In this document: in pieces, positions 1-11,834 of the stretch
Layout of the letters: every line of letters starts with the position of its first letter
How positions within the stretch are numbered: position 1 is the stretch's first letter
Assembly (NCBI GenBank): GCA_048882385.1
Contig: JBHLRQ010000066.1
Location: 1 to 11,834, forward strand
Direction of reading: 5' to 3'
DNA from: Candidatus Thorarchaeota archaeon
GTDB taxonomy: Archaea; Asgardarchaeota; Thorarchaeia; Thorarchaeales; Thorarchaeaceae
DNA: 11,834 bases
Translations under genes and position numbers: made by a program
Notes under the pieces: generated by a model
What the model saw: the letters and a program-made list of their open reading frames with translations, nothing else
The model's database searches: none
Told to the model about the DNA's origin: nothing

Positions 1-1
1 T

Positions 2-52
2 ACTGGAAAAAAGCCAGCTTGGTATTTACTTAGACAGGAATTTGGGTATTAA
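2..52 (+). CDS. Possible 3' end of an upstream gene (…TGKKPAWYLLRQEFGY*), truncated by the window edge
   Basis: Frame +2 is open from the window start to TAA at 50-52 and the peptide looks protein-like. Only 16 codons are visible, so it cannot be identified. Confidence 0.3.
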   Translation, partial: TGKKPAWYLLRQEFGY

Positions 53-100
53 GTACATAGTAGAGGTCTGCAACGGGGTTATCGAGATGTACATTAATAA

Positions 101-238
101 TTACTTGATGTAATAGTTTTTCACAAGCATGCCTCTGTGAAATACTCCACAGTCGCACTCAGCACATTCGTTTCTGAAATTCTCATGATCTTCACGAATA
201 TGACCACAAGTACATTGGTCTAATTTTCTCATACTCAT
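101..238 (-). CDS. 45-aa Cys/His-rich putative zinc-binding microprotein (MSMRKLDQCTCGHIREDHENFRNECAECDCGVFHRGMLVKNYYIK)
   Basis: Manual translation: ATG at 238 (alternative 232), TAA at 101-103. RBS GAGGTGA ends 4 nt before ATG 238 (10 nt before ATG 232). Motif C-x-C-G-H-x4-H-x6-C-x2-C-x-C-x2-F. The start overlaps the upstream ORF's stop (ATGA). Below the ORF-track length cut-off. Confidence 0.8.
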   Translation of the reverse strand: MSMRKLDQCTCGHIREDHENFRNECAECDCGVFHRGMLVKNYYIK

Positions 239-384
239 CTTGTCACCTCGTTCTTACTCTCTGTTTCAGATGATTTCTCAACCATCTGTTCATGAATCAT
301 CTTCAACAATCTGTGAGGCCCGTGTCCTTTTCTTACTCGGGCTCTATTGTATAGAGTCTTTGATGTGATTTTCATTTCTTCCAT
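235..384 (-). CDS. 49-aa hypothetical microprotein (MEEMKITSKTLYNRARVRKGHGPHRLLKMIHEQMVEKSSETESKNEVTR)
   Basis: Manual translation: ATG at 384 preceded by AGGA about 8 nt upstream. TGA at 235-237 overlaps the ATG of the Zn microprotein (ATGA coupling). Basic core RARVRKGHGPHR. Confidence 0.6.
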   Translation of the reverse strand: MEEMKITSKTLYNRARVRKGHGPHRLLKMIHEQMVEKSSETESKNEVTR

Positions 385-544
385 TTTGATTTCCTGCTTG
401 TGAGTAGCATGTAGTCTACCATCTGTATAGAATATATTTGAAAAACAGATGTGTCAAATATCAGACAAAAGGGTCTGCTCTAGATGGGTTTCACTAACCT
501 TTTTCTGTTTCTCTCACTTTTGCATGTTTGAGGTGTATTTTCTA

Positions 545-552
545 CTTATAAG
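545..552 (-). promoter_or_regulatory. Candidate TATA box (CTTATAAG) for the microprotein operon
   Basis: TTATAA core just downstream of the DUF72 stop. It would give a leader of about 140 nt. An alternative TATA-like AATATATT lies at 431-438. Confidence 0.35.
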
Positions 553-571
553 GTTGGGCATTTACAATCAA

Positions 572-1396
572 TCAGAAGAAAGAATCCAAGGTTGATTGAG
601 ATGTTTCTGTAGCCTTTAGCATGCGTTCAAGCTTCGCCTGCTGCTTCGGATTTATCTTCTTCAGAAGAGAGAGCATTTGAAAGGCGTTAAGTGGGGCGTT
701 CCCAGCAAAGTGATTGTTAAAGTATCCTAACGTAGTAGCAACACTACTTGTGACTTTTTCTAAACGGTCGACCCAAGGCTCAAGCTCTTCGATAGAATAT
801 CGATAATTAAACCATGGATTTTCTCCATGACCATGCCAACGTATGTAGGAGAAGTCTGCGGTTATTCTAAGGTCGATGGGGAGTTTGGGTTCATCAACAA
901 TCACATGTGCAACACCATAATCTTCAAGCAAATTCCAGACTCTTTGAATTAACCATGATTCATCCCGGAATTCAATGGCATACCGATATGCTGGATCAAG
1001 AGTTGAAAAGAATTTTTCAATGTCACCGAATTTGGTTATGTTCCATGGTGGAAGTTGTATCAGAAGAACTTGTACACGACCGTGGAGTGGTTCAAGAAGG
1101 CGAAAATATTCCCTGAGTATGGAACCTCCCTCACCACTGATATCGAGTTTGGTGTCATGTGTGACTTTTTTTGGCATTTTTGCGGTGAAGAAAACATTCG
1201 AATCCAGACTACCAAGGTGCTTCACAAACTTTGGCTGCGGTAGAGAATAGAATGTTGAGTTTATCTCAGCGGTATAGAAATACTTGAGATATTGTTGAAG
1301 CAGAGAACCTCCTGATGAGTAAAAGATTCCCTTCCAGTCTTTATCATAAGACCATCCGCTAGTTCCAATATGAAGCCCTTTTCTCATCAGTCTCAT
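572..1396 (-). CDS. DUF72 (YecE-like, TIM-barrel) protein with C-terminal PCNA-interacting (PIP) motif
   Basis: Family motifs IGTSGWSY, EINSTFY, KMPKKVTH, QLPP, AIEFRDESW, YIRWHG and YFNNH…GNAP.NA. The C-terminus is QSTLDSFF. The start could be 1387. Confidence 0.92.
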   Translation of the reverse strand: MRLMRKGLHIGTSGWSYDKDWKGIFYSSGGSLLQQYLKYFYTAEINSTFYSLPQPKFVKHLGSLDSNVFFTAKMPKKVTHDTKLDISGEGGSILREYFRLLEPLHGRVQVLLIQLPPWNITKFGDIEKFFSTLDPAYRYAIEFRDESWLIQRVWNLLEDYGVAHVIVDEPKLPIDLRITADFSYIRWHGHGENPWFNYRYSIEELEPWVDRLEKVTSSVATTLGYFNNHFAGNAPLNAFQMLSLLKKINPKQQAKLERMLKATETSQSTLDSFF

Positions 1397-1493
1397 TCTT
1401 ACAGTTGTCGCGAGTTACTATCTGTCTTCCGGCAGATTATCAAGATGATGAAATTCATAAGAAGGATAGCTGAAACTCCAAGACGTGTATCTG

Positions 1494-1802
1494 ATGATTG
1501 CAGAGAATGTAAAAGCAGAATTCAGCAACCTGGAGATTCACATGGGTGATTTTACAGATAGCAAATTCAAGATGAAATGTGTTGTTACTTATATCGACCA
1601 ACTTCTTGTCATGAATGGGGGAAAGAGAATAGCGACAATGCACGCTCGCAATATTGGAAACGTTCACCTTGACAAGAAAGGTATTAGAATTGCAGGTATG
1701 AATTTTGAAATCAAAGATGATGATGATGTGAGTGTGGCTAGTGGGTCAATCAGACTAGAGTTAGATGATCCTAAAGCTTGGTACGAGGAACTTTGGGGTT
1801 GA
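1494..1802 (+). CDS. Small hypothetical protein (about 102 aa), probable PH-like fold
   Basis: Track ORF 1485..1802 (GTG start). ATG at 1494 is preferred, with GACGTG upstream. A series of short alternating beta-strand patterns is followed by one C-terminal helix, DDPKAWYEELW. The fold assignment is inference. Confidence 0.75.
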   Translation: MIAENVKAEFSNLEIHMGDFTDSKFKMKCVVTYIDQLLVMNGGKRIATMHARNIGNVHLDKKGIRIAGMNFEIKDDDDVSVASGSIRLELDDPKAWYEELWG

Positions 1803-1805
1803 ACC

Positions 1806-1816
1806 AAGAATTTAAA
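1806..1816 (+). promoter_or_regulatory. BRE/TATA promoter of the glutamine synthetase-family gene
   Basis: Purine-rich AAGAA followed by TTTAAA at 1811-1816, about 45 nt upstream of the ATG. GGTGG RBS-like sequence at 1851-1855. Confidence 0.55.
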
Positions 1817-1856
1817 CGTACACAGCTCCGCACGAAAAAGGCGGATCACTGGTGGT

Positions 1857-3164
1857 TTGATGATGTCAGATAAGATTGAGTTCATAGAGCTAAGGTTTCC
1901 TGATTTGTTGGGTAGAATGAAGGCTATGATAGTGCCTTGCAAACCAGCAGAACATTTGGAAGCTGTATCACACGATCCAGCCTTAAAAAAGGGGACAAGC
2001 TGTGATGGAAGTTCTGTCACGGGTTTAGCAAATGTAGAAGCTTCAGACCTGCATCTTGTTCCGGATCCATCATCTCTAATCGAGCTTCCTTTTGGTTCGC
2101 ATCGAACTGCTGCCGCAATGTGTTTCGTTAGAGAAAAAATAGCCGATGAGTCTGAATACTATCCATTAGATACTAGAGGACTCTTACACAAAACATGCAA
2201 GGAACTACTCCCGGGAAAAATGCGACTTCTTGTCAAAGTGGAACCTGAGTTTCATCTAATTACTCCAGATGGTGAACCATTTGATGAAGCTAGTTATGCA
2301 GACACCTATCCAAAGAGTCCGGGGATGGATATACTGCTTGATATAGCCTCAGCTCTTAGATCTCTCGATATATCAACAAGAGTAATTCATCATGAAGTTG
2401 GAGAATCTCAGCAGGAAATCGAATTAGATTTTGAAGATTCGATGAAGATGGCGGACAATATTCTAGTATTCAAAAATCTTGCTAGGTCAATCTCACAGAA
2501 TCAAGATGTTGATGTTACATTCATGCCAAAACCTTTCGAGAATAAAGCTGGAAATGGCCTTCATTGTCACCTTCAACTCTGGGATGGTGAAAAGAATCTG
2601 TTTGGGGTTGACGATACATCAGAATTATCCGAAACTGCAAAGATGTTTATTGCAGGTTTGATTGAACATGCAGGAGCAATCACTGCTTTTGCTAATCCAA
2701 CAATCAACTCCTACAAACGACTAGTACCTCATCACGAAGCTCCAGTGTATATCACATGGGGAGTGATGAACAGAACTGCTCTGATTCGCGTTCCAATGTT
2801 TAAATCAGGGAATAATGCAGCAATTGAGTTTCGTTCTCCAGATCCAGTTGCTAATCCATATCTCTTATTCACAGCAATTATTGTTGCAGGTATGGATGGT
2901 ATAAGCAGAAAACTCACACCTCCAGACCCTCGTAGCGAAGACATCTTTCATATGACGGATGAAGAGAAGGATAAACTCGGAATTGAGATGCTACCAACTG
3001 CACTAGATGAAGCTCTTCTTGCTCTCAAGAATGATGATGTAATTAGTAAAGCAGTTGGTCCAGATATAATGAGAACATACATCAATCTGAAGAGAGAAGA
3101 ATGGCGTATATACACGAGTGAAATCGTTACAGACTGGGAGTGGGATATGTACGAGTACCACTAA
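1857..3164 (+). CDS. glnA: Glutamine synthetase family (type I / gamma-glutamyl-amine ligase-like)
   Basis: Motifs DGSSV.G…EASD, EPEF, HHEV…Q.EI, TFMPKP…GNGLHCH, NSYKRLVP..EAP, NRTALIRVP and EFRSPDP. The true start is probably ATG 1860 or 1863. Confidence 0.9.
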   Translation: MMMSDKIEFIELRFPDLLGRMKAMIVPCKPAEHLEAVSHDPALKKGTSCDGSSVTGLANVEASDLHLVPDPSSLIELPFGSHRTAAAMCFVREKIADESEYYPLDTRGLLHKTCKELLPGKMRLLVKVEPEFHLITPDGEPFDEASYADTYPKSPGMDILLDIASALRSLDISTRVIHHEVGESQQEIELDFEDSMKMADNILVFKNLARSISQNQDVDVTFMPKPFENKAGNGLHCHLQLWDGEKNLFGVDDTSELSETAKMFIAGLIEHAGAITAFANPTINSYKRLVPHHEAPVYITWGVMNRTALIRVPMFKSGNNAAIEFRSPDPVANPYLLFTAIIVAGMDGISRKLTPPDPRSEDIFHMTDEEKDKLGIEMLPTALDEALLALKNDDVISKAVGPDIMRTYINLKREEWRIYTSEIVTDWEWDMYEYH

Positions 3165-4318
3165 CTCTTACTGAAGAAAGAATACAATCTATCAAAAGCT
3201 TCATCCACAGCTTCAGGAGTTAATGGTCCAATTGAGATGCGAACAAAACCCTCTCCAGAAGCTCCAAAAATGACTCCTGGAAGTAATAATGTCCCAGTAG
3301 ATTGCAATATATCCATGACAAGTTTTCTAGAGTCTGTACAATCCTTTACGCGCGGGAATAGATAGAAAGTGCCTTTGGTGTAAGTTGGCTCGAAAGCATC
3401 AATTTCGCTCATACGCAAATATGCCAAGTCTCGGAGAAGATTAAGCCTTTCAAGCTCTTTGTCAACAGCATCAAGTCCTTCCTTTAACACTTCCAAAGCC
3501 AATAGTTGTCCAGCAGTTGGAGCGCATATTGAAATTGTATCTTGTACCTTGAGAAATTCCTTTGTAAAGTCTGAAGAGCCAACCACAAACCCCACTCGCC
3601 AACCACTCATTCCAAAATCCTTTGAAAAACTACCTAAAGTCAGAACATGGTTTCCTGCATCTCTCCGAGAGCGAGGACTATAATGTTCTGCTCCGTCAAA
3701 AACCATCCTTGAATAGGTTTCATCTGAAACAAGAGTGATATCGTGTTGAATGCAGAGATCTACAATCTGATTTAACACCTTTCTGTCATAAACTGCACCT
3801 GTCGGATTATTAGGTGATATCAGACAGATAGCTCGAGTCGTCTTGTCAATCGCAGCCTCTATTTTTTCAATCTGAGGTTGGAAATTACTATCAACAGGGA
3901 CTTCGACAGCTCTCCCTCCTGCAAGCTTCACCGCCATGACTGAGTTGAAATAGTATGGAGATGGAATTATAACACTCTCATTTGGTTCAATGAGTGTGAG
4001 AATGGCACCAGCAAAAGCATTGTTTGCTCCTGCTGTGATTACAAGCTCATTTTGTGGATTGATATCGATTCCTGACTCTTTACGTAAGTAGAGTGCAAGC
4101 TCTTCACGTAGTTCCAACAGTCCTTCATCGGGAGTATAGAGATGCGTTGAAGGATGAGACATTCTGTCACGAAGCCCGGACAAGGCAACCTCAGGAGGAA
4201 TATGTCCGGAGAGCCCTTGACCGAGGTTCAGAAAGTCTGGAGATGAAATGTATTTCTTGGCAGCTTCCGTTAGTTTGACAATTGGAGGGGCTTGGATATC
4301 TTCAGTCCGATACTTCAT
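3161..4318 (-). CDS. PLP-dependent aminotransferase, class I/II (aspartate/methionine aminotransferase-like)
   Basis: NLGQG, ITAGAN, SPNNPTG, SDETY, PLP-lysine motif SFSKDFGMSGWRVG, GTFYLF and GEGFVRIS. Confidence 0.95.
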   Translation of the reverse strand: MKYRTEDIQAPPIVKLTEAAKKYISSPDFLNLGQGLSGHIPPEVALSGLRDRMSHPSTHLYTPDEGLLELREELALYLRKESGIDINPQNELVITAGANNAFAGAILTLIEPNESVIIPSPYYFNSVMAVKLAGGRAVEVPVDSNFQPQIEKIEAAIDKTTRAICLISPNNPTGAVYDRKVLNQIVDLCIQHDITLVSDETYSRMVFDGAEHYSPRSRRDAGNHVLTLGSFSKDFGMSGWRVGFVVGSSDFTKEFLKVQDTISICAPTAGQLLALEVLKEGLDAVDKELERLNLLRDLAYLRMSEIDAFEPTYTKGTFYLFPRVKDCTDSRKLVMDILQSTGTLLLPGVIFGASGEGFVRISIGPLTPEAVDEAFDRLYSFFSKS

Positions 4319-4377
4319 GAGCTACACCAAGTTATTCAGTTGTCCCAATCCACGCGGCAATGTTGTCTAACCGAGTA

Positions 4378-4423
4378 GATATAACATTAACCTAATTTGT
4401 ACTCATTCAGCAATCGTTATATC
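4378..4423. promoter_or_regulatory. Back-to-back TATA boxes for the divergent aminotransferase and CDF genes
   Basis: GATATAAC (4378-4385) and GTTATATC (4416-4423) form a perfect 8-bp inverted repeat with a 30-nt spacer. Each reads TTATAT towards its gene. The + box is about 25 nt from ATG 4447, consistent with a leaderless mRNA. Confidence 0.55.
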
Positions 4424-4446
4424 CCTCTCGCAAAGCCGGCCTCCCT

Positions 4447-5850
4447 ATGCCAAGCTCAGCTGAAGTTGCTGAAGGTCGTAAGAAAGTCCAGAGAGCCGCT
4501 TTGATCTCTGTCCTAGCAGCAGCTACTCTAACCGGAATGAAGTTTGTGATAGGTCTGCTTACAAACTCACTCGGAATTATATCTGAAGCACTTCACAGTG
4601 GATTAGATTTCGCTGCAGCTGGCATAACCTTGATTGCAGTTAGAAGAGCATCAAAGGGACCTGACTCAGAACATCAGTTTGGTCATGGTAAGATCGAGAA
4701 TTTCGCTGCTCTGTCGGAAACCATCATTCTATGGATAACTTCTGTGTGGATTATAGTTGAAGCTTGGAGAAGGATTGAGTTACAAGAATGGCCAGAGGCA
4801 TCATTGTGGGGCATCCTTGTAATGACGATTGGAGTTGTTGTCACCTTCTGGCAAAGTAGAGTGCTATACAGAACTGCAGAAGAACACGGAAGCCAAGCTC
4901 TTGAGGCTGATGCTCTGCATTTTAGGACAGATATGATAAGCTCGATTGTCGTTCTATTAGGACTTGGATTTGTGTGGATTGATATACCGATTGCAGATCC
5001 TTTAGCTGCTATTGGCGTTGCGATAATTATCTTTGTTATTTCCTACCGTTTAGGACGGAGAACATTTGATGCACTCACAGATACAGCACCCGAAGGATTG
5101 AAGGAGGAGATTATCAAAAGAGTAGAAAGCATCAGTGATGTAGTCGAGTGCAGAAGGACCCGTGTCAGGCACTCAGGACCGGAGCTCTTTGTGGACATTG
5201 TGGTATCAGTTGACGAATCTGTGAGAATATCGGAAGCTCACGGTGTGACTGACTTGATTGAAAGAGCATTACTGGACTTAGCGCCACGTGTTGATGTCGT
5301 TATTCATGTTGAACCCTCTGAGGGAGATGATGCTGAGTTCCTAAAACTAGATATCTACAACCAGATGCAGGTGATTGCTCGGAGACTGTCCCATGTACAC
5401 AGTGTCCACAATCTTCGTGTCTTCTTAACTCCAGAAGGCATTGATATTGCAGCAGACTTGGAGTTATCCGAGAGTCTTACACTTGATGAAGCTCACTCGA
5501 TTTCAGAGAGATTTGAAGAGAGCTTGAAGAATATGGTTCCTCATGTGAATACTGTTACGTTGCATCTTGAAACCACAATCAGAGAAAGTCCCGCTCAAGA
5601 CATAACTCATGAATCGTCTGAGATTATTGAATTGATTACCAAGATAATGAAAGATACATCTAAATCTACAATATGCAGTAACATTGTTGTTCAGAAAGAG
5701 GAAAACGAAGTTGCGGTCCTTATTACATGCACAATTTCAGGTGAGACAACTCTGACCGAGAGTCATGAGATAGCTGAATCATTCAAAAAGAGGATTATTG
5801 AAACTCTCCCGGAAATCAACTCTGTCTTTATTCACTTTGAACCCTGCTGA
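4447..5850 (+). CDS. Cation diffusion facilitator (FieF/YiiP-like) with three tandem C-terminal ZT_dimer-type domains
   Basis: Six hydrophobic TM segments, HSGLD (TM2), HQFGHGKIEN and HFRTD (TM5). Three repeats of about 86-90 aa each contain E[AS]H and end in IHVEP, LHLET and IHFEP. Confidence 0.93.
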   Translation: MPSSAEVAEGRKKVQRAALISVLAAATLTGMKFVIGLLTNSLGIISEALHSGLDFAAAGITLIAVRRASKGPDSEHQFGHGKIENFAALSETIILWITSVWIIVEAWRRIELQEWPEASLWGILVMTIGVVVTFWQSRVLYRTAEEHGSQALEADALHFRTDMISSIVVLLGLGFVWIDIPIADPLAAIGVAIIIFVISYRLGRRTFDALTDTAPEGLKEEIIKRVESISDVVECRRTRVRHSGPELFVDIVVSVDESVRISEAHGVTDLIERALLDLAPRVDVVIHVEPSEGDDAEFLKLDIYNQMQVIARRLSHVHSVHNLRVFLTPEGIDIAADLELSESLTLDEAHSISERFEESLKNMVPHVNTVTLHLETTIRESPAQDITHESSEIIELITKIMKDTSKSTICSNIVVQKEENEVAVLITCTISGETTLTESHEIAESFKKRIIETLPEINSVFIHFEPC

Positions 5851-5900
5851 CCCAAGCTTAATATTCGACGAGGTTTGATTCAGCACAGAGGTACAAAACT

Positions 5901-6680
5901 ATGGACGAAGAATGTGCAGTCAAAATTCTTGGAGCGCCTGAGGCACAGGTCGTTCAGACAAAAGAAATTGAAATGAAACAACCTCTATTGGTGTGTTGTT
6001 TCCCATCAGCTGGAGTTGTAGGTACAATTGCAGCTCAAGAAATGATTCAGCAGTTTGAGATGGAAGAGGTTGCACATGTCAGATCACGATATATGCCTTC
6101 AGCAGCTGTTTTTCAGGATGGTCGTTTACGTCATCCTTTCAGAGTTTATGGTAAGAAGGACAAGAACCTTCTTGTTGTGACAGCAGAACTACCAGTAGCC
6201 GATGAGGGGCTTTATGTTGTTAGTTCCACCCTTCTTGATTGGGGTGCGACAGTTGGAGTCAAGGAAACAGTAATCCTTGATGGTATTCCTGTGCAAGGGC
6301 TTCCTACTTCACGTAAAGTATTGTACGCAGCGGAGGAGGAAAAGATCAATGAACTTGCAAAGGATGAAACAATGGAGATTCTCAGTAAGGGAATAATTAC
6401 TGGAATTGCAGGTTCGATTCTATCGGAAACACTATGTAGAGAGATGGTTGGATTTGCACTGTTGACACCTGCAATTGCAATGGTTCCAGACCCTGCAGGT
6501 GCAGTTCAGTTACTTGAAGCACTAAATAGGTTATACAAAGTCGATGTAAATGTTACAGATCTAAAAGAAAGTGCAGCTGAAATCAAATCAAAGATGGAAG
6601 AGATGGCTCAGCAAGTAGAAGGGATGCGTAGACAACAACAAGGTGCGGGTAGACCGGGATACGAGAGAATGTATGCTTAG
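5901..6680 (+). CDS. PAC2-family proteasome assembly chaperone/activator (PbaA/PbaB-like) with C-terminal HbYX motif
   Basis: FPSAGVVGTIA, HPFRVY, LDGIP, GIITGIAG, PDPAGA and a helical tail ending M-Y-A. RBS GAGGT, and a TTAATA box at 5858-5863. Confidence 0.9.
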   Translation: MDEECAVKILGAPEAQVVQTKEIEMKQPLLVCCFPSAGVVGTIAAQEMIQQFEMEEVAHVRSRYMPSAAVFQDGRLRHPFRVYGKKDKNLLVVTAELPVADEGLYVVSSTLLDWGATVGVKETVILDGIPVQGLPTSRKVLYAAEEEKINELAKDETMEILSKGIITGIAGSILSETLCREMVGFALLTPAIAMVPDPAGAVQLLEALNRLYKVDVNVTDLKESAAEIKSKMEEMAQQVEGMRRQQQGAGRPGYERMYA

Positions 6681-7228
6681 TCTGTACAGGAGTCATATGC
6701 TTCCTTTGCACCTTGGGCATTACGCTCTCCTACCTTACCTGCCCAGTTTTCACAGATGACTTTCTGCACGGTTTCAAGCTTGACAAGACCAGTAGCTTTA
6801 GCAATCGCTCCGAGCATTGTAGTATTGATCACTGGCAATCCTCCTACTAGTAGCCCATTCTTGAGTGCTATGCCTGTTCCATCATATGTGTAAATGTGAC
6901 CCATTGTTAGACTTATCTCACTAGGTGCCTTTGGAGTATTGATTATAACCTTGCCATTCTCAACGAGTCCTTCTGTGACGTCAATGAGATCTAATAGTGT
7001 AGAATCAAGAACTGCTACTATATCGGGGGTGTACACCTGACTTCGGACATTGATTTCTTCGTTATCAATTCGTGTAAAAGCTTTGACTGGAGCTCCACGA
7101 CGTTCTGCTCCAAAATAGGGAAAAGCCTGTACTCCCTTGTATCCATCAATATAAGCAGCCTTCGCAAGTAGTTCAGCAGAAGTGACACCACCTTGTCCAC
7201 CTCTTCCGTGCCATCTGATTTCTATCAA
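6677..7228 (-). CDS. porC: Pyruvate/2-oxoacid:ferredoxin oxidoreductase gamma subunit
   Basis: IEIRWHGRGGQGGVT, QAFPYFGAERRGAPVKAFTRI, PD…VLD and NTTMLGA. Start reassigned to TTG 7228 (AGGAG 9 nt upstream), giving 183 aa instead of the track's 231 aa. Confidence 0.93.
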   Translation of the reverse strand: MIEIRWHGRGGQGGVTSAELLAKAAYIDGYKGVQAFPYFGAERRGAPVKAFTRIDNEEINVRSQVYTPDIVAVLDSTLLDLIDVTEGLVENGKVIINTPKAPSEISLTMGHIYTYDGTGIALKNGLLVGGLPVINTTMLGAIAKATGLVKLETVQKVICENWAGKVGERNAQGAKEAYDSCTD

Positions 7229-7331
7229 TATCAAAGACTCCTGAGAACGTGTGGGATTGCCAAGCCTTGCGCGGGAACGGCCAAACATAACCTTTACGTT
7301 CTTGATACTTCTGAATTGAGTGTGATGTAAT

Positions 7332-8144
7332 ATGGACGAGTTTCTAAACACTAACAGAGAATTATGGGACAAACTCGCTAAAATACATCATGAGTCAGAG
7401 TTCTATGATGTTGAGGGATTTTTGAAAGGAAAACAGACTCTCGATCCCATCGAGATAGATGAACTTCCAGACGTCACAGGAAAGAAACTACTCCATCTTC
7501 AATGTCATTTTGGAATGGACACACTATCTCTGGCAAGACTTGGTGCAGAAGTAACAGGAGTTGATTTTTCGTCTGAAGCCATCGAGCTTGCCAAATCTCT
7601 AAGTAAATCCGCTGGAATCAAAGCACGGTTTATTTGTTCAGATGTATATGATATTCGAAAGGTTCTGGATGAGGAATTCGATATTGTATTCACATCGGGA
7701 GGAGTGATCACGTGGCTTCCAGATCTTGAGGAATGGGCACAGATAATTTCATCTTCACTGAAAACTGGTGGTATCTTCTACATTCGTGAATTTCATCCCT
7801 TCGCCTATGTTTTTGACGATGCAGATGACATCAAAGAACTTAGAGTGAAATACCCATACTTTCAGGGAAAGGAGCCACTGATGTTTGAAGATGAAGGAAC
7901 ATATGCAGATAAGGATGCTAAGACGGGAATGATGCGAACCTATGAGTGGAACCACCCAATTTCTAGGATAATTAACGTATTGATTAGGAATGGACTTCGA
8001 ATAGATCATCTCCATGAATTCCCCTTCACAGCATACAAGGCATTACCGTTTATGATAAAGAATCAAGATGATAGGTGGGTCCTTCCTGATAATGGGGACA
8101 AAGTACCCCTGATGTTCTCAATCAAAGCGACAAAGACTGATTAG
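7332..8144 (+). CDS. Class I SAM-dependent methyltransferase
   Basis: Motif I variant LLHLQCHFGMDTLS, VTGVDFS, FDIVFTSGG and LKTGGIFYIREFHP. Confidence 0.92.
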   Translation: MDEFLNTNRELWDKLAKIHHESEFYDVEGFLKGKQTLDPIEIDELPDVTGKKLLHLQCHFGMDTLSLARLGAEVTGVDFSSEAIELAKSLSKSAGIKARFICSDVYDIRKVLDEEFDIVFTSGGVITWLPDLEEWAQIISSSLKTGGIFYIREFHPFAYVFDDADDIKELRVKYPYFQGKEPLMFEDEGTYADKDAKTGMMRTYEWNHPISRIINVLIRNGLRIDHLHEFPFTAYKALPFMIKNQDDRWVLPDNGDKVPLMFSIKATKTD

Positions 8145-8145
8145 A

Positions 8146-9513
8146 CTAGAAATCTTCTCGGAGTGCTTTAACAGCACCATCAGCGGATTGTGCAGCTTGT
8201 TGCAACCCAACGCCTGAACCTGCTGTATCTGTTCCTACGATATAAAAACCCTTGATAGGCGTTCGCGGACCAGGTCTATCGAGATCAGTTTGTCCGGGAA
8301 TAAGTGCTGCACGGGTTGCATAAGACAGCTGAACATGTTCCATCTCAACATGGTCAAGGATTCCAGGATGGTATTTCTCTAAACCGTTGCCCTTCATCAT
8401 CTCAATCATTTCTTCTTCGCTCTTGCCAGGAATAGTCGTCATAGCGATTGCGATTAGTTCCTTTCCCTCAGGAGCACAACTGGGATCGAAACTGGATATG
8501 GAAACAATCCATCGGTTTGGAGTGGGGTGGACAAGAACTCTGTTCTTTCTGTCTCCAATAACAGGTTTTGAAAGTCCTAGCCAGAGTGTTATTCCATGTG
8601 TCGGCTGCATAGAACTCCAACGTTTGAAGAAAGAAAGAGTTTCATCGTTATCAGATTGAATAATCTCGGGCATTGCCCAAAGAGGGATATTACTCACAAA
8701 TCTTGAATGGGATATTGTTGTTCCTGCAACAGTACAGCCCGTAACAACTCCATCTGCTTCAAGGATTTGTTCAACAGGGGAATTGAGTACGTAATCACCA
8801 TTGATTGTTTCAATCACTCTCTTAATGAGACCTTCCATGCCGCCTATTACATAACCCTCATCGTATTCTCCCGAACCCAGAATCAAACGTTTTGCAGATT
8901 CCATTTTAGAAGATTCTTTGTCAGTGTCCTTTAGGGTTCTAAGTGCCTCATAAGCTGAAGCTTCAGAAATAGGAACGCCTGCAGCCATGTATATTGCACT
9001 CTGCATTACATCAAGCATAACTTGGTTTGTAGCACCACGTGATTGCATGAATTCAAGAAAAGAGATGTCTTTGTATTTCTTCATCTCTTCAAGCTTCATA
9101 GTTTTGATCTTTGCACCAATTTTGACAAGACCAAGTCGACCTCTCCAACCAGTAAGTGGCCATCGTAGTGTTTCACTAATACTGGAAGGTATGGTACCTA
9201 CCCTATCATAAACACGGAATTCCCATCCATCATGAAGAACAAATTCGGGAGGTGGCGAGAGATAGCTCTTCAAGAATCTAACAAAAGCACCACGGGTTAC
9301 TCTTGTAATGACATGAAGTCCTTGATCGACACGAAATCCGTTAATCCAATAGCTATGCCATACCCCACCAAGACGATTAGCTTTCTCAAGAACTAAGACT
9401 CTCTTTCCTTCTGCAGTGAGCGCAAGAGCGGTAAGCAAGCCGCCAGCACCGCTTCCTAGAATAACTACATCATATTGGGATGCATCTACTTGTTCCAGAG
9501 ATATCTGCTTCAT
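8146..9513 (-). CDS. FAD-dependent oxidoreductase, phytoene desaturase / flavin amine oxidase superfamily
   Basis: Rossmann motif YDVVILGSGAGG…VLEK…GG, DQGLH, Y..GGM, DPSCAPEGK and the C-terminal TPIKGFYIVG…G.G motif. Confidence 0.9.
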   Translation of the reverse strand: MKQISLEQVDASQYDVVILGSGAGGLLTALALTAEGKRVLVLEKANRLGGVWHSYWINGFRVDQGLHVITRVTRGAFVRFLKSYLSPPPEFVLHDGWEFRVYDRVGTIPSSISETLRWPLTGWRGRLGLVKIGAKIKTMKLEEMKKYKDISFLEFMQSRGATNQVMLDVMQSAIYMAAGVPISEASAYEALRTLKDTDKESSKMESAKRLILGSGEYDEGYVIGGMEGLIKRVIETINGDYVLNSPVEQILEADGVVTGCTVAGTTISHSRFVSNIPLWAMPEIIQSDNDETLSFFKRWSSMQPTHGITLWLGLSKPVIGDRKNRVLVHPTPNRWIVSISSFDPSCAPEGKELIAIAMTTIPGKSEEEMIEMMKGNGLEKYHPGILDHVEMEHVQLSYATRAALIPGQTDLDRPGPRTPIKGFYIVGTDTAGSGVGLQQAAQSADGAVKALREDF

Positions 9514-9562
9514 GCTAGACTCGACTCAGAGGTCTTGCTACTTAAGGATGTTCAAAGAAACG

Positions 9563-10669
9563 TTAGAGCACATCAATTGGAATTCCCTGGTTTGCAGATT
9601 CATACGCAGCATCCACAATTTTGTGTGCTTCAACAGCATCTTGGAAGTTTGGAGAATATGTTTCGCTTGAGCGGACAGATTTGAGAAACGAATAGCTGAG
9701 TGCAACTTGTTTGTTGATACTCAAATCCTTTAATGGTTCACGAATCCCTAGTGCTATTTTCTTAGCGGAGATGCCCAGATGGTCGAGAAGGATATCCTCA
9801 ACATTTTCTGAATGAATACGAACTGAATCTTCGCCTTGAAGCTGGTAATCGAGATACTTGTTTCCAGATTCGAGGACAACATGTATGTACCCTCTCTCAA
9901 AGAAAAACTCAAAGTTTCTTTCTTCTGAACGCTCAACTAAGTGCCAAACTGCATCAACAGTACTTGAAGTTCCGTCTTTATGCCTCATGACCAAGGAAGC
10001 TTGGTCCTCAATACCTCGCTCTGAAAAGAAACCTACTTGAGCATAGACATTGACAATATCTCCAAAAAACCAATTTAGAACATCGATGTCATGGACACAC
10101 TGTTCTAAAATGATACCACCACCAGGAACAGAGTTTTCGCCTCTCCACTGAGTGTAATCTTCCTTTTCAAGAGGAAACTGCTGATCATCTCGAATATGGG
10201 CGAGGATTGGTTTACCAAAATCGTGTTTTTCGATCAGCTTCTTGGCATATAGCAAGAAAGGGTCAAATCTAAGATTGAGACCTGCACTTGTTTTGACAGC
10301 GTTGTCAAGAGCGATAGAGTTTAGTTCACGAACTTGTGGGCAACTATGAGCCACTGGTTTTTCACAATAGACCGCTTTTTTTGCTCGAGCTGCAGCTTTT
10401 ACCATTTCGCGATGCTTACTAGTTGGCGTACAGACATAAACCACATCCACATGCTCATCATTCACCAGATCTTCATGATTTTCATAAATCTTGGATATCC
10501 CAAATTCCTTAGCCAATTTCTTGGCTTTCAAATTGTCAGAATCGCAAATTGCAGTAATCTTGAAGCCAAGAAGACCTGAATTATTAATAGCTGTCAATGC
10601 CGCGAGGTGAGTCCTACCAGTTTTCCCAATCCCGATGAGGCCTAGACGAAGTCCTGCTTCATTGTTCAA
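9563..10669 (-). CDS. Gfo/Idh/MocA-family NAD(P)-dependent oxidoreductase
   Basis: GLIGIGKTG, VYVCTPT..H, CEKP, LRF.P and GGGIILEQCVHDID. TTG start. Confidence 0.92.
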   Translation of the reverse strand: MNNEAGLRLGLIGIGKTGRTHLAALTAINNSGLLGFKITAICDSDNLKAKKLAKEFGISKIYENHEDLVNDEHVDVVYVCTPTSKHREMVKAAARAKKAVYCEKPVAHSCPQVRELNSIALDNAVKTSAGLNLRFDPFLLYAKKLIEKHDFGKPILAHIRDDQQFPLEKEDYTQWRGENSVPGGGIILEQCVHDIDVLNWFFGDIVNVYAQVGFFSERGIEDQASLVMRHKDGTSSTVDAVWHLVERSEERNFEFFFERGYIHVVLESGNKYLDYQLQGEDSVRIHSENVEDILLDHLGISAKKIALGIREPLKDLSINKQVALSYSFLKSVRSSETYSPNFQDAVEAHKIVDAAYESANQGIPIDVL

Positions 10670-10818
10670 CAGGTGTCAACTACCAGCCACATATTTGTCA
10701 TGTATGTATTTTAGTGTTCTTAGAAATCAAGTTAATATTCTAATCATCACGACAACTGTTATGAGGCACATGAATACATGAACACTCAACGAATCATGGA
10801 AATTGAAGTGACGGTACA

Positions 10819-11834
10819 TTGACCGATCAAGACATACTCAAAGAGGCTAGAAGTGCACTAAAAGAAGGGAACAAGGAAGTAGCTGGAAAATTACTTCTTG
10901 CCGCAGCAAGTAGATTGTCAGACAAAATGGAGTACAAAGAAGCAGCAAAAGTCTATGAAGAGGCTGCTGTTGTTTTCAGAGATGCATATGACGCATCTGA
11001 GAGTTTCAAGGCATTCGACAATGTCACCCTCATGCTAATTCGACTTCCCCAGGAAGAAAGCGTCTATCAGGAGATTGTACGAGTAAACAAAGAAGCAGCA
11101 AAGGTTGCTGAAGAGGCAACAGAATACAAGAGAGCAGCAGAATTCTATTTTCGTGCTCAGGACTTTGCTTCAGATGAGGAAAAAAGAGAGTTGAACATCA
11201 AAGCTGCTGATGCACTAGAGAACCTTGCTGATATCAGAGAGGAAGAAGAGGATTTTGCTGAAGCAGTCAGTCTTCTACGAAAAGTGAGCCGTTTGTATTA
11301 TACGGCTGGTGATGATGAACTCGGAGAGCGAATTAATGATCGGGCTGCTCGTCTTGCTCGTAGATGGGCAGATATTGCCAAAAACAACGGGGATTTTTTG
11401 TCGGCTGGAAATGCACTTGCTGAAGCTGCGCAGATAATGGACACTGGAGAATCAACAGAAGCCATGCGAATAATGATGGAAGCTGGAGAACTCTACGAGG
11501 CTGCAGAGCTTTTTGAAAAGGCAGGTAATATCTATGATGCCGCTCAAGAAGCTTACAAACTGCAGAGACTCACGTCAGCCAGAAATCAGGCCATGTCAAA
11601 AGCTGCTGAAGCCTATTTGAAGACACAAGGGTCAGCTGAAGCTGTGGCACCACTTCTTGTTAAAGGAGGAAACATGTTCCTTGAGATTAGTCGACCAATG
11701 AAGGCAAAGTGGGCATTCAAGCGCGGAAATGAGTTATTTGGAGAACTTGCAGAGAAAGCTAAAAGTCGTAATGATGTAGAGTCCGAGATGAAGTATTATA
11801 GATTCCAAGCAATGTGTCTGGAGAAGTGGGGAGC
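10819..11834 (+). CDS. Alpha-solenoid protein with alpha-SNAP/Sec17-like (TPR-related) helical repeats; 3' end truncated by the window
   Basis: Not in the ORF track. Frame +1 is open from TTG 10819 (in-frame TGA at 10804-10806 upstream) to the window end, 338 codons: MTDQDILKEARSALKEGNKEVAGKLLLAAASRLSDKMEYKEAAKVYEEAAVVFRDA…GDFLSAGNALAEAAQI…LFEKAGNIYDAAQEAYK…. Ala/Glu-rich with about 20-aa helix periodicity. Confidence 0.88.
   Translation, partial: MTDQDILKEARSALKEGNKEVAGKLLLAAASRLSDKMEYKEAAKVYEEAAVVFRDAYDASESFKAFDNVTLMLIRLPQEESVYQEIVRVNKEAAKVAEEATEYKRAAEFYFRAQDFASDEEKRELNIKAADALENLADIREEEEDFAEAVSLLRKVSRLYYTAGDDELGERINDRAARLARRWADIAKNNGDFLSAGNALAEAAQIMDTGESTEAMRIMMEAGELYEAAELFEKAGNIYDAAQEAYKLQRLTSARNQAMSKAAEAYLKTQGSAEAVAPLLVKGGNMFLEISRPMKAKWAFKRGNELFGELAEKAKSRNDVESEMKYYRFQAMCLEKWG

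Follow-up and report, generated by a model that had tools for sequence, protein, structure and literature searches.

A DUF72 protein of a Candidatus Thorarchaeota archaeon, encoded in a window of 11,834 nucleotides (the whole stretch of DNA analysed; contig JBHLRQ010000066.1 of assembly GCA_048882385.1), ends in a PCNA-binding PIP box, QSTLDSFF, and we propose that it processes DNA to which the sliding clamp recruits it, probably as a repair nuclease. The parts of this proposal differ in strength: the protein very probably binds the sliding clamp, it is likely to carry out a clamp-dependent transaction on a DNA substrate, and its assignment as a phosphodiester-cleaving endonuclease specifically is tentative. 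The initial annotation had likewise read it as a clamp-recruited DNA repair or replication enzyme, and the present analysis supports this reading, with binding and reaction both predicted from sequence and modelling. A conserved docking tail that switches with the host clamp would be a specific and cheaply testable clue, as it tells where the enzyme would act, namely on clamp-loaded DNA, and suggests an assay with PCNA or beta clamp and lesion-containing primed or nicked DNA. If correct, the reading would give both the archaeal PCNA network and the bacterial beta-clamp network a new client, and would independently support earlier in silico proposals of an EndoIV/UVDE-like function. A literature search yielded no paper tying DUF72 to a clamp or naming the family as a PCNA partner; in the portions of the sources available, it also yielded no biochemical function for DUF72, YecE being treated mainly as a prophage integration site.

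The features of the gene and its product are listed in Table 1. The Pfam match to PF01904 scored 172.1 bits (gathering cut-off 25.3) and covered residues 32–242, corresponding to profile positions 10–215 of 217, and a family search identified the protein as the sole copy in its genome. The closest of 3531 homologues is 92% identical and 271 residues long and, because the consensus of the homologue alignment begins MRKGLHIG, the second ATG at position 1387 (M4) is the likely true start of the gene. The AF2 model (pLDDT 95.9) comprises a barrel (residues 6–244) and a separate tail of 30 residues (245–274), within which a helix spans residues 250–271 and pLDDT drops from 80 to 63. As the barrel ends at residue 244 and the tail is separate, the PIP motif sits outside the DUF72 core, in agreement with the initial annotation. 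PIP partners carry their motif on a flexible or exposed segment outside the folded domain, and such a segment was found here (barrel end at 244, Pfam end at 242 and tail pLDDT down to 63). The 274-residue protein terminates in ...KATETSQSTLDSFF, and the interval 572–598 given in the initial annotation comprises both the motif and the stop codon.

Table 1. Coordinates of the DUF72 gene and its features within the window.
Feature	Positions	Strand	Details
DUF72 (PF01904, YecE-like) gene	572..1396	−	274 codons plus stop; Pfam E 2.3e-50
TIM-barrel core, residues 6–244	665..1381	−	Alignment of 127 diverse members, AF2 model, matches to 1vpq/1vpy
Conserved helical linker, residues 250–262, pattern Q-x-x-K-L-x-x-M	611..649	−	Between barrel and PIP box
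C-terminal PIP box QSTLDSFF (Q267, L270, F273, F274)	575..598	−	Sequence, conservation, modelled PCNA interface
Stop codon TGA	572..574	−	Directly 3' of the PIP box codons

The octapeptide at residues 267–274 fits the pattern Q-x-x-[LIMV]-x-x-[FYW]-[FYW]. The genome itself was scanned for comparable tails, using six-frame open reading frames of at least 100 codons (n = 4379) and the pattern Q..[LIMV]..[FYW][FYWLIM] in the 12 C-terminal residues. This strict pattern was found in nine frames, compared with a mean of 4.03 (sd 1.98) after shuffling of the last 40 residues, so that a single PIP-motif match is not significant on its own. The exact form Q..L..FF at the very end was present in two frames, the DUF72 protein and a 385-residue XPG/Fen1-family nuclease, against 0.05 in the shuffles. 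Four of the nine strict matches are PCNA clients, namely the PolD subunit DP2 (EQTTLSDFFET), two XPG/Fen1-family nucleases (RQSTLSDFF and RQSTLEQWF) and a Y-family polymerase (EQACLTEFL), and a looser motif list of the genome also contains a Hel308-like helicase and RNase HII. The DUF72 tail, SQSTLDSFF, agrees with the Q-S-T-L consensus of the genome's own clients and is almost identical to the tails of the two XPG/Fen1-family nucleases. The protein thus resembles archaeal PIP clients (Fen1, RNase HII, PolD DP2, Y-family polymerase and Hel308) in its Q-x-x-L-x-x-aromatic motif at or near the C-terminus and its flexible tail, and differs from them in its catalytic domain, which is the DUF72 TIM barrel.

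What raises the motif above chance, as judged from sequence comparison, is its conservation among homologues. The Asgard, Bathyarchaeia and bacterial homologue sets were drawn from the best 120–150 rows of each search; the sequences inside each set are related, so that the motif counts that follow are not numbers of independent events, and the motif classes were assigned by regular expressions, which are imperfect in that several tails classed as "other" resemble a PIP box that lacks the Q or is set farther from the end. Among the Asgard matches listed, a C-terminal Q-x-x-L-x-x-F was present in all 110 full-length proteins (59–92% identity), against a mean of 0.57 after tail shuffling. Among the Bathyarchaeia-clade matches listed, 105 of 120 carried the PIP motif (shuffle mean 0.65) with a barrel only about 38% identical. 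In Asgard species-representative genomes, the motif was read by eye in 63 of 67 complete short-tail loci. Across 112 Asgard sequences, Q267 is invariant and L270 and F273 are at least 90% conserved, while the three residues preceding Q267 vary. The initial annotation had described the tail as an exact Q-x-x-L-x-x-F-F; this holds for the window protein but not as the Asgard norm, since the commonest form is Q-x-[ST]-L-[DE]-[DE]-F-C-terminus, with one aromatic residue (85 of the 110 listed), and the double FF is a minority. The single C-terminal F of most Asgard homologues is a weaker fit to the canonical PIP motif.

The conservation just described was one check proposed at the outset and came out positive, and so did the other, for beta-clamp motifs in bacterial members. 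Of the 90 matches listed for the bacterial sister clade, 74 terminate in Q-x-x-[LM]-[FLW] (shuffle mean 0.66), mostly as QLSLF, QMSLF or QGRLF and also as QLDLL, and in 69 of the 90 the motif lies exactly at the C-terminus. The canonical motifs are QxxLxxFF for PCNA and QLxLF for the beta clamp, as given in the available part of PMC11791011. The C-terminal pentapeptides of these bacterial relatives fit the latter motif and predict clamp binding; the likeness to bacterial beta-clamp binders with a QL[SD]LF-type C-terminus would thereby belong to the sister clade and not to the window protein. The bacterial-type ending Q..[LM][FLW] was found in none of the 110 Asgard and none of the 120 Bathyarchaeia sequences listed. 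Labelled members of the clade are from Latescibacteria, Zixibacteria, KSB1, Blastocatellia and Gemmatimonadales; seven bacterial rows carry a taxon label and five of these show a clear clamp motif. Cluster look-ups gave an organism name for 2 of 10 clusters in one set and 1 of 10 in another, so that the assignment of clades to domains rests on few labelled rows.

The complex of the DUF72 protein with its cognate PCNA, a protein of 255 residues encoded by a single gene of the genome on contig C1, was modelled as two chains in three runs, yielding an ipSAE of 0.69 (0.69, 0.70 and 0.68), compared with 0.17 for the best of three controls. The mark applied to this score was reached by 58 of 80 solved complexes and by 2 of 110 mismatched pairs, a calibration that holds roughly because custom alignments were supplied here. 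The runs shared at least 83% of their contacts, with a partner pLDDT of at least 64, and the modelled interface joins DUF72 residues 264–274 to PCNA residues 40, 43–47, 124, 126–128, 200–202, 226–227 and 243–250. Because many PIP–PCNA complexes have already been solved, the pass may reflect likeness to these structures instead of binding. In the mechanism we propose, the flexible C-terminal tail would tether the TIM-barrel enzyme to the sliding clamp through the PIP box, which would dock on the only PCNA of the organism at the canonical site, where the hydrophobic pocket, the interdomain connector loop and the C-terminal strand meet. Tethering would carry the active site of the barrel to clamp-loaded DNA, where the enzyme would most likely cut or process a damaged or unusual nucleotide in the manner of endonuclease IV or UVDE, presumably during replication-coupled or gap-filling repair.

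Crystal structures of DUF72 proteins have been available since 2004, and the fold of the model is that of the family, as evidenced by matches to 1vpq (Z 27.5, rmsd 2.2, 235 residues aligned) and 1vpy (Z 25.6) and a Foldseek E of 4e-19. The solved bacterial proteins TM1631 (1vpq) and EF0366 (1vpy and 1ztv) belong to the same family and fold, with profile E values of 1.4e-67 and 2e-39, but they are tail-less or short-tailed, the TM1631 match spanning residues 11–272 of 273 and leaving no tail past the barrel, in contrast to the 30-residue, PIP-box-bearing tail of the window protein. In an alignment of 127 diverse DUF72 members, E44 and R186 are invariant and conservation is at least 90% for K73, H80, Q114, E142, R144, N227 and N228, and the conserved polar residues of the barrel sit at the C-terminal ends of the strands. 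The putative active site would be this cluster of conserved Glu, Arg, His, Lys and Tyr residues on the C-terminal barrel face, and its counterpart in TM1631 would be the patch predicted to bind phosphate (PMC3828134). The claim that DUF72 has no assigned function stands with a qualification: an endonuclease-IV-like DNA function and a DNA-binding site were predicted in silico for TM1631 (PMC3828134, available in part), and DUF72 genes were found enriched near polB2, the family being called closely related in structure to UVDE (PMC11791011, available in part). The available text of the two papers contained no mention of a clamp motif in DUF72.

The next fold matches after the family itself include DNA enzymes, namely endonuclease IV (5zhz, Z 14.0, rmsd 3.3, 212 residues aligned; 2x7w, Z 12.0; 1qtw, Z 11.9) and the AP endonuclease of ASFV (6khy, Z 13.6). 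Endonuclease IV (Nfo) of Mycobacterium tuberculosis, Thermotoga maritima and Escherichia coli also folds into an eight-stranded barrel, comparable in size (Z 11.9–14.0). Sugar epimerases, isomerases and MbnB reached Z values of 13–14.7, level with endonuclease IV, and the fold therefore does not single out a nuclease. Fold searching was set aside as a nuclease discriminator, since Foldseek and VIA-align placed the model in the xylose-isomerase-like barrel group, to which endonuclease IV and UVDE belong, without splitting nucleases from sugar enzymes. UVDE (PF03851) was absent among the best 50 fold matches listed, an absence that is no evidence of differing folds. A Pfam search of the protein at E up to 0.001 returned DUF72 only, with neither AP_endonuc_2 (PF01261) nor UvdE; PF01261 matched five other genes of the genome, and no UvdE gene was found in the genome, which is 95.3% complete. 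The barrel differs from endonuclease IV and UVDE in having no sequence-family match to them, and membership of these families is not claimed.

This tie between nucleases and sugar enzymes, together with the Pfam result, leaves some room for a protein that is tethered to PCNA through its tail and yet is no nuclease: it might process ring-opened sugars at abasic sites, remove DNA or nucleotide modifications, act on RNA–DNA junctions or regulate PCNA without catalysis. We consider this unlikely, as the phosphate-binding patch and the predicted EndoIV-like DNA site of TM1631 (in the part of PMC3828134 available) and the association with polB2 (in that of PMC11791011) speak against it, and the catalytic-looking cluster is kept in all clades, making a purely regulatory role less plausible.

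The tail might instead bind some other partner or act within the protein itself, for example by docking onto the barrel, mediating oligomerisation or signalling degradation, and its resemblance to clamp motifs would then have arisen by convergence. Short linear motifs are degenerate, with about four chance matches expected per genome, and the helix preceding the motif is conserved too: in the 112 Asgard sequences, K255 of the linker is invariant and Q252, L256 and M259 are at least 90% conserved, and in the complex model residues 250–262 lie outside the PCNA interface. Homodimers have also been proposed for TM1631, according to the portion of PMC3828134 available. The type of motif, however, switches with the domain, the beta-clamp form appearing precisely in the bacterial sister clade and in none of the archaeal sequences listed, so that a partner shared across domains or an intramolecular role is hard to invoke. 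The agreement of the tail with the client consensus of its own genome and the predicted use of the canonical PCNA site in the complex model also count against such a role, which we regard as improbable.

Gene neighbourhoods were compared across 72 loci, comprising the window and 71 Thorarchaeota-type loci. The search for related loci, run with an alignment of closer homologues, yielded mainly Thorarchaeota and did not broaden the taxonomy. Conserved neighbours included glnA (63 of 72), a 105-residue open reading frame (58 of 72) and an aminotransferase gene (49 of 72), along with housekeeping genes, and no DNA-repair or replication gene adjoined the DUF72 gene in the 72 loci. With no repair gene among these neighbours, gene context was rejected as functional support; glnA and the aminotransferase are metabolic, and the conserved neighbourhood probably reflects kinship only. 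That DUF72 is an ordinary metabolic TIM barrel of the sugar or phosphosugar isomerase kind and its motif a functionless, lineage-specific accident, as the metabolic neighbours and the many sugar epimerases among the fold matches might suggest, is very improbable, given that Q, L and F are retained in the listed Asgard and Bathyarchaeia proteins at the frequencies above against less than one in shuffled tails, that a bacterial clade carries a parallel clamp motif, and that synteny of close relatives is mostly kinship.

Trees built from the barrel only also favour the clamp-recruited reading. The FastTree input (n = 143 rows) left out sequences shorter than 230 residues or without an FNN-type landmark, and the IQ-TREE quick input (n = 103) included a random sample of 14 of the 42 tail-less rows and left out 12 near-duplicates. 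In the FastTree tree, 20 clamp-motif rows fell within a clade of 25 (support 99), a clade of 53 comprised 31 PIP, 13 SWIM-like-extension and 9 other rows, and a clade of 49 included 38 tail-less rows, with the proviso that P0301 (Zixibacteria, ...QRQMSLF) was scored as PIP in the trees and actually has a clamp-motif tail. The IQ-TREE quick tree placed 17 clamp-motif rows in a clade of 20 (SH-aLRT 99), sister to a PIP/extension clade of 44 (82). A third DUF72 clade has no tail, and that many family members, the solved TM1631 included, are tail-less weighs against the clamp-recruited reading.

A broader reading is also conceivable, and we hold it to be evenly poised. According to it, DUF72 would be an old and hitherto unrecognised sliding-clamp-dependent DNA repair family common to archaea and bacteria, in one subfamily of which the C-terminal docking peptide was re-tuned to the host clamp, as a PIP box in Asgard and Bathyarchaeia and as a QLSLF-type peptide in several bacterial phyla, and in other archaeal lineages the same orthologue would be recruited instead by a zinc module of SWIM-like type, which follows an internal, degenerate remnant of the PIP box, KTLFDFI. 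The C-terminal extension of those lineages, about 130 residues long, had no Pfam match at E up to 0.01, and the best structural match of its model was the SWIM protein ZSWIM8, with a Z of only 5.7, which is suggestive of a SWIM-like module. PF01904, a widespread family, was found in 9 of 14 control genomes, among them those of E. coli, B. subtilis, D. radiodurans, S. acidocaldarius and M. acetivorans. Among sampled Asgard genomes, DUF72 was close to universal, being present in 57 of 61 and in all 28 of high quality, which favours the clamp-recruited reading; that a PIP-type copy was present in only 21 of 55, with the SWIM-like-extension form instead in 14 others, counts against it.

The DUF72 open reading frame terminates in QSTLDSFF directly before its stop codon (C-terminus ...KATETSQSTLDSFF), so the PCNA-binding motif (PIP box) reported in the initial annotation is present. 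Its placement on a tail past the DUF72 core was likewise borne out. The product matched a single Pfam family, DUF72 (PF01904; E 2.3e-50, residues 32–242), and the AlphaFold2 model, computed from 127 homologues with a mean pLDDT of 95.9, comprised an eight-stranded barrel (residues 6–244) and a tail (residues 245–274) set apart from it. This tail was modelled as a helix (residues 250–271), with pLDDT dropping from 80 to 63 along the tail. The closest homologues bore the label Candidatus Thorarchaeota (92% identity, 271 aa). Since the consensus of the homologue alignment begins at the fourth residue of the window protein, M4 is probably the real start. Coordinates are collected in the table.

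Positions of the DUF72 gene, its motif and further features in the window, in other contigs of the same genome (C-numbers) and in a related locus of another genome (L134)
Feature	Sequence	Position	Strand	Remark
DUF72 (PF01904) gene	window	572–1396	-	ORF of 274 aa
PIP motif QSTLDSFF	window	575–598	-	last codons before stop; 3' end of the DUF72 ORF
Stop codon of DUF72 ORF	window	572–574	-	
Small ORF	window	101–238	-	
Small ORF	window	235–384	-	
Small ORF between glnA and DUF72	window	1485–1802	+	105 aa
PAC2-family protein	window	5901–6680	+	
Helical-repeat protein	window	10819–11832	+	open at window end
NrdR-like regulator	C217	1111–1605	+	
DUF2797 protein	C84	6440–7387	-	
Second XPG/Fen1-family nuclease	C35	12852–14006	+	385 aa
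Second DUF72 paralogue	L134	460–1377	-	~305 aa
Extended DUF72	L134	1426–2616	+	

The motif was compared with chance across the genome of origin (3.70 Mb, 256 contigs, 95.3% complete) using 4379 ORFs from all six frames, each 100 aa or longer, with the last 40 residues shuffled as the null. The strict pattern Q..[LIMV]..[FYW][FYWLIM] occurred within the last 12 residues of nine ORFs, against a shuffle mean of 4.03 (sd 1.98), and the DUF72 motif on its own is barely more than chance. Besides DUF72, the carriers were the PolD large subunit DP2 (EQTTLSDFFET), a Y-family polymerase (EQACLTEFL) and two XPG/Fen1-family nucleases (RQSTLSDFF and RQSTLEQWF); the remaining four were short or unannotated ORFs, about the number expected by chance. 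The genome's known PCNA clients thus use a tail of the form Q-[ST]-T-L-x-x-[FW]-F, and the DUF72 tail fits this form. A looser, one-aromatic pattern brought in a Hel308-type helicase and RNase HII. An exact terminal Q..L..FF was confined to DUF72 and the 385-aa XPG-family nuclease (2/4379 vs 0.05 in shuffles), the latter being the second such nuclease of the genome. PIP-like C-termini were also seen in an NrdR-like regulator (EQPTLFNYKK) and a DUF2797 protein (TQTGLLDFC). PCNA (255 aa) and DUF72 are each encoded once in the genome.

Conservation of the motif was assessed in two archaeal clades. From 3531 homologues, the best 120 (59–92% identity; labelled rows from Thor-, Loki-, Odin- and Promethearchaeota) formed the Asgard set. 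Of these, 110 were full length, and all 110 carried Q..[LIMV]..[FYW] at most two residues from the C-terminus, against a tail-shuffle mean of 0.57. Across an alignment of 112 sequences, Q267 was invariant and L270 and F273 were at least 90% conserved, with the three residues preceding the glutamine variable. The commonest Asgard tail was Q-[TAS]-[ST]-L-[DE]-[DE]-F-end (85/110), and the double FF of the window protein is a minority form. Species-representative genomes yielded 80 loci, and the motif was present in 63 of the 67 complete short-tail forms as judged by eye, the four exceptions being QTFLDDVW, QMTLDEHWD (two loci) and QTTLDDH. In the second clade, labelled Bathyarchaeia/Bathyarchaeota and with a barrel ~38% identical, the motif lay at most two residues from the end in 105/120 sequences and within the last twelve residues in 114/120, with typical tails such as KQSQLGSFF and QSKLGDFS.

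The bacterial counterpart, a beta-clamp-type motif, was found in relatives from that domain. A distinct set ending in Q-x-x-L-F was noticed among the best 150 of 6190 cluster representatives (library clustered at 50% identity), and a search seeded with one such member gave 90 rows ranked ahead of archaeal ones, the labelled relatives being Latescibacteria, Zixibacteria, KSB1, Blastocatellia, Anaerolineae, Gemmatimonadales and Humisphaera. Q..[LM][FLW] stood at most one residue from the end in 74/90 rows and was exactly terminal in 69/90 (tail-shuffle mean 0.66), with the logo Q-[LGM]-[RSD]-L-[FL] and examples such as QLSLF, QMSLF, QGRLF and QLDLL. Five of the seven labelled rows had a clear clamp motif; those without were Anaerolineae (PPQLRMA) and Humisphaera (RGELFG). 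The clamp pattern was absent from the 110 Asgard and 120 Bathyarchaeia sequences, and the PIP pattern occurred in only 5/90 bacterial rows, partly by overlap (QRQMSLF). For the two patterns in ORFs of the genome of origin, the counts were 19 and 10 of 4379. The canonical motifs according to PMC11791011 are QxxLxxFF for PCNA and QLxLF for the beta-clamp.

Trees were computed on the barrel alone, each sequence being cut 20 residues past the conserved FNN landmark to keep the tails from influencing the result. FastTree (143 rows) recovered a 25-row group with 20 clamp motifs (local support 99), a 53-row group of 31 PIP-type members, 13 that carry a long C-terminal extension, and nine others (support 91), and a 49-row group, 38 of them tail-less. 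In IQ-TREE quick mode (103 thinned rows), 17 of the 20 rows of one clade had clamp motifs (SH-aLRT 99), its sister was a PIP/extension clade of 44 rows (82), and tail-less or unclassified tails made up another clade of 23 rows (88). From these groupings, the type of motif follows clade, and the PIP and clamp clades are adjacent in these unrooted trees, whose rows are related rather than independent events.

Within the window's phylum, DUF72 was present in 57/61 sampled genomes and in 28/28 of high quality, frequently with two to five copies per genome. Regex classification of 99 ORFs from 55 genomes gave 24 PIP-type, two PIP-like without Q, 14 with a C-terminal extension of ~130 aa, 32 tail-less, 22 other and five cut or fragmentary. 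PIP-type copies occurred in 21/55 genomes of six GTDB families (f1 5/6, f4 3/3, f8 6/6, f11 3/4, f16 2/3, f19 2/2), extended copies in 14 genomes belonging to six further families, and both together in none of the 55. The extended forms (~360–420 aa) were found at loci L133–L142, L146, L148, L154 and L157 of other Asgard genomes and at L113 and L115–L121 (Bathyarchaeota, Crenarchaeota and Asgardarchaeum records). Their extension has an invariant H-x-C-x12-C-x-H signature and no Pfam family, and models well over residues 47–150, with the SWIM protein ZSWIM8 as top structural match (Z 5.7, rmsd 3.5, 83 aligned) and Shu2, another SWIM protein, at Z 3.1. Several retain a PIP-like remnant between barrel and extension (KTLFDFI, KTLMDFI or QTTLxG). 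We infer that the PIP-type and extended proteins are alternative versions of one orthologue. Separately, a second DUF72 paralogue, which lacks a PIP tail and ends in ...YENVEEIIKE..., adjoins the extended form divergently at L134 and likewise at L138, L139, L140, L142, L143, L157 and L209; the pair is conserved.

For complex prediction, the genome's PCNA was supplied with a 30-sequence alignment of Asgard PCNAs, and DUF72 residues 243–274 with the Asgard DUF72 alignment. The model scored 0.69 (runs 0.69, 0.70 and 0.68), against 0.17 for the best of three controls, and passed a mark reached by 58/80 solved complexes and 2/110 mismatched pairs, rates that are approximate here owing to custom alignments. 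Runs shared at least 83% of contacts, with partner pLDDT of at least 64. The predicted interface involves DUF72 residues 264–274 and PCNA residues 40, 43–47, 124, 126–128, 154, 200, 202, 226–227, 243 and 245–250, which we take to be the hydrophobic pocket, interdomain connector loop and C-terminal strand of the canonical PIP site. Given the many solved PIP–PCNA complexes, the pass may reflect likeness to these instead of binding by this DUF72, and the model supports, but does not show, binding of the tail to its cognate PCNA.

As to the reaction, a PDB profile search returned DUF72 structures only, namely the bacterial TM1631 (1vpq, 1.4e-67) and EF0366 (1vpy/1ztv, 2e-39), which also led the structure search (1vpq Z 27.5, 1vpy Z 25.6). 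Next came a plateau of xylose-isomerase-like barrels: MbnB (14.7), endonuclease IV from M. tuberculosis (14.0), T. maritima (12.0) and E. coli (11.9), ASFV AP endonuclease (13.6) and sugar epimerases (13–14). Being mixed, this plateau makes the fold compatible with an endonuclease IV-like nuclease and singles none out. In a set of 127 diverse members, E44 and R186 did not vary, and K73, H80, Q114, E142, R144, N227, N228 and several aromatic residues were at least 90% conserved; the model places these residues at the C-terminal ends of its strands. They agree with the conserved groove and Tyr/His/Arg/Glu/Arg phosphate-binding patch of TM1631, for which PMC3828134 proposes the role of an endonuclease recognising unpaired nucleotides. 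[quoted passage not shown]

Three independent computational lines thus support the initial annotation's proposal of a clamp-recruited DNA repair or replication enzyme: the conservation of the motif, its change of type from one domain to the other, and the predicted complex. DUF72 would be tethered to the sliding clamp through its C-terminal motif and there act as a DNA repair nuclease, most likely its role, with the chemistry as the weakest link. In the main text of open-access papers, the clamp link appears unreported for DUF72, also under YecE and other names of the family; among the matches listed, YecE features mostly as a prophage insertion site. Titles and abstracts on Asgard PIP/PCNA yielded nothing relevant on uncharacterized proteins. 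Passages on clamp motifs in PMC11791011 concern PolB2 and iRadA, not DUF72. DUF72 would add a new client family to a well-known recruitment mechanism, and the motif opens this old domain of unknown function directly to experiment.

No DNA-repair genes were identified by Pfam among the other genes of the whole window, which encode glutamine synthetase, an aminotransferase, a CDF transporter, an adjoining PAC2 protein (proteasome assembly chaperone 2-like, E 1.2e-38), a POR-family (pyruvate ferredoxin/flavodoxin oxidoreductase) protein, a methyltransferase, an amine oxidase, a GFO/IDH/MocA oxidoreductase and a SNAP-like repeat protein. The 105-aa ORF, on the same strand as glnA, had no Pfam match up to E 0.01 and was conserved in 58/72 loci by blastp and 60/71 by tblastn; it probably encodes a genuine small protein, as yet uncharacterised, whose gene is linked to glnA in Thorarchaeota. 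Two small ORFs downstream of DUF72 on its strand overlap by four bases, one of 49 aa and the other of 45 aa and Cys/His-rich (CTCGH...CAECDC), and have 47–70% identity in four and five of 71 Thorarchaeota-type loci. The helical-repeat protein at the window end weakly matched SNAP (soluble NSF attachment protein, E 3.4e-9) and DHR-2 lobe A of DOCK exchange factors (E 5.1e-7), both eukaryote-type families, and may belong among the eukaryotic-signature-like proteins of this Asgard archaeon.

Follow-up and report, generated by a model that had tools for sequence, protein, structure and literature searches.

A conserved Thorarchaeota gene for a TPR-clan alpha-solenoid with a real yet unspecific resemblance to SNAP/Sec17

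The window analysed here, a stretch of 11,834 nucleotides from a Candidatus Thorarchaeota archaeon (contig JBHLRQ010000066.1, positions 1 to 11,834), ends inside a genuine gene for an all-helical repeat protein of about 600 residues (Table 1). The initial annotation had noted a large open reading frame that was missing from the ORF track, and such a frame does run for 338 codons from a TTG at 10819 past the end of the window (338 aa, 10819..11832 on the + strand); being open at its 3' end, it enters the ORF list only when open ends are requested. On the contig, exactly 100 N follow the window (11835-11934), a scaffold gap behind which the frame picks up again to reach its stop at contig position 12360, outside the window. 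The TTG start is backed by the N-terminal alignment of the homologues and by a TTG in the gene from the same genus, which encodes 601 aa, and the homologues are 50-90% identical and free of internal stops. Full-length relatives measure 576-646 aa, in keeping with the earlier remark that the protein is longer than alpha-SNAP. As to solubility, the maximum Kyte-Doolittle value over 19 residues is 0.6-1.25 and the pI 4.7-5.5 among family members. Upstream, an AT-rich intergenic region separates the solenoid gene from a divergently transcribed gene for an oxidoreductase of the GFO/IDH/MocA family and is presumed to be a promoter region for both.

Table 1. Features at the 3' end of the window
Feature	Position	Strand	Description and basis
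GFO/IDH/MocA-family oxidoreductase gene	9563..10669	-	Pfam
Divergent intergenic region, putative promoter region	10670..10818	.	149 nt, AT-rich; ORF coordinates and sequence
Solenoid gene, 5' part	10819..11834	+	338 codons and 2 nt; ORF listing and translation
FLSAGNALAEAAQI helix	11395..11436	+	HMMER alignment with alpha-SNAP WSAAGNAFCQAAQL
Most conserved block	11470..11739	+	Sliding conservation; residues ~218-307 of the window protein, helices 11-15

The distribution of the gene is narrow. A word search returned 25 family matches, and species-representative genomes hold 66 loci, all titled Thorarchaeota, Promethearchaeota or archaeal MAGs. Within its own GTDB family, 73 of 76 genomes carry the gene, a sister family has it in the one genome sampled (1/1), another family has a fragment in one of seven, and a search of 216 genomes across 27 further families of the phylum found none. 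The protein family thus occurs almost only in Thorarchaeota among the genomes sampled, where the gene is single-copy, syntenic and vertically inherited. The archaeal origin that had been read from the DNA is correct, the named relatives being Thorarchaeota MAGs and aIF5A being encoded downstream.

The conserved neighbours comprise the GFO oxidoreductase, UPF0047 (YjbQ-like), a PIN protein, NAD kinase and aIF5A, metabolic or housekeeping genes that offer no functional handle; Pfam searches of the neighbouring genes found no trafficking gene among them. One reading of this context is that the solenoid serves as scaffold or regulator of a small metabolic module formed with the oxidoreductase and UPF0047, which were found in 51 and 55, respectively, of the 66 related loci. 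The oxidoreductase gene remains beside the solenoid gene through local rearrangements of gene order, UPF0047 starts 64 nt past the solenoid stop on this contig, and in a genome whose relative is only 24% identical (G112) UPF0047, the oxidoreductase and the solenoid gene are co-directional despite rearrangement, with gaps of ~21 nt and ~6 nt. However, the block from Lrp/aIF5A to an amine-oxidase-like gene is conserved as a whole in the same loci, so that the adjacency may stem from slow rearrangement among relatives rather than from shared function. No known functional link of these families to TPR proteins was found, and such a module appears unlikely.

The helical repeats are evident from the sequence itself. 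The motif [YF]xxA[AG]xx[YF] occurs four times versus a shuffle mean of 0.09, and a looser form nine times versus 0.45, counts that none of 2000 shuffles reached in either case; all five motif strings quoted in the initial annotation are present, FLSAGNALAEAAQI exactly where Table 1 places it. In the AlphaFold2 model of the 338-residue part (pLDDT 94.4), 16 helices follow one another, with ~21 aa to a helix and 42 to a hairpin, which bears out the earlier description of hairpins of about 40 aa rather than TPRs of 34 aa, and the model of a 576-aa relative (pLDDT 90.2) has 27 helices and no strands. A proteasome-lid or PCI protein was dropped as an identity because models without strands lack the winged helix. 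The matches listed by Foldseek are TPR solenoids throughout, and with VIA-align included they are TPR-type solenoids or designed repeats; with the 338-aa model as query, VIA-align places at the top Pins (Z 17.0), LGN (16.8), Sec17 (15.3), KLC2 (15.1) and consensus TPRs (~14). Helical repeat models reach Z 13-17 against unrelated repeats too; the fold class stands firm, finer kinship does not. On these models, the assignment to the alpha-solenoids of the TPR clan, predicted as stacked antiparallel helix-turn-helix repeats, is regarded as established. An exhaustive profile search gave 206 matches, which beyond the family are long TPR proteins aligned at profile positions ~320-430, and it returned no full-length relatives outside the family. 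A search for internal duplication by hhalign of halves and thirds gave merely 19-46% probability between non-overlapping segments.

Conservation is concentrated in one part of the protein. Over residues ~218-307 the sliding conservation reaches 0.72-0.78 versus 0.34-0.68 elsewhere, and the block includes EKAGNIYDAAQE, RLTSARNQ, VAPLLVK and PMKAKWAFKR. Thirteen of its positions are invariant across 21 sequences (Y226, K234, A235, G236, Y239, E244, R250, L279, F287, K295, W298, A299 and F307). This pattern suggests a putative partner-binding core; helix 12, however, is invariant on essentially all faces, a constraint that exceeds the usual need of a simple docking surface, so that ligand binding or another role is possible. 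The C-terminal 140 residues constitute a distinct helical domain with a basic tail.

The initial annotation had drawn attention to SNAP/Sec17, quoting an alpha-SNAP string similar to one in the window. That string is real, as HMMER pairs FLSAGNALAEAAQI of the family with WSAAGNAFCQAAQL of alpha-SNAP (domain 1), and the likeness extends further: all nine members scanned have PF14938 as their best Pfam match (33.4-64.7 bits, gathering cut-off 25 bits), eight of 13 PDB sequences found at E<=1 are SNAP/Sec17, the best at 6e-6 among them, and hhalign of a more diverse family alignment with a SNAP alignment yields 96.7% probability and E 3.9e-10 over 181 columns. Segments 1-150, 150-320 and 300-450 each fit SNAP better than they fit one another. 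Both proteins are acidic and soluble, and both stack antiparallel helical hairpins of ~40 residues that are rich in Ala and carry a similar motif. The likeness is, however, confined to the SNAP repeat region and falls in shifting registers that vary from method to method: the best Pfam stretches lie within positions 29-175 of the 282 in the PF14938 profile, and matches end at about SNAP residue 214-234 (214-218 of 292 in hhalign), which leaves the SNAP C-terminal bundle unmatched. The C-terminal 147 residues of the family score 2% against SNAP in hhalign.

Nor is this likeness specific. Generic TPR proteins reach 69-96% in hhalign against the same SNAP profile, as high as the family does, and of 14 prokaryotic genomes taken as controls, four have matches to PF14938, with its cut-off passed in two; in the present genome it also matches five other frames, and some unrelated ORFs pass the cut-off. 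PF14938 is therefore weakly discriminating. A 243-aa PF14938-positive ORF of the same genome was rejected as a paralogue (hhalign 5%). A match of the window protein to lobe A of the DOCK DHR-2 domain (PF06920; 30.6 bits versus a cut-off of 26) was set aside as cross-talk, since it stays below the cut-off in four other members (P0004 23.6, P0007 22.3, P0033 16.9 and P0028 17.4 bits; unlisted for the remaining four) and since the true SNAPs P0245, P0249 and P0251 bear the PF06920 tag too in precomputed annotations. A search of NCBIfam found no match to P0003, a full-length relative, and just a 16.9-bit chance match to TraY for the window protein.

Structural comparison bears on the N-terminal twisted sheet of antiparallel helices that marks SNAPs. 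Residues 1-179 of the model overlay Sec17 residues 35-215 with an rmsd of 2.5 A across 161 residues, tighter than any other long alignment listed by VIA-align, and alignment of the whole model to Sec17 gives 16.9 A. Alpha-SNAP (Z 13.6) and gamma-SNAP (12.4) follow Sec17, with which Pins, LGN and KLC2 tie. SNAP chains surfaced in the VIA-align search only; the Foldseek searches of the PDB with the 576-aa and 338-aa models have none among the matches listed. The SNAPs collected for comparison are mostly 288-298 aa long, about half the length of the family protein. In SNAPs, the C-terminal helical bundle faces NSF, a Gly/Phe-rich N-terminal loop has a role in membrane insertion, and NSF stimulation involves the acidic C-terminus, whose near-terminal Leu is conserved. 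These specific features are lacking in the family: past the first helix, where the SNAP consensus reads KSxxGFxGxxFGG, it has ...KEGNKEvagKLL... instead, and whereas the SNAP alignment ends in ...DLx (...SAEPDLL in P0196), most printed family tails are rich in Lys/Arg.

The strongest form of the SNAP interpretation holds that the protein is a functional relative of SNAP/Sec17, whose repeat sheet would lie along a helical-bundle substrate and recruit a Cdc48-type AAA+ ATPase to dismantle the bundle, a pre-eukaryotic form of the SNAP/NSF system. Besides the sequence and superposition results above, the genome holds two Cdc48 genes, and a 2026 preprint does not settle which ATPase or adaptor of archaea takes apart the SNARE-like complexes of Heimdall archaea (10.64898/2026.10.19.760048). 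Against it stand the unmatched C-terminal bundle, the missing loop and ...DLL end, the doubled length, the disagreeing registers and the equal scores of generic TPR proteins. Moreover, no SNARE or synaptobrevin domain exceeds its cut-off in the genome (95.3% complete; PF05739 best 17.2 bits versus 26.8, PF00957 no match), a search that divergent SNARE-like proteins could slip past, and the family was not found in the sampled Asgard genomes outside Thorarchaeota, while the SNARE-like proteins in print, as far as the available text of the two SNARE papers goes, are from Heimdall archaea and the word 'thorarchaeota' occurs there 0 times. A literature search of listings and selected passages found no paper on an archaeal SNAP-like protein; supplementary tables of Asgard ESP surveys might name PF14938. 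A functional SNAP relative is accordingly considered very improbable, and it seems just as far-fetched that the protein is an archaeal forerunner or parallel of SNAP, with a double-length sheet on a helical-bundle substrate recruiting one of the two Cdc48 paralogues for unfolding.

What the initial annotation proposed thus stands in part. The kinship it suspected corresponds to a genuine, top-ranked sequence likeness, but the role of a SNARE-recycling adaptor is unsupported, and the trafficking reading as a whole finds only partial support. It had named best matches to generic solenoids and broadly bacterial homologues as grounds for giving up the SNAP reading; because SNAP ranks first and the family is not broadly bacterial, those grounds apply only in part. 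The resemblance to SNAP is real yet unspecific, and is shared with TPR-type repeat proteins in general.

Among other TPR systems, the TPR domain of LGN/Pins (GPSM2) provides the best structural matches (Z 17.0 and 16.8 with the 338-aa model, 15.2 with the whole model) and has the same long TPR-type repeats of ~40 residues in a superhelix, whose channel takes in extended peptides. In contrast to this eukaryotic cell-polarity protein, the family has no GoLoco region, there is no significant sequence match, and the long alignments have a global rmsd of ~14 A. Proteins of the TPR_12/kinesin light chain type are close by KLC2 (Z 15.1) and by TPR_12 (PF13424) scores of 25-47 bits in relatives, around the cut-off of 30.1 bits, which P0017 (34.8), P0028 (47.0) and P0012 (30.1) attain, with the other six members scanned below it, including the window protein at 16.5 bits; yet canonical TPR families score under SNAP in every member scanned, and P0003 matches no NCBIfam TPR family. 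The ESM Atlas offers look-alikes that share the PF14938 tag in Promethearchaeota (525 aa), Methanobacteriota (393 aa), Thorarchaeota (245 aa) and Bathyarchaeota, in clusters that are feature-similarity leads without alignments, and the family's own cluster is auto-named 'SNAP domain-containing protein'. A co-chaperone or assembly factor of the Hop/Sti1, Sgt or BamD type, capturing short C-terminal peptides of clients or chaperones, is highly doubtful, as the TPR domains of Sti1, Hop, Sgt2, FKBP, RPAP3 and STUB1 do occur among the structural matches (Z 12-14) but rank beneath LGN, Sec17 and KLC and cover only 120-220 residues, neither Pfam nor NCBIfam returns a co-chaperone family, and the repeat has 42 aa versus the 34 of carboxylate-clamp TPRs.

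The reading preferred here is that this single-copy Thorarchaeota gene encodes a soluble, acidic TPR-clan solenoid of ~600 residues whose most likely role is that of a scaffold or adaptor without catalytic activity. In this reading the solenoid comprises some 13 antiparallel hairpins, each of two helices and ~42 residues, and belongs with SNAP/Sec17, LGN/Pins and kinesin light chain to the long-repeat TPR subclass. Helices 11-15, which are nearly invariant, could provide the putative binding surface for one or more partner proteins, held as extended segments or helices, and the C-terminal domain with its basic tail might act as a second contact module. Since its likeness to SNAP is that of TPR-type repeats generally, the protein is better described as a putative scaffold than as a demonstrated SNARE-recycling factor.

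Asgard archaea are being searched for forerunners of the eukaryotic membrane-trafficking machinery, among which a relative of SNAP would be a prominent find; if the solenoid were such a forerunner, the adaptor-plus-AAA+ logic of SNARE recycling would be older than eukaryotes. The automatic SNAP tag on this Thorarchaeal family, however, reflects the repeat similarity of the TPR clan and not a demonstrated SNAP function, which cautions against listing the family among eukaryotic signature proteins. There remains a lineage-specific putative scaffold of 600 residues, strongly conserved and with a core of unusual invariance, that would make a sensible subject for interaction screens.

The solenoid frame opens with a TTG codon and remains open past the end of the window, in which it spans 338 codons; neither the ORF listing nor the sequence holds an alternative in-frame start between the preceding stop and this TTG. 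Homologue N-termini (MTSDE..., MTTLQE...) line up with this start in the family alignment, and TTG is also the start codon of a 601-aa same-genus gene. The contig totals 18,071 nt and carries a run of exactly 100 N immediately 3' of the window, beyond which the frame continues with LGVPELATIW... up to its stop. As the genome (3.70 Mb in 256 contigs, 95.3% complete) holds family-profile positions 2-332 and 449-589, leaving ~116 residues missing across the run, the run is apparently a conventional scaffold gap and understates the true length of the sequence. Full-length relatives comprise 576-646 aa, and whole-protein analyses used the 601-aa gene and P0003, a 576-aa relative (90% identical, its N-terminus called ~22 residues short).

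The repeats described in the initial annotation are borne out by the translation, in which all five quoted motif strings are present, FLSAGNALAEAAQI exactly at 11395-11436. The Ala-rich motif occurs four times in its strict form (shuffle mean 0.09) and nine times in its loose form (0.45), counts equalled by none of 2000 shuffles. For the 338 residues, AlphaFold2 gives a model (pLDDT 94.4, pTM 0.81) with 16 helices, or ~42 residues per hairpin, in agreement with the ~40-aa hairpins claimed earlier, and the alpha-SNAP string cited there proved genuine in the HMMER alignment with PDB alpha-SNAP chains. In the full-length model and alignment, a distinct helical C-terminal domain of 140 residues comes after the hairpins, and the protein ends in a basic tail. 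The protein is soluble (maximum 19-residue hydropathy 0.6-1.25; pI 4.7-5.5), and the family is a TPR-clan alpha-solenoid of the long-repeat subclass with ~13 hairpins. Within the conservation maximum, almost no variation is seen in helix 12 (EKAGNIYDAAQE.Y) or in the segments RLTSARNQ, VAPLLVK and PMKAKWAFKR among 21 sequences whose overall identity falls as low as 23%. Since the repeat surfaces of LGN, KLC and SNAP hold peptides or helices, we infer that the family is probably a non-catalytic adaptor with this core as putative binding surface, on which partner peptides or helices would be held.

A word-based search returned 26 proteins, 25 of them family members, and every named one is from Thorarchaeota. 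The 66 loci found by scanning species-representative genomes are all titled Thorarchaeota, Promethearchaeota or unnamed archaeal MAGs; one cluster member carries the source label Lokiarchaeota. In a phylum sample of 301 genomes (E<=1e-10), matches occur in 73 of the 76 genomes that share the window's GTDB family, in the one genome sampled from a sister family (G112, ~24% identity) and, as a fragment lying on a small contig, in one of seven genomes of another family, while the 216 genomes sampled from 27 other families gave none at this threshold. An exhaustive profile search of 1.84 billion representatives yielded 206 matches at E<=0.001, including 13 at E<=1e-30 that are all the family or its fragments; the remainder are long TPR proteins matching at profile positions ~320-430 and one true SNAP (E 1.2e-4).

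The neighbours on the contig are metabolic or housekeeping genes. Upstream in the window lie genes for DUF72, glutamine synthetase, an aminotransferase, a CDF transporter, PAC2, a POR-family protein, a methyltransferase, an amine-oxidase-like flavoprotein and, divergent from the solenoid gene, a GFO/IDH/MocA oxidoreductase; downstream follow UPF0047, a conserved 106-aa ORF, a PIN-domain protein, NAD kinase, aIF5A and Lrp. None of the trafficking genes for which the initial annotation had suggested a search (small GTPase, longin, SNARE, AAA+) is present on the 18-kb contig. Across the 66 loci, many of them truncated where a contig ends, the amine-oxidase-like gene is kept in 57, UPF0047 in 55, the 106-aa ORF in 54, PIN in 53, GFO and NAD kinase in 51 each and aIF5A in 48. 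The order is rearranged in G112, yet there all three of UPF0047, GFO and the solenoid gene point the same way with little space between them, which hints only weakly at linkage, given that conservation extends to the whole block; a functional tie to these two neighbours is considered unlikely.

Several neighbours have features of their own. The 106-aa ORF, just outside the window, is up to 85% identical across its loci and likely a real small protein. Three ZT_dimer cytoplasmic-domain stretches (Pfam) in the CDF transporter suggest a repeated C-terminal domain, unusual among the CDF family, and the PAC2-family gene recurs at 41 of the 66 loci. The POR-family and methyltransferase genes, taken as their longest ORFs, overlap head-to-head by 41 nt on opposite strands, and one of the two listed starts (TTG at 7372) is probably placed too far upstream.

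Table. Coordinates of the solenoid gene, its neighbours and other loci (C66 is the window's contig; C7, C25 and C33 belong to the same genome)
Feature	Contig	Position	Strand	Details
CDF transporter	C66	4447-5850	+	467 aa
PAC2-family gene	C66	5901-6680	+	proteasome assembly chaperone 2-like; 133.6 bits
POR-family gene	C66	6677-7372	-	
Methyltransferase gene	C66	7332-8144	+	
Solenoid gene	C66	10819 to stop at 12360	+	
Conservation maximum	C66	11470-11739		window-protein residues ~218-307
N run	C66	11835-11934		
106-aa ORF	C66	12845-13165 (L002:2846-3166)	-	no Pfam family
Same-genus gene		L077:1495-3300		601 aa
TPR_12-type protein	C7	L071:1189-2061	-	290 aa; PF14938 31.9 bits (over cut-off)
Ras/Arf-like small GTPase	C7	L071:2175-2888	-	237 aa; Pfam Ras 45 bits, Arf 35 bits
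TPR protein	C25	L072:682-2262	+	526 aa
P-loop ORF	C25	L072:2307-3422	+	GRPGTGKT
Ala-rich helical ORF	C33	L073:1450-2181	+	243 aa; sole Pfam match PF14938, 29.2 bits, profile positions 28-89

The frame had been interpreted as an alpha-SNAP/Sec17-like solenoid, a candidate relative of the SNARE-recycling adaptor; the sequence resemblance stood, whereas coverage, register, controls, structure, SNAP-specific features, partners and literature speak against a specific relationship. In all nine members scanned, SNAP (PF14938) ranks first among the Pfam families (33.4-64.7 bits; cut-off 25). The family profile matches 13 PDB sequences at E<=1, eight of them SNAP-type chains (alpha-SNAP, gamma-SNAP or Sec17; best E 6e-6) and five OGT TPRs (E>=0.04). 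Against a 20-sequence SNAP alignment, hhalign gave 79% (E 1.6e-5) for family alignment A1 and 96.7% (E 3.9e-10) for the more diverse A4, and Sec17 35-215 fits model residues 1-179 with 161 residues aligned at 2.5 Å (VIA, Z 15.3). The window protein is also over the cut-off for DOCK DHR-2 lobe A (PF06920; 30.6 against 26 bits), a model that is among the precomputed matches of three genuine eukaryotic SNAPs (P0245, P0249, P0251) and seems to cross-react with SNAP-type repeats.

The best Pfam stretches are confined to profile positions 29-175 of 282, the hhalign match ends at SNAP residue 214-218 of 292, and the C-terminal 147 residues of the family reach 2% against SNAP (hhalign). HMMER places family helix 10 opposite the SNAP helix containing WSAAGNAF, hhalign with A1 is one hairpin off from this, hhalign with A4 sets family residues 36-272 opposite SNAP 32-214, and VIA sets model residues 1-179 opposite Sec17 35-215. 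Because the registers differ between methods and three separate family segments match SNAP at 76-90% each (hhalign), the similarity is repeat-level and not collinear orthology. The same SNAP alignment also served for controls, of which a generic multi-TPR protein (P0027) reached 95.7%, a generic TPR_12 protein (P0168) 68.8% and two unrelated ORFs of the window's genome 74.6% and 77.7%. PF14938 matches occur in four of 14 well-known prokaryotic genomes (above cut-off in two) and in five further frames of the window's genome (three above cut-off). Structurally, Sec17 ties with Pins (Z 17.0), LGN (16.8) and KLC2 (15.1), and the tool remarks that Z ~13-14 is common for helical repeat models against unrelated repeats; superposition of the whole model gives an rmsd of 16.9 Å to Sec17 and 12.5 Å to gamma-SNAP, and no SNAP chain is among the Foldseek matches listed.

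The Gly/Phe loop, the C-terminal Leu and the C-terminal bundle of SNAPs have functional roles. The SNAP consensus has the Gly/Phe loop following helix 1, whereas the family is without it, and in place of the SNAP C-terminus (...DLL) most family tails printed have a Lys/Arg-rich stretch. In the window's genome (95.3% complete), no SNARE domain is over the cut-off (best 17.2 against 26.8 bits) and a synaptobrevin domain was not found. Two Cdc48 genes are present, generally the usual situation in archaea according to a control search that was positive in four archaeal reference genomes. That the family is a genuine SNAP-like Cdc48 adaptor is considered very improbable, and a co-chaperone-type TPR protein is given just as little chance.

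Other loci of the genome carry similar proteins. The TPR_12-type protein on C7 is SNAP-sized with a strongly acidic C-terminal tail, and its gene follows that of the small GTPase directly and in the same orientation, a pair of possible interest by itself in an Asgard genome. The ORF on C33 has no relation to the solenoid family detectable by hhalign (5%); its neighbour resembles HMG-CoA reductase by eye, and a 245-aa Thorarchaeota cluster in the ESM Atlas bears the same PF14938 tag. On C25, the P-loop ORF begins 45 nt downstream of the TPR gene and by eye resembles a KaiC/RecA-type ATPase.

Family members are named 'hypothetical protein' or 'tetratricopeptide repeat protein' in their sources, and their ESM Atlas cluster is auto-named 'SNAP domain-containing protein'. 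As the same Pfam tag is found on other archaeal clusters there (Methanobacteriota, Bathyarchaeota, Promethearchaeota), the SNAP tag is already public and not Asgard-specific. Among the papers listed by literature searches, none is recognisable as describing a SNAP-like protein of archaea, and the accessible text of two papers on Heimdall SNARE-like proteins (one of them 10.64898/2026.10.19.760048) mentions no SNAP-type adaptor and has no occurrence of 'thorarchaeota'. The chief value of the family is as a warning against taking PF14938 matches for trafficking machinery, and it is also of value as a conserved, probable scaffold of Thorarchaeota.
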